Numbered from the stretch's first letter, positions 1 through 59,024 are shown. The stretch: 59,024 bases of DNA from Trichodelitschia bisporula (GCA_010356995.1 ML996695.1:1001061-1060084), one strand, 5' to 3'. The notes: generated by a model not told the origin, from the sequence alone. Translations and numbers: made by a program.

Positions 1-71
1 AACTGCGCCAAAATAAAGGCCTCACAATCCCTGTCCCTCAACCCCACACAAGCCGTACAAACCACCCCCGA

Positions 72-1582
72 CTAAGTTTGACTCTTCACCATCCCGATCT
101 TGAACACCGGACTCTCCATCGCCTTCTCCCAATCATGCAACATGTGCGTATTCGCTATGCTAAGCCTGACCTCCTCCCCGGCTCTCGCTCTCATCTCCCC
201 TTCCCAAACCCCAACCTCCTTCCCTAACCCCTCCCCCGCCCTCTCTCCCCATCCTTTTACTATAGCCCCGACTAACCCCGCCGCGTCCGCCATGCTGTGA
301 TTCAGCCCCTGCCCGCGCTGGTAGGTCATAACGTGCGCCGCATCCCCCGCGAGCGTGACCCGGCCCCCCGAGTCCCAGGTGTGTCCCTCGGCGCCGGGAT
401 CCCATTCTGCCATCCCTACGGCCCAGACGCGCGCATCTTCGGGTAAATTCGCAAACGCCGTGCGCCAGGGCTCGGCGAAGGGCGCCTCACCTGCAAGTTT
501 CTGCGCTTCAGAAGCGAGAATCTTGGGGTCGGTTGGTGCGGGCGCGTCGACGTGGAGGTTCGTGGTTGGCAGGGTTGGGCGGGAGATGTAGAAGAAGAAG
601 AGCCAGGAGGATGGATCTTCGGGATCGGCGATGTGCTGCGCGCCTAGGAAGGAGAAGTATCCGCCTGGATGGACGCCGGCTAGATAGAGTGGGTGGGCTT
701 CGCGGAGCTTCAGGGCGATGGGGGCGGGGAAGGAGGCTTGCGCGAAGGTTGCGGTTATGGGGAGATGGTTTAGTGAGGCCTTTTCGGCGCCTAGGAGGAG
801 GGAGCGGACGGTGGAGCGCGGGCCGTCTGCGCCGATTATTAGGCGGGCGGAGGCGGAGGTGCCGTTTGTGAAGTGTGCGGTGCTGAAGGAGCGGTCCGGG
901 GAGTGGGATATGTGGCTCAGTTGGTGGGAGAAGTGGATTGGGATATCGGTCGCGAGGAGCGTGCGCAGGGCGCGGCGGCGGAGGCGGTAGAAGTAAGGTA
1001 TGTTCATTGCGGTGAGCGGGGTGCCGGTTTCGGCGTTGAGGAAGGTGAGGGTGTCGAGGGGTTTCGTCGGGGTGTGAGGGTCGACTTGCGTGGTTTGGAG
1101 AAGGGAGATGATTGAGTCCGGGAGGAGGGATTGCAGGTGTGGCATGCCCCAGTGGAGACCCATGTTCCAGTCTCGCGGGTGGTGGGTTAGGGACGGGTGC
1201 TTTTCGTAGATGGTTACGGGGACGTTGGCCTGGTGGTTGTGTTGTTAGTTGGGGAGGGTGGAGAGGGCGAGGCTGAACGTACCTTCTTCAAGCCCTGCGC
1301 GATCGCGAGGCCCGTTGCACCTATACTCGTTAACACGGCGCAAAAGTCACACAGAGGGACTCTCAACCCACCAGCTCCAATAATGATAACCCTGTCCATG
1401 TCCGCACCTTCATTCTCGTCTACCCTCTCCGCGCCCGCCCCCTCACTCGACTCCCCACTCTCCCTCACCTCCCCTGCCGGCTGCCCCTTCGCCGCCTCCG
1501 CTGCTCCCTCCCTTTGCTTCGCTCGTGATTTCCCGCCGCCGAATAAGCCCATAACCGCATCAAACATGTCGCAGAACACCAT
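72..1582 (-). CDS. FAD-dependent monooxygenase (FAD_binding_3-like), 2 introns near the 5' end
   Basis: Spliced N-terminus RVIIIGAG/ATGLAIAQGLKK/ANVPVTIYEK gives the GxGxxG Rossmann motif; also IIGADG and VTLAGDAAH..TYQRGQGLNH motifs. Start is either 1582 or the ATG at 1399 (MDRVII). Confidence 0.9.
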
Positions 1583-3985
1583 GGCGGCAAGAAGTCCCCG
1601 CGCGGGGACAGCCGCGGCTTATGAGTGATCAGAAACGGGATGATTACAGTCCGCTGCGGGCGGCTAAAGCAGCTAGCACACTAGCTCTCACGTCGGCGTG
1701 GCGCACGCGGGACAGGCGGGTCGGTAAGCCGGGAGGATGATAACTTCGGGCGATAGCTCGCAGACCTCGGCGGAAGCTCTTCCTTTGCTCAGACGCTGTC
1801 GACAGCTGCAGAAAAGGTCTTCCAACAGCCAAAAACCAGAAAGCAGAAAGCAGAAAGCATGCAATCCGCACGACTCGCGTCCCACCCCAGGATAAATACG
1901 CCTGCCGCTCCTCGCAGAGCCCGACGCTGGGCGGCGGGGAAAGGAGACAATCGCCGCAGGCAATGACAATCGACACACCAAGCAACCGCCTCCTCCCCTC
2001 CTCACGGGCAATGGCGCGTGGGGCAGGCACGCCCGCCGCCCGCCCACACTGCCCACCGCGTCGAACCGCGCAAGGCAAGGCCGGCCGCTCGCACGGCCGC
2101 TCGGGGTGGGATTGGATAGCGGGCGCCAGGCCGGCCCGGCGCGCGGGTTAGTGGCAGCGACGAGGGGCGGGGCTAAGCGAGGGGGAGGTAGGGGTGGGGG
2201 GATGAGGAGGGCTTGCTTGCACCTTCCTTCGGAAGGCTACGGACGGTTTGCAGAATGGTGCTTCCCGAAAGGAGGGATGGGGAAAGGGCACATCGGCCAT
2301 GTTAATGCCCATCGGCAGCCCGTTAGCTTGGCCCGCCGATGACGCGCCTTGCTCGCCGTGTTGCACGGCATGCCAGCGACGAGCGGGCGCGCTGCCCCGC
2401 CCGCCTGTGACGGCGACATTCCGCACGGCCCCCTGGGGTGCGTATTGCGGGTCTGTTTGCCGCGGTGGGGGGGAGCGCGGCTGGTTGCCCGACGAGCCGA
2501 CGCATGTTTGTTCCGCGGGCGGCTGCGGCGCGGACCGGAAGGCGCGGCTGTGGGCTATGAGGTGGGGGGGGGAGAGGACTTGGTTAGCGCGACTGCGTGC
2601 GGCAATTGGCGCGCGGAGATGGGCCCGGGTTTGGTTTGGGTTACGGGTGCAGAGCGCGGCCGGGTGAAGTTGCGGTTTGAGGCTTCACGTGCAGTGTGGC
2701 ATATTGGGGGGGGGGTCGCTCGGCTGCTAGATGGGTGGGGTGGGGGGTGAGGGGAATGTTTGCGAGGAATGAAGTTGTGCCGGTGCCGCAGCGTCGGGAT
2801 GCGTGCTTGCGAGCGAGGCGTGTGGTGTGGACGGCGGAGCGATGGTGCGATTCTGCATGCGATTGTCTGATAACATGCCGCATGCCGTGGATGGAAGCCT
2901 TGGTGTGTTCTTCTGCACCGATTCTGCTCCACAGCGTCGTTCTGTCGACGGTCAGTACAAGCTTCGGCTAGTTAAGGCCGGCGCGGCCACCGGCTCGTGA
3001 TAGCCCAATGTGTGGCCGGCATGAGTCTCACAAGGTCCATCGTTGTGTAGATCTGTTTGATCTGTTTCGGTATGCGAGGAGGGGGAAGGGGTAATAGCCA
3101 TATGCTCTATCACGGCGGTGGAAGATACCGTGGATACGTATGCAGGTGCTCCCCCGCCACACGCGCCCGCCAACTGGGCTTCGTATGCGGCCAGCTTCTT
3201 TGAGGAACAAGTGCCGAAGCTACGGGGGGGACAAATGCAAACTGCGACTGTGTCTGCGCATGCGCTTGATTTGCTGCAGAATTATCGTTTGTGGGAAGAA
3301 TGACGGAAAGAGTTGCTTTGTGCGTGTCGACCAGTGAAGTCTCTTTCACATCTATCGAAGTCTCCTCCCTCTTCACCATCTTCACCTCTTTATCGTAGGG
3401 CCTAGTTCTAGCTCTAGGCCCCTTAATCCCCCCACTCTACGTCCCAAGTGCAGCGGCTCAACGGGCACCACCGCTAGCGACGCCGCTCCTCGTGGCATCT
3501 CCGCACCAACCGAACATCTCCCCAGTGGGGAAACTTCCTCTCTCCAGTACTGTCCTACTGCTTCTCACTGCAAATCATCCTAACTCCCACCAGCTGCACA
3601 TTATCCCAAACATCACGATTGTGCCCGACACCGCTGACCCAGCATCCGGGAATACTATCACACCAAACTCCCAAATGCGGCCACAAGAAACCCATCAGCC
3701 CGGGAGCTTCGGGTTCTTCCATCTCGCCTACTGACCCCCCCATCCATGTCCTCCTCGCCGTCGCCCAATCCCCCCCAATCCCTATCCCCGCTCCTCTAAG
3801 CTCCCTCCTCCCCATCCCTCCCACCCACCCCAAGTAAAAAAGACGTTAATACCTCCGCTCCTCTCCCTTCACCCGCTGCACCTCCGCCCCGCAGCCGTAC
3901 AGGACCTCCGCCCACCGCACCTCCCACCCGTCTAAACGTACCACCTCTCCTCCCCCCCTCCCCCCCGTCGCAAACCCCAGCGACC

Positions 3986-5540
3986 ATGTCCACCCACGCC
4001 TACCGCACGCCCACACCCGATCCCGACTCCAACGAGCACACCCCGCGCCCGCGCTACTTCACCCCGCGGCACGACGATCCCGCCGACGACGCCGACACCA
4101 CAGACGGCTACCACTCCGGCCCGCCCTCGAGCCACTCCGTCTCCGAGACACGCTTTCCCGCTTCGTCACAGGGCTACTCGGAGCGTGCGCCGAGCGAATC
4201 GGCCACCAGTGCCTCGCTCGTCCCGCCTGCTGAAGACGCTCTAGCTTCCGCTCCTGCGCCCGATCCCGTCATGGCTCACGGCCCCGGCACGTTGTTCCTG
4301 CCTCCGCCCGGAGAGGTTGAGGATCGGTTTGACCAGGACTCGGCGTATGATGAGGAGAGTCTGCTGGGGGACGACACAATGACGCTGGCGTCGTATATTA
4401 CGAATTATCGGTATGAGAATGGGAGGAGATATCACGCTTATCGCGATGGCGCATATTGGGTGAGTGCAGGGGAGGCGGGGGCGGGGCAATTGCTTCGTCC
4501 CTGCATGGAATTGTGGGGCAGCGCTGATCGTTGTAGGGCCCGAATGACGAACCCGCGAGCGAGCAGATGGACCTCGCGCATCACATGTACGCCCTTACAC
4601 TCGATCAGAGGTTGCATCTCGCGCCAGTGCAAAATCCCGGGGTAGGCAGACACAGTTGCGCTTATCGTGGCCTGGCTAACTTGTCCAGCGCATATTAGAT
4701 GTTGGCACTGGCACGGGAATATGGGCAATGTGCGTTTCCTCCCACGCATTTCGTATGCCAACTAACGCAGCGCAGCGATGTCGCAGACCAATATCCTGAT
4801 GCCTACGTCCTGGGCGTAGACCTCTCGCCCATCCAACCCGAATTCGTGCCACCAAACTGCACGTTCGAAGTCGATGACGTGACACTCGACTGGGTGTTCG
4901 ACGAAGGGTTCGACCTAATTCATATCCGCGAGATGTTCGGCTCAATACCCAACTGGTCGTCCTTTCTGCAACAGGCGTACCAGCACACCAAACCCGGCGG
5001 GTGGGTCGAGATCGTGGAGCACTCGGTGCACCCGGTCTCGGACGACGACACCGTCGGGCCCGATCACTTCTACAACCTATGGGGTCGCACGGTCATCGGG
5101 CTGGGGGAGAAGTTTGGCAAGCCGTTCACCATATGGGAGGAGGCTAAGGGGCTGATGGAGGAGGCGGGCTTTGTAGATGTCGTCGAGGTGCGGTATAAGT
5201 GGCCCATGAACGGCTGGCCTGCCGACCCGCTGCAGAAGGAGCTGGGCCGGTGGAATCAGCTCAGGTTGAAGATTGGCATTGAGGGGTTTATGCTAAGGTT
5301 ACTGACGACTGTGGGCGGGGTATGTTTTTGCTTCTAGCTGCCCAGGGCAAATGCTGATAGGGGCTAGTGGTCCATTGAGCGGGCGCAGCTTTTCCTCGCT
5401 CAGATGCGCAAGGAGATCTCGGACTATTCTACCCACGCCTACCTCCCTGGGTCAGTTTTTGGACTGCGAATCTCGTTTGTTGGGGGCACGGCTAACAAGA
5501 GCGTAGTACCGTGGTCTATGGTCGAAAACCGTATAGCTGA
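3986..5540 (+). CDS. SAM-dependent methyltransferase, LaeA-like/TAM (Methyltransf_23) family, multi-exon
   Basis: YRYENGRRYHAYRDGAYW|GPNDE, ILDVGTGTGIWA, GVDLSPIQP..VPPNCTFEVDD, KPGGWVE, C-terminal VVYGRKP. First intron 4460-4536; stop TGA 5538-5540. Confidence 0.92.
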
Positions 5541-8500
5541 GCCTTGCACACGGCAAGGGCCATCCGGAAAAAGTCATGGTCGCCCCTTCCCCTCCCTTCA
5601 TGGCCTGTGCGTATCACACAGCGTAGGCCGTGGGGAAGGAGCGACCACGAGTCTTCGGGTGGTCCTTGGGCTCAGAAGAGCCCCCCTCCCCAACGCTCCG
5701 CTCCCCGTGGCCCATCTCTTCCAGTGACCCAATCTAGCGCACACGCCACCACGTAACATATCACGCTTCTTCGACGGCGTTCCCTCGGGTTTGGGCTGGC
5801 ACCAGCGGGCAAAGCGGCGTCTTCTAGACGGGAGAAGATGGAATGGAGGATATCCTATGTTCGGTACGGCGGTCAGGTTCACCGCCCAATGTGTATTTGG
5901 ATCAGGACAAGCGTAGGCGTTTGGAGTATGGCGATTCGGCCACATGGGTGGCTTGGGCGTTGGTGGGGTTTGGGTTGGTTGCCGCGCTCTCGCTAGGCCG
6001 GAGAGGGCTATTGATGCGGTGTAGCGAGGGGGAGGAAGGTGATGATAGCGAAGCGAGTGAGGGTATTTTGGGGTGCAGTGAGAGGGACGTGCATGAGCTT
6101 GATTGGCGATAGGGGCGACAGTGTAACGGTGGTCGATCGCGGGGCGCATGCTCCGCCGTCAAGCGCAATCGGCAGATGCCGTGATCCGATCAATGCCAGC
6201 CTCGTCCTGCCGTGGCGAAGTCCCACCGCAATGACTCCTCCATTGATAGCCGCTGCATCGTGGTGTGTCAATTCACCATCAGTCCCGCCTTCCCCGTGGG
6301 GGTCACCACGCGGCGTCGCGGTAGGTTCTGGAAGGGTTCTGGAAATGGATACAGTTTGGCACATCAATGGCACCATCACGGTCGTCGTCACCGTACTTAC
6401 GGCGCCGTCTATGGGTGTGAGCGGAGTTATGGCGGCTTAATCCCCGAACTTGGACTCGGCCCGTTGGGCCTGGCGTTCGGGCCGTACAGTGGCCCCAAGG
6501 GCCCAAGGGCTCATCGAAAAAGTCATTTCCACCCCAGCGACTAGACCTTTGCCAGATTTTAGAGAGAGGGGGACATGACTTTTTTTTTGGGTGGCCCTTG
6601 GACTGCAGACCGAATGGTGCGCGACGATGGATCGGCCTACAACGAGCGATGAACAGATGTCTCTAAACTCGGTCTACGGACACATTTCAATGCTGAGACT
6701 TCGGTACTTTACACTTAGCAAGTTTTGTCCAATTCTTCGTCTTGCTGTGAGTTGATGTCCGTTCCCGAGCCTGACGTGCGAGGTACTTGGCTTTCCAGCC
6801 GCGGAGGAGCTTTGTCACGGCTGAAGAATGCGATGCGGCGGTAGTGCGGCATGCATGCATAGTGGAAGAGACTTGCATGATGCCAATTGATTGCGCGCTG
6901 CAGTATGATTCAGTAAGGTTAGAAGTCGAGATCGTTGCGGTGTGTCCCGACGATGTACTTTACCCAGCGAACACTGTGATTCGATCAATTGCAGCGGCAT
7001 CCCTCCGCCCGAGCAATCACCGTGATCAAATCACGCCGTAAAGCCTCGTTCCTTGGTTGACGCTGCATCGTGAATGTCCCGGAGGCGTGCAGACTCTCCG
7101 CTTGGCGTCCGAATCATTGCAGTGACGGTGCCGGGAATTGACTCTTGACGGAAACTTTCGCCACGCGCCCTTGCCGTAAGTTCTAGAAATACTCTGAAAC
7201 ATAGCTGTGGAGATATTATCTTCACTGTCAATGTCGTAGTGATCGTCATCGCACCTTGCGACGGAGTTATCATCCCCTAACCCCCGTGCTCGGCCCGATG
7301 GCTGATAGTTCGGGCCGTAGACAGGGGTGGGAAAGCACGTTTGGGAGGTTAGTCACGGCTGAGAAATGCGATTCAGCGGCAGTGCGGCAGTGATGTCAGC
7401 GGAGTCGGTACTTCTTCGGATCGGATATTCATGCAAGAGCGATAGATGCAGGACAGGGATTGAGATCATGCGATGCCGCTTTGCGATGCGATAGTGACTG
7501 GCCCGGGGAAGATGCAATTCGAACCGAACCTGATCGCAGCTCTATCGCAGACGCTAACGTGCTGTGGTTCAGCTACGAAGGTGCTGTACGTTATGCAGCT
7601 CAGCTGCGAGGCTGAAGGTGAAAGTTCGCACTTCCGTAGACATGTTCAATTCCATGGCATCCAGCCCGGTGATTTGGAAGGCGTTCAACGCTTCTCATGC
7701 ACGATGCTGCAGCCTCAGACGCTAGTTCCAGGATATGTAAGCGATCTCCAGGTGACTAAACACCCCACGTCCCTGATTGACGTCACCCCCATGTCCAAAC
7801 ATTTCCCCCGCAACTGGACGCGCAAACAAACAAACTAACTGCATCTCCAACGCCCGCATCAAAACTCGCGTAGCCAACATCAGCCTCACGCAGTCCCACG
7901 CGCCAATGCCACTGCCACTCCCGCCGCCGCAATGCCGCATCTCCACCAAGTCCTCCGCACGCAACCCTTCACATGCTAGCAAAGAGACTGCCGCCCTTGT
8001 GCTCGTCGAAGTAAGCACGGTCTAGTAATTCAAGCACTTGCTGCTCCGCCTAGCCTCCGCTCGGCGAGCCGTTCGGCAAGCCGTGCTTACTGCTCGGCGC
8101 CGGAGGATAAGCCGGGCGTCGGCGTAGCGGCTCGGGCCACTGTTGTAAGACCGACGGGCTAGAACCAGCTGGTGAGTGCGCTCCGCAGCTATGTCTCCGC
8201 GGATGCGTGATCGAAGCGCATAAGCATACTTCGAGAACTGGGTTAGCGAACAGTGTATCGGGCACTTCCCCAGGGGTGACTCAAGCATCGGACTAGCAGA
8301 CGCGGCGAGCGGCCACCGGGGGCGCGGCAGCGCGGCAGCGGGGCAGGGCCGGTGATCGGCCGGTGTGCGCGTAGGGCTGAGCAGGGGTGTAGAGCGCCTT
8401 TATATACGGGCTTGGCGGCCTCGCGATTGCGCGATTGTGGGATTGGACTGGGGGGATTGCGGATCGAGAGGGATGACGGATGGGGATGGGAGGGTGGAGG

Positions 8501-9059
8501 TGTGATGCGCCGGTTTGGGCGGTGGAGGTTCGGTAGAGATGTGGGTGGGATGGAACGTCGTTGCCTCGAGCGCGGTGGGCGCGAAGAGGGCGATGAGCCT
8601 TCCGGACGGACAGTGGGTGCTAGATGCTGCCTTCGCTCGCTCGCCGCCGTGACGTGCGGACCATTCTAAATGGGCGGGTCTTACGAGAAAAGCTCGACTC
8701 TTACGGACGACGAGCGGTGTTCGCCTGGGCTGGAAGATACCGGTCTAATCCCCCTGTTCGCGTCCCGAACTGCCCTCTCACCGTCCCCGGTCGGACGGAA
8801 GGAGCGTCCAAGGAGCTAGAATGCACATCTGCAGCTCTCATCACGAAAGCGCGATGTGACATGCACGGTGTTGGGCCAGTGCTTGCTGCGGAGCTGTGTT
8901 CGCCATCACGAGGCTTCGCCTCCGCTGGGCATGTCCTCCGCAACGTGATATAAAACCAGCGCTGGGATAGCCTCACATCATCACCCCAGCCAGCCTGACA
9001 TTCCCAAATCCCATACCTCCTCCTTCTCCATCTTCCCACCACCCTCCCTCCAGTCCACA

Positions 9060-10051
9060 ATGGCCCAAGCCCGCATCCTCGCTCTCATCGAGCTCCTCCG
9101 CAGCCTGGACACGCACTCCGCCAGCACACCGCTGGAGGCACAGCACGCCCACATGCGCGCCCTAACCACAGACCTCGACGCCACCGGCGTGTTCCGCGAC
9201 CCCGCCTGGGCCGATTACCAAGTCTACGCCATCGACGTACTCCAGCGGCTCGCATTCCGCGACGCAGGGCCCGGCAGCCCCGCGGAGGTGGCGCACTGGT
9301 GCCTCAATCGCTGGCTGGCGCTCGCGACGGCGCAGCCGGGGAACGCGCGCGTGCTGCAGGGTGAGTGAGATATGCCAGGGCTCCTTCTAGAAGGTGGCAC
9401 GAAGCAGCGGTGACGCCTGCTTACCGTCGGACTAAGCATGGGTTCGGCGGGGTGTGCGCTACTTTCTTCTGCCTGCCTTGCCGTACCTTGCTTCGCCCCT
9501 TCGCTTCCTGACCTCCCACACCTTTGGCCACGCTGACACATCCAGGGATCGGCGAGTGGTGGCTCGCGCGGGCGCAGCCGTGGCTGACACGCATCTACAG
9601 CGACAGCAGCGAGAGCGACGGCACAGCGGGGGGCACGCGGCGAGCGCAGGAGTCGGAGCTGCCTCTGCACTCGGGAGACTACGTCGAGGCGCGGGGATTG
9701 TTGAATCCGGCGGTCGAATATCTACGGCGAGGCGCGGAGGCCGCTGGGCCGGGGGCGTCCGGACCGTTGCTGATATCGGTGAGTGGCAATGGGCAGGATG
9801 TTAGAGAACGTTGCTGATATTGTGGCGTAGGCTGCGCGGGCTCATATCGATCTGGGCAATGTGAGCCATCCGCGGGTCAATGCTGAGATATTCGCCCAGG
9901 CTGTAAGGTACCTGCGCGCGGCGAGGCAGGCGGGCGTTGTACTTCCCGAACATCTGCAGCGGTTAGTTCTTTGCTCCGACTGAGGATGCGGGGCCATGAG
10001 CTAACGGAGATTCATAGGTACCTGGATGAATATGGGAGTGTTGTTGATTAG
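9060..10051 (+). CDS. Hypothetical helical protein, 4 exons
   Basis: ATG in caATGG context after TATA-like TATAAAA (~8948); canonical GTGAGT/GTTAGT donors with CTGAC/CTAAC branch sites link ORFs 9060-9361, ~9547-9778, ~9831-9961 and ~10018-10051. Confidence 0.75.
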
Positions 10052-10752
10052 GCTTGGTTCGGACCGCGGGCATCTTCCGGCTATTTCGGGTCGTTCTAAA
10101 AGTTATGACGCGTTTGAGCGATTTGCTTGGAAATGAGGTGCGCTGCAGGTTGATTTGAGTTTAGCTGTTTTCCTGTTTTGCTGCTTGAGATCGGGTATCG
10201 CGGTACACCGGTCGTCGGCCTGAACAAGCGCCGTATGCCGGGCTGCATGCTCTGGACTTCGTGTCTTTTGTCATTCACTTTAAAATTGGACTATTGGCTT
10301 TTATATTTTCTATCTTTGTATACGAATTAGCGATCTAGACTCTCACAATTGCATCAACAAACCCGTTTCTCTCTGCCCATCTCCTCCCGCTTTACCCGAC
10401 ATGACGTCCAGCCAACCCCGGCCCGTGCACAAACGCGGAACTACCCCGGCCCGCTTCCCCAACCCACGCCAAACTCCCCCGTCGCAATCTCTCCGCGCCG
10501 ACCCATCACCCGGGCAAAGGAACAGACAGCAATAACGTCACAGCTTAGGCCAAAGCCCCATCGCTGATCAAAAAAGCTCTCATCGCACACCAACAAAAGC
10601 TCTCGACCCTACTCGTCCTTTATCGAAGATCGTCCCCCCTCGCCACCGGCCTCATCCCACCCTTGAAACCCGCAACCTCATCGACATCCGTAAGCCCCGT
10701 ATCTTCGTCACAAACCCGACCGCCCTACACCAAACTCCATACCACCGCACCC

Positions 10753-11146
10753 ATGGCGTCAATGCTCGAGGAACGTGCCCTCGCCCTGAAGCCTATAGTC
10801 GGCGAGTCCATGGCGCACAATGCTCGCGTAAGCACGATCCCTCCACCAACTAGGTAGCCCGATTGACCCCCTCCCCCCGCAGACCGTCTCCAACATCCGC
10901 AACCTCACGGCCTCCCTCTTCGGCGTCGCCGCCGGCGTGCTCGGCCTCGAATCTTACCCGGGCTTCGCTTTCTTCGCGCTGGGCACGCTGCTCGTATCCG
11001 CGCTCGTCGCGCTGCTGCGCACAAACGGCAATCCTAAGGCGTATTTCTACCGCCCTGTGCAAGACTTGTGGGTTGGAGATGTGCTGGGCGGAATGAGCAG
11101 CTTTGTGCTCACTTGGACGCTGTTCTATGGGCTTGTGCGAGCGTAG
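10753..11146 (+). CDS. EMC6: ER membrane protein complex subunit 6 (Rab5-interacting family)
   Basis: MASMLEE..IVGESMAHNAR|TVSNIRNLTASLFGVAAGVLGLESYPGF...SFVLTWTLFYGLV; intron 10828-10882. Confidence 0.92.
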
Positions 11147-11296
11147 GGGGCTGGATGCGAGGATGGAAGGGCATGTACAGGCGTGGCGTTTTGGTGTTTT
11201 GTCGGGACAATACCTGGTTCAGGGGGAATATGTACATATAGCAGTCACACGCATGGATCATAGATGCGAAAAAAAAACCACTGGCATTGACGCTCC

Positions 11297-12924
11297 CTAT
11301 ACGGTGATCATTACTGACGCGTTCTTATACCAACCTAATAGCGGATTCTCCCCACTCTGTGTCTGCGTGTCCTCGATGTACGCCCAGCGCCGCACAAAGT
11401 CCTCGTGGGTCAGCACACGCGTCAGTTTGCCCGTGATGGCGCGGTACACGTCCTCCATGACCCTGAAATCTGTCGGGAATAGAATGTCGAAGTAGCCCTG
11501 CTGGACCTGTTCATCATTAGCATGGTGGCACAGAAAACGGCAGTGAAGGACACTCACCAACGGCGTGCGCACCGGCACCGTCCGCCGCTGATACCGCGTC
11601 TGCACCACGGGCGCATTGACACCGGCAATCGCATCAGGCAGGCTGTGGAAGTCGCTCGAGAGCAGACGGTGCGCAGGGAAGTAGTTATGCAGGATGTCGA
11701 AGAACTGCATCAGCCGAGTAGGAATGTACTCTGGCTGGGTCAGGTTGGCGGCACCGGGCAGGTTCTGGCGCAACCGGCGCAGCAGCCGCGGGCTGCTCAG
11801 CGGATGGGCGAAGGGCGTGCGGCACGCGATGTCGCGCACCTGCAAGAAGCGCTGTGCCACCGGGTCCAGTGCTAGCTCGTACATCTCGTACATCTCGCCC
11901 TGGGCGTCGATGAGGACGTTACCTTGAAGGGGGGTTTCGGTGATGGGGTCGTAGCGGAGCGCGTCATGGGCGAAGTTGTCGAAGACTTCGAGCGCCATGA
12001 AGAAGCAGGGTGAGGAGATGTAGGTGTCCCAGTCGAAGATAGACTTGTTGATGATAGTTACTTTGTCGAGGTGTCCGCGGGAGAAGGCCGAGTCGCGGAG
12101 GTGCTGCGACTGCAGCGAGGCGAGCGACGATGAGATTTCGATGATCTGGTATTTCGTCCGTTCGTACACCTCCGGGTGCTCGTCGCGGATGTAGTCTAGC
12201 ACGTTGAGCATCATGGTGCCGTTGCCGGCGCCCATCTCGTAGATCAGGAGGTCGTAGTACGGGTACAGCGACAGCTTGTAGTTGGTCACCATATAGCGGG
12301 CCATTGCCTCGCCGTAGCTGGGGCGGAACAGCTCCGTTGGTGTGTGCCACAGCTGGCGCGTCTCGTTGGGCTCCTTCTCGTCCAATTTATCCTCAAAAGC
12401 CGTGTACCTATCCCCCAACTGGCGGTAAAACTCTGGCTCATCTTTCATTTTTGGGAATTGGAACGGCTCGTCGAGGGTGAAGATGACGGCCTGCTTGGAG
12501 AAGTACCCATAATGCGGGTTATACAAGCTATCTACGGTGCATCAGCGGGAATGTCACCCACAACGCGCAGACGCCGCACACAGCAGGATAGCACACCTTC
12601 AATAAAGTCGCGCAGCAGCATCTTGACGCGACGGGGGCGCTGTTTCCGGCTGCGCAGCTCATCGGCCGTGACCATTGGGTAGCGCTTGAACTCGTCCATC
12701 TTGTCCTGGGGAAAGATATCGGTGCGCTGCTGCCAGCTCTTCTTATCCTTGAGGTCGAGTCCGTACTTGCGCTGGCGATCTTCGCCGCCCAGCATGATTC
12801 CGCGGCGCTGTTGGAGCGGCCCCGCCAGCTGGCAGCTGGGCCGTAGGCGGTGCGCTCGTAGCGTCGAGCATGTCTCGTGGGCGAAGAGCCGCCGGAGGAT
12901 GCGGTTGTAGTGTGGGGAGTCCAT
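11297..12924 (-). CDS. Mitochondrial protein arginine methyltransferase NDUFAF7/MidA family (DUF185)
   Basis: Arg-rich mitochondrial-like leader; [62 protein letters not shown]; two introns (~12532-12596, ~11508-11557). Confidence 0.9.
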
Positions 12925-13555
12925 GGTGCGGTGGGGGGTGGGTGTGAAGGGTCTGTGAAGATTGGAGGGTTGTGGCTCGGAGCTTGGAGCTTCCCGCGAG
13001 CGGCACCCCTCGCTTGCAGGCTTGACTAGTTCTAGTTCTACTCCGTAGGCGACGACATAACGAGGGTAAAATGTTCCACCATCACATCCCATCTTGGGAC
13101 ATATGTTCTTTTTCAGTTCGATTTAAGGTACTCAGAGGTACATGCGGCCTGGAGATGGGGAATGGGCAAATTTTCGACCTCTGGAAACATGCCCACCTCT
13201 ACGGAGTACTTCCATTCACATCTCGACCATGCCATTTCATCGACTCGCATTTGATACGACTCGCATACTGGTCATTGATCTCCCTCAAAGATCTGACGGT
13301 TACAAGTTTCTTATAATATCCGGCATTACGAGCTGCTCGCGCCTGTCCATGCCGCTCCAACCCTCCTCAGCTTGCTACTTTACGGGCCAGCTGGTCCTCG
13401 CATTGGATAACGAGCGTGAACCTTTCGGCGACGCTCCTATATTCGCAGTCCTGATGCCTTGGAAAAGGTTGTACGAGCCACTCTTACAGCATACCACACT
13501 CTAGGCTTTCACAACTGTCCCCTTCACCTCCGTCGAAGTGTCACCATCAAGCCTG

Positions 13556-15467
13556 TCATGTCGCAAAGAAAGCTTTCACCTGGTCCTCAAGCGGCACAAC
13601 AACCCCCTCATACACGGCCTGACAGAAGTCGTCATCCTCCAGATCCTTTTTCTTTGTGTCAAAGGTACAGAACACGCATCGCCGGACAACCATGTCGTAC
13701 TTCGCTCCCCATTCGTTGGACACGCGATCATCGTCGAGCAGACGCGTCGCCGTGATATAGTCGCTCAACATGTCCGCTGGCCCCTTGCTCACGCATTCGT
13801 TGGCTCTGCGGAGTTTCTCAAGCGGCTGACCGAGGCAGATCTCAAGCAAGAGGATGCCAAGAGCAAAGAGGGGAAAGTTGAGGATGTATGGGCAATGGTG
13901 ACGGTCGATACCGGCATCATGATCGCTCGCTGGTTTGGGGAGGATTCTGGCGATGTATACTTTCTGATAGTACTTTTTGGAGTCTTGAAGCACAAAGTGG
14001 ACATCCTCCTTTGTCCATCGGAAGCTCAGTAAAGGGGAGTTTTGCAATTGCAAGACGCTGGCCGCAATCGTACTGGCGAGTCTTATCCTGTCTGCTGCTG
14101 TCAAACTGGGAATATTCTCTCTTGAGCCGGCCAGAACTTGAGCCAAAGACAGCGATGACCAACCCGTAGTCCCAACTTGGGAGGAGCGGACTGTGTACAC
14201 GCTGTATCGACAGGAGTTTTGCGAGATGAAGCCCAAACAGGGGGCAGGTGTGGAACACCTAGCTGCCCATAATTGGTGACAGAAGTTTGTGATTCGGACT
14301 TCCTCCTCAGTCGTAACTGCTGCTGACCTCATAGTTGTAGTCATCGTTGCCGATTCCATTGTCGTAGTTGCTATTTGGAAAGATTCCTTGTCTTGCTGAA
14401 TGCATATGGTCTGGCGGGAACTGCTGCTGAACTGTCCAGAAAGGCTGTGCATCTTGGAGCTCATATCCGGCAGGAATCCCACACGCTTTTTCACTTTAAC
14501 GAATTTTTTTACCGGCTCCGGAGGTGCGGCCTTCTTTTCCTCAGGAACTGCTGCGGAGGGCGCGGGACTAGCGTTAGGTCTGTTGGAAGGGCAGATCTCC
14601 ACCTCTTGACAGAGCGTGGTCGGGTTCTCAGCGGCATGAGATCCTGGCAAAATAACAAGACGGAAGCGGATGTCTAGCGAAGCTTGTGGAGGCGACTGGA
14701 CCACCTTATTGTACTGCTCCGGATCGAGACGCCAATGCACGGAGTGCCCTGGCGCGCAGTTGCAGCTGAAAGATGCGCAAAGTGCGCTGTATACGGCATG
14801 TACACAGTCGCGAATGATTCGAAAATGACCAAACCGGCGCTGGGACAGTCGCGACCTCTCCAGACCCATGTTTTGATGTGTTAATCTTTCTATTACCCGA
14901 CCACTGCTCTCCATTTTCCCCAGCAAAATGTCCAGGTCCGATTTGGCGAGGCTGAACCAGCCCTTTTTCCAAGTCCGTTTAAGGCTCTTTTCGTCTTCCC
15001 ATCGGACCTGACTAACGGTTAGTTCTAGAACCCATTTTGGTGACTCCACACTCACGGTATGAGTGGTTCTGGGTACGTACCTTGCCATTCTCATCGAGGT
15101 CCAGCCGCAGTTTGAACGCGTTCGCAGCCTCGTTCATTTGCATTATCGTGGACATATAGACGTCATATGATACCGCCAGCCGCGCCTGCAGCTTCTGCGC
15201 AAGCTCAGGATCCTTCCATTTGGGACCACCGGGATTGCGAAGCAGCTCTTCAAGCTCAGAAGGGTGCACAAGGTCGCTCAGCAATTGCTCGCACGTATTT
15301 CTGAATATGACCTCTTGTGTGCTAAGGCAATTTATAAGATCAGCCAGTTCGCGCCTGTACTGCTGAAAGCGGCGGATAGTGCGAATCCCGTCTTGATAGT
15401 GTTCGAGTGCGCTGATGATCAGAGGGATGGCCGCTAAGGCAACGCCAACTACCTCAAAACCAGACAT
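13556..15467 (-). CDS. Fungal protein with HeLo-like hydrophobic N-terminal helix and C-terminal kinase-like/DUF7580-type domain
   Basis: Start MSGFEVVGVALAAIPLIISALEHY; one intron ~15009-15080; C-terminal RIRLASTIAASVLQL..W..DVHF, LFALGILLLEICLG, Y..VVRRCV.C.F, FCQAVYEGVV.PLE pattern. Confidence 0.82.
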
Positions 15468-15846
15468 TGCGGACGACACGGGCACATTCAACAAAGATCG
15501 GTTATATAACTCCTTGGCCCTCAGAAATACCCCGGATATTTGGAGCACAGAAGGTTGGGAAAGGTTTGTTGGAGGAATGGTGCATCGGTGATGGGGGAGG
15601 GGGGAGGGGCGATGAAGGAGTTGGCGAAGGGCTGAGGAGGCGCTTGCTCCATCCATCGGACAGGGCTGCACTAGCACGAAACAAGCCAAGTGCGGGGCTC
15701 GAATGGGGCTGAGGCCATGGGCAACGACGAGGCTCCATCGGGTCATGCGGGGCGTGAAACTGTTATCTTCATGGCCTTCACACCTATTCACTACATCTCA
15801 TATGGGAGACAGGACACTACTTTCTACAGCTCTGTGCTTCTAACTG

Positions 15847-18800
15847 ATGGCTGGAATCGGTGGTAAGTCGTGCTTGGGCCCTGTCGAGGGAAATAACAGC
15901 CGCTGAGAAGACCAAGTTGCTGCGGCTGCCGAAGCATCAGCGAGACTGTCCAACATCCCAACTCTCGTCTTGACTTGTCGAACAGCTTTTCTCGAGCTCA
16001 ACGCCGGTGCCGCAAAGTCCACCAAGTATGGCGACCTTTCTGCTAGGCTTGCCGACGAGAAGGGACGCTTCAGTCTCTGGACCACGAATATCGGCGCCCA
16101 CCGATCGGGCAAAAGCTCACTTGATTTCCGGCTTCGAGACTCTTCGCACTTGCAACTCCAGGTTGTGAAGTTGCTACGGAAATTGGCCGATAACCTAGCC
16201 GAAGGTACGTCTTGCTAGGCACCGACGTTGAAATTTGAACTGAATAGGAGGCCAGCGGATGAGATTCTCAGCGGCAAAAGAGTGCCATGGGATGAGCTTC
16301 CAAGCGACGATTCGGACTCAGAATCCGATTCAGACTCTGACGCAGCATTCCCCCCCCCATCTGAAGCTACTGAAATCGGCCAAATCATGAACAGTATCAC
16401 CAACACTTTGACCCTGCTCCTTCGACTCTCGGCATCAATTCGCAATCCGACTCAACACGATCGATGGCTCAACTCTAAATCAATCGATACGTCGGCATTC
16501 GAGCACTGGGACATCGAGCATGTGAGAGCCAAATTTCCGCAAACCGACGAGCTTCGTGCGGAACGCTTGGGCAGAGGCATTTCCCGAAGGCGCCAGTTCT
16601 TCAATTACAGGAAGCAGCATCGCGAACGGCTTGCACAGGGCTTCGAGCCGGCCGAACCGACTGCGACAGAAAGCCAGAAGCCTGCACCCACAATCGTGCA
16701 AAGCACAGTTGCATCTTCTATTCCAGAAATGGCCAAGATGCCCACATCTAATGCTCCCCTGGAAGACGACGAACAATCGGACATCGCATTCACTGCTACT
16801 TCGTTTGCCACATCAGTAGCTCAGGGAAGCAAACTAACTGTGCCTTTGCTACCGTGCGGAACTGAATATGACAAGCCATTTGAGTGTCCGTTTTGCTGCA
16901 GCATTGTCGAGATGGAGGACCGCCGCGCTTGGAAGTACGCTATTTCTAGACCATGTTAAGTGCCTACCTGTGACTAACCTTGATAGGAAGCACGTCTTCG
17001 CCGACTTGGCACCGTACATGTGTCTTTCTGGCGAGTGTGTTATGGAAAATCAGCATTTCCCCTCTCGTCATTCTTGGATGCAGCATGAATTCAATACACA
17101 TTGGACGACTCTGGTCTGCGTCTTCGGATGCCCCAATTCCTTTAGCTCGAAGCAGACCTTGAGGGATCATCTGATCCAACATCATCAAGAAAGCGTCGTA
17201 GGACGAGTTGAGGCCGTCCTTGCGACTTGCGAGAAGCCCAAGCCGCGCGACACTCCGAAGGCTTGTCTTCTCTGTGCATCCACTCTACCGAACTTTGAAT
17301 CCTACGGAAAGCACACCGCAAAGCATCTGCAGGAGCTGGCACTGTTTAGTTTGCCAACTCTCGATAACGAAGCTGACGACGGAAGCGAGAGCGCTGAAAC
17401 AGACGAAGAGGTGCACGGGGACCTTTCCGCAGCCGACGATGGAAGCCGGAAGAGTGGAGCTGATGACATACCACCATTCGAGCCCCGAGCCCCATCACCA
17501 TCTAAGCTTTCAAATGCTTCGTCTGAATCTCTTGGCATCCCACTGCAGCGCTCTGCGACGGATGTGGAGAAATACGCCGCCATTATAGATGATATTCTGG
17601 CTCAGTCAGATCCCAGTGCCACTTCTGACACCTCCCACCAGGCTGTGTACGAGAGCTTGCAGGCCAAGCTTGGATATGACATTTCTCACAACGCGGTACT
17701 GTCCTTTCCCTTCCCATCTCGTCCGTCCCTCAACTAATACCCCCAAGAAAGCAATATTGCGCCTAATCCTGCGCGTAAAAGTGGCCCGCACCATCAAGTT
17801 CTCCAAAATGCGTCCTTCGCAGCTCGACGCTGCACCCTTGAATCCTACAGACCCCCCCACAATCGTTCTAGTCGATGTGGACAATGAGCCCCCTTCAAAT
17901 ATATCAGGGGGGCCAGAAAAATGCCCCGTCCAAACCTGCGAGTACCACGTCAAGGGCTTTGCGCGCAAAAGGGACAGAGACATCCATGTGCCAATACAAC
18001 ACTACAAGGGACCGATGATGTGTCCCTTTTGTACAGATGCCGAAGGTGGGGCCTTGAGACGCTTTGATTACCTCTCTTCCTTGATGATCCACCTGGAATC
18101 TGAGCACCCCCGTGTCCAAATGGAGGAGTCCATTTGCCCCATGTGTGGTCTGTGGAACATCCACTACGATCAGCATCTGCACGGCTGCATGCTGCGTGCT
18201 GTGGAGCACGGCTACGCTTCAGGCTGGCCGAACAGTACCTACACCATGGAGGAACTTACCAAGCTTATGGTTCATGAGTTCTCTAAACCCTCTGGGGCGC
18301 CTGTGAGTTCGGACAAGCGGTCCGAAATCCAGTCGTCGGGGAAGGTGGAACTCTCCCAGCCATTGAATACAGACGCCCCCTTGGGGTCCCTTGGCGAACC
18401 GGCGGCGTCTGGTGACCCCTCAAAACAGCGACTCGTTGAGTGGCTCAATGAGGGCGACGACGAGGCCTCGAGACAGTGGGCTGTGCAGCACACGGAAGAG
18501 GCGCATGTCCAGCACCTAAACAACAAGACGGAGGCTATGGTGGACGTTGCAGTGGCACACGAGTACGCCAAGGAAGATGCTGAGCGCAAAGCGGCGACTG
18601 CAGCTAAATCAGCGGAAGAGAAGGCCAAGCACGAATTTGAGATGGAGGGGGCGCGGAAGAAGCTTGAGCAGCTAGACCGGCAGGCGGAGGTTGATCGTGT
18701 TGGAGATAAGGCGCGCTTCTATTCTGCTGACGAGAGGTATTGGCAGCTGACGGACGAGACGGGCTGGTGGGATGAGGGCGAGCGCTCTATACAGCTCGAG

Positions 18801-21800
18801 ATTCGCGAGCTTGACGAGGAGATCGATAAGAAGAAGTATGAGCTGCGTCGGCTTAAGGATCGCATTGATGCCGAGGAGGAGCGCGCTCAGCAGGAGAGCA
18901 AGGAGAAGGAGCGGGAGACGCGGCTTAAGGTCGAGCAGCTCAAGCAGGAGCAGGGTAGGCAGGCTACTGATTTATTGCGTGATAAGGAGCGCAAGCGCAC
19001 CTTGGCTGAAAACGCCGAGCAGGTGTACAGGATTAAGCTGGAGCTCGAGGCTAAGGAGGCTGCGACTGCAGCGAAAGCAGCAGAAGAAGAAGTGGCGAAG
19101 CGGCGGCTAGATGATATAATACAGCCGCCGATTAGGTTCACGGATGCTATAGGAAGGAAGTTTAACTTCCCGTGGCATCTGTGCAAGTCGTGGAAGGTAA
19201 GTTTTGCCTTTTGTATATCCGCTCCCGCTAACCCCCCTTAGGGAATGGAGACACTCATTAACCAAGCCTTCCTCGACTTCGATGTTATCGATAAACACGT
19301 TCACGAAGGCCACTACGACCTCCTCGGGCCCGATGGCGAAATCATTCTACCGGAGGTGTGGGAATCTGTGGTTAAGCCCGACTGGGCTATTATCATGCAC
19401 ATGTGGCTCGGACCGCCGAAGCTTAAAAGTGACGAGGAACTTAGCCGTCACGAGGAGCTTGAGCGCAATGAAGAGCTTGAGACTAAAGAGGAGCTTGAGA
19501 ACGACGAGGAGGCATTGAGACTGGAGGCCAGGGTAGCACGCGAGCACGAGGAGAGACGCGAGCAGGGGCACCTAGTGTTCGAGCATGACCGCGGCACCGT
19601 ATTGAAGCGACAAGCTGCACAGTCCGGACGGTCAGATTTCGCGTTTGACATGGATGACGTTGTTGACGAGAATCCCGAGCCATTTGACGAAGAACAGTTT
19701 GATTTTGACAACTGTATCTTTACTCAGGCACTGGACTCCGAGATCATCACAGCACCGACCCCACCACAGCACGCGGAGGAGACCCGCATCCAAAAACCAT
19801 ATAACGACGCGGCATCTCGGACTGCGATGGGCATCGTAGGCGAGCGCGAGCTTCAACCCCGAACGCCCCAGGAGACGCAACGCAACCAGGAAATATCAGA
19901 ACTGCAGATGCCGGGCGCGACGTGGGTGGCTGATGCGGAGGCCAGAGCGACTGAGGCAAGGGAGGCTGCGGTGGAGGCCATCGTGGAAGCCGAGCACCAG
20001 CTTCAGCGCCTAGCGTCTCTCGAGAAGGCACCGCGCGGCGAGGAGATATTGGGTCTCAAGGATGCACTAAGACAACAAGCGGTGCCACACGCGAAGGAGC
20101 CACACGGACACCACTTGGACGAGGCGGCGGCGCGCTCTAACGAGCAGGCCGTCGCTCAGGCCCGCCAAGCTGCGGCTGATGCTGCGGTGAGGGCGCAAGA
20201 GGAAGCTACGGCCCGTGCTCGCCGTCTCGATGATCTTAAGGCCCCGGCTGAAGAGCACCGCCGGCGCGCTGAGGCGGATGAGCGGCGCGTATGGCTGGAG
20301 CGTGAGGTTCGCGCCCTCGAGATTATACGCCAGGTGGAGGCGCAGCGAATGACGCTCCCACCGACTGCTACTACGCCGCTGCAGATTGCTGCCCCTCAGC
20401 GTAGCCCGGCACAGGGCCTGGGGGGGAATCCGTTGGCGAACGAGGAGGGTTCCGGGAGTTTGGGCGAGAGTGTGCTCCAGCGGGAGCGTGATGTTGCGAG
20501 TGCGCCGAGCGACAATCGTGACCAAGAGGAAGCGACATCCTGGATTCCGCAAGCGGCAACCGACGGAAAGTTCAAGCCGAGTTTAGGTGATAGTGTCCTG
20601 CTCCATCAAATGGCCCCAGATCATCCTGACGTGGCAGCACGAGCCGGCTCAAAAACAATCTACGTGGAGTCCGATGACGGCGACGACGTAAACGAAGAGG
20701 CAGAGTCATACTACTTCAACACGCTGCCTGGAGATATTCGCCGCCAACCGATCATCGGCAAGGCCGAGCGCGGACCTTCAGCAGAGCGGCTTCTTGAGCC
20801 GGCGGCTAAGCTGAGGACGCAGCACGAGAGCGCCGACGCCTGCGCCGACGCTCGCGCCACGGAAGATCATCACGACTACGACCGTGACAGGTCGCGCACG
20901 CCGCCTCCTAACCGCCGCGAGGAGATCCGCCGCCTCCAGCGCGAGCACGAAGAGGCCGTCGCCCACGCCAACGAGCAGTCTGTCGCGCAGACCGGAGCTT
21001 CCGCGCGTGCTCAAAAGGAAACCGCGAGCCGCGCCCACCCCCTCGATGATCTCGAGACCCAGGCCGCGAGGCAGCGCGCCGAGGATAGTCATACCGATGT
21101 CGGATACGATACCGACGACGATATTTTAGCCAAGGGAGCCTGCTATCACTGCATGATAACGAAACGCCGTTGCATCATTAACGACGGTGCCTCACAGTGC
21201 GTGCAATGCCAAGTCCTCAAGCGGGAATGTAATCTTGGACAAGGGGGGGCCGCGGCAAAAAAGCGCGAGATCCGCGCGCAGAAGAAGACGAGGAAGCGGC
21301 GAGGCGAAGCCAAGTACCGGACTGCGCGGGAGCTACGTCGGGAGGAGCGGGAGCAGGAGCGTGACAGTGTGGCTGAACGCGACGAGGGTCGTGATACCGA
21401 CTACGGTACTTTAGCCGAGATGATGACTGATCCCACTCTTTTGCAAACGCATGCTGAGCCTCAGCACGTTTTGGGCACCGCTGCGTATGCGCCCGTTGCT
21501 CTACCGCCTGTCGCCAACGGGTCTTTCGCCAACGGATACTCGCCAACCCTAGGGAGCGCACTGGAGGACGACGAATCAACAATAAAATGTTTTTGCGGCT
21601 ACAGCGACGATGACGGCAACACGGTGTTCTGCGAGCTTTGCCGCACCTGGCAGCATATCCTGTGCTACTACCCTGGCAGTCAGGTTCCCGAGGTTCATGA
21701 GTGTGTCCAATGTCACCCGCGCCCTTACGATGCCAGAAGCGCGGCAGAGCGGCAGCGCCAGTTCGTGCATACTGCGGCCAAGAAGGAGGAGATGCGTAGG

Positions 21801-22436
21801 CTTGACGAGCAGACGCGCCGCGACTACGAGCGTGCCCACGCCGCCCGCGAGGAGATCCGCCGCCTCCAGCGGGAGCACGAAGAGGCCGTCGCCCACGCCA
21901 AAACAATAAAATGTTTTTGCGGCTACAGCGACGATGACGGCAACACGGTATTCTGCGAGCTTTGCCGCACCTGGCAGCATATCCTGTGCCACTACCCTGG
22001 CAGTCAGGTTCCCGAGGTTCATGAGTGTGTCCAATGTCACCCGCGCCCTTACGATGCCAGAAGCGCGGCAGAGCGGCAGCGCCAGTTCGTGCATACTGCG
22101 GCCAAGAAGGAGGAGATGCGTAGGCTTGACGAGCAGACGCGCCGCGACTACGAGCGTGCCCACGCCGCCCGCGAGGAGATCCGCCGCCTCCAGCGGGAGC
22201 ACGAAGAGGCCGTCGCCCACGCCAAAACAATAAAATGTTTTTGCGGCTACAGCGACGATGACGGCAACACGGTATTCTGCGAGCTTTGCCGCACCTGGCA
22301 GCATATCCTGTGCCACTACCCTGGCAGTCAGGTTCCCGAGGTTCATGAGTGTGTCCAATGTCGCCCGCGCCCTTACGATGCCAGAAGCGCGGCAGAGCGG
22401 CAGCGCCAGTTCGCGCATTGCAGCCGCTTCGGGTGA
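15847..22436 (+). CDS. Giant (~2,110 aa) mosaic zinc-finger protein: conserved helical N-domain + C2H2 array, DEK-C-like, C2H2, coiled coil, ubiquitin-like, Zn2Cys6-like, 3x PHD
   Basis: Introns 15863-15910, 16205-16255, 16935-16986, 17696-17747 and 19197-19241 all splice in frame. Motifs RFSLWTTNIGAH..SLDFRLRD, FECPFC..WKKHVFADLAPYMC, HLQELALFSLP. The first micro-exon/start is less certain. Confidence 0.8.
21578..22413 (+). repeat. Tandem 324-bp repeat, ~2.6 copies, each encoding a PHD finger plus a coiled-coil segment
   Basis: Units start at 21578, 21902 and 22226. Copies 1 and 2 differ at 2 positions; the partial copy 3 differs from copy 2 at 1 position. Confidence 0.97.
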
Positions 22437-24002
22437 TCGTAAAGGGAAGCGGGCTCCCGCCAAAAGCCAGAAAAAACGAGCCAAAGAACCTGTTACCACA
22501 TATGGCTGGGCCCATCCGGAGCAGTCGAACAACGCAGACCGCGCGGCGAGCAGTCCACGAGATCAACAGAGAGCCTGCTATCATTGTCACATAACTGGAC
22601 GCCTTTGCACCATTAACGAAGCTGCCTCACAGTGCGTGCAGTGCCAAGTCGATAAGCGAGAATGTACTTTTGGACAAGAGGGGGAGCGAGAGCGAGAGCC
22701 GCAGCGGGAGCGTGTCAGTCGCCTCGGGACCCTTGCCGAGAGTTTTGAGCAGACACTCCAGCAGCGCAAGCGCCAGACGACTGCAGACAAGGTGAAGGAG
22801 GAGGAGCGCGAACTTGACGAGCAGCCGCGCCGCGTCTACCAAGCCGCCGCGCAGGCCGGACCTACCGTAGGTGCTCAAAAGGAAACCGCGGGCCGCGCTC
22901 GCCCCCTCGATGATCTCGCGACCCTGGCCGCTACGCAGCGCACCGAGATCCGCGAGCAGATACACCAGCCACCCGAGCGCAGTTGGGCCGACGACCGGAT
23001 GGAAGCTGCTGTCCGCGCCAGCCGCCTTCCCTTGGCTCATCGGGGAATGGTGAGCGACCATATCTTTCCGATATCCCCCGACTCCCCCCGGGCACCATCA
23101 TCCCCCCGAGCCGCGTTAAACCCGGCCGCAAGGCCAAGGCCGAGTCTCTGCACGAGCCCAAATAGATCGAGCGGCGCGCACACCTTGAGCGCGAGGCCCC
23201 TAGCCGCGAAATCACGCCCTGGGATGTGGTGCAGCGAATGCAGGACGAGGAGACACGCGAGGAGCAGGCACACCGTACAGAGGAGTTGCGTAGGGAGGAT
23301 GAGGTGCGCCGCAAGCAGCTTATCAACGAAGCAGCCGAGCAGTTGGGCCCCGAGCGGTTGGGCCCCGAGCAGTTGGGTCGCGAGCGTGAAGTGGCCGAAC
23401 AGCGCCCACGCCTCGAACGCGAAGTAACCGAGCAGCGCCTACGCCTCGAACGCGAACTGGCCGAGCAACGCCCACGCCTCGAACGCGAGACCCGCAACTG
23501 AACTGCCGAGGCAGCGGAGGAAATAGCAGTGGATAGCGAAGTGGACCGTGGTGTGGGGACGGAAGCGGACTACGACACGGTGGACTCTCTGCTTCCTTTT
23601 GTCCGTTTCTTTCAAACGTCAACCAGTCGCCTGAAATACCCCCACGTCGACTGGGGTGACAGCGTGCCGGTGAAAAGATCGGCGAAGGCTACAGACTGCC
23701 GCTTCCCCTGCCCACAGTGTAGCCGTTGGTTCCCCTGGAAGAGTGATCTGACGCAGCACATGAAGATACACCGCTTGCCGTGCGCATATTGTACCTGTTC
23801 GTTCATGTCGGCGAAGGATCTGAGGCACCACATAACGACGCACTTAGACGACCGCCGCTACCCGTGCCCACAGTGTGACAGTTCGTTCCAATGTCACAAG
23901 GACCTGACGCGCCACATGACGAAGTGCCGCCCGAGGCGTGATAAAGAAGCAGAGACGGACCGCAGCACGGCACTGGGATTGGAAAAGCTCTATCAGCAGT
24001 AG
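22412..24002 (+). pseudogene. Out-of-frame 3' continuation of the mosaic gene (second Zn2Cys6-like cluster, E/R-rich repeats, three C2H2 fingers)
   Basis: Shifted frame reads RIAAASGDRKGKR...ACYHCHITGRLC..CVQCQVDKREC. Possible intron 23050-23165; in-frame TGA at 23499-23501; then CPQC..H..H, CAYC..H..H and CPQC..H..C fingers ending at 24002. Confidence 0.6.
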
Positions 24003-25205
24003 CTGGTGGAGTATGGGTTCTCGATCGGTGAGAGTTAGGAGGAGACCGGGTTACGTGTTACCAGTTTGCCCACCGGTAGAACTGCTATCCCGTTCCGGGG
24101 GTGTGCATAGGCCACATGCTAAGACATTTAGCTCGGTTGAGGCCCTTAGATAGTTCTAGTAGTTGTAGATTCACTTAATCCAGAACAACCTTTCACACTG
24201 CTTTGAGAGTTCAAGAGGCTCGCAAGAAAGGAATTGGCCGTCGAGATCCCAACCCGAGAACCTGCCCAGCTGCCAGCGGAACCGCGGAACGATATGACAG
24301 ACAGTTGCGGAGGCCTCAACCCCTTTTCCGCGACTTCACCCCCCCCTCTCGCCACTGGGGAGCCCTGGAAACGCATCCGGTGGACGTCTTCCCACCTTCC
24401 TTGAGCTCGAGGCTATGAGAGAGAGAGGGATGATCCAAACTGGAAAGATGACGATGACGCATGTAGTCGTCAAACCCAACCCAGAATTGACAGACGATCC
24501 GCATCTTGATCCGATTCAATCGACCACTACCGTGGGGGGTCCAGAGCTTTATCCAAAGCATGTGGAGGAAATCAAGAGTGGATTGCATAGGCCAGGAGGG
24601 GCTCAGGAAGCGTTAGCTTCCTTACGTGAACTGTCTACCCGTGCTGGTGAATTTGTCAAAAGCGAGCATGACACTGCTGAACCTGTTATCATGGATCTTG
24701 ACCCAGATGGAGTGATATGAGTGGACGAGCCCGTTTATTAGTTCAAATGGCAAGGAGCTGGCCGAATGATAGTTTACTTTTGCGGACATTGTGATATCTT
24801 AAGCTCGAATAGCCGATAAGATTGTTAAGCACGTGCTGCGTGGAACGTCGGCAGGGTCTGTTGCTTGTGGGGAAGTCTCGTTGTGTTCATCCCCTAGGTT
24901 GATGCACCGCCTCCGAGGCGCGGCGAGCATGCCCTTCGCAAAGCCGGGAAGATCATATCGTGAGGCGCTGGACAAAAGTGCTGCCCAGTACGGCGTCAAC
25001 CCATGTGAGCATAGCTAATGCCAATAGCGGGAGCGAAGTTGGAGTCGTAGAATCCAACGCAGAGAGCGGACGGGGGCAGTTGTGCCGTCGGCTTACATGT
25101 GTTTAAACGCCTTCGTGCCGTTAATGAGGGCATGATAGACCATCTTTGGTATCACATTACGATGCTCTATCCATTAGACTAAGCATACACAGCATACCAC
25201 CCCCT

Positions 25206-26429
25206 CTAAAGCCCAAAGCAATTAGCATAATACACCACCGTCGCCGCCCAATCCGTAAACAACCCCTTGATCCCAACCTGCTTGACCAGCACATCAAGCA
25301 CCGTATACATATCCCCATCATTATTAATAACCTCGTGAATAGGCTGGTAAAACGAGTCTCCACCTTTATTCAACCACCCTGACCGATCAAAACTCCACGT
25401 CACAATATCCAACCCTGCCTTCCGCGCTGCAACCGCGTAGGCGGACGGCACAATCTTCTTATTCGCATCCAGCTGCGTCAGCGCCCAGAAACCCGGTGCC
25501 ACGATCTTGAGCCCCTGCGCCGCGAGCCCGGGCAGACTGGCCGTGGCATTGATGTAGCCCTCCTGCGTCGAGACTCGGGGGTCGAGAAACAGCGCCTGCT
25601 CAGCGAAGTCCGGCGCCGTTTTGATCCAGTAAGCAATGTCCTCGAACTGGAAGGACTGCGGCCAGACGCGGCTGGCGTCGATGCCGGCGGCTTTGTAGTC
25701 GGCGATGATGTCGCTGAGGAATTGTTCCTGGGTGTAGCCGTTGAAGGGCATGGGCACGGCGGGGAGCTTGGCCTCGGAGGTGAATTTCAGCCCTAGGTCG
25801 TCGACCATGGCGATGTACGCCTTGTGCGTCATCAAGGTCCCACAGGTGGCGTACAGATCTGTGCGGAACCGCGGCGTGCCGTCCAGGTATTCGGTCAGCG
25901 TGGTGGCATTCAAATTCACGCCATCCATCTTCGCGCACAAGCTTTCAAACTCCGCCAGTGTGATATCGGCGGTACAGCAATTCGCACTCGCCGGGATCCC
26001 GCGCTGATTATCCGCCGGTGTGAAGCCCTGCGTGCATTTCTTCGCCAGTTCCGGGCGCGTCAGGATGTCCGTCGTGGAATGCAGGTCGCACATGCTGTGC
26101 CGGCACACGAGCTGCTTGTCCGCCGTGAAGGTGACGTCGCACTCGATGACGCCGGCGCCCATTCGCGCTGCCGCTGCATAGCCCTCGCGTGTATGCTCGG
26201 GGAACTGCAGGGGCGCGCCGCGGTGTGCGAAGACGAAGTCGCTCCGGTGGAAGGGGCCCTCCGAGCACGCGGCTAGCTGGTCTTTGAGCGGGCCGGCGTC
26301 CATGTTGTCGACGAGGTAGTAGGGCCGCGGGCCGAGTTCGACGCGCATCGGCGTTTGATGGTGGTGCGGGCCGCCCCAGGGGAGGGCGGCGGCGGAGGAG
26401 GCCAGGAGGAGGGGGAGGGAAGGTCGCAT
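25206..26429 (-). CDS. Secreted glycerophosphodiester phosphodiesterase (GDPD), intronless
   Basis: Signal peptide MRPSLPLLLASSAAA; AHRGAPLQFPEHT, IECDVTFT.D.QLVCRH, PQSF, GLFTDW. Confidence 0.93.
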   Translation of the reverse strand: MRPSLPLLLASSAAALPWGGPHHHQTPMRVELGPRPYYLVDNMDAGPLKDQLAACSEGPFHRSDFVFAHRGAPLQFPEHTREGYAAAARMGAGVIECDVTFTADKQLVCRHSMCDLHSTTDILTRPELAKKCTQGFTPADNQRGIPASANCCTADITLAEFESLCAKMDGVNLNATTLTEYLDGTPRFRTDLYATCGTLMTHKAYIAMVDDLGLKFTSEAKLPAVPMPFNGYTQEQFLSDIIADYKAAGIDASRVWPQSFQFEDIAYWIKTAPDFAEQALFLDPRVSTQEGYINATASLPGLAAQGLKIVAPGFWALTQLDANKKIVPSAYAVAARKAGLDIVTWSFDRSGWLNKGGDSFYQPIHEVINNDGDMYTVLDVLVKQVGIKGLFTDWAATVVYYANCFGL

Positions 26430-27785
26430 GGTGGTGAGGTGGAGAGCTGGAGCTGGAGCTGGAGGTGAGGTTAACGGCTGCGGGAGCTTCGGGTCATATG
26501 TCTCAGCCGGGGAGAGCCTGCCTGGCTAATTTGCTTAGCTTGAGTGCTATTCTTGCCGGCTGGATGGCCGTCCTTGACCGTGTACGCGTCGGCGAATGGT
26601 TTCGACATCTGGTGGCACGCCTTGCGGCGATCTCAAGGGCTGTGGTTGTTACACCCGCCGTTGACGTCGCTGGTTCCTGGGCTTTCCGCGTGGAGGTCGG
26701 ACGAGGCTGTCATTGTCGAGCTCGAATTCGCTGCCATATCGCGAGAGAAGAGGGACATGTCGATCCCACGTGGGCTCGTGGATCGAGAATACTCGTTTCC
26801 TAAGAGGAGCCAAGATGGAAGACGGGAACTGGACACAAGCTTCGAGGTCTCTGTAGAGGGGCAGGGTTGGTGAGTGGTCTTGACCCCTGTCGGTCTGTGG
26901 CTACCCCGCGCGGGGCTAGGTCAAGCAAGGAAGCTGGAGGAGTGGGGTACGTGGGATGCTGTCACTGATCAGGAACAGGCGGAAGCGGAAGCGGAAGCGA
27001 GAGCAGAAATCAAAGCAATTGAAGGGATGAGATTATAGGCAATGTACTTTTAGGCGTCTCCTAAGTGTTCAATGGCTTTGCGGACATTTTGGACGGGACA
27101 GTAACGCTGGGCGAGGTGCAAGGCTTCAAGAAGTGCTCTCAGTGACAACATGGTGAGCCGCACGAATTGAGTTCCTTGGAGAAAATACTGCTCTTGATAT
27201 AGGTAGTAAAAACTTCATAAGACGGCAAATGCCCTCTGAAATGGCCTTGTAAGGGTTCAACTTCCTGTCTATAGAGCCAACTTAACTTTACCGGTTATCA
27301 GCTCACATGACCCCACACTGGGTATATATACTGTTGCTCTCGCATAGATCATTCAACGGGGACTTCTCCCCCGTTCAACCTTCATCACCGTATCAACTGC
27401 TCAGCGAGGCAACCTTTACACACTGACCTACCTCTGTACTCTGGGTTCGAGAAGAGATGATCGCACGTGTCGGCGGTGAAGATAAGCTACATGGTTGACT
27501 CCTTTGCCACGGATAATGCATCGATAATGGCTGCTGTCCTTCACCGACGTGTATGAGCATCTCTTCACGTACCCAGCATACAAAGGTAAGTGTGTTCTCC
27601 GCTAGCTAGCCGAGAGACGCATGACTCTGCTCTCATTTGAAGGTCGAGTACAAGCGAGCTCTGTCAGGCATATCTCGAGGAGTGCGACTGGAAAGACGGA
27701 CTGTCCAATTTTGCAATTCGACATGCTTTAACCAGGTGCGAAAACGGAGACAGCCGTGGTACGGTCCACCTATCAGTCTCCCGTC

Positions 27786-29202
27786 TCAAGCCGCCGCACT
27801 CGTAACAACCCCCCCCTTCACCGTCGTCCTTGCCGTCCCCGGATCGGCAATAACCTCCACAACCCTCTTCCGACTCCTCCAATTCGGCTCCTCCTTGCCA
27901 AACAGCACAAAATCCGCCGGTTCCCCTACACCCAGCTCCATCGTCGTCACAGCACACCCAATCGCTTCCTTCGCCCGGCTCGACACGCATTCCTTCCGCA
28001 AATTAGCCAACGCTTCCGCACCACGCGGGGGCACTTACAAACAGCAACTCGGCATCCTGCGCCGTCCCGGCTCCGAACAATCCGACGCCCAGGCTCGCCA
28101 CCCCGAGTGGATCGCAGCTTCCCCACGGCGTGAATGCGTTCCCCACGTTGTTCACCGCCAGCGCGCAGTTCAACCCATGCGAACGTATCATTTCCGGTAT
28201 CGGCAGCGTGCCCCGTGCACCGCTGGGTGAGTGCATCATGAAGAGGTCCGAGGTGGGCAAGCCGACAAATGAGACCGGGAGCTTGCGTATCTCGGAGCGC
28301 ACGCGGTCCCATTCGCTGGCAGAGAATGAGGCGAGGCGTGTGCAGTGACCAAGAGTGATATTCCTAAGCGGTGAAACCGTGGGAAAGACATTGAGAATGT
28401 CGAGCGCGGTCCAGATGAAGGGCTTCTTTGTTGAGACGATTGTGTAGTCTAGATGCAGGTCTAGCTGTTTACCGTGCTGAACGGCTAATTCTGATATCCA
28501 CTTCACGTTTTTGAAAGACCCGTCATCACTGGAGAATGTGCTTCCGTCAACTTCAACATACGGTGTGCTCCCCACAACTTCGACTTCCTCCATCTGGGCG
28601 GCCGCTTCCATTAAGGCCCGGGTCTCGTCTGCGCCAGGGCCTGAGAATAATGGATCCTGGGCAAATGCGCATAGCTGCACTTGGCATCTATTCTGAAACT
28701 CCTTCTTCAGAGCAACTCCAGCCTGAAGACACATAAGCCCAACGACGGCGTCGACTTCGACAAAGGCCCGCATGACTGTGACACCGAACCTAATGCTCTC
28801 CTCGATGAGCACACGGCCACGGCGGAGGAGATCGGCAGGCTCAAAACGGCTCTTCGCTTGCTGAGTCAAGGAGAGCGCTTCGGCGAAGTCGCCGCGTGTG
28901 GGTCGGAGGTCGGAAAACTTGGGGTCTTGGAGGAGAAAGCATTTGTCTAGGTGGATATGGGCGTGACAAAGAGAGGGAGTGAGAAGTCGGCCTCCTGCTT
29001 CGAGGACGGTGGGCTTGGGAGGTTCAAGACGACGAAGGATGTGCGGGGTTAAAGATGATATGACTCCGTCTTTCAGGTGGATGTCCCATAGAAGGGGTTT
29101 GCGGGGGATACGGGCACCGCTGATGAGAGTGAGCTGCGTACCAGGTTCAGGATCTGTAGAGATGTCGATAGTTTCTTCCTGTGATGTCGATTCGGTAGCC
29201 AT
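27786..29202 (-). CDS. Metallo-dependent amidohydrolase, cytosine deaminase-like
   Basis: PSLCHAHIHLDK metal motif, DLHLD, LGHCTRL, LPTSDL, NNVGNAFTPWG, C-terminal GEPADFVLF; one intron ~27992-28037. Confidence 0.88.
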
Positions 29203-29813
29203 GATGAGTAGGTTGAATCCAAGTTCAGCGGGGTTGGCGTTCAAAGGAGGACGTCGGGAACAACAGTGGCACGCATGGGGATCGGCATCGGAGATACTTC
29301 TTTCGGTGAGATCAACTTGAGTTCTTCTGTATCCAGCACACTAGCATGGCTAGCCCAAAGAGCAACTGGGCCGCGCGTAGAAAGATGGGCTAGGGTTGAC
29401 ATTCCATGGAATTTATGCGTAGCTCTTAGTCTAGGTTGTCTTCGGAGTACGTATGTAGTCGTCAGCCCTCGCTGAGGGAACGGTGAAGAGTTCGGGAGCG
29501 ATAAGATCAGAGACGCTGGGGCAGGATGATGTACCAAAGGCAATTGTAAGCTTTCTATTTCGATTCCAATGGCATCATGAGGAAAAAGAAACAAGACGAG
29601 GCTGAGACGAGATGAAGAGAGGTTAGATTGATGTCGCACCCGCGCTTAAATCTGCCGCGCGTCTCAACCCCGAACAGATAGCGATGAGAGGAACCGCGCT
29701 GACTAAGCCACATCGGCCTCTGCAAGTCGCGACTTCGCGACATCTCCCACTAACACGCTACCCACCTTCCTCACCCACTTACGCAACGGACGTTCATTAT
29801 GATACAGACGCCA

Positions 29814-31465
29814 ATGAACCGGCAAAACTATCCCCGCCAGCGAGGTACGTTCAATCCCAACATTATTGGCAAGCACCCCGCAACAAGCAGCAGCGATCAC
29901 CACTCCTCAACATCTCTGCATAATACGGCGTACTGCTCCACGTCACCTTCCCTCCCATCTTTTATGCCCCCATTGCACATACTTTGGCATAACTAACAGC
30001 AAAACTATTTAAAGGCCCCGGCCCCATGGTCGCGAACCCACAACATGCAGCCCAAGTCAACGCCGCCCAACAACAAGCCATGCTCGCCCAAGACCAAGCA
30101 AAGCGCGACTTCGCACGTCGCCAGTCACGCGTGCCAACCGACCGCGACCTCCCCGAAGGCACCGAGGAGATCGACATCGGGGCCGTGACGCCGCGGTACC
30201 GGGCGATGCGCGACCTCGAGCGTCGCCTCGACGCCATGATCATGCGCAAGCGGCTGGACATGCAGGACTCGCTGCAGCGCAACGTGAAGCGGCAGCGCAC
30301 GCTGCGCGTGTGGATCTCCAACACTGCTGAGAACCAGCCCTGGCAGCAGACGGCCATTGATCCTGATGCATTTGACTTCGGTGATCCGAGCCAGTCGAGC
30401 TTCCGCGTTAAGATCGAGGCCCGTCTTCTGCCTGAGGAGGACGAGGAGGAGGATGATGCGATGGACACCGATGGCCCGAAGCTGCCCAAGCCGTCTGGCC
30501 AGCGCACGCGCTTTTCGCACTTCTTCAAGCAGTTGAGCGTCGAGTTCGAGCGCACGCCCACGATGCAAGGCGAGGGTCTCGCAAAGGTCGAGTGGAAGAA
30601 GCCGGAACCCCGTCCCGGGGCGCCGCCCGCGCCAGTCAACACCGACGCCGACTTCGACTGCATCCAGTTCGAGCGCAAGAATGACGAAAACGTCAACCTG
30701 CGCATCAGCCTCGTGCGCGACGAGAACCCTGAGCGCTCGGTCCTGAGCCCGGGGCTCGTTGACCTGCTCGACGAGACCGAGGACGACCGCGCCGGCGTCG
30801 TTATGGGCATCTGGAACTACATCCGCGCGAACAAACTGCTGGAGAACGAGGACTCGCGCACAGTGCACTGTGACGCGCGCCTCAAGGCCGTACGCCCCCC
30901 TCTCCCTTTCGTAACTTTTCGCACTAACAAGTCCTCCAAGCTCTTCAACAACGCCGACACGATACAATTCCCTTACATCCCGAATCTGATCCTCGGGCAC
31001 CTCACCCCGCTCCCGCCTATTACTCTCGCCTACACCGCGCGCGTCGACCCGGACTACGCCGCAAACCCGGTGCCCACGATCTACGACCTCACCGTCCTAA
31101 CCGACGACCCCCTCCGCGCCACAATGAGTGACATCCTCAAACCCACCCCCGCCCGCACCACGGCGCTCCAGCAAATCGCCGCCATAGACGAGTCCCTCGC
31201 CCTCGCGGTCCAGGCCCTGGCCTCCGCTCGTGCGAAACACACGTTCTACGACCAGCTCGGCCACGACCCGGTTGCGTTCCTGAAGCGCTTTATCGCGAGC
31301 CAGCAGCGTGATTTGGAAGTTATCCTTGGGGAGGCGACGAGAGGCGCACCGGAGGAGGGGACTGGGGAGGAGTGGCGCAGGGGCGGGAGAGTGGGTGTTT
31401 GGGGGAGTGAGGGGGCTAGGGAGGGAGTTGCGCTGTTTTTGGCGAAGGGGGGGAGGGCGGTTTAG
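29814..31465 (+). CDS. SWI/SNF and RSC complex SWIB-domain subunit (BAF60/Swp73/Rsc6/Ssr3 family)
   Basis: ERRLDAMIMRKRLD, RTLRVWISNT.ENQPWQ, RFSHFFK, SWIB core GIWNYIRANKL..VHCDARLK, SQQRDLEVILGE. The short 5' exons (start 29814) are approximate; intron ~30889-30940. Confidence 0.92.
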
Positions 31466-32110
31466 GTTGGCCTTGGACAGTGACGGAGGGGGAGTTGGGT
31501 CTTGCGTATCTCTGGTGCTAGGACTTGTTAGGGGAGCCAGGGGTGTCGGGTGTTCGGCGCATGATGTGTAGGATTTGAGTTAGGCGTCATACCAATGCCA
31601 TTCATGCTACGTACAGAGAACCACCATATTCCGCCGGTCCGCGCGAAAGCGCAACGGCGCGTGAGAGTGACGAAGGACATGTGCTCATTATATTCCGCGC
31701 CCGGCCCCTTGTGAAAGGGGGATAGATGTGTATGAGAGAAAAAAAAGGGGGAAGGGGGGGGGGGGGGGGGTGCAGGCATCTACATGCTCAAAATCCGGAA
31801 TCAGTCTACGGGCCGCTAAAACGGGTGGCCAAAACGAGCTACATCGATGTGATGGCAGGCGGCAAGCATAAAACGCGTAATTCATCACTGTGCCCCCAAG
31901 AAGAGAAAATGCCAATTCCCAATTCCCATACCAATCCATCCATAGAGTACCATCCAGCCAGACCGCCCAAGCAAAAGTCCCAGCATCAAAAATCGCTGCA
32001 AAATGGCCACATCCCACGCGAACACAGCCAGACAGCATTTGCAGAAATGCAAAAACGCCTTCAACGCCCATCGCTCAAAGAAAACAACGTCACTAACCCT
32101 CCCGCTCGCG

Positions 32111-34781
32111 CTAAAACACCGCCGCAAGCCCATTCTTTGAATGCCGTTTCGAGAAGCGTTTACGGCCGCGTAGACTCGCGGTGTCGTCATCCCCCTTGCG
32201 CAGCCGCGATGACGCGCTCGGGATGTTCACGCCGTCGAGGGCGTCGCCGGGTCCCTGGCCGCCGCCCAGGGTACTCGTCGGGCTGCTGAGTGCGGAGCCG
32301 AGGTCGTTGAAGCCTGAGTCGCCGCTGTAGGAGTTTGTGAGGGACTGGGAGAGGGCGAATTCGCGCGCACGGGCTAGCGTGTCGAGCCACTCCTGCGCAG
32401 CGTAGTGGCTGCCGTCCGGGTCGGAGGTTGTGGCCTTTGGGTCTTCGAAGAGGAGATGCTTCTCCGTCTTGGGTGGGATTAGCTGCTGCTTTCTGTGTAG
32501 TTAAGGAGGGGTACGTACCGTGTCGACGCACCACACCGTTAGACCCTTTGCGTCCTTGAACGAGCGCCAGGTCGTCGTCGTCGGCAGGAGGGAGAGCTCA
32601 AGCTTAGCCTTCTTCTCGTCGCCGCCGGATGCAGCAAGGATGATGCGCGCACTGCTGGTGATCATGACGAGGCGCTGGCGCTTCTTGGTCGTATTCCCGC
32701 CAAAGAAGCGGGAGAACTTCTTCGGCGTCGCATCTGACCCGGTCGCCTCACCTCCACGCGCATGCGGGCTGTGCGGTTGCGGCGTCACCGTGACATTCAA
32801 GTTACCCAGCTTGAGAATGCGCTCATTGTTGCGCGTGAGCACAGGGGACCAGTCGATATCGAGCTGAGAGGGCGGGGGTAGCTCGGTGATGAGGCGGGGA
32901 TGAGCGGGGCGGAGAGGGGTAGTGCTAGCGCCGGGTACGGAAACGCCGGGAGCTGAGACTATGAAACGGGCACACGTAAGCAGGCGCACGACGCGCCGGA
33001 AAAAGCAGGGCACACTTACGGGTGAGCCGGATGGGCTCAGTGGGGGCAGAGTAGGGTTTGAGACGCGGGGCCTTTTGTGACCACAAGTCGCGGCCCCACT
33101 TGATGCCGTCGAAGAAGGCGTGGTTGCGGATGTGTTCGATAGGTAAGCGCTTGACTGGGTCGAGGACGAGGAGGCGCTCGACGAGGTCGCGCGCGACGGG
33201 CGGGAAGCCGTCGGGGAAGGTGTAGTCGAGGGCGACGATCTTCTGGAAGGTCTGATACTCGTTGGCGGCTTTGAAGGGCGGGCGGCCCGCGAGCAGTTGG
33301 TATATTATGCAGCCGAAGGCCCACAAGTCGCTCGCTTTGCATGCGTTCTTGTCCGTCAACAGCTCGGGGCTCACGTACTCGGCTGTGCCGACGAAGGAGT
33401 TGGCGCGGTCGTGCCCGCCCATGTCCATAGGGTTGTCGGAGGTCGAGGCGCCGTTGGAGCGGGGAGAGTCCAGAATCTTCGCAGTACCGAAGTCGGTGAT
33501 TTTGATGTGCATTTGCGAGTCGAGCAACACATTCTCCGGCTTCAGGTCGCGGTGTATCACGCCGCGCGAGTGCATGTGGCCGATTGCGTCCAGAATCTGT
33601 GCGCCATAGAAGCGCGCGCATTCTTCATCAAACGTTCCCAGTTTTTTGAGTACGCCGAGCAGCTCGCCGTTGCTCGCAAGGTCCAGGACAAAGTAGAGTG
33701 ACCGCTCGTCCTGGAAAGTGTAGTACAGCCGAACGATCCCCGGGTGGTCGGTAAGGCGGTTTAGCGTGTCCTTTTCAATGTTGACATACTTGACCTTCTT
33801 CTCCTTAATGATGTGGCGCTTATCAAGCACTTTGATCGCATACTCCCGCAAGGTCTGTCGGTCCGTCGCGGCCAGTACCGTACTGTAGGAGCCTTCTCCG
33901 AGTGTGCGTCCGAAGTTGAAGTCCTTGACACCCTTCTTTAGCACCTTGTTCACTGTGCGTCCAGAAGCGTCTACCTCCTGGCGCAAGGCAACAGCGGCAC
34001 CCTTCTCTTTCCACTCCTCGCTGCTGGGCAGAGGTCCACCCTCGATGGAATACGGCGACTGGCCAGGCATAGTGGGAGGCATCCGCCTCGAACTCCGCCG
34101 CGGCGGCGCTACGCCGTTGATTCCACGTTCACTCCGGCTCGGATCGCGCGAAAGCATATTGGCTTGCTGCATGGCGGCGGCGGTGGCAGCGGCGCGGGAA
34201 CTGCTACGCTGTACCATGGACACTGTCGGTATGGCGGGCTGCGGTGGTTCGTCTCCGTATCTGTATGTGCCGAAATTGGAGTTCTGTGAAGAACCCGAGA
34301 TGTTCTGGTGATTGTAGATGCTTGACATGGGACGCGAGGTGTTGGGTGCGTAAGAGTTTGAAGCATTCATGGCGGAAGGGTGGATGGGGTATTGCATTTG
34401 GTGCTGAGCGAGTGGCACGGATTGTCGATGTGAGGCCTTGAGGTAGGCTGTGTGGTCTGAGGGGTAAGTCGTCGGCGGGGGGCCGGCGGACGGCGTCACG
34501 GCGGAGTAGTCGCTCGGGTCAAAGCCGAGGGAAGAGGAAAAGGACGAATCGTATGTTGGACCTGAATATGGCTGAGGATTTTCCGTGACTGTACTGCACG
34601 AGGAGTGAGAGGATGGCGGGGGATAGGGGGCGGAGCGGGATGACGAAAGTGGTGCAGGCGCAGATGTGGATGCGGACGCTGATGCTGATGCGGAGGGGGC
34701 AGATGAAGGCTCGTCGTCTGTGTCGGGGTTTGCAATTCGCAAGCCGCCAAGTGCTTCCGACAAGCTAATGTCGCCGTTCAT
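32111..34781 (-). CDS. PDK1: 3-phosphoinositide-dependent protein kinase PDK1 ortholog (Pkh1/Ksg1 type) with C-terminal PH-like domain
   Basis: LGEGSYSTV, YAIKVLDKRHIIKEKKVKYV, HRDLKPEN, DFGTAK, RANSFVGTAEYVSPE. Two introns; last exon ends KRFSKRHSKNGLAAVF* (stop at 32111-32113). Confidence 0.96.
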
Positions 34782-35109
34782 GGTGCGCGAGATGTGTTGT
34801 GCGGTCGTGTTGGGGGTGTGATGCGTAGACGGGTGGTCTAGTGTTGCGAGAGGTTGAAGTGAGTGCGCGGGTTGGTAGCGACGGGACACGAGCTAGGACG
34901 ATGCCGGGAGCGGGCCACGGCGATCAGGACCCCGGGGGGGGGCACTTTGCACTTTGGCGCGGGATTGTGGCGGATCGTGGCAGCGAGAGGAAGGAAACGA
35001 GGGTTCGCAGCGTCGTGGTTGGCCTATGAGTTGCAACGAGAGGCTTCTGTGGGTTGGGGAAACGGGAGTTAAGAGCGAGAGTGAGCCGGTGAAGCGTGTA
35101 AGGTTATGG

Positions 35110-35232
35110 GTGAGAGAGAGAGAAGGTGTTGATGCCGCTAATGCCGTGTTGTGTTTGAGAGAACGAGAGAGAGAAAGAGAGAGAAAAAAGCACAACAAGA
35201 GGAGAGAGACAGAGAGAGAGGGAGAAGAGAGG
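35110..35232. repeat. Imperfect (GA)n microsatellite / CT-rich tract in the PDK1 5' leader
   Basis: Runs of gagagagaga; reads CT-rich on the PDK1 sense strand. Confidence 0.7.
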
Positions 35233-36321
35233 TGGGTGGTTGGGATGTTGTTGGTGCAGTAGTCAGCTGTTTTGGTGGTTGGGGACGGTTTGAGGCCGTC
35301 GTCGTCGTCACTCTCTCTCTCTCCCACTCGTGTCAACGCAACTCCGAGACCGTTTCTTTTGTGTCAGCAAAAAGGCACTCAGGCACCCGGACTCTCACCG
35401 CACCAAGTCGTAAGGCAGAAACGTCGTCCGTGTCTCGATCCCTTTTCGGCCCTGGCTTATGTAAGATGGAAAGGGTCGTCATCGTCATCACCGAAGACCC
35501 ACTTCGACTTCACTTCAAGATTTCTTCTCTCCTCTTCTCTTCTCTTCATGTAGCATTCTTCTCTTCTTGACTTCTTTCTCCGTATCTTCTCAATTGTCCA
35601 CTGTCTCTGCTCTGTTGTCCTCATGACTTTGCGGTGCACAGTCCCAATCAAGCTCAATGTCCGCCGCATCGATGTATTGCACCCAAGCCCGCTATCGCCT
35701 GCCTTCCTCCAATAATCGTGGCTTATGCGCATTACGAAACCTCGATCCGGGCTTCACCAGATCGTCCCTTCGGATTTGTTCCACGTCACCTTCAGATGGC
35801 CATGTCTATTTCCGCCCCAGGGCTGAACCGCCAGGAACAGCCGTCGCCACAGTGACAAGGACATGCTCGCTATCGCTGTGAGATAGACTGCGCCTTGCAC
35901 ATGCCTTTCATGCGCCAATTCCCAGAGCAGCGTGAGTTGGCGTCTCTTAGCCTGAGGCCAATCGCCCGATATGGCGAAAAGCGAGCCTTGCTCTTTAGAT
36001 TCCACTTCATGCTTCGACGGTCAGCTTGTATCATGGCCTAGAATTGGCCAGCACGAAGAAAGGGAAACGAATGTAGAACAGGACACTCGGTGACTTGGTG
36101 GGCTGCTTCCTCAGCAGGGCTCTAGTTGGGATATAGCGATCAATGGATGCTAGCCCACCTCATTAGTCCTGCCTCCCTTGCCCACCATGTGTCTTTCCGG
36201 AAAAAAAAGGTGTTTGGCTACCATGTTCATGCAATTCAGCAGTTCAGAAGAACATCGTCCCTAAACATGCCGGCCTCGTGCTTCCGAGACATCACCCTCC
36301 CGTCTACCTCTAGCCCTCATC

Positions 36322-38283
36322 ATGATCCGTCTTCAGCAGACGCAACTTGGTATCACAGCCGCCGACATTCGTGATGCCGGGGCTCGATATGATCGTCGAC
36401 GCAAAGCAGCCAGCTCGGATCTCAACCTGCCACAGGGTGTTCGCCTTCTGGACCATGCCTCCAGAGTGCGCGTCCGCCGCGGCCCAGAACGCTCACGGGA
36501 TGACGCTCTCGTAACTGCACCCTCACCGCGTGTAGCTGAGCGTTTTGTGTCTTTGGACGACACATCCAGTTCCGAGGAAGGCTATGAATGGGAAGACGTT
36601 GCAAACACCAACCCTTCGTCCCGACGTCGAGGCCTGGGCACCGAAGCTAGCAGCGCAGGAACGGAAACGAGTGCCGAAGGCACCAGCATTGAAGATGCTA
36701 GCAAGGAGGAAAACGCCTCGTCCATTCACCCATCGGCCGTTCAGTCAGCCGAAAGCATCGGGAGAATCAGCAGCGTGCCACGCGTAACAAGCCACCTCCA
36801 GCTCCCTATCCGACCTCGGCGTCCCGTCAGCAGCAGTGAATCAAATATGCAGACCCCACCCCAGTTTGCCTTTGACGGCGCCTCCGACATGCGGGTCGCA
36901 TCCCATCACACTGGCCGTCCCTCGGCGGACTTGAGCACCCGGAAATCGTTCGACCTCTATAGGACTATCCACATCGGCTCCACCCAGAACGAGATTTCGT
37001 ATCGCCCTCTACGCCCGCGGATTCAATACATGCGCTTCTCTTCGGGTGCAAAACCCCTGCTAGGTTCGGAAGCCAGCTCCAGCAAATCCACCGACCACTT
37101 TCCTGATCAGCATCTCTCTGCCTTCATGGCTAACTCGGAGCTCAGCCGCTCGGCACCAAACCTGAGTGACACCCCCGCCATCCACCGCTCAGAGAGCCCA
37201 GGGACGACTCTCCTTGCGGACCTGGCCTCGGACCGTATCCAAGCGACCTCCAGCCGCAATTTTAGCGGCCAGACCACGTCATCGAGCAGTTCCTCAGCCC
37301 TCAGCGCCGCCATCAGCGGTACACCCTCCGGCCTCGAGACACTTGCCCGCCGCTGCGCCACCTTCCTTCAAAACCTCCCACCTACCTCACAGCGTCCATC
37401 GACGGGCACCTCCGGGCCTTCAACTGGCTCGCGCACAGCTGTATCGTCCCCTATACGCACCTCACAGACGTACATCTCGCGCCGGCCCGTCCCGCAGCAC
37501 TCTGCCTCCTCAAACTCCCTTTTCCGGCTCCGCAACAACTCACCCCCCACAGTTTCCTATCGCCCGGTGCCCACTGGCTCCCCTGCGGGCGAGCCCACCG
37601 TACCCGACCAAGTCGCTGAAACCACGGTATCCTATCCCCTAGTAGTCCATCCGCCAGCCGCCCCTCCGCCGTCTGACCAGCCAGCCCCCTTGCCCTCTGA
37701 CCAACCAGCCCCTTTTCACCGCCGCTGGTCTCGCCGCACACGCCCCCGCGGTCACGTCTCATCGGCGTCTGTGGACGCGGGCTCATCGCTGCTGAGAGGT
37801 ACAAGGGGGTCGCGGCCAGCCACGGCGGTGGCATTCGGGGAAGGTGCTACCATTCCTGAGGCCGGAGATGGGGCGTCCGGCTCAGTATCGCACACTGCTC
37901 GTGCCACTCATACTCGTCACGCTAGCATCGTCTCTCATGCTGCCAGTGCTGTGCATGCTGCCAGTGCCGCATCCATTGGGCGCACCGGCTTCTCGCGCGA
38001 CAGCGGCGACTTGCTCTCCAGTCTTCGTGGGGTGCTGCGGCGCGCGGTCTCTGATGCGGATCGGCGGGGTCGTGAGAGGCGGGGCTGGGGGTTTGGATCT
38101 CGGTTGCGCGATCAGGAGAATGAGGAGGAGGCGCAGATGGGTGTTGTTGCTGAGGAAATGGGGGCGTACATGGCGGAACGCGTTGGTGATGGAGGCATTA
38201 TGGAGGAGACGCCGCCGCCGGAGGGGAGGGTGGGGCGGTTGCTCGGTGGGAGGGGCGGAGGGCAGAGGGGTAATGAGGGGTAG
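36322..38283 (+). CDS. Hypothetical Ser/Pro-rich, probably disordered protein
   Basis: Uninterrupted 653-codon ORF; ordered-looking N-terminus and C-terminal DQENE..EETPP motif; no recognisable domain. Confidence 0.65.
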   Translation: MIRLQQTQLGITAADIRDAGARYDRRRKAASSDLNLPQGVRLLDHASRVRVRRGPERSRDDALVTAPSPRVAERFVSLDDTSSSEEGYEWEDVANTNPSSRRRGLGTEASSAGTETSAEGTSIEDASKEENASSIHPSAVQSAESIGRISSVPRVTSHLQLPIRPRRPVSSSESNMQTPPQFAFDGASDMRVASHHTGRPSADLSTRKSFDLYRTIHIGSTQNEISYRPLRPRIQYMRFSSGAKPLLGSEASSSKSTDHFPDQHLSAFMANSELSRSAPNLSDTPAIHRSESPGTTLLADLASDRIQATSSRNFSGQTTSSSSSSALSAAISGTPSGLETLARRCATFLQNLPPTSQRPSTGTSGPSTGSRTAVSSPIRTSQTYISRRPVPQHSASSNSLFRLRNNSPPTVSYRPVPTGSPAGEPTVPDQVAETTVSYPLVVHPPAAPPPSDQPAPLPSDQPAPFHRRWSRRTRPRGHVSSASVDAGSSLLRGTRGSRPATAVAFGEGATIPEAGDGASGSVSHTARATHTRHASIVSHAASAVHAASAASIGRTGFSRDSGDLLSSLRGVLRRAVSDADRRGRERRGWGFGSRLRDQENEEEAQMGVVAEEMGAYMAERVGDGGIMEETPPPEGRVGRLLGGRGGGQRGNEG

Positions 38284-39690
38284 GTTAGGGGAGGCTGTAC
38301 GATAGTGGGATGGGAGGCGGTGGCTGTTCCTGGTTAGTTGGTGCTGGTGGATTGGACACGCTTGTTTTATTTGGTTGGAGCTTGTTGGACACCCGAATAT
38401 CCTATCCTGAATATCCTACCGCGAACCCAGCTAGCAGAATACCACATACGAAACATGATTCCCTATCCCTATTTCGGTTCTGTCGTCCGCGTTGTCCCAG
38501 CCAAGCTTCGAAAACAAGCCTGATCCTCGCTCCCTAGCGGGAAAATATGAAAGGCTTGTGCGCACCATCAACGCATATGCGGTCGATATGGCGCTCAATT
38601 TGGGCGCTAGATGGCCCGGACCGGGGGTCGCGGGGTGGGCGCGCCCGTTCCTGGATCCAGATTGCGAGATGGGGGAAATCCTGGATGGACTGAGGGAAGG
38701 AAATTGGCCTTGGGGTACCAAATGGCAATGCCGTTTTGCGACTTAACTAACTATCTGCTCGTTGATGCATCCGAAGGGATTGTAATGCGGTGAGCGGGGT
38801 TCGGGATCCCCACACAAGCCTCCCGCTAGCTCGGCCTGCCGAACGCCGCTAGAACGCCACCCGCACCCACCACGCGGCTCCAGCCGACGTCACTCGAACG
38901 CGTACATCTCGAACTACAGGACGTACCACTCCCATCCTCGGCTTCCGCGGCCATCGCGCCTTCCGCTCCTCGTCCTATCTTCCCCATTCCACTCCAGCTG
39001 CGGCGATCGGTCACGCAGGTCTCGCCGCTGTCTCTCATCTCGCGCGGCGCGGGCATCTAGTTCTACTGCGTAACCGCACGCACATCGCCATCTGCTCTGC
39101 ACCACCGTTGGAAGCGCGGGGAACCCGGTCTGGCACCGGGGTAATAGAATAAGCATCCCTGGTCGACAGCCGGGTCAGCGACTACTACGCAGGAGGGATC
39201 GCGTCACGCCGCAGCGTCGCACTGGCGGCACTCACGCAGAGCCGGGGTCAACGTGCCTTTCTCCGGGCACAAGGGCCAACCTCACCTCTCGCGGGGGCCC
39301 GGCCAACCCAGACCCAGTTTCACAGCATACTGTACGTTGTAATAACGGCGGGCTAATTACTACCTACCGCTGTTTGCCCAGCATGGCGCGCTTTAAGGAC
39401 GCGGGCTCCCCCGCTCCCGCTGGCCGGGGACGTGGATTTTGTCAGCTAGCTGAGCTACGGTAAGAGACCTTCCATCTCATGTCCATGATATGTGTTTGAG
39501 TATATGCCAAGAACCATACAACCTGCGTTCGGACCAAGTCGTTTACTGTATAAATACCCTTTACGAGACCTTCGCGCTCCATAACTTGTAATCTGCACAC
39601 GCATTCTGCCTTCTAAGTTACAGCACCCCGTTTCTCACAACGTCTGACAGGTTTTCCCCGACTTCACAGCGAGCGAAGAACGGTGCTGTC

Positions 39691-41122
39691 ATGGCGATCT
39701 TCGGTCTCCTGGTGCTTGGGCTGGTGTGCGGGTGGGCGGGCGCGCAGAATGCAACGCGCACCGCGGCCGCGGTGGCGACGACCTTAGCGACCTCGGCTTC
39801 GGCGACCTTCTCGCCGTCTGCGCTCTCGCCGCCTGGAGTCCCTCTCGGCACGTTCAAGGCCGGCCCCGATGCGGATGGGAAGTACACGATTGCAGCGGAG
39901 GGGATACGCGCGCAGTTCATTGCGTATGGCGCGAGTGTGTCGAATCTGTATGTGAAGGATCGGTGGGGTGGGGAGAGGGATGTTGTGCTCGGGTATGATA
40001 ATGCGTCGGCGTATGAGAGGGATGCGAGTCACCCGCATCTGGGGGGCGTGCCGGGTGAGTCGCTAAGGGTTTAGTGTGGGCGCGGACGATGGAGCTGATG
40101 CGGGGCAGGGCGGTATGCGAATCGGATCAAGAACAGCACCTTCAGCATTGAGGGGAAGGCGTATCATGTTCTGCCGAACGAGAATGGTGGCGCGGATACG
40201 CTGCATGGTGGGCCGGATGGGTGGGATTGGGTACGTCTTCCGATTTATGTTGATAACTGCTAACGAGCCAGCGCAACTGGACTGTCCTGGCCCACACGCC
40301 CACCTCCATAACCTTCGAGCTGCGCGACCCAGACGGCAGCCAGGGTTTCCCCGGTGAAGTCATTAGCCAAGTCACATACACCGTGGCAAAGCAGCGGTGG
40401 TACATTCGCATGGTTGCACAGGCGCTCACCAAGAAAACGCCCATTATGCTTAGCTCACACGTCTACTGGAACCTCGACGCCTTCCAGAACCCCAACGGCC
40501 TTTCGGCGCTGAACCACACGCTTTACATGCCCTACTCCAACCGGCGCATTGCGACCGATGGGATCCTGATCCCGACGGGGCAGCTGCTGGCCAATGAGCG
40601 TGGCAGCGTGAATGACTTCTGGTCTGAGCCGCGCACGATTGGGGAGGGATTCGGCGACCCGGCTATTGCGGGGAATTGTGGCGGGGGGTGCGTGGGGTAC
40701 GACACGTGCTACCTGGTCAACCGGACGCCGGAGGAGGAGTCTGACTGGCGGGGTGCGCGGCGTGGCGGCCCTGTGGCTGTGATGGGGAGTGAGTGGAGTG
40801 GGATCCGCGTGGCGGTGTACACTGAACAGGAGGCATTTCAGGTGTACAGTTGCAATGGGCAGAACGGTAAGTCGGGGCTTCCCTATTGATTCGGGGATGT
40901 GAAGAGGCTGACAAACAAGGCACGATGCCGATCAAGAGCAATCAAGGCAATGTTGGCGGACCGCGAACGGTGCCGCAGTATGGGTGCGTGGTGCTGGAAG
41001 TCGAGGACTGGATCGATGGGATCAATCATCCGGAGTGGGAAAGGCAGGCCCGCCAAGTCTTTGGGCCTGGTGATGCGCCGTATGTGCTCGAGGCTGAGTA
41101 TCGCTTTTCGGTGGAGGAGTAA
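39691..41122 (+). CDS. Secreted aldose 1-epimerase (galactose mutarotase-like), 3 introns
   Basis: Signal peptide; DVVLGYD, G|RYANRIKN, TLHGGPDGWD, GFPG, SSHVYWNL, GYDTC, VVLEVEDWIDGINHPEW; TATAAATA at 39549. Confidence 0.93.
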
Positions 41123-41330
41123 CGTGACTCTGGGGCAGACTCCGGGGAAACTCCGAGGCAAACTTTGGGGTGATTGTGGGGAAAGCACGAGGGGGCAGGG
41201 TTAGGGGAAGGAGCGGCCCTTAGAGTGTGTGGGTGAAGCCAACTCGTTCCTGCCATTTGTGTGCCTGGTGGTGATGCTTGGCTCGTCAATGTGACGCCGT
41301 GGTTTTTCCGGCCTGCGGGCCTGGGAGGAC

Positions 41331-41338
41331 TATAAATA
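41331..41338 (+). promoter_or_regulatory. TATA box (TATAAATA) upstream of small ORF 41579
   Basis: Consensus TATA followed by a pyrimidine-rich leader and caatcATGG start context. Confidence 0.55.
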
Positions 41339-41578
41339 CCGCTCGATGCTCTGCTTCCTCCATCTTTTTACATCGTCCCCCAACCAAAGTCTCCAAGTCC
41401 GTTACCAAAGCTTCTTCGTCGTCTGAAGTCGACAACAAGTTCAACCCGCCTCCTCGCTTCTCGGCCGAGTCCGATTGTCCGTCCTCCACCTCCACCACTC
41501 GGTCAATACTCCGCCCACCTCGATTTCGACTTCAATCTCGACCGCCTCCGCTCTTGACGTTGTCAGCAAGTCGCAATC

Positions 41579-41863
41579 ATGGCGGCTTACAATGTCTACC
41601 CTATGGTTCGGAACGAGTACGGCACCTATGGTTGGCATCCGACGTACGCTCCCCTCTTCGAATCGGGCTGGCCGGGCAATCCGCAAGTCTTTCAGAACGG
41701 CTACCCTCCTGTCTTCAATCCGCTGACCGGTCGGTGGGAACACAACATCCAGCTGCCGGTCGTCGTCAACGCCAACTACCAGTATCCGCCTGGTGTCGGC
41801 ATACGCTACGCCTTTCCCGGCTGGGCTGGTCGTCCGTCCTCGATGATACCTTACCTCAACTAG
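41579..41863 (+). CDS. Small (94 aa) Tyr/Pro/Gly/Asn-rich orphan protein
   Basis: Good Kozak context, upstream TATA box, C-ending codon bias (tac, aac, ggc, ttc). Confidence 0.6.
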   Translation: MAAYNVYPMVRNEYGTYGWHPTYAPLFESGWPGNPQVFQNGYPPVFNPLTGRWEHNIQLPVVVNANYQYPPGVGIRYAFPGWAGRPSSMIPYLN

Positions 41864-42012
41864 GCGTGTCTGGCTACGTGTGCTGACGTTTGGCTGGTCT
41901 GGAGGGATGGGCATCTTTAGAAAGAATGACCGTGGTTGTTCGATCTATCGGCAGATTGTCTTCAGGACTGGAAAGCGTCTGGTACTTTGAGGTTGTGGTT
42001 CGTCCTGGTTCG

Positions 42013-42093
42013 TCACTGCCGCGTTGCGATTGCAGTCTATCACTGCTGCATTGCAACTGCGGTTAGTCACTGCTGCGTTGCTATTGCGGTGCA
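42013..42093 (+). repeat. Imperfect 27-bp tandem repeat x3
   Basis: Units start at 42013, 42040 and 42067 (TCACTGCyGCrTTGC...TGCrGT). Confidence 0.75.
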
Positions 42094-42498
42094 ATAATAC
42101 TGCTTTGCAATTGCGGCTCGTTATCCTGGGTCAGGATCCTAGGCGTTGAAGGTCTGCAGGTGCAGATGAAAGTCGTCTAGGCAATTGAAATCGTTGATAC
42201 CCCGTTCTACGTGTCTATGCGTGAAGTCCATGTCCGTGACCGGTGATGATGTGCATATGGCCTGATAGCATAGTATGACGTGATGCACTGAGAGATAAAT
42301 CATGAAGGGAAGGAAAAGCTCCCTGAACGTTTCTATGAGAAGAAGGCACTATCCTACACTCCGTACACCCTCATAAAATCCACACCCTACCCCTAACACC
42401 AGCCACAAGAAGGCACCATACCACTCCCCTCTGCTCCAACCCACATCCACCCCTTCTCTATCCAACACCCACCCATTACATCCTATCAAACGTACCCC

Positions 42499-45400
42499 CT
42501 ACTCCTCCCCCACAAGATCCAAAACCTCAACCTGACTAAGCCTAAACGTACGCCCCCTCCCCTGCATCCCCTCCTCCTCAATCGCAAACCGCCCCTCCGC
42601 GCTCTCTCGCAGGCGGATCAACATTTTGCGAGCGCGGCGGGTGGGTGCGGGTGTGCGTGGCGCGGCGGCGAGTGGGTGGAGGGCTGGTGCGGCGAGCGGA
42701 CCGGAGGTCGGCGACATGGAAACGGAAGTGGTAAGGGGCGATGTGCTGGAGTCCAGGGCGCCGGCGTTGGTTAGATGGAGGGCCGGAGCCGCGCGCCGGC
42801 GCCGAGCCGCGGTTGTCTGGGTCGTCGGTGCGGCGGGCGGATCCGCGTCGCCTGTTAAATTGAGTTCCGCTCGCGCTCGCGCTCGCGTGGTCTTGCGGGG
42901 CGGGGCGGTGGGACGCGGAGGCGGAGGCGGAGGCGGGCCTGCATCCGGTCGTCGCGTGGAGCGCTTGCGGGTTGATACGGCGGGCGGCAGTGGGGGCGGG
43001 GTAGGGGTGCGACGACCGCGTATATCGGCCTCGGGTGAGGTGCGGTTTGGGTTGGGGCGTGAAGTGGGATGGGACCGAGGGGGTGACAGGTCGCCGGTGA
43101 GATCCAGCATTTCGGTTGAATCATGCGGTTCTTCACCTTCTGCAGGCAGGGGCTGGGTCTTGCGCTGGGAAGAGAGGTTTCTTTGCCGCGGGGCTTTTTT
43201 CCGTGGGGCGGTATCGTCGGTGAAGGCGGGTGTCTCTGCTGGAATCTGTGCTGTCGCAGCTTCCGTGTTCGGCTGGTGACTGTGCTGGGAAAAGAGGTTC
43301 CTTTGCCGCGGGGCTTTTGTCCGTGGGGCGACATCGTCGGTGATGACGAGTGTTGCCGTCGAAGCTTGGCTGCTATGCGGGGCGTCGAGTTTGGCTTGCC
43401 GCATTGGTTTTCGCGGCGATGTGCCACTAAGGTCGAGCGTGCCCTGCCGCATTGGCTTCCGCGATGATGCATCGCCTGTGAGGTCGAGTGTCACGGTGGA
43501 AGCCTGGCTGCTCCTCAGGACCTCGAGGGTCGTCTGCCGCGCAGCCTTCCGCGGTGATCCCACGCCCCCCAAATCAAGCGTACCCCGTCCCACCGCCCTC
43601 AGCGGCGACGCATCGGCTATACTATCAAGCCCCGCCTGTCCTCTCCCCGACCCATCCGACCTTGCATAAAAATTCGTAATCCCAGCCTGCCTCCCCCCCG
43701 GCGACGCCAACCCCATCGCCGACTGCGCCCTCGCATGCTTACTCCTCTTCGCAGCCGGCGACAGCGCGCCAGGAGACGCGAAAAAGAGCGGGGACGACGG
43801 GGGCAGGAGTGGATTGTCCGGGAGATCGTCGTCTGTGTAAGGGGAGCGGGGTCGCCGGGGAGAGAGTGGAGGGCGATGGAGGGTGCGTTTCGCTTTTGCG
43901 GACTGTGGGAGGAGGTCGCTTTGGGTGCGGGCGAAGGGGGAGCGGCGCACGCGCGGGGGGGAGGGGGAGAGGAGGTCGATTGTGTCGGGGTGGGAGGTGG
44001 GTTGAGGGTTGGGCTTGGAGGGATTGGAGGTGGTGGTGAAGCGGGTCGGTGCGCTGGAAGGCGGGGGGGAGGAGCTGGCGAGGTCGATGGTTTCGGGCTG
44101 TGAAGCGGGTGGTTGGGAGGAGGGTGGATCGGTACGCTTGGAGGCAGTGGCGGAGGTGTTCGGCTTCGCGGCTGTGGCAAAGCGGTTCAGCGCGCCCGCC
44201 GGCATTGCGGGCTTCGTAGTCTTGCGCTTCGCTCGCGGGGCGCCAGTCTTAGTAGTCTTTGGCGCCGCAGTCTTCTTCTGCTTAGGGCGGGCGCCATCTT
44301 CATAGGTACGCACCGCCGATGGCACGCCCGCCCGAACGAAGGCATCGGCAACCCAGAGCCGCTCTAGATCATTGGGATCGTAAGTCGGCAGGCCGCGCTT
44401 CTTCCTGGGACTGCGCGGAGCGGCGTCATCATCGATCTCGTTATCGCTGGGCGGGAGCGGCTCGTCATCGCTCAAGGGCGGGATCTCGTCGTCCGGTTCT
44501 TCGGCCTCGAGGTCGATGGGCACGAGAGCGATGGGCTTGATGGCCACACGCAGCTCGGGCACACCGTCGTTGGCGGGGTGCGCGCGCTTGCCGTGGATGC
44601 TCTTGATCAGCGCGGACTCCTCCGCTTCCTGCGTTGAGGCGGGGAGGGTGGAGGGCGTTAGGGCGCGCAGGCGGAGTTCGCGGATCAGCACCGCGGGCGC
44701 GAGATTACGGATGAACTTCTTCGCGCCACCGAGCTTAGTCCAGTCAAACGCCTCAGCGGTAAAAGTGCGCAGCTGCGGGAAATCGAGCTCGGCGTCCCAC
44801 TTCAGCACGCCTCGTAGTCGGTCTAGCTTGTCCGGCGGCGACACGACCGGGTGCGTGTAGTAGCGCAGAATCTCGGCGCTGGGGAAGTCGTCCGGGATCT
44901 TTAGCGACTTGTGCTTCGTGCGGAAATACTTGCTCTCGTTGGTGACGAGCTCGTGGGATAACCGCTCGCGCCATGTCGCCAGCGCAGCCGTGTCCCGCCG
45001 CGCGATGCTGCAGAGCTCGGCGCCAAATCCTGCCCTTGCGGCCTCGCAGGCCGTTTTCGGGCCGCATCCGGGGATGCCCTCGGGGATGTAGTCGCCGCCG
45101 CTCATCAGCGCAATGAGCACCATGCCCTCGCGCTCCAACCCGGAGGCGGCCGCCGTCTCGCGCGCATCATACACATTGACATACGTCCTCTCCCGCTCGA
45201 GCGTCCAGTTCCGCAGCGTGACACCGCTGCCAAACATGAGCGTGTCGACATCCTCGCTGAGCACGGCGTCGACGATGCCCTCGCGCTGGAGCAGGGCGCA
45301 TTCGGCCTCGGCTTCGCCCGGGGCGATGTGGAAGGGGATGCCGAATTGTTTGAGTAGCTGCTTGGCGAGAAATTCGGGGATTGAGGCGACGTTGGGGCCG

Positions 45401-45770
45401 GTGCGTTTGTTGCGCTTGAAAGGGGGCTTGTTGGGGCCGTCGAAGACGAAGAGTGGGTGGATGCCGTGTGTGATTAGACGGAGGAGCCGGTAGTAGAAGG
45501 TTCGGAGGGCGGGGTTGACGCCACCTATGACTGTCAGCTTTGTAGCCTTTGAAAGCGATGATGTTGACCTTTGCCGGACTGGATTTGGAACAGCCAGATG
45601 GAGGTGTCGATGGCGATGCGGAACGGGCGCTGGGAGGCTTCGAACTTGTCGACGGCCAGTTTTGACAGCGCAACTTTCCTCCCCGGGCCGATTTCCTTGT
45701 AGATTCTAGCGATATTAGCACTCTGAAGTGTAGAATGAAGGATTTTGGATAGATACCCGTGGATTCCCAT
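42499..45770 (-). CDS. YEN1: XPG/Rad2-family Holliday junction resolvase Yen1/GEN1
   Basis: MGIHG|IYKEIGPG, IAIDTSIWLFQ, FVFDGPNKPPFKR, APGEAEAECA, VLSEDVDTLMFGS, GGDYIPEGIPGCGPKTA; long disordered C-tail; two 5' introns. Confidence 0.9.
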
Positions 45771-46175
45771 GTCGACGGGCTTCGCACGGTGTTGAAGTGA
45801 CGTTCGCCACTGTTTACCGTTGACTGTTTGACGTTGCTATGCACTCTACCAACAGCCAATCAGCGCGTAGCCCGCAGTTTTCTCCGAGCGGGCTTCACCA
45901 CCAACGGGTGTAAACATGGACTCTTGACGTGGTGCATCACCAACTCACATCTCTACCTATTCCAGTCGAATTACGGCGCGTCTTACGTTGAGCGCAACTC
46001 TCCCAATTTGACCTCTCGGCGTCCCATGGCGCAAACAGCTGCCCTTCAACACCACGCGCAACTCCTGCAACCATCCTCGCCTTCCACTTTGAAGTCAAAC
46101 GGGCGCTAGCAGCGCACGATAGTAGCGTGCAATTCAGCAATCCAGAAGGACCATCATCCCTTGCGGAACTTCATC

Positions 46176-49100
46176 ATGACCACACTCCTCAACCTCACCA
46201 GTTTCGAATCTCCGCCCTCCTCGCCCGACCCCCTCACCGTCTCCAACCCATTCACCCAATACCCAGGCTCCGGCCGCTCGCGCAGCAAGACCCCCCTCGT
46301 GTATCGCTCGCCCAACCTGCGCCGCCGCAAACTCACCTTCGACGCGTCATCCGCAATCGCCTCCTCGCCCTCCAAGTCCATGGTGCTCGACACCGGCGGT
46401 GGCCCCGGCGCTAGCCCGTGGCGCATCAAGGTCACAGTTGAAGCGGAGCCGCAGGACGATATGAAGGAGGAGCCGCCGTCGCCGTCACGTCGCGCAGCGC
46501 GCGGAATGGCTCGCACGATGACCATACCGATCAAGGACGCAGGCTCGTCACCGGCGAAGAAGCGGCCGCGTCGGTCAGGTACACCAGCAGTCAGGAAGCG
46601 CGCGCCGACACCGGGCAAGAAGCTCTTGCAGCTGTCCCAAGGCGATATGGAGGATACGCTTTCATCCCAACCGGAATCGTCACCCGCCAAGCGTCGCGGT
46701 CGACCACGCAAGAACCCAGTGCCACCGCCGCCTTCGTCCCCGCCCGTAGAGCAAAGCATCGAAGACGTGGACGCTGCGCCAGAGCAACCCACCTCCTCTA
46801 TTATCAACCCTCGCTTTGACTTTTCCAGTCTCACTCCGCTGCACGCTAAGCAACCGCCCGCAACACACCGGTCGCAGCGGGAAGCCCGACGCGCGCTGCC
46901 TCCTCGTCTGCCAAACCACCGCATTGTTTCAGGAGGGGAAAACGTGCTCAATTTCAGCCCGCTTCCGAACCGCGACACTCCACACAAAGACGCAGTCGCG
47001 TACAGCAGCCAGCGGAGAGGCACAGCAAGACACGTCGACAACATGCCCGAGACATCCAGCGTTGGACGAAAGCGCCGGCGCCCGCTCTCTGCTCAGGAAC
47101 CTGACGCAGCCACCACCTCTCTCCTCGGGCGTTCCTCTACAAAGCGCCCTGGAAATGCCCATTCAGACGTCGACCTGTGGCAGAACATGATATCGCGACA
47201 CAGCAGCGTAACATCAACCGGCGCATCAGACGACTCCGACTTCGGCGACGTCGAACTGACCGGTCGCTCAATCGGCGACAACACGCTGATGCAGAGCGAA
47301 GAATTCACCATGGTATCCATCGATTCGCTCGAGAGCGTACGCGAAATCCATAGCAGCTTCGTCGCAGCAGCAAACGCGACTTCCGCTGCCGAACCTTCCA
47401 CCACTACCTCCACCGACGCCCTCCGCCACTCCACCACCACCGCCGCTCCCCGTGAACCTTCCAAACTGAGTCACTCCTGGTTCCCCGGCACTCCCGCCGA
47501 CAAAGCCCAAGCTCCCTCCCGCGCATCCTCAAAACCACAGTCCGGCGAGAGGCGCTCCTCCCCCCACCTCCTCCGTCGCAGTCAGCCAACATCCGCCTCC
47601 AGCCAGCCCCGCGCCGACAGCAAAGCCCTCGGTTCTCCCCTCAACCTAGTCACTGGCTTCACGCGTGCGGCAACTGCGAGCAGCGTCTTGCAGGACGCAC
47701 TGACCGATCCGATAGGGGCCGTACGGAGTAGCAGCGTTGCGCGTGGCCAGGACGGTCCGCAGGCCGGCTCGATGGATTTGTTCCGCGCGTCTGTCAGCCA
47801 GCGGATTGTGAGCTCGGATCCGCGGTACCCCACCCCGAACTCTGCGGAAAAGGACGTCCAGTCTACACCCCCGGCGCCGCGGATGCTGGCTCCGTATCCG
47901 CAGCTTCAGGCTCCGCGGGAGAGTGAGAGCTCACGCACGAGTCAGGATGAAGTCGTGGATGACGCGGCATCGGTTGGGAGTGTGGGTCATTCGAAAAGAC
48001 GGGAAAGCTTTCGGGCTACGGCGCATCCAATGTCCTCTCCGAGACAGATTATTCAAGAGAAGATCATTCAGGAGAAGGAGGCGCAGTGGCAGGCAGCACG
48101 GGAGGAGGTCAGTCGCCAGATCCGGGCGGCGAGGAAGAGCGATGTTATGGTGATTGAGAGCGACGATGACTATGAAGAGGAAGATGAAGAAGAGAGCCAG
48201 GATGATGCACAAGAAGACGAGGATGGGTCCCACGAGGAGCAAGAATTGGAGGAGGAAGTCGATGAACTGGAGGAAGAACAACAAGAGTACGAGGAGAGTG
48301 TTCACGACGTTGGCCTCGAGGACGAAAATCGGCGCCTCGAATACGACGACCAAGTGGACCAGGAAGCTTTCCGCCAAAGCATCCAGGAGCGTACTCGTCG
48401 CTTGAGTTTCGATAGCAATCACGGCGACAGTTTGGACGCTCACCAGGATATGGACCAAGATGAGAGTCAGAGTGAGCACGAGGACATGGATCAAGACGAG
48501 AGCGGCGACGAGGGTGAGGACCACCACGAGCATGAGCAGGACGTCAGCCACAGGGAAAGAAGCCCAGCACCGGAGATGCAGGAGGCACCGAAGCAGTCGA
48601 ACCCTTCCCCATTCCCACCGCTCCAAGCTGCCCCAAGCTGGCTCAAGCGGCTGCCGCCCCGGGACCAGCCCGACGCGTCATCGACCGCGAACTCGACGAT
48701 TATGCCACCTCCAAAGCCTCTCCCCGAGCACTCCACCCAGCCAACCAGAAGTCCTCCCAAAGCACCACCCGACTTGTCGCTTGGGGGATCTAACATCTTC
48801 GCTCTGAATGCAGCGCGCAACCGCACCCCGGAACCATCCGCAAACCCATCTCCCAAACTCACCTCGAACCCCACCTCCAACCCCGCCCCCGACAACGTCA
48901 TCTATCCTTCCATCTTCGGTCCCGCCTCTGCCGTCGCAGCTGCAGCGACAGAAGACATCTGGGAAGAAGAAGCAAGCCGCGAAACCAACCGGCCCCGCCG
49001 CGCGCCGCGGGCTCCCACCGCCCCGTCCCCACCCCGTCCCCCGTCCCCCAACACCTCAACCCTCTCATCCAACATGCCGCCTCGTCCGCGCCTCCGCGCC

Positions 49101-50627
49101 AGCCCCACCGCCTCGTCACGGAGCACGACCTCGCGCCCCGCGCGGGCCGCACGTCCGCGCCCCACAATCCCGGAACCTGACTCAGCAGCCGATATTTCAG
49201 CGCTGTTCCGCGGTGTGGCCGGCAAGGGGTACACACCGCACAAACCCACCGCCGCGCCTGTACCCGAGGCGGATGCCGACGCCGAGGAATCGTTCTCGAC
49301 GGAAGGCGACGATGCGCCAGACCCGTCTGTGCTGTCTATCCCCCCGCTTGCGCCTAATGCGACGAGCACGCCGCGCTACCCGCCACCTTCGCCGCAACGT
49401 TTATTTACGCGCCCGCTTGGGGGACAGGGGCTGGCGAAGAAGCCGGTCCGCGTGAGTCCGGTGTGGAATGAAATCGCGCGTCCGGTGCGGAAGTCGGGTG
49501 TGGATGCCATCACGAGACCGATGCAGAAGACGGGTGCGGATGCCGTTGCGAGTCCGGTGCGGAAAACGGGCGTGGATGCCGTTGCGAACCCAGTGCAGAA
49601 GACGGGTACGGATACCGTCGCGACTCCAGTGCGGAAGACGGGCGTGGATTCCGGCGCACGTCCTGCACAAAAGGCGGGCACGGATGCCGTCCCGAGTCCT
49701 GCGCGGAAGACGACCATGGATATCGCGAGCCCAGCGAAGCAAGTCAAATTCGTGCCGGACAGTACAGCTGGACGCAAGAGGAACCGGGATACCTACGAGG
49801 AAAACGAGAGCGCAGCTACAGACCGGAATCTCCCTCCGCCGGCACGCGAGTCAAAACGCGCTCGGCACCAACCCCCCAAGGGCTGGCTGGGCAGTCTCAT
49901 CGACAACGTCACAGGCCTGTTCGGACGCCAGCGCCGCCCCGCCCCGCCCCGCCCCGCCTACCCGATGACGTCTACCGCGCCCCGCACTTATGCCCCACCT
50001 TACCCCCTTCCGCCCCTAGCCCCGCTACCGCCCCTCCCGGCACGCCCGCACCCTGATCATCCTCTCTTGCGCACGCTGCCCCTACTTCCTGAGACCGAGC
50101 CCTGGTCCCGCATACACTACGCCGCGCTGGATAGTTTGTGGCATTGGGCGGCCCAGGCACCCGCGCGGTTCGCGGCTACCCGCCCGGAAAATGCCAAGTT
50201 AATGAGGCCGTGGAAGTGTTTCGTGGGCATGCGCTTGCGGATGGCCGGCTTAGAGGCGAAGCTGGGGGAAAGGGATGTGCTTGTTTGCGCGCTGTTCTGG
50301 GAGTTGCTGTACTTGCGCGACGCGAAGGATTTCAAGGAACGGTATGGGGAGGAACTGGATTTGGGGAAACTGGGGTGTCTGGTTCCGCGTGGGACGGTGA
50401 TGACCCGGGCGGATGTGGCGAGGCGGTTGTTTAGCCTCATGTGGGGCGCTGAGACACGTGCGGTTGGCAGGGATGTGCCTGATGCGGAGATGGGGGATTT
50501 GAGGTGGCGGTTCGAGGGCTGGAGGGAGGGGAAGTGGGTCTGGATGGCGGATGTGGTGGAGTTCGGTGTTGATGGGGGGGAAGGAGGGGAGAAGTGGGCA
50601 AGGAGGGGAGGGGTTGGGATGGGTTAG
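46176..50627 (+). CDS. Large disordered AT-hook-containing hypothetical protein
   Basis: Single ~1,480-codon ORF; SPWRIKVTVEAEP, AT-hook KRRGRPRK, acidic tract, 12-aa repeats, W-rich ordered C-terminus. Confidence 0.8.
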   Translation: MTTLLNLTSFESPPSSPDPLTVSNPFTQYPGSGRSRSKTPLVYRSPNLRRRKLTFDASSAIASSPSKSMVLDTGGGPGASPWRIKVTVEAEPQDDMKEEPPSPSRRAARGMARTMTIPIKDAGSSPAKKRPRRSGTPAVRKRAPTPGKKLLQLSQGDMEDTLSSQPESSPAKRRGRPRKNPVPPPPSSPPVEQSIEDVDAAPEQPTSSIINPRFDFSSLTPLHAKQPPATHRSQREARRALPPRLPNHRIVSGGENVLNFSPLPNRDTPHKDAVAYSSQRRGTARHVDNMPETSSVGRKRRRPLSAQEPDAATTSLLGRSSTKRPGNAHSDVDLWQNMISRHSSVTSTGASDDSDFGDVELTGRSIGDNTLMQSEEFTMVSIDSLESVREIHSSFVAAANATSAAEPSTTTSTDALRHSTTTAAPREPSKLSHSWFPGTPADKAQAPSRASSKPQSGERRSSPHLLRRSQPTSASSQPRADSKALGSPLNLVTGFTRAATASSVLQDALTDPIGAVRSSSVARGQDGPQAGSMDLFRASVSQRIVSSDPRYPTPNSAEKDVQSTPPAPRMLAPYPQLQAPRESESSRTSQDEVVDDAASVGSVGHSKRRESFRATAHPMSSPRQIIQEKIIQEKEAQWQAAREEVSRQIRAARKSDVMVIESDDDYEEEDEEESQDDAQEDEDGSHEEQELEEEVDELEEEQQEYEESVHDVGLEDENRRLEYDDQVDQEAFRQSIQERTRRLSFDSNHGDSLDAHQDMDQDESQSEHEDMDQDESGDEGEDHHEHEQDVSHRERSPAPEMQEAPKQSNPSPFPPLQAAPSWLKRLPPRDQPDASSTANSTIMPPPKPLPEHSTQPTRSPPKAPPDLSLGGSNIFALNAARNRTPEPSANPSPKLTSNPTSNPAPDNVIYPSIFGPASAVAAAATEDIWEEEASRETNRPRRAPRAPTAPSPPRPPSPNTSTLSSNMPPRPRLRASPTASSRSTTSRPARAARPRPTIPEPDSAADISALFRGVAGKGYTPHKPTAAPVPEADADAEESFSTEGDDAPDPSVLSIPPLAPNATSTPRYPPPSPQRLFTRPLGGQGLAKKPVRVSPVWNEIARPVRKSGVDAITRPMQKTGADAVASPVRKTGVDAVANPVQKTGTDTVATPVRKTGVDSGARPAQKAGTDAVPSPARKTTMDIASPAKQVKFVPDSTAGRKRNRDTYEENESAATDRNLPPPARESKRARHQPPKGWLGSLIDNVTGLFGRQRRPAPPRPAYPMTSTAPRTYAPPYPLPPLAPLPPLPARPHPDHPLLRTLPLLPETEPWSRIHYAALDSLWHWAAQAPARFAATRPENAKLMRPWKCFVGMRLRMAGLEAKLGERDVLVCALFWELLYLRDAKDFKERYGEELDLGKLGCLVPRGTVMTRADVARRLFSLMWGAETRAVGRDVPDAEMGDLRWRFEGWREGKWVWMADVVEFGVDGGEGGEKWARRGGVGMG
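49479..49740 (+). repeat. Coding 36-bp (12-aa) tandem repeat, ~7 copies
   Basis: RPVRKSGVDAIT / RPMQKTGADAVA / SPVRKTGVDAVA / NPVQKTGTDTVA / TPVRKTGVDSGA / RPAQKAGTDAVP / SPARKTTMDIA. Confidence 0.9.
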
Positions 50628-51058
50628 CGGTTTATGATTATGCTTGTTTGTTGGGTGTCACGTGCGTCAGCCTTGTCTGGTCCCGGAGGGCTCAAGGGGA
50701 TTTGATTTGGCCTGAGGTCAATTGATGCCATTTTTATGCCTCATGCCGTCTTTATGATTGATGGGTCATCTGATGTTATGCTGCATTCCGAGTCTTGTGC
50801 AGTTAAGGCCAATTGTCCTCTTGCACAGCATGGTCATATTTTTAATTTGCACTACATCCAGCACATACAGCCATAGGTCGGAGACTGCACCTACGTCCGC
50901 GTTCCCAATTTGGTAAAACTCTGAATTTAGACTAGCGTCATACATCCTTTGTTAGATGGTCCTTAGGAGGGCTGGGAGGTAAACTGGTTAATACTCTGAC
51001 TTAAATATCCCCGAAGACCCGTGCGGATTCAGAAGTCAACCTTCTGCCCTCGATCTAA

Positions 51059-51953
51059 ATGTCGACGCAAAACTTCGCTCACCTTCTCTCTAGGCTGAAA
51101 AGCCGCCGAGTGGAGGCAAGATACTCGAAATCGGCAAAACACAACCTGAGCCGAATCCACCGTCAATGGAAAGAGTTCTGTGAAGCTGCAAGAGCCTCCG
51201 ATATTCCTAATGGAGATGCACTTTTCAGTGACCCTGAAAAGTGTATGGCGGAGGCTGACCCTGAGCTGGTTATATTGTTCCTGAAATGGACTCTGGACAC
51301 GCAAACGAGAATCCGAAAAGGGATAACTATTACCGTCTACTATGACCGGGTGGCACGTCACTCAAAGACAAATGCCGCATCACCGAATGTGGAGCCTTGA
51401 GGACAGGAAGCGGGTTCTTTCAGTAAGAAACTCATCTTGATAAGCTCAAAACTAATTTTGTATAATTCATCTGTTTGGATCCGGCCTCTGAGCATGGACT
51501 CAGTAGAGAACGGCAGCCGAAGCCTGTCCTAAGCTTTACCGATATGGCCATCCTTCTCAACCACCTTTGGAAATGGGACAGGCTGCAGTATACCAACGAG
51601 AGATTACGAGTCCAAGTGGCCTTGGTTATACTGATTTCGATGGCTACGGCAACAAGGCCAGCGGCATTGCTAGAGCCGGTGTACGCCAAACAAGGTTATG
51701 GGGAACCACCCAAAGTTCTTCGTTATGAGCATGTCAGGCTCCTTAGTCCGCGATTCCGAACGGATGAGACAGAAGCTGGTTCTGGAAATCAACCTTGTCT
51801 TTCACAAAGGATACGAGCGAAATCCCAGACCGTAAGTAACTTCAGTTTGGCATTTGCATGCTAATAATCTTCTACAAGAACCACCCGCATTCTTATCGAG
51901 ACAGAGGAGCTCATCTTTGATCCTATAGTACTCCTGCTGGTTCTCGCATTCTG
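51059..51953 (+). pseudogene. Degenerate DUF3435 tyrosine-recombinase (Starship-captain-like) gene, frameshifted and 3'-truncated
   Basis: KPVL..D...LL.HLW..D...ERLRVQVALVILISMATATRPAALL, LRYEHV; after a frameshift (~51741) LVRD..KLVLEINLVFHKG..RP|intron|TTRILIE..LIFDPIVLLLVLAF, then homology stops. Confidence 0.7.
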
Positions 51954-52649
51954 TTAAAATGAAGTGTGAACTTGACTGAGTTGCTTGATCGACTAGCAGT
52001 GGGAAGTGAGCTGACTATATACCTCGCCAGGAGACGACCCCTGTCTCCTGGCTCCGCTCCAGCCACCCAGGTTGCCGCCACAAATTCAACATATCTCCTC
52101 CATCAGCACAGCCTGTATGCTCCGTCTATCCCTCACTGCGCTGCCAAACTCCCACCCAGAACCATGACCGCCACTCCGGCATCCTCCTGAGCTTGTTTAT
52201 GCTCGAGCCTTTGATCAGTCTCGATATCCCGTACAGCACCTACGACGCGGGCATAGACGACGCAAGCAGCGTGGGCGGTGCAACATGGATGAACAACCGG
52301 GTATTTCCTCCAGCGAAGTTTTCGCCTATGAGCTGATCAGTTGGTAGGAGAACTTGATGCCCCGTGGCATGTGGCTGTGTCTCCTCCAATCTCGTCCTCC
52401 TCTCCGCGCCCGACAGCTCACAGCCTCATTCTTGGCATTATGCCCCGCAGTTGAGCTCAGCTCGAAGCCCCAAAGCCTCGCCTTTAACCTCGAGTTCCAC
52501 TCCTGCATTTTTCACAAGTCCGCAATTTCTTGACTAGCATCATTATTTCCAAGATGCCACCTGCAAAGCGAATCCGGGCACGGGGCCACTTCTGTGCCTC
52601 TTCCGGCCTTTCACGACCCTCCTCACCTNNNNNNNNNNTCAAAGAGATA

Positions 52650-52726
52650 GGGATCCCGAGTCTACTTGTACTCGAGCTCTGTGGCTGAACCTGGGTAAGG
52701 CTGAACACAGCCACCGCTTTCCAACA
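52650..52726 (+). repeat. 77-bp direct repeat, copy 1
   Basis: 72/77 identical to 54042-54118. Confidence 0.92.
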
Positions 52727-53343
52727 GATGGAAGGTGGGCGGTAGACGAAATGATGGATGACGGAAATGTCACCGCCACTGTGATCCCGCATGACATTGC
52801 GCCGGGAACGTATATTCTTCGACACGAGCTCATTGCGCTGCACTACGCGACCGAGGACAGCTTATGGCACATGAAAGAGGATAAGATTCTTGGGCCACAG
52901 GTGCGTATCTCATCTTCGTGCCTCCGCCGCTAACGATCCAGCACTACATCCAATGCTTCAACCTGCGCATCTCCGGCGGCGGCTCTGCCTCGCCTCCCGG
53001 TGTCACATTCCCTGGCGCTTACATGCCCTTCAAGCAAGAACCAGGCCTCTATTTTGACATTTGGCGCAACGTGTCGCCCTACCCGGTCCCGGGGCCGGCT
53101 GTGTATGTTCCGCAAGGCGCAGTACCTGTACTTTTACCGCTGCGAGCGGAAGGGCTGCAGAGTCCGACGGGCGATACGGCGTTGGATTTGAAGTATCTTG
53201 GGGCGATGACCGAAGATATTCTCGCGCACGACGCGTTCACTCTCCGGGTCAATAAGCAACATTTGGGATGGGGACCGAACCCAAATATGACCGGCCCGCC
53301 CCCAGGATCGGTGCCGCCCGGGGCTATCGTAAAGGGTATATAA
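52727..53343 (+). pseudogene. C-terminal fragment of an AA9 (GH61) lytic polysaccharide monooxygenase
   Basis: GRWAVDEM..IPHDIAPGTYILRHELIALH...PQ|HYIQCFNLRISGGG..GVTFPGAY..PGLYFDIW..YPVPGPAVY; intron 52901-52941; signal peptide and N-terminal His absent. Confidence 0.82.
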
Positions 53344-54041
53344 GTCCACGCATAGGTAGTTTTCAGAAGAGAATGGTAATGGTGGTGGCATACGACAACC
53401 TCGCCACATCATGGCCCGGCCAACAGTGGCGTCGGCTTCTGTTTGCCGACTATGAGTCACAATTTGTAATAAATGGCAAAAGGGAACAGGTTGGAAGATT
53501 CCAGAGGACAATCACTTGGATATATAAACATAGTCTCTCTCGTTGCTAGAAAAACAATCAAAGTTAATCCTTTCTCACACAAGTCTTGGATACCTTCCGA
53601 CAACAAGTGGAGCACTCAACAGTCACGAGTCTCGGACAGTTGATGGCTGCAACCCTCGAATCAATGGCTCCAGGTCTCACGCAGCGGTTGGCTGCTGGTG
53701 GTGCGCCCGACCTCCCGGGCTTCGAGAAAATCGGTGACCCCATTGGGATTTTGCTCAACTTTTATCGGTGCACGGCCTTGGCCGTCGGTGCCTGAGTTGG
53801 GCATAGAGTTGAGATTTTGAGTTTGCGATTTTTGTGCGCAGTGGAAACAGCGGTTAAGCTGCTATGCGTGTTATCTTAACGGTCTTTGTTCGTTTTGTAG
53901 GAATACTTAGCTGGTTGTGTAGATTAAGAATTCCGGGCTCATAACCTGTTAAAATGGGATGTGTGATCAATGGAAACATCACAGCATCATAAGTTGGACC
54001 GAAGGTCTGTCCATGAACAAGTTACTCTATTGTCAGAGGTG

Positions 54042-54118
54042 GGGATCCCGAGTCTACTTATACTCGAGCCCTGTGGCTTAAACTGGGTAAGCCTGAACAC
54101 AGCCACCGCTTTCCAACA
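54042..54118 (+). repeat. 77-bp direct repeat, copy 2
   Basis: 72/77 identical to 52650-52726. Confidence 0.92.
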
Positions 54119-54454
54119 ATCGAACCCTCGCTCTTCATCATCGCAACCTTACACTGTCCTAGGTACCCCGGGCAGTCCACACGTTCGTCTGTCTCAACCA
54201 TCATCTCCCAGCACTTTCTATGTCCCATTTTCCACGTGAAGAGGCACAGTTCTTCCGTGCATTGATCCCTCACGTCACAACCCAATAGATCTCATTTCTT
54301 TCCTGCATGATGCTGAAGTGGTTAGGCAGCGCCAATCTTGGCACGGCCATAGAAAGCCATCCCAGAGATGACCAGCTCACAGCCTTAGCCCCGCTTTCCA
54401 TCATCGCCTCTTGTCCCATGCTTGTGACTGTTCAACTTCCTAAGTAGTGTCAAG

Positions 54455-57400
54455 ATGTCTACGCAACGTACTCGGAAACGAGACCGCTTTCTTGCTCCTT
54501 TTCGTAGCATTTCCCGACCCTCATCGCCTGGTCCTGTTCAAGCGTCTGCCGCTACCCCTCCATCCACGTCCGCCTCGAGTCTTACCCCGCAGCCGGCTCA
54601 TACGACGAATGCAGCTTCGATATCTCCCGTCCCCGATGCATCTTTTGCCTCCTCAGGCACGAGCCCAGATCTCAAAGACCGGCCGGCGTCACCAGCTGGG
54701 CAAGGGGCGCATGTTTCGCAGCCCCTCTCTTCCACGCGCCCCAATAGTCATGGCACCGTTGCCACTGCATCCACGTCCACCTCGAGTCCTGTTCCACCGC
54801 AGGTAAATACGGTTCTTACCCCATCAACACCGGTTACTTCTCCGTCAACGCCTTTTGCTTCCCCGCCAGCAACTCTTGCTCCCCCGTCAACACCAGTTGT
54901 TTCCTCATCAGCACCTCTTGCTTCCTCAAACGCGACTCCGGCCCCAGAGGCCCACTCAACATCACCGGCTGACGCTAAGGATCCGGACAAAATCTACTTG
55001 AAAGGGGTTTTGAACCTTCTCAACGATAAGGAGCGGAAAATTATCGAGAAGCTCACCAAGTCAACTGCAGATACATTTCAAGACGTGATCAGGGCTGCCG
55101 AAAAAAACCGGGACTTGTACCAAGGCCAAAGTCAAAATGCGAAGCTACGGGAAGTGACAGATGGTGTCATACGGTGGCTGGATAAGTTCAAGGGAGTGGG
55201 TGACATCCTTTCAAACGCGGACCCGCTTCATTTCGGCTTCGCATGGGCTGGATTTCGCCTTGTACTTGAGGTATGTGGAAACCTTTGTTCGCCTCGCTGT
55301 CACAGAAGAGCGTTTTAACTGATTAACCGATTTCCAGGTTGCCCTGTCGGAGAGAAATCGAATGGCTTCCCTTTCCAGCGGCCTCACCACCGTACTTGAG
55401 ATGATGGCCAGGCTGGCGCTGTACAGGACATACCTTCGAGCCCTACGAGAATCTGAAGCGCGAGCCGTTCTCGCAAAATCAATGTCAAAGTTCCATGCGC
55501 ATATTTTGCGCTTCCTCGCCGAATCATTTCAATTCTTGGACAAGTCGAAAATAGCTCGCGCCATTGATGCCATTTGGAACCCCAGTGGCGGGTCTGATTT
55601 TGAAGCGAAGTGCGTCGAATTCAGATTAGAAGTCCAGGGAGACCTCTACAACTGTGGCCATCAAATAATCGGAGATCTTGACGAAAAATTGAAGGAATTG
55701 GAAGACTTGCCCACGGCAGTCAGCATGATACCTGAAAGAATGGCACTGAAGGGTCTGCCTTGGGTCAAAGGTGCAGCTTTCGACTCATCCCTAGACGAGG
55801 ATCGATCGGAATGTCTTCAAGGTACCCGGACCGAGCTGCTACGACAGATTCAAGACTGGGCCAAGGATCCTGACGGCAAGTTTATATTCTGGCTGAATGG
55901 CGTTGCCGGTACTGGAAAGTCCACCATTTCTCGCACGGCTGCTCGAATCTTTGAGAGAAAGGGACAGCTCGGGGCAAGTTTTTTCTTCAAGCGAGGCGAA
56001 GGCGACCGCGGCAAAGTGACCAATTTTTTCACCACTATCGCCTCTCAGCTTGCGATCAAGCGGCCCCAAGTGTCACCATTCATTGCGCGGACCATTGACA
56101 ATGACCCCACTATCGTCGACAAGTCTCCATACGAACAGTTTCAAAAACTCATTATTCAGCCGTTGAATAATGCTTCGTTACACTTCTCGCCCCTCATCAT
56201 TGTGATTGACGCGTTGGACGAATGCGAGCAGGATGTGAGGAGCCTCATAGGGATCCTAGAACACGGGAAGAATGTGTCTTCAGTCCAACTCCGGGTATTC
56301 GTAACCAGCCGGCCAGAGCTCCCGATTCGTCTTGGGTTCATCGAAATGTCAAAAGAAACACATCATGATGCCGTCCTCCACGAAATACAACAAGGCACAG
56401 TCAGCCGCGATCTTACCTTGTACCTGCATCACGAGCTTGCCGAGATACGAAGGAAACGCAATCTCCTTGGTCGTACCCAGTTGCCATCGGACTGGCCAGG
56501 AGATGAAACGATCCAAAGACTGGTTGAGATGGCGCTCCCATTGTTCATCTTCGCTGCTACGGTGTGTCGGTTCATCGACGATCCACATTCGAACCCCAAG
56601 AAGGTTCTTGACGATATCCTGAAGCACCCACGTCAGGACACGATCCTTGAAAGGACATATCTCCCGATTTTGGAGCGGCAGATTGCCGGTCAAACCAGGA
56701 AGAGGATCAAAGATAGGCTTGTGGCAGAGTTTCGTGAGATTGTTGGCACCATCATCACTCTCGCTACTCCACTCTCCATTATGTCAATTGCTGAACTCCT
56801 TGGAGTTCCAGAAGACGACATCGAGACCAGATTGGACTCGCTACACTCCGTCCTCAGTATCCCGGAGGACAAAAAGAAGCCGGTTAGACTCCTGCATCTT
56901 TCTTTTCACGACTTCCTTGTGGACGTCGAAAAAGTTGCGGGTGAATTTTGGGTGGATGAGCACGAAATGCATGGAAAGGTTACCACCAAATGTCTCGAGC
57001 TAATGTCCCAACCTGATCGCCTTAAGCAGGATATGTGCATGGTCCAGGCCCCTGGAACGCTTCGCGAGGACATTGACAACCAGACGATAGGAATTGCTCT
57101 GCCAGCCGAAGTCCAGTATGCCTGCCAGTACTGGGTGCACCATCTCAAGAACAGCAAAGAACCTTTGCCCTACCAAGGCGCAGTGCAAGTCTTCCTGGAG
57201 AAGCATTTTTTGCATTGGCTCGAAGCCATGAGCCTCATTGAGAGAACGGCAGAGTCCGTTGATGCAGTTCGCACACTGCGGTCGCTTTTCTCGGTATGAG
57301 AGCCGCAAAATTTTGCTCGCAAGTTCGCTAACACAATAGGCCGAGAGCGGCAAAAATAGCGACCTCCAGAGTTTTCTTTTGGATGCAGAAAAATTTCTCC

Positions 57401-58414
57401 AAAAGAACTGGAGGATCATCGAGCATGCGCCGCTCCAAACTTACATTTCCGCCCTTACCTTTGCTCCGGAAAGGAGTGTCATTCGAAGGCAATTCCACAC
57501 GCAGAAGCCCCGCTGGGTACGCCTGCAACCTAAAGTGCAAGACTGGGATGCGTTTTTGCAGACGCTCAAGGACCATTCGGATTATGTCTGCGCCTTGGCC
57601 TTCTCGCCTGACGGCAAGCAGCTGGCGTCGGCATCGGACGACTNNNNNNNNNNNNNNNNNNNNNNNNNNNNNNNNNNNNNNNNNNNNNNNNNNNNNNNNN
57701 NNNNNNNNNNNNNNNNNNNNNNNNNNNNNNNNNNNNNNNNNNNNNNNNNNNNNNNNNNNNNNNNNNNNNNNNNNNNNNNNNNNNNNNNNNNNNNNNNNNN
57801 NNNNNNNNNNNNNNNNNNNNNNNNCCGTGGCCTTCTCGCCGGACGGCAAGCAGCTGGCGTCGGCATCGGACGACTCGACTGTCAGGCTGTGGGACGCCGG
57901 CTCGGGAAAGACGCTGCAGACGCTCGAGGGCCATTCGGATTATGTCAGGGCTGTGGCCTTCTCACCGGACGGCAAGCAGCTGGCGTCGGCATCGGACGAC
58001 TCGACTGTCAGGCTGTGGGACGCCGCCTCGGGAAAGGCGCTGCAGACGCTCGAGGGCCATTCGGATGCGGTCAACGCCGTGGCCTTCTGGCCGGACGGCA
58101 AGCAGCTGGCGTCGGCATCGTACGACTTGACGGTTAGGCTGTGGGACGCCGGCTCGGGAAAGGCGCTGCAGACGCTCAAGGGCCAGTCAGATATCAACGC
58201 CGTGGCCTTCTGGCTGGACGGCAAGCAGTCGCCAGGTTCCGGATCGGATCCTCCACGTTTCAGAATTGTCGAGGAATGGATAACCATAGGCGCGGAAAAA
58301 CATCTTTGGCTTCCAGACGACTATCGCAGTCCGTATGTCGTCGCCATTCACGGGGATAAGATTGGCTTGGGGTATTCGTCTGGTCGAGTGCTGTGTATGA
58401 AATTCATTTGCTGA
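54455..58414 (+). CDS. Fungal NLR: NACHT_N/Goodbye-like N-domain + NACHT NTPase + WD40 repeats (NWD/HET-E-like)
   Basis: WLDKFK.VGD...ADPLH..FAWAG; CLQGTRTELL, IFWLNGVAGTGKSTI (Walker A), IVIDALDEC (Walker B), VTSRPE, LHLSFHDFL, YACQYW, APLQTY.SAL.FAP; introns 55271-55337 and ~57294-57340; assembly gap 57644-57824. Confidence 0.93.
57550..58228 (+). repeat. Near-identical 126-bp WD40 repeats, partly hidden by an N gap
   Basis: VAF(S/W)PDGKQ anchors at 57827, 57953, 58079 and 58202 (last unit one codon shorter), plus one at 57595 before the gap. Confidence 0.93.
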
Positions 58415-59024
58415 AGTGTCTCTTAACCTCCTCCCCACCCACACTCCGTTGCGGCCATTGTCTTTTTATACCTTTTTTTTTAGAGCGAAAGTGGCAATGA
58501 ATTACGTATTGAAATGGGACAGCTTTGAAATCGAATCCTCCAATTACAAATAGTAGCAATGGCGGATGAAAATATCACCATCAGTGATGTAATAGCTTCA
58601 ATACATTGTGGATCTGGAAGGATCTGGAAATTAACCATTCCTTCACAACGCAGAGAAGATATAATGGAATGTGGTGGCGCTGTTCAAAGTTTGCCACTCC
58701 CAGCTTCTTTTGTCGTGCAGAGCGTTGACGAAGGCGGGGCCAGGCCCTAGCTCAACTTGGTCCAAGCCGGAAAAGGGAGACGGTCACGTACTGTCGTGGG
58801 AGACCAATGCCGGGCCTTAACCTCATTGGCTCCCCGCGATCTTCCCCCGCGGCTGCTGCCACGTCACGCCAGCCTTCCCGCACCCCGCCATGCCTTAGGC
58901 AGACGGCAGCGCGATCTGCTCAAAAGTCTGGCGGCTCGCCCTTCAGATAGATCTTTGTGGAAGTAACTTGTTCATGCCTGCATCATACCCATCGTGACTT
59001 CCACACTTTTGCACGCCCCTGACA

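Follow-up and report, generated by a model that had tools for sequence, protein, structure and literature searches.

Two divergent, spliced, transcribed genes lie within positions 13556..24002 of the window, the 59,024-nucleotide stretch of Trichodelitschia bisporula DNA analysed here; the open reading frames that flank the pair encode one Methyltransf_28 and one GDPD protein. The ATG codons, at 15467 on the minus strand and 15847 on the plus strand, lie 379 bp apart, in agreement with the ~380 bp of the preliminary description, and translating the models built from the coordinates yields sequences identical to those of the public proteins P0001 (612 aa) and P0018 (2111 aa). The minus intron and plus introns 1-4, with GT..AG borders, are missing from RNA contigs (runs X1/X2), and plus intron 5 (19197-19241) fits loose ends of contigs. 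The contigs also cover the inter-ATG region except for 15603-15682, reaching to 15602 on the minus side and starting from 15683 on the plus side, although the true transcript ends cannot be fixed from them.

13556..15467, minus strand: coding sequence of the minus gene, 612 aa (P0001), DUF7580
15467-15081 and 15007-13559, minus strand: exons 1 and 2 of the coordinate-built model, with the stop codon at 13556-13558
15080-15008, minus strand: intron (73 nt), absent from the RNA contigs
14771..15467, minus strand: N-terminal helical domain, residues 1-208 (AF2 model), spanning the intron
13559..14809, minus strand: kinase-like (pseudokinase) domain, residues ~196-612 (Foldseek, VIA-align)
15468..15846, no strand: inter-ATG region, 379 bp, the presumed shared bidirectional promoter
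15847..22436, plus strand: coding sequence of the plus gene, 2111 aa (P0018)
15847-15862, 15917-16204, 16256-16934, 16987-17695, 17748-19196 and 19242-22436, plus strand: exons of the coordinate-built model, ending with TGA at 22434-22436

The two halves of the minus protein

P0001 belongs to the Pfam family DUF7580 (PF24476), scoring 75.6 bits where the cut-off is 27 (E 7.2e-21) over residues 413-608, and this family is carried by 17 of the 17 matches of its homologue search. The profile is matched in relatives from position 5-7 on, that is, from about residue 192 onward. In the AF2 model (pLDDT 68.9), the C-terminal two thirds of the protein is a complete, two-lobed, TKL-kinase-like fold, with a low-confidence insert at residues 273-362 and with the C-terminus of the protein as its last helix. 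A Foldseek search with the model gave three matches at E<=0.001 (best 2.7e-4), and all 44 listed rows were protein kinases, aligned over 252-287 columns. VIA-align matched residues 196-612 to BIK1 (Z 9.1, rmsd 3.7, 159 aligned), and the kinase part to the IRAK3 pseudokinase (Z 8.7) and AtMLKL3 (Z 7.6). Thus, where the preliminary description saw a kinase-C-lobe-like domain lacking HRD/DFG, the structural matches point to a whole kinase fold, but the loss of the motifs was borne out: neither HRD nor DFG was found in 11 of 11 aligned DUF7580 family members, which read W-T-x-x-D-I-x-F and I-S-R/K at the aligned positions.

The protein starts with MSGFEVVGVALAAIPLIISALEHY, and its N-terminal helices are modelled by AF2 at residues 3-35, 37-63, 87-122, 138-186 and 189-208. 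No other 19-residue stretch in the whole protein is as hydrophobic as residues 3-21 (Kyte-Doolittle mean of 2.15 at residue 3); this first helix equals a membrane helix in hydrophobicity, and its E, G, and P residues do not vary across 53 sequences. Among named Atlas clusters, the nearest ones are HeLo (PF14479), scoring 0.94 (183/256 features) and 0.91; this set accounts for 8 of the 30 matches, and one Atlas cluster bearing DUF7580 is itself named "HeLo domain-containing". The corresponding domain of P0246, a 33%-identical relative rather than the window's own protein, was folded (pLDDT 73.2) and compared by VIA-align with 48,161 chains. Six of the best 50 are the N-terminal domains of proteins that act in death or immunity, and in each case the alignment starts with the first residues: MLKL (4btf; Z 8.8, rmsd 2.7, 99 aligned), MLA13 CC (Z 8.4), AtMLKL3 (6ka4; Z 8.1), human MLKL NTD (6ux8; Z 7.5), NRG1.1 CC-R (Z 7.5), and HET-S (Z 6.7), values that lie below the tool's helical-bundle bar of about Z 13 and beside those of unrelated bundles in the same listing (HIP1R THATCH at Z 9.9, designed proteins).

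Other searches stay below their marks for this domain. Foldseek with the isolated N-terminal domain returned nothing at E<=0.001; six full-length members missed the threshold of Pfam HeLo (best E 0.13, 12.5 bits versus 23.2, in P0011 only); 14 N-terminal relatives missed that of PigL_N (formerly Helo_like_N, PF17111; best E 0.17, 11.7 bits, in P0215); and neither HET-s nor MLKL sequences came up when the PDB was searched with profiles. The domain, for which a HeLo-like fold was suggested at the outset, is compatible with the HeLo/4HB class by the Atlas and VIA-align comparisons, but falls under the Pfam thresholds and the helical-bundle Z bar. Since a bundle with a hydrophobic helix is followed by a kinase fold without HRD and DFG, the architecture of the minus protein resembles that of MLKL.

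The plus protein and the conserved pairing

15847..17368, plus strand: conserved AcuF-like core, residues ~1-455 (homologue search; alignment A3, 66 sequences)
17567..17774, plus strand: weak DEK_C-like match spanning intron 4, residues 522-573 (E 0.0015, 18.9 bits versus a cut-off of 24.8)
19122..19409, plus strand: ULD_2 ubiquitin-like domain with intron 5 inside, residues 1023-1103 (Pfam PF22893, 7.8e-34)
21133..21249, plus strand: first copy of a Zn2Cys6-like pattern, CX2CX6CX8CX2CX6C, from the translation (repeat family D6)
21578..22418, plus strand: tandem array, 2.6 copies of a 324-bp unit, 99% alike (TRF)
21588-21713, 21912-22037 and 22236-22361, plus strand: three PHD fingers (Pfam PHD 1.4e-12, three stretches)

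The conserved helical and C2H2 N-terminal core that had been proposed for the plus gene was recovered over about residues 1-455, with 2244 representative clusters at E<=1e-3. N-terminal helices (RFSLWTTNIGAH...SLDFRLRDSS) are followed in it by an acidic linker, then by a helical block at residues 131-230 and C2H2-type fingers to ...LALFSLP. For the relative P0024, which is 50% identical to the exon-3 region of the window, zf-C2H2_AcuF (PF26082) is present on 23 of the 30 nearest Atlas clusters (best 0.98); none of 44 proteins scanned has a PF26082 match, and the Pfam copy used may lack that model.

Behind the core, the tail is repetitive, and its domains differ from relative to relative and from locus to locus, as had been anticipated. 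Of the 44 scanned relatives, four others also have ULD_2, as does the partner gene at one locus (L006). Other partner tails carry PHD, Myb, and C2H2 domains together, or WD40 arrays, one of which (L022) is built of 126-bp units that are 97% alike, and one of the 44 relatives (P0110) has NPHP3_N/NACHT with ankyrin; within one Atlas cluster, 34% of the members have PNP_UDP_1 and 28% have AcuF. Some of the long relatives may be fused gene models. Many of the tail domains are of a nuclear-regulator type (PHD, Myb, homeodomain, ARID, C2H2); however, since RhoGEF, DEP, SH3, BAG, DnaJ, RRM, and WD40 also occur in relatives' tails, the label "chromatin" is too narrow for them. The Zn2Cys6-like stretch has no Pfam Zn_clus match at E<=0.1, and its second copy, 82% alike, lies past the stop codon at 22568-22684. 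An RNA contig with other flanks, which matches one PHD unit and its linker at 95% identity or more (14 letters differ), shows a recent copy of this unit elsewhere in the genome; it says nothing of the direction of copying or of a role as target.

The divergent adjacency is conserved. Among 28 metagenome loci with a DUF7580 relative (metagenome contigs rather than named genomes, two pairs of them near-duplicates), 15 have ~1 kb or more of sequence upstream, and in 13 of these an AcuF-core gene lies divergently upstream of the DUF7580 gene, the exceptions being L021 and L025. Counted in this way from the DUF7580 loci outward, an AcuF-core match is present in 14 loci (~211 kb of locus sequence), 13 times in the divergent upstream position, and the gaps between the genes are 272-834 bp in the eight loci where both N-termini align. 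Adjacency and orientation persist at 20-55% protein identity (distances of 0.45-0.81) and also for paralogous subgroups. Distances within the two families co-vary over 14 pairs (Mantel r 0.81, reached by 0 of 9999 permutations), although this co-divergence could simply mirror species history. No paper on the pair was found in the literature searched, in which neither "DUF7580" nor "acuF-like" occurs; both DUF7580 and zf-C2H2_AcuF are families without known function, and the pairing of DUF7580 with the AcuF core is new here and absent from either family description as visible.

The two proteins are also predicted to bind one another as a heterodimer. Complex prediction, run without the analysis's own alignments, placed the plus core on the minus N-terminal bundle with an ipSAE of 0.75 in three of three runs, the best of three controls reaching 0.00; the runs share at least 79% of contacts, with a partner pLDDT of at least 61. 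In a microbial benchmark, 51 of 78 solved complexes and 2 of 108 mismatched pairs attain the mark for this score; for eukaryotes, 39 of 65 solved pairs lacking a similar complex among earlier structures and 2 of 126 unrelated pairs do so. It is also attained by 7 of 44 blind neighbour pairs. The predicted interface on the P0018 core comprises residues 27-94 and 113-176, with contacts between residues 50/53/57 of P0001 and 84/87/155/162 of P0018; its residues are not more conserved than those of the remaining core (9/54 versus 52/385).

Known systems and readings of the pair

Several known systems resemble the pair in part. MLKL and the plant MLKLs (AtMLKL1-3, wheat Pm13) have the order of bundle, connecting helices, and TKL-type pseudokinase that is modelled for the minus protein, and provide structural matches to both halves of the minus protein, the kinase part directly and the N-terminal part through its relative. 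In contrast to MLKL, the minus protein has no detectable sequence relation to it, has other motifs in place of the catalytic loop and DFG, and contains the low-confidence insert of 90 residues; the zinc-finger protein of the adjacent gene, instead of a RIPK3-type kinase, is its presumed regulator, and killing would be a property carried over from the likeness. HET-S/NWD2, HELLP/PNT1, and HELLF/FNT1 are likewise adjacent pairs, of a protein whose N-terminal domain, with a hydrophobic first helix, is of the HeLo class (a candidate assignment for the minus protein) and a variable-sensor partner (accessible part of PMC12881547). Here, however, a pseudokinase replaces the prion-forming tail, the partner lacks a NOD in 43 of 44 relatives, coupling is predicted to use a folded helix-helix interface rather than amyloid templating, and, unlike the fungal HeLo/HELL executioners, the protein stays under the Pfam HeLo and PigL_N thresholds. 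According to the same portion of that source, fungal death pathways are frequently clusters of two or three genes, some HELL domains are joined to a kinase or pseudokinase domain within one protein, and gasdermin-protease clusters (het-Q1/het-Q2 type) are also two-gene death modules, whose regulator is often fused to repeat or sensor domains without a NOD. In comparison with the latter, the pair has a different executioner fold and lacks a protease, and it is not expected to be activated by cleavage. Finally, the head-to-head layout is that of RRS1/RPS4 and RGA5/RGA4, in which additional, rapidly changing domains sit on one member and the role of executor is ascribed to the other; head-to-head NLR pairs are rare in Sordariales, as described in the accessible part of PMC12258605. 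Unlike these plant pairs, neither P0001 nor P0018 has a Pfam match to an NB-ARC or NACHT NTPase domain, which agrees with the NTPase-free pair of the preliminary description, and a decoy role is putative. The computational checks named there all came out in favour of that description. Of the overall interpretation given there, adjacency, tail variability, predicted binding, and the lack of an NTPase stand, but a gene intact to 24002 and a bait function confined to chromatin proteins do not.

Because the genes are kept adjacent in many fungi and their products are predicted to bind, the pair makes a good candidate for a switch, so far undescribed, in cell death or self-defence, and probably represents a new two-gene module of an executioner and a regulator or sensor. 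The full reading, a conserved module of filamentous ascomycetes in which an MLKL-like protein is released from its partner by a signal and causes cell death or ion leak, is given a probability of about 0.5. In such a mechanism, gene 1 would provide the bundle with its hydrophobic first helix, two connecting helices, and a dead kinase domain, and the N-terminal helices of gene 2 are predicted to clamp bundle helices 2 and 4 together with the last pseudokinase helix. Since both genes are transcribed outward from a short, presumably shared promoter, both proteins are probably produced together, as the predicted heterodimer. The partner, whether inhibitor or activator, would hold or poise the MLKL-like protein, and its variable tail would receive a signal through ligand binding, modification, degradation, or oligomerisation. 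The input would be ULD_2 and three PHD fingers in the window copy, and elsewhere WD40 arrays, Myb/C2H2, or, once, NACHT-ankyrin; some tail domains might act as decoys for effectors. The signal would free the bundle for action at the membrane, and in defence or the recognition of non-self the cell would then die in a regulated way or leak ions.

Pseudokinases are commonly scaffolds. A non-lethal nuclear complex, in which a zinc-finger protein with a chromatin- or nucleic-acid-reading tail is joined by DUF7580 as pseudokinase scaffold or allosteric regulator and the N-terminal bundle serves for protein binding alone, would fit this habit, the tails with PHD, Myb, homeodomain, ARID, Zn-cluster, C2H2, RRM, and the DEK_C-like match, a predicted interface that employs the bundle as a binding surface, and the below-threshold HMM scores for HeLo. 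It is rather unlikely, given the membrane-like first helix with its invariant positions, language-model and structure searches that favour HeLo/MLKL, the very large family with fast tail turnover, and the near-identical-repeat WD40 arrays, NACHT-ankyrin, and PNP_UDP association, which are hallmarks of fungal non-self receptors. Tight divergent linkage, co-divergence, and predicted direct binding to the bundle would also suit a toxin-antidote-like or allorecognition locus (het/spore-killer type), where DUF7580 is a constitutive killer, the neighbour is its specific antidote, and linkage and co-divergence reflect addiction or incompatibility instead of pathogen sensing; known HeLo proteins do act in incompatibility (accessible part of PMC12881547). 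Yet a simple antidote would have no need of kilobases of changing tail, and RNA contigs from the same runs cover both genes, with no imbalance readable from them, so that we consider this improbable. It is less probable still that the genes share only a bidirectional promoter, with no joint function, a false pass of the complex score, and synteny as a passive leftover. The unrelated eukaryotic and blind neighbour pairs that pass the complex test, and the origin of the loci from metagenome contigs, leave room for this; the retention of adjacency and orientation in 13 of 15 loci at such low identity, paralogous subgroups included, and the gap between 0.75 and 0.00 argue against it.

The signal-released module also invites a wider and less probable proposal: that the AcuF-like core is an unrecognised adaptor that forms a folded heterodimer with a neighbouring MLKL-like executioner and couples many sensors to necroptosis-like death. 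If so, WD40 arrays, PHD/Myb/C2H2 readers, ULD_2, and some whole NACHT-ankyrin NLRs would be linked to death through one adaptor core. It would give fungal immunity a third principle of coupling, in addition to amyloid templating and gasdermin activation by proteolysis, one that is largely NTPase-free and spread across thousands of Pezizomycotina genes.

Transcribed remnants behind the plus gene

22437..24002, plus strand: stretch behind the stop, transcribed, frame-broken coding remnants, ~1.6 kb
22438-23049, plus strand: frame-1 open reading frame with the second Zn-cluster-like motif (translation)
23166-23498, plus strand: 33-nt repeats coding a charged, helix-like repeat, then TGA at 23499-23501
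23694-23922, plus strand: three C2H2 fingers, with a stop at 24000-24002

The plus gene had been described as running to 24002, but its reading frame ends at the TGA at 22434-22436, the annotated end of the protein. Continued translation past 22436 would require moving out of frame 0 and into frame 1 near 22410, a second change within 23050-23165, which is unspliced in the contigs, and passage of the in-frame TGA at 23499-23501. Throughout 22538-24300, the RNA contigs are colinear with the genome and unspliced.

The divergent pair and its recurrence

Gene models were built from coordinates with an ORF listing, inspection of the DNA and a script, and on translation they match two public proteins exactly: P0001, the minus-gene product, deposited as 'hypothetical protein EJ06DRAFT_582368 [Trichodelitschia bisporula]', and P0018, the plus-gene product. 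The preliminary description had placed two divergent starts about 380 bp apart, and the distance from ATG to ATG is 379 bp. The flanking ORFs encode one Methyltransf_28 protein and one GDPD protein.

Gene models of the pair
15467-13556, minus strand: minus gene, encoding P0001 (612 aa), with a single 73-nt intron at 15080-15008
15847 (start) to 22434-22436 (TGA), plus strand: plus gene, encoding P0018 (2111 aa)
15863-15916, 16205-16255, 16935-16986, 17696-17747 and 19197-19241, plus strand: the five plus-gene introns (introns 1-4 skipped by contigs; loose ends at intron 5)

Contigs from two public sequencing runs that carry the label 'RNA?' skip the minus intron and plus introns 1-4 at GT..AG borders, and their loose ends fit plus intron 5; because they skip introns, these contigs derive from spliced RNA. 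Coverage reaches 15602 from the minus gene and starts at 15683 on the plus gene, leaving an uncovered gap of at most 80 bp between the transcribed regions, although true transcript ends are not fixable from contigs. The two genes are divergent and co-transcribed.

P0001 belongs to the DUF7580 family, and scanning JGI metagenome contigs with that family's alignment yielded 28 loci. The tblastn queries run against these loci were five cores, that of P0018 and those of four relatives, the core being the AcuF-like helical and C2H2 N-terminal part of the plus protein. About 1 kb or more of sequence is present upstream of the DUF7580 5' end in 15 of the 28 loci, and the other 13 have no upstream sequence. 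In 13 of the 15 informative loci a core-family gene lies directly upstream on the opposite strand (per-locus best E-values of 3e-15 to 1e-105), so the adjacency that the preliminary description expected to be conserved does recur. The gap between the two genes is 272-834 bp in the eight loci in which both N-termini could be aligned. When all loci with a core match are counted (about 211 kb of locus sequence), the position is divergent in 13 of 14; at L019, a locus without upstream sequence, a core gene lies downstream on the same strand. There were two partner misses. At L025 the DUF7580 match is itself partial and weak, and at L021 tblastn at 1e-3 missed a divergent upstream ORF (2-807, minus strand) that, by eye only, resembles the first helices of the core (…GRLVLWDVG…LDETLAKSPILKDTVVQLL…); thus, the pairing may be even more general.

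Pairwise protein distances of the two families correlate (Mantel r 0.81, reached by 0 of 9999 permutations; 14 pairs, window included), a pattern that shows co-inheritance as a unit, within which co-evolution and shared species history are not separable. Most of the distances fall between 0.45 and 0.83, and the pairs are therefore old, distinct copies; near-duplicate loci on the DUF7580 side are L026/L027 and L017/L022.

The kinase-like protein and its helical bundle

P0001 matches Pfam DUF7580 at 75.6 bits (cut-off 27). Its AlphaFold2 model (11-sequence alignment, pLDDT 68.9) contains long helices at residues 3-208, the bundle; residues 217-611 then form a mixed alpha/beta part that includes an insert of low confidence (273-362). 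The 44 Foldseek matches listed from the PDB are protein kinases only, with 252-287 columns aligned; the best is SYMRK (2.7e-4), followed by RIPK, BAK1, RIPK2, IRAK4, BRAF and BIK1. Exhaustive VIA-align gave matches spanning model residues 196-612: BIK1 (Z 9.1, rmsd 3.7, 159 aligned), the IRAK3 pseudokinase (Z 8.7), AtMLKL3 (Z 7.6) and RIP3 (Z 7.5). These matches identify DUF7580 as a complete TKL-type kinase-like domain. The protein had been described as ending in a kinase-C-lobe-like domain without HRD and DFG; both motifs are indeed missing in all 11 aligned DUF7580 members, but the fold is that of a complete kinase-like domain and not of a C-lobe only. At the HRD and DFG positions the members read W-T-x-x-D-I-x-F and I-S-R/K, and the alpha-F helix motif N-x-T-L-F-A-L-G-I-L-L-I-E is retained. 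The kinase-like domain of P0001 is a pseudokinase.

Within window positions 13559-14840, residues C211, C213 and C520 are nearly invariant in the pseudokinase family, and H217, C372, C573 and C576 are invariant; the low-confidence insert contains a basic stretch, KKFVKVKKR, whose lysine K303 is invariant. The conserved Cys/His residues could form a metal site, and the K303 stretch could be a basic lipid- or nucleus-targeting patch.

Residues 3-21 form the most hydrophobic 19-residue stretch of P0001 (Kyte-Doolittle mean 2.15), and one E, one G and one P of this first helix are invariant across 53 sequences. When residues 1-210 were compared with ESM Atlas by features, HeLo (PF14479) clusters ranked first (0.94; 183 of 256 features) and second (0.91); 8 of the 30 best matches belong to the HeLo set, and an Atlas cluster with DUF7580 on 55% of its members bears the name 'HeLo domain-containing'. 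Among DUF7580 relatives, no match to Pfam HeLo or PigL_N came near threshold (best E 0.13 and 0.17, respectively), and the domain is outside these Pfam families. PDB searches with whole-family and N-terminal profiles returned no HET-s or MLKL, the best matches being coiled-coil chimeras and weak plant kinases.

The fold was tested on P0246 (258 aa), a relative 33% identical over 61% of the query, rather than on the window's own domain (model pLDDT 73.2). Foldseek with the isolated P0246 domain gave nothing at E<=0.001 (best E 0.13). Among the 50 best of 48,161 chains in VIA-align were mouse MLKL (rank 9, Z 8.8, rmsd 2.7, 99 aligned), the MLA13 coiled-coil (Z 8.4), AtMLKL3 (Z 8.1, 135 aligned), the human MLKL N-terminal domain (Z 7.5), the NRG1.1 CC-R (Z 7.5) and HET-S (rank 50, Z 6.7), scores in a range (Z below about 13) that according to the tool's warning carries little meaning for helical bundles and that is equaled by an unrelated bundle, HIP1R THATCH (Z 9.9). 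The matches to MLKL, MLA13, AtMLKL3, NRG1.1 and HET-S all align from their first residues. With the full-length P0001 model, the N-terminal part found only WeiTsing (Z 8.0) and other helical proteins. On the HeLo-like fold proposed in the preliminary description the results are mixed: the Atlas HeLo clusters and the MLKL/HET-S alignments (Z 6.7-8.8) favor it, but no Pfam match reaches threshold and the Z values lie below the helical-bundle bar. By these models, a fold of the 4HB/HeLo class would fit the N-terminal domain of DUF7580 proteins, and P0001 has an MLKL-like architecture.

An N-terminal profile search found 142 proteins at E<=0.01. Among the 120 matches listed, most are 108-190 aa and none has a precomputed Pfam domain; the short ones look like exon-1 fragments of the DUF7580 family. 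In all eight loci followed from the N-terminal motif (L006, L009, L011, L015, L016, L023, L026, L027), the frame ends after 118-196 codons, near the position of the window intron, which follows residue 129. This suggests that the intron position within the N-terminal domain is conserved in DUF7580 genes. L011 seems to contain an additional intron within the first helix.

The partner, its predicted contact and the possible role of the pair

A search with the exon-3 part of the plus protein (225 aa) gives 2244 representative clusters at E<=1e-3, of which 1286 remain at E<=1e-10 and 145 at E<=1e-30. An alignment of 66 sequences delimits a conserved core of about 455 residues. An acidic linker connects its N-terminal helical part (R-F-x-x-W-x-G-N-I-G-A-H ... 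S-L-D-Y-R-L-R-D-A-S) to a second helical block (L-R-L-S-x-x-I-R-N-P-A-P-H-D ... R-L-G-K-A-I-S-R-R-R-Q-Y-F-K-Y-R), behind which come C2H2-type fingers that terminate in L-A-L-F-A-L-P. None of 44 proteins scanned has a Pfam match in the core, for which the Pfam version searched has no model; PF26082 zf-C2H2_AcuF is present on 23 of the 30 Atlas clusters nearest to P0024, a relative of the plus protein. One Atlas cluster has both PNP_UDP_1, on 34% of its members, and zf-C2H2_AcuF, on 28%.

Tail of P0018 (all plus strand)
behind the core, spanning an intron: DEK_C-like match, weak
after the DEK_C-like match: second zinc-finger-like stretch
before ULD_2: long charged helical region
intron-split: ULD_2 domain (Pfam 7.8e-34)
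after ULD_2: WW_2 match, weak
before the PHD fingers: Zn2Cys6-like cysteine pattern
324-bp tandem array, 99% alike: three PHD fingers

Tails of partner genes at metagenome loci
L006: coiled coil and ULD_2 (3.7e-37)
L018: weak PHD, Myb and three C2H2 fingers
L017, 1-364, minus strand: WD40 array
L022, 1-657, minus strand: WD40 array of 126-bp units, 97% alike, at least 3.2 copies, up to the contig end
L026: C2H2-like finger
L009, L027, L008: no known domain

The partnered genes carry ULD_2, PHD with Myb and C2H2, WD40 arrays or no known domain, in keeping with the variable tails proposed earlier. The near-identical WD40 units of L022 follow the pattern of HET-E/NWD-type receptors; within the contig sequence, the L022 and L017 partners have no NOD domain between core and repeats. 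A word-indexed search with plus exon 4 covered proteins of at most 2000 aa and gave 1415 candidates, none at E<=0.001; with that length limit the result is uninformative. Pfam domains occur in the tails of 21 of 44 long relatives taken from the representative search: ULD_2 (5 relatives), RRM, PHD, homeodomain, ARID+SH3, Rsc7, AMPK-CBM, BAG, DnaJ, DEP+SIN1-PH, Drf_GBD, RhoGEF, Zn_clus or CCCH. Some of these relatives may be fused gene models. One, P0110 (1874 aa), has NACHT (NPHP3_N) and ankyrin repeats with an AcuF-like core at both ends; in this protein either the core acts as the end domain of an NLR or the gene model is a fusion of two. An excerpt of PMC12258605 counts 34 NLRs with C2H2 fingers in Sordariales.

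The core had been proposed to couple to the DUF7580 partner, and complex prediction agrees: full-length P0001 with P0018 residues 1-385 scores ipSAE 0.75 in each of three runs, against 0.00 for the best of three controls, in a test that 7 of 44 blind neighbor pairs likewise pass. As calibration, 51 of the 78 solved microbial complexes reach the ipSAE mark, as do 2 of the 108 mismatched pairs; for eukaryotes the counts are 39 of 65 solved pairs without a like complex in older structures and 2 of 126 unrelated pairs. The runs, made without the family alignments, agree in at least 79% of contacts, with a partner pLDDT of at least 61. The predicted interface comprises bundle residues 33-77, 139-148 and 169-172 (helices 2 and 4) and pseudokinase residues 432-434, 556-566 and 605-612 (C-lobe and last helix) of P0001, and residues 27-94 and 113-176 of P0018 (both conserved helical blocks). 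By hand count, conserved columns are not enriched there (9/54 versus 52/385 in the rest of the core). To our knowledge, no such complex has been solved, so the score probably does not reflect a structure that the predictor had already learned. The prediction supports binding of P0001 to P0018.

That the two genes form a conserved, physically coupled module has a probability of about 0.8. A cell-death or non-self function stands at roughly even odds; its main rival, in which the pair is a nuclear regulatory complex, is doubtful, and that the tail domains are true decoys is quite improbable. P0001 and P0018 are predicted to form a heterodimer in which the partner core clamps the bundle against the pseudokinase. 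In the cell-death reading, the partner would hold the executioner locked or poised (inhibitor and activator roles both fit). A change in the tail, brought about by a ligand, modification, loss or clustering, would then release the bundle, whose hydrophobic first helix would act on a membrane.

This proposed mode of action is like that of MLKL and of fungal two-gene death clusters. Unlike HeLo/PigL_N proteins, the executioner candidate fails the HMM test, and unlike NLR pairs the window pair lacks an NTPase: neither protein has such a domain, as the preliminary description had proposed. According to an excerpt of PMC12881547, regulated cell death in fungi is chiefly known from two kinds of cluster, NLR/HeLo amyloid pairs and protease/gasdermin pairs, whose triggers are an open question; HELL-pseudokinase proteins receive only passing mention in that excerpt. 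The window pair gives no indication of amyloid or protease coupling, and coupling here is predicted to occur through a folded heterodimer. In the literature searched, the terms 'DUF7580' and 'acuF-like' are absent and no description of the pairing was found, and there is a real chance that the pair represents a new coupling principle. The window pair supplies HELL-pseudokinase-type proteins with a concrete partner that is conserved, and with an interface predicted at the level of named residues, and two domains of unknown function yield a directly testable model. The partner family is very large, and its tails look like interchangeable input modules. If the model is true, the MLKL-type necroptosis machinery of animals, plants and fungi would be linked through a new kind of regulator.

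The region behind the plus stop

The preliminary description extended the giant gene to 24002. This end is not retained: the reading frame stops at 22436, and the stretch beyond is transcribed and frame-broken. The 1.6 kb behind the stop resembles coding sequence, with a second copy of the Zn-cluster-like motif (82% alike), a copy of another tail segment (86% alike), 33-nt repeats and three classical C2H2 fingers. Set against the fingers in the tail of the L018 partner, these three show no likeness beyond that of C2H2 fingers in general (29% identity). A single frame past 22436 requires a change from frame 0 to 1 near 22410, a frame change within 23050-23165 and read-through of a TGA at 23499. 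From 22538 to 24300 the RNA contigs follow the genome colinearly; thus, the frame change at 23050-23165 and the TGA at 23499 are real in RNA too. An intron at 23050-23165 (GTGAGC..TAG) that would restore the tail frame was rejected, the same contigs showing no joint, and near 22410-22436 there are no splice sites that could span the frame change.

Tail segments of 20915-21249 recur at 21845-21901, 22169-22225, 22568-22684 and 22848-22947 (82-98% identity, order changed), on both sides of the stop codon. Judged by these repeats, the tail was built through internal duplication and shuffling. The window copy is a recently duplicated, partly decayed mosaic. A foreign-flanked RNA contig of 5-8x higher depth is at least 95% identical to 21419-21761 plus 22411-22567, covering one PHD unit and the following linker with 14 differing letters and base 22410 missing; its two loose-end 30-mers do not occur in the window. 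Lacking base 22410 and with flanks of its own, this contig shows that a second expressed locus carries a near-identical module whose PHD finger and linker share one frame. Other high-depth foreign contigs overlap 18805-19171 and 19620-19767.

Follow-up and report, generated by a model that had tools for sequence, protein, structure and literature searches.

The patchwork at 17573-23930 of the window (the whole stretch of 59,024 nt analysed here, GCA_010356995.1 ML996695.1:1001061-1060084) forms the 3' two-thirds of a single transcribed gene on the + strand of Trichodelitschia bisporula. An earlier note, made from the DNA alone, had read it as a mosaic tail assembled from fragments of several unrelated nuclear or chromatin genes; the peptide strings quoted there are all present at or near the places given for them. 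Two sequencing runs were mapped to the window as 31-mer contigs, and both were treated as RNA because their contigs skip GT..AG introns. The transcribed span, 15683-24758, is covered piecewise by spliced contigs at 15683-18908 (four GT..AG joints), 19689-21448 and 22538-24758, each with 0 mismatches, and the head of the gene is joined across introns to the start of the tail by one contig, 15961-18908. Splicing and translation yield a CDS of 2111 aa at 15847-22436, with exons at 15847-15862, 15917-16204, 16256-16934, 16987-17695, 17748-19196 and 19242-22436 and five RNA-confirmed introns. Of the last two introns, 17696-17747 is skipped by RNA contigs and 19197-19241 (45 nt) is spliced, as loose ends in the RNA join 19196 to 19242. 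The product has the same length and sequence as the public model P0053 (KAF2400547.1). A divergent neighbour gene, head to head with this one, carries DUF7580.

No single record crosses either of the two breaks between the contigs (18908-19689 and 21448-22538). Contigs of this kind must break in shared or repeated sequence, so that breaks are expected there, and they occur only where the sequence is shared with a paralogue or repeated; one continuous transcript probably crosses both. Per-contig RNA depth is 39-57 for the host and about 300 for the donor contigs discussed below, but no more than 4.6 and 1.4 in the bin 21757-22173; stretches of low or no cover, such as this bin, are given no weight here. 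Outside its intron, frame 0 has no stop from 17748 to 22433. It is open for 1064 codons, where the other frames close about every 100, an openness that points to selection on the tail in the past and so speaks against its being pure junk.

What is common to this gene and its relatives is a head and a ubiquitin-like domain. The head, at 15952-17473, consists of an N-terminal helical region and an atypical C2H2 zinc-finger region, and is collinear with P0052 and P0054 at 31-35% identity (tblastn). The ULD_2 domain (PF22893) lies at 19122-19409 with intron 19197-19241 inside it; the spliced model matches profile positions 3-83 of 85 with 116.2 bits against a cut-off of 24.5. P0052 and P0054 (the latter from Phyllosticta capitalensis) align only to 15952-17473 and 19122-19427 of the gene. 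The assignment of PF26082 together with PF22893 to P0052 comes from a precomputed Pfam column, and PF26082 was not reported by the local Pfam copy. These two proteins and P0055 (Chaetomium strumarium) share with P0053 the collinear head plus ULD_2 but are 828-984 aa long as against 2111; the extra parts of P0053, about 550 residues that separate the head from the ULD and about 1000 that follow the ULD, have no match in P0052 or P0054. Because these three relatives have head plus ULD, we take the ULD to be native to the gene family and not captured. The coiled coil and ubiquitin-like piece had been counted among the foreign fragments; the domain itself is real, the capture is not. Among the 150 listed representatives the tail is covered by P0053 itself only, and all but P0057 and P0063 match mainly the ULD part, with one reaching query residue 142. 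By manual count, about 66 of the 150 begin at a Met just after the gene's intron, and P0051 continues past the exon end at the point where they begin, suggesting that the intron position may be common to the family. A literature search on ULD_2, PF22893, PF26082 and PF28332 returned no relevant paper, and none of the papers on T. bisporula, judged by title, is about this gene.

The clearest foreign piece comes from a Set3-like gene. At 21420-21770 the tail contains the 5' end of such a gene, from the start Met through the N-terminal part to the first PHD finger, and the rest of the fragment, donor residues 147-198 with 51 of 52 residues identical, lies at 22411-22567 in frame +1, past the stop. 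The match is to P0001, a Set3-like PHD+SET protein of the same species, whose first ~166 codons including the start Met are found at 21420-21761 plus 22411-22567. Two protein alignments, of 101 and 52 aa, show 94% and 98% identity respectively, and 10 nucleotide differences are listed in 500. P0001 is matched as far as donor residue 198 and no further: in the donor RNA the flank following 22567 translates to PPPTKRPKTN, which is P0001 residues 199-208 (manual reading). The earlier note had seen here the N-terminus of a Set3-like protein, starting from a Met of its own (21420), and a PHD, and this is borne out by P0001 and by Dothideomycetes Set3-like orthologues, which start M-TD..Q.HAEPQ at the point of that Met; the public P0001 model probably has a wrong N-terminus. 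Orthologues in five other fungi have the same N-terminus and PHD, and 41 of the 43 matches in the homologue search carry SET (precomputed Pfam column). These comparisons support P0001 as the likely donor and the present gene as the recipient. Host contigs enter the Set3-shared segment by 29-30 nt at both ends; since this is the reach expected of 31-mer contigs, the junctions are real. The piece begins at the donor start codon or only a few bases away from it, which would fit the genome-wide copying process considered below. The PHD finger (PF00628) is detected in three stretches of P0053, with 47.9 bits against 24, and its C4HC3 ligands (C57, C59, C71, C74, H79, C82, C95 and C98), invariant in the alignment, are intact in all three copies. 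No SET domain was matched by Pfam in P0053, which has a Set3-type fragment only. Compared with Set3-type proteins (P0001; P0002-P0004, P0008), then, the piece is 94-98% identical to P0001 and 52-58% to the orthologues over the aligned part, but P0053 lacks SET, has its PHD tripled, and holds the piece inside another gene and partly out of frame.

The tripling is due to a tandem repeat at 21578-22418 (+ strand, 2.6 copies, 99% matches; the self-match is 99.2% over 517 nt), whose 324-bp unit combines the PHD finger with a piece of P0057-like coil. In the donor contig one letter is left out at 22410, and its joint from 21761 to 22411 skips 649 nt, that is, twice 324 plus 1. Relative to the donor the gene therefore has an extra T at 22410, which shifts the frame by +1 so that the CDS stops at the TGA at 22434-22436. 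For the number of repeat copies and for the T at 22410 the basis is the assembly, together with partial contig depth (a total of 297, compared with 198.6 for the form found in the donor). Because of the frameshift, the second Zn-cluster-like motif (motif B) and the terminal C2H2 fingers fall outside the CDS. Following the severed Set3 residues, 22568-23498 is an untranslated relic with motif B, a P0057-like module and 33-nt repeats, with which RNA contig 22538-24758 is collinear. The P0057-like module in it is split by 23050-23165, a segment that is unspliced in the RNA. A 116-nt intron at 23050-23165, which would join the relic frames, was considered and rejected, as the segment is unspliced in contigs of both runs. 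An in-frame TGA at 23499-23501 is followed by three intact C2H2 fingers (PF00096 / PF13894, 42.5 bits against 27) and a stop at 24000-24002; there is no ATG upstream of these fingers in the relic. The terminal C2H2 fingers that the earlier note reported are thus genuine but lie past both the frameshift and a TGA, outside the reading frame. The last 1.5 kb or so is transcribed but untranslated former coding sequence. PHD tripling, the +1 frameshift and the in-frame TGA at 23499-23501 were not mentioned in the earlier note.

Two more sources were recognized through protein databases and RNA contigs, as P0001 had been. A fragment matching P0063 (KAF2404612.1, residues about 363-411) lies at 19620-19767 on the + strand, with support from an RNA contig, BLASTP and tblastn. 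It comprises 49 codons, about 97% identical, with four listed differences in a deep RNA contig whose flanks translate to DSVFARSDRL and PPFTIVVERD, both present in P0063 (manual reading); the tblastn match spans 19548-19766, and one host RNA contig crosses the junction at 19767. P0063 would be the donor rather than the recipient. Atlas look-alikes of P0063 and P0057 fall in unnamed ascomycete clusters only, a lead suggesting membership of P0063 in a family conserved among ascomycetes. The other source is the coiled-coil protein P0057, which matches six places in the window in copies of 40-69% aa identity. The best-preserved copy, at 20118-20501, aligns with P0057 residues 269-346 at 69% (297-346 at 78%) and 424-532 at 49%. 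A second P0057-like module occupies 20862-21083; within it, 20915-20971 matches the last part of the tandem-repeat unit at 98% identity. P0057 probably supplies or shares the repeated coil modules, which would be older copies. Neither P0063 nor P0057 has a Pfam family or a known chromatin role. P0053, P0001, P0063 and P0057 appear to lie on different scaffolds of T. bisporula. Distinct intact genes of the same species with high nucleotide identity, which the earlier note had asked for as donors, are found for two segments (P0001 and P0063). A tail assembled from several genes is supported for two segments and probable for a third (P0057); it does not extend to the native ULD, and several pieces have no donor.

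These remaining pieces are weaker matches or lack a source. A DEK_C-like stretch at 17567-17774, interrupted by the spliced intron 17696-17747, covers 49 of the 54 profile positions of PF08766 with 18.9 bits, below the cut-off of 24.8 (E 0.0015), and a PDB sequence search with this 80-aa stretch gave 0 matches; the helix bundle previously named DEK-C-like is there with its intron, but its assignment falls short. Introns inside two fragments had also been taken to point to DNA-level capture. Both introns are real, but one lies in this sub-threshold stretch and the other in the ULD, and as the ULD is native the latter is uninformative about capture. The C2H2 pair reported near 17916 does resemble the zinc-finger region of a conserved fungal transcription-factor family. 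The region, 17913-18203, has 49% identity to P0045 and 45% to P0050 across 65-73 aligned residues (E about 1e-13), its fingers lying at 17913-18131 and the first finger of that family being absent. A search with exon 17748-19196 returned nine proteins among 8000 scored candidates and no close same-species paralogue, in a list that coiled-coil words may crowd; P0053 residues 515-760 gave 0 matches to shorter proteins in an index that also missed known relatives of the C2H2 pair. The searches brought up no donor for the C2H2 pair, for the Zn-cluster motifs, for the fingers at the end or for PSLGDSVLLHQMAPDHPDVA, which adjoins a WW_2 match of 22.3 against a cut-off of 27.

The consensus spacing of Zn2Cys6 (PF00172) is CX2CX6CX5-12CX2CX6-8C. 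Motif A (21133-21249, in frame) reads CX2CX6CX8CX2CX6C and is 82% identical to motif B (22568-22684), all six cysteines being kept in both despite 18% divergence. The earlier description of Zn2Cys6-like clusters holds for the cysteine spacing, which fits in both copies, but not at the Pfam cut-off: Zn_clus gives 13.1 bits against 21 (E 0.11) for A and no match for B.

With gene structure, donors, repeat and frameshift in view, we consider it likely that this is one expressed Pezizomycotina gene of the head, linker and ULD_2 type whose tail has grown by the copying of gene pieces and by internal duplication. In T. bisporula the linker and chiefly the post-ULD region would have grown into a long coiled-coil-rich extension. 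Pieces would have been copied at the DNA level, probably by repair or recombination, in sense orientation and in the donor's own frame, from the Set3-like PHD+SET gene, the P0063 gene and, earlier, a P0057-like coiled-coil gene. Internal duplication would have given dispersed copies of a unit of Zn-cluster-like motif plus coil, and the recent 324-bp repeat tripled the PHD. With the extra T that closes the last PHD copy the protein ends at residue 2111, and about 1.5 kb of ex-coding sequence (what remains of the Set3 piece, then one Zn-cluster-like motif, a coil and the three C2H2 fingers) has become 3' UTR. The copying at the DNA level and the order of events are what we infer; the tail may tolerate additions since the working parts would be the head and the ULD.

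Could the foreign domains instead have been kept for a purpose? Nuclear-protein domains fused into plant NLR immune receptors act as integrated decoys, and by analogy captured chromatin and transcription domains might, as the earlier note proposed, be retained here by selection as baits; the protein, perhaps together with the divergent DUF7580 neighbour, would then sense something by which those host proteins are targeted. This would agree with a frame open for 1064 codons through several captured pieces, with eight PHD zinc ligands intact in three copies, with the six cysteines preserved in two Zn-cluster-like copies that have diverged by 18%, and with the head-to-head position of the DUF7580 gene. 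It is improbable all the same, as Pfam at E up to 0.1 detects neither NACHT nor NB-ARC nor any other NLR domain in P0053, P0063 and P0057 have no known chromatin role, chromatin and transcription proteins make up only two of the four identified sources, and the frameshift discarded a Zn-cluster motif and three C2H2 fingers. Moreover, the captured and duplicated modules look as if they evolve about neutrally: the Set3 piece differs from its donor by seven non-synonymous codons against two synonymous sites (manual reading), and dN/dS for the internal duplicates is 0.64 and 1.36, in small samples. A history in which the whole tail arrived at once has a similarly low probability. A mobile element, or a former one, of Helitron or similar type and loaded with gene fragments could have inserted after the ULD with the ORF running on into it; every identified piece is in the same orientation, and passages in PMC4289320 describe fungal Helitrons with captured genes. 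Against it, the pieces differ in age (97-98% nucleotide identity for the Set3 and P0063 pieces as against 40-69% aa for the P0057-like modules), a single long ORF reads them in the frames that they have in the donors, and the 59-kb window holds no second copy of the tail.

Least probable of all, and very unlikely, is that several adjacent independent genes, or a mis-assembly, have been read through as one. The RNA contigs are indeed interrupted at 18908-19689 and at 21448-22538, the Set3 piece brings a Met of its own, and 324-bp tandem repeats are easily mis-assembled. The breaks, however, coincide with paralogue-shared or repeated sequence, intron 19197-19241 is spliced, host-specific contigs reach 29-30 nt into the shared segments, frame 0 is stop-free over 17748-22433 apart from the intron, the public model is also 2111 aa long, and the relic pieces have no start codon. 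Growth of one gene by pasted pieces is the reading we retain. A broader version of it is that a genome-wide process, current or recent, takes short coding segments from expressed genes and places copies of them, in sense, in other genes that are transcribed, for instance by template switching during repair or by RNA-templated repair; the present gene would then be a repeated recipient, its tail a record of several events of different ages. We regard this as doubtful, if less so than the alternatives above.

Read as gene growth, the locus offers a clean, datable case in which a fungal protein-coding gene was lengthened by pasted gene pieces, with donors, recipient, junctions and transcripts all visible. 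The steps after capture are also on view: a captured domain amplified in tandem, a shift of frame, and decay in the severed part. In the public 2111-aa model, 1.5 kb of coding sequence that was lost recently goes unseen. If further chimeras in the genome share this origin, T. bisporula would be a good system for studying inter-gene fragment copying in fungi.

Among known systems, NLR integrated domains are alike in that a host protein with a different function has foreign nuclear-protein domains fused to it; P0053 differs from them in having no nucleotide-binding or NLR architecture, no known partner, and substitutions that look neutral. A nearer likeness is to fragment capture by Helitrons and Pack-MULEs, for which passages in PMC4289320, PMC3288121 and PMC1947982 describe plant gene fragments borne by Helitrons and Pack-MULEs as well as genes captured by Helitrons of fungi. 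As there, sub-genic pieces of unrelated host genes stand in one orientation and are transcribed together; unlike there, no transposon hallmarks were noticed, and it is an ordinary expressed gene that received the pieces and has its ORF lengthened by them in frame.

The segment 17573-23930 is not a separate object but the 3' two-thirds of a single + strand gene. RNA contigs from two public runs (13000-25500; boundaries checked) skip GT..AG introns at 15863-15916, 16205-16255, 16935-16986 and 17696-17747, and loose contig ends join 19196 to 19242. Because one contig covers 15961-18908, a single RNA carries both the C2H2-bearing zinc-finger head and the first part of the tail that follows it. Joining and translating the exons gave an ORF that opens with the ATG at 15847, closes with the TGA at 22434-22436 and encodes 2111 aa. 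Among 1.84 billion representative proteins searched, the same 2111-aa sequence was recovered as P0053, the public model, labelled hypothetical protein EJ06DRAFT_434184 (KAF2400547.1, Trichodelitschia bisporula). The window gene is a real, expressed chimeric gene. Its divergent neighbour (13559-15797, minus strand) encodes a DUF7580 domain (76.5 bits) and has a single intron that is spliced out (15006-15078); its RNA contigs reach several times the depth of those of the long window gene. Downstream of the long gene, the minus strand holds an extended open frame at 25206-26525 (439 codons).

Which parts of this gene are native? Relatives in other fungi (P0052, 834 aa; P0054 of Phyllosticta capitalensis, 828 aa; P0055 of Chaetomium strumarium, 984 aa) have the same head plus one or two ULD_2 domains, and the matches of P0052 and P0054 to the window in tblastn are confined to 15952-17473 and 19122-19427. 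On the spliced protein, Pfam ULD_2 scores 116 bits (cut-off 24.5). The earlier note had counted the ULD among the captured fragments and taken its intron as a sign of DNA-level capture; since P0052 and P0054 share both head and ULD, the ULD is inherited in the family, and its intron therefore gives no evidence for capture. The position of the window's 45-nt intron looks common to the family, because by our count about 66 of 150 relatives among the matches listed start at the Met directly after it, and the relative P0051 continues beyond the exon end at this point. Summed RNA contig depth at 18838-19254 (606 and 290) is far above that of the remaining gene; many short contigs here go beyond those listed, so other ULD or coiled-coil genes may have transcripts with sequence in common with this part. 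Just past the ULD, an 18-nt tandem repeat (3.4 copies, 19450-19511) encodes EELE(R/T/N)(N/K)E.

One captured piece is Set3-like. Searching proteins with 21420-21770 brought up P0001 (1069 aa), a PHD+SET protein from T. bisporula itself, at 94% identity. In BLASTP, its residues 46-146 match 21459-21761 (95/101 identical) and residues 147-198 match 22411-22566 in frame +1 (51/52). A separate donor RNA contig, flanked by foreign sequence, aligns to 21419-21761 and continues at 22411-22567, with 10 differences listed; its depth in the two runs is ~322 and 116, against 39-57 and 15-30 for contigs of the window gene itself. We read the flank beyond 22567 as coding for PPPTKRPKTN, residues 199-208 of P0001. 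The Set3-like orthologues of five other fungi have an M-TD..Q.HAEPQ start like that of the window at 21420; the true start codon of the donor is therefore where the piece begins, and the N-terminus with its own Met that had been noticed there is borne out. Of the 43 matches to 21420-21770 in the protein search, 41 have a SET domain in the precomputed Pfam column, so copying went from donor to window. In the public P0001 model, the first 45 residues occur in no orthologue (window 21420-21458 compared), and the M(M)TD..Q.HAEPQ start is common to the window copy, the donor RNA contig and the five orthologues; the first exon annotated for P0001 has probably been modelled wrongly.

The representative-protein search also recovered P0063 (562 aa, KAF2404612.1, T. 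bisporula), almost identical to the window at 19620-19767 (BLASTP, tblastn). Another contig, also of high per-contig depth, is confined to this stretch, with 4 listed differences, and its flanks translate in our reading to DSVFARSDRL and PPFTIVVERD, both within P0063. The coiled-coil protein P0057 (602 aa, KAF2403367.1, T. bisporula) matches six + strand tail sites in BLASTP/tblastn (20118-20351, 20199-20501, 20883-21077, 21735-21899, 22059-22223 and 23169-23468) at 40-69% identity, with 78% over a 50-residue core; these copies are older, with P0057 as their putative source. Judged by the length of the longest contig on record for each, the window gene and its three donors seem to occupy four different scaffolds. 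At 17913-18203 the C2H2 pair can be aligned to the zinc fingers of a transcription-factor family conserved in fungi (P0045, 49%; P0050, 45%), beginning after that family's first finger; protein searches found no T. bisporula donor for it. The DEK-C-like helix bundle that had been proposed falls short (DEK_C 18.9 bits, cut-off 24.8), and a PDB sequence search found no match to that stretch. WW_2 adjoining PSLGDSVLLHQMAPDHPDVA reaches 22.3 bits against a cut-off of 27, and Pfam Zn_clus gives E 0.11 for one Zn2Cys6-like motif and no match for the other. The view of the tail as built from other genes' fragments stands for two pieces of recent date and, probably, for one source that is older; it fails for the ULD and is unproven for the rest.

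Internal duplication has added to the tail. At 21578-22418, Tandem Repeats Finder detects 2.6 copies of a 324-bp unit with 99% matches, and the region matches itself at 99.2% over 517 nt in self-BLAST. The unit comprises a PHD finger and a P0057-like coil piece, so that the protein has three PHD fingers, every zinc ligand intact. Older dispersed duplicates pair 21133-21249 with 22568-22684 (82%), 20984-21083 with 22848-22947 (86%) and 20915-20971 with the end of the 324-bp unit (98%). Because of these tandem and dispersed duplicates, the tail resembles the remains of an array whose units each joined a Zn-cluster-like motif to coil; the Set3 piece would have been inserted into this array.

Relative to the donor there is one extra T at 22410 (contig differences; the contig joint skips 649 = 2 x 324 + 1), after which frame 0 ends at the stop 22434-22436 and the remaining Set3 piece lies in frame +1. 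The extra T is found in all three repeat copies and may have spread into the last through exchange between copies. A further change of frame occurs around 23050-23165, where a possible 116-nt intron was rejected, being unspliced in either run's contig. After an in-frame TGA at 23499-23501 come three good C2H2 fingers with no ATG before them. A contig covering 22538-24758 shows that the downstream part is transcribed; in our reading it was coding until recently and is now 3' UTR. Within this untranslated relic, 23335-23488 contains short in-frame tandem repeats (3.4 copies of 15 nt, 3.3 copies of 33 nt) that read as an (E/L)(R/Q)PRLERE-type coil.

Are the captured domains kept by selection as decoys, as had been suggested? 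This reading is not favoured, because a Pfam search of P0053 found no NLR-type domain; the substitution pattern of the captured and duplicated pieces, which is close to neutral, also speaks against it. By our reading of the contig letters, 7 non-synonymous codons and 2 synonymous sites separate the Set3 piece from its donor, and the internal duplicates give dN/dS values of 0.64 and 1.36 (Nei-Gojobori, over only 99-120 nt). Two features speak against pure neutrality: frame 0 runs for 1064 codons without a stop, where the other frames are closed roughly every 100, and both Zn-cluster-like motifs keep all their cysteines. A search of the published literature found no paper on the window gene. The gene is a new instance of a process already known.
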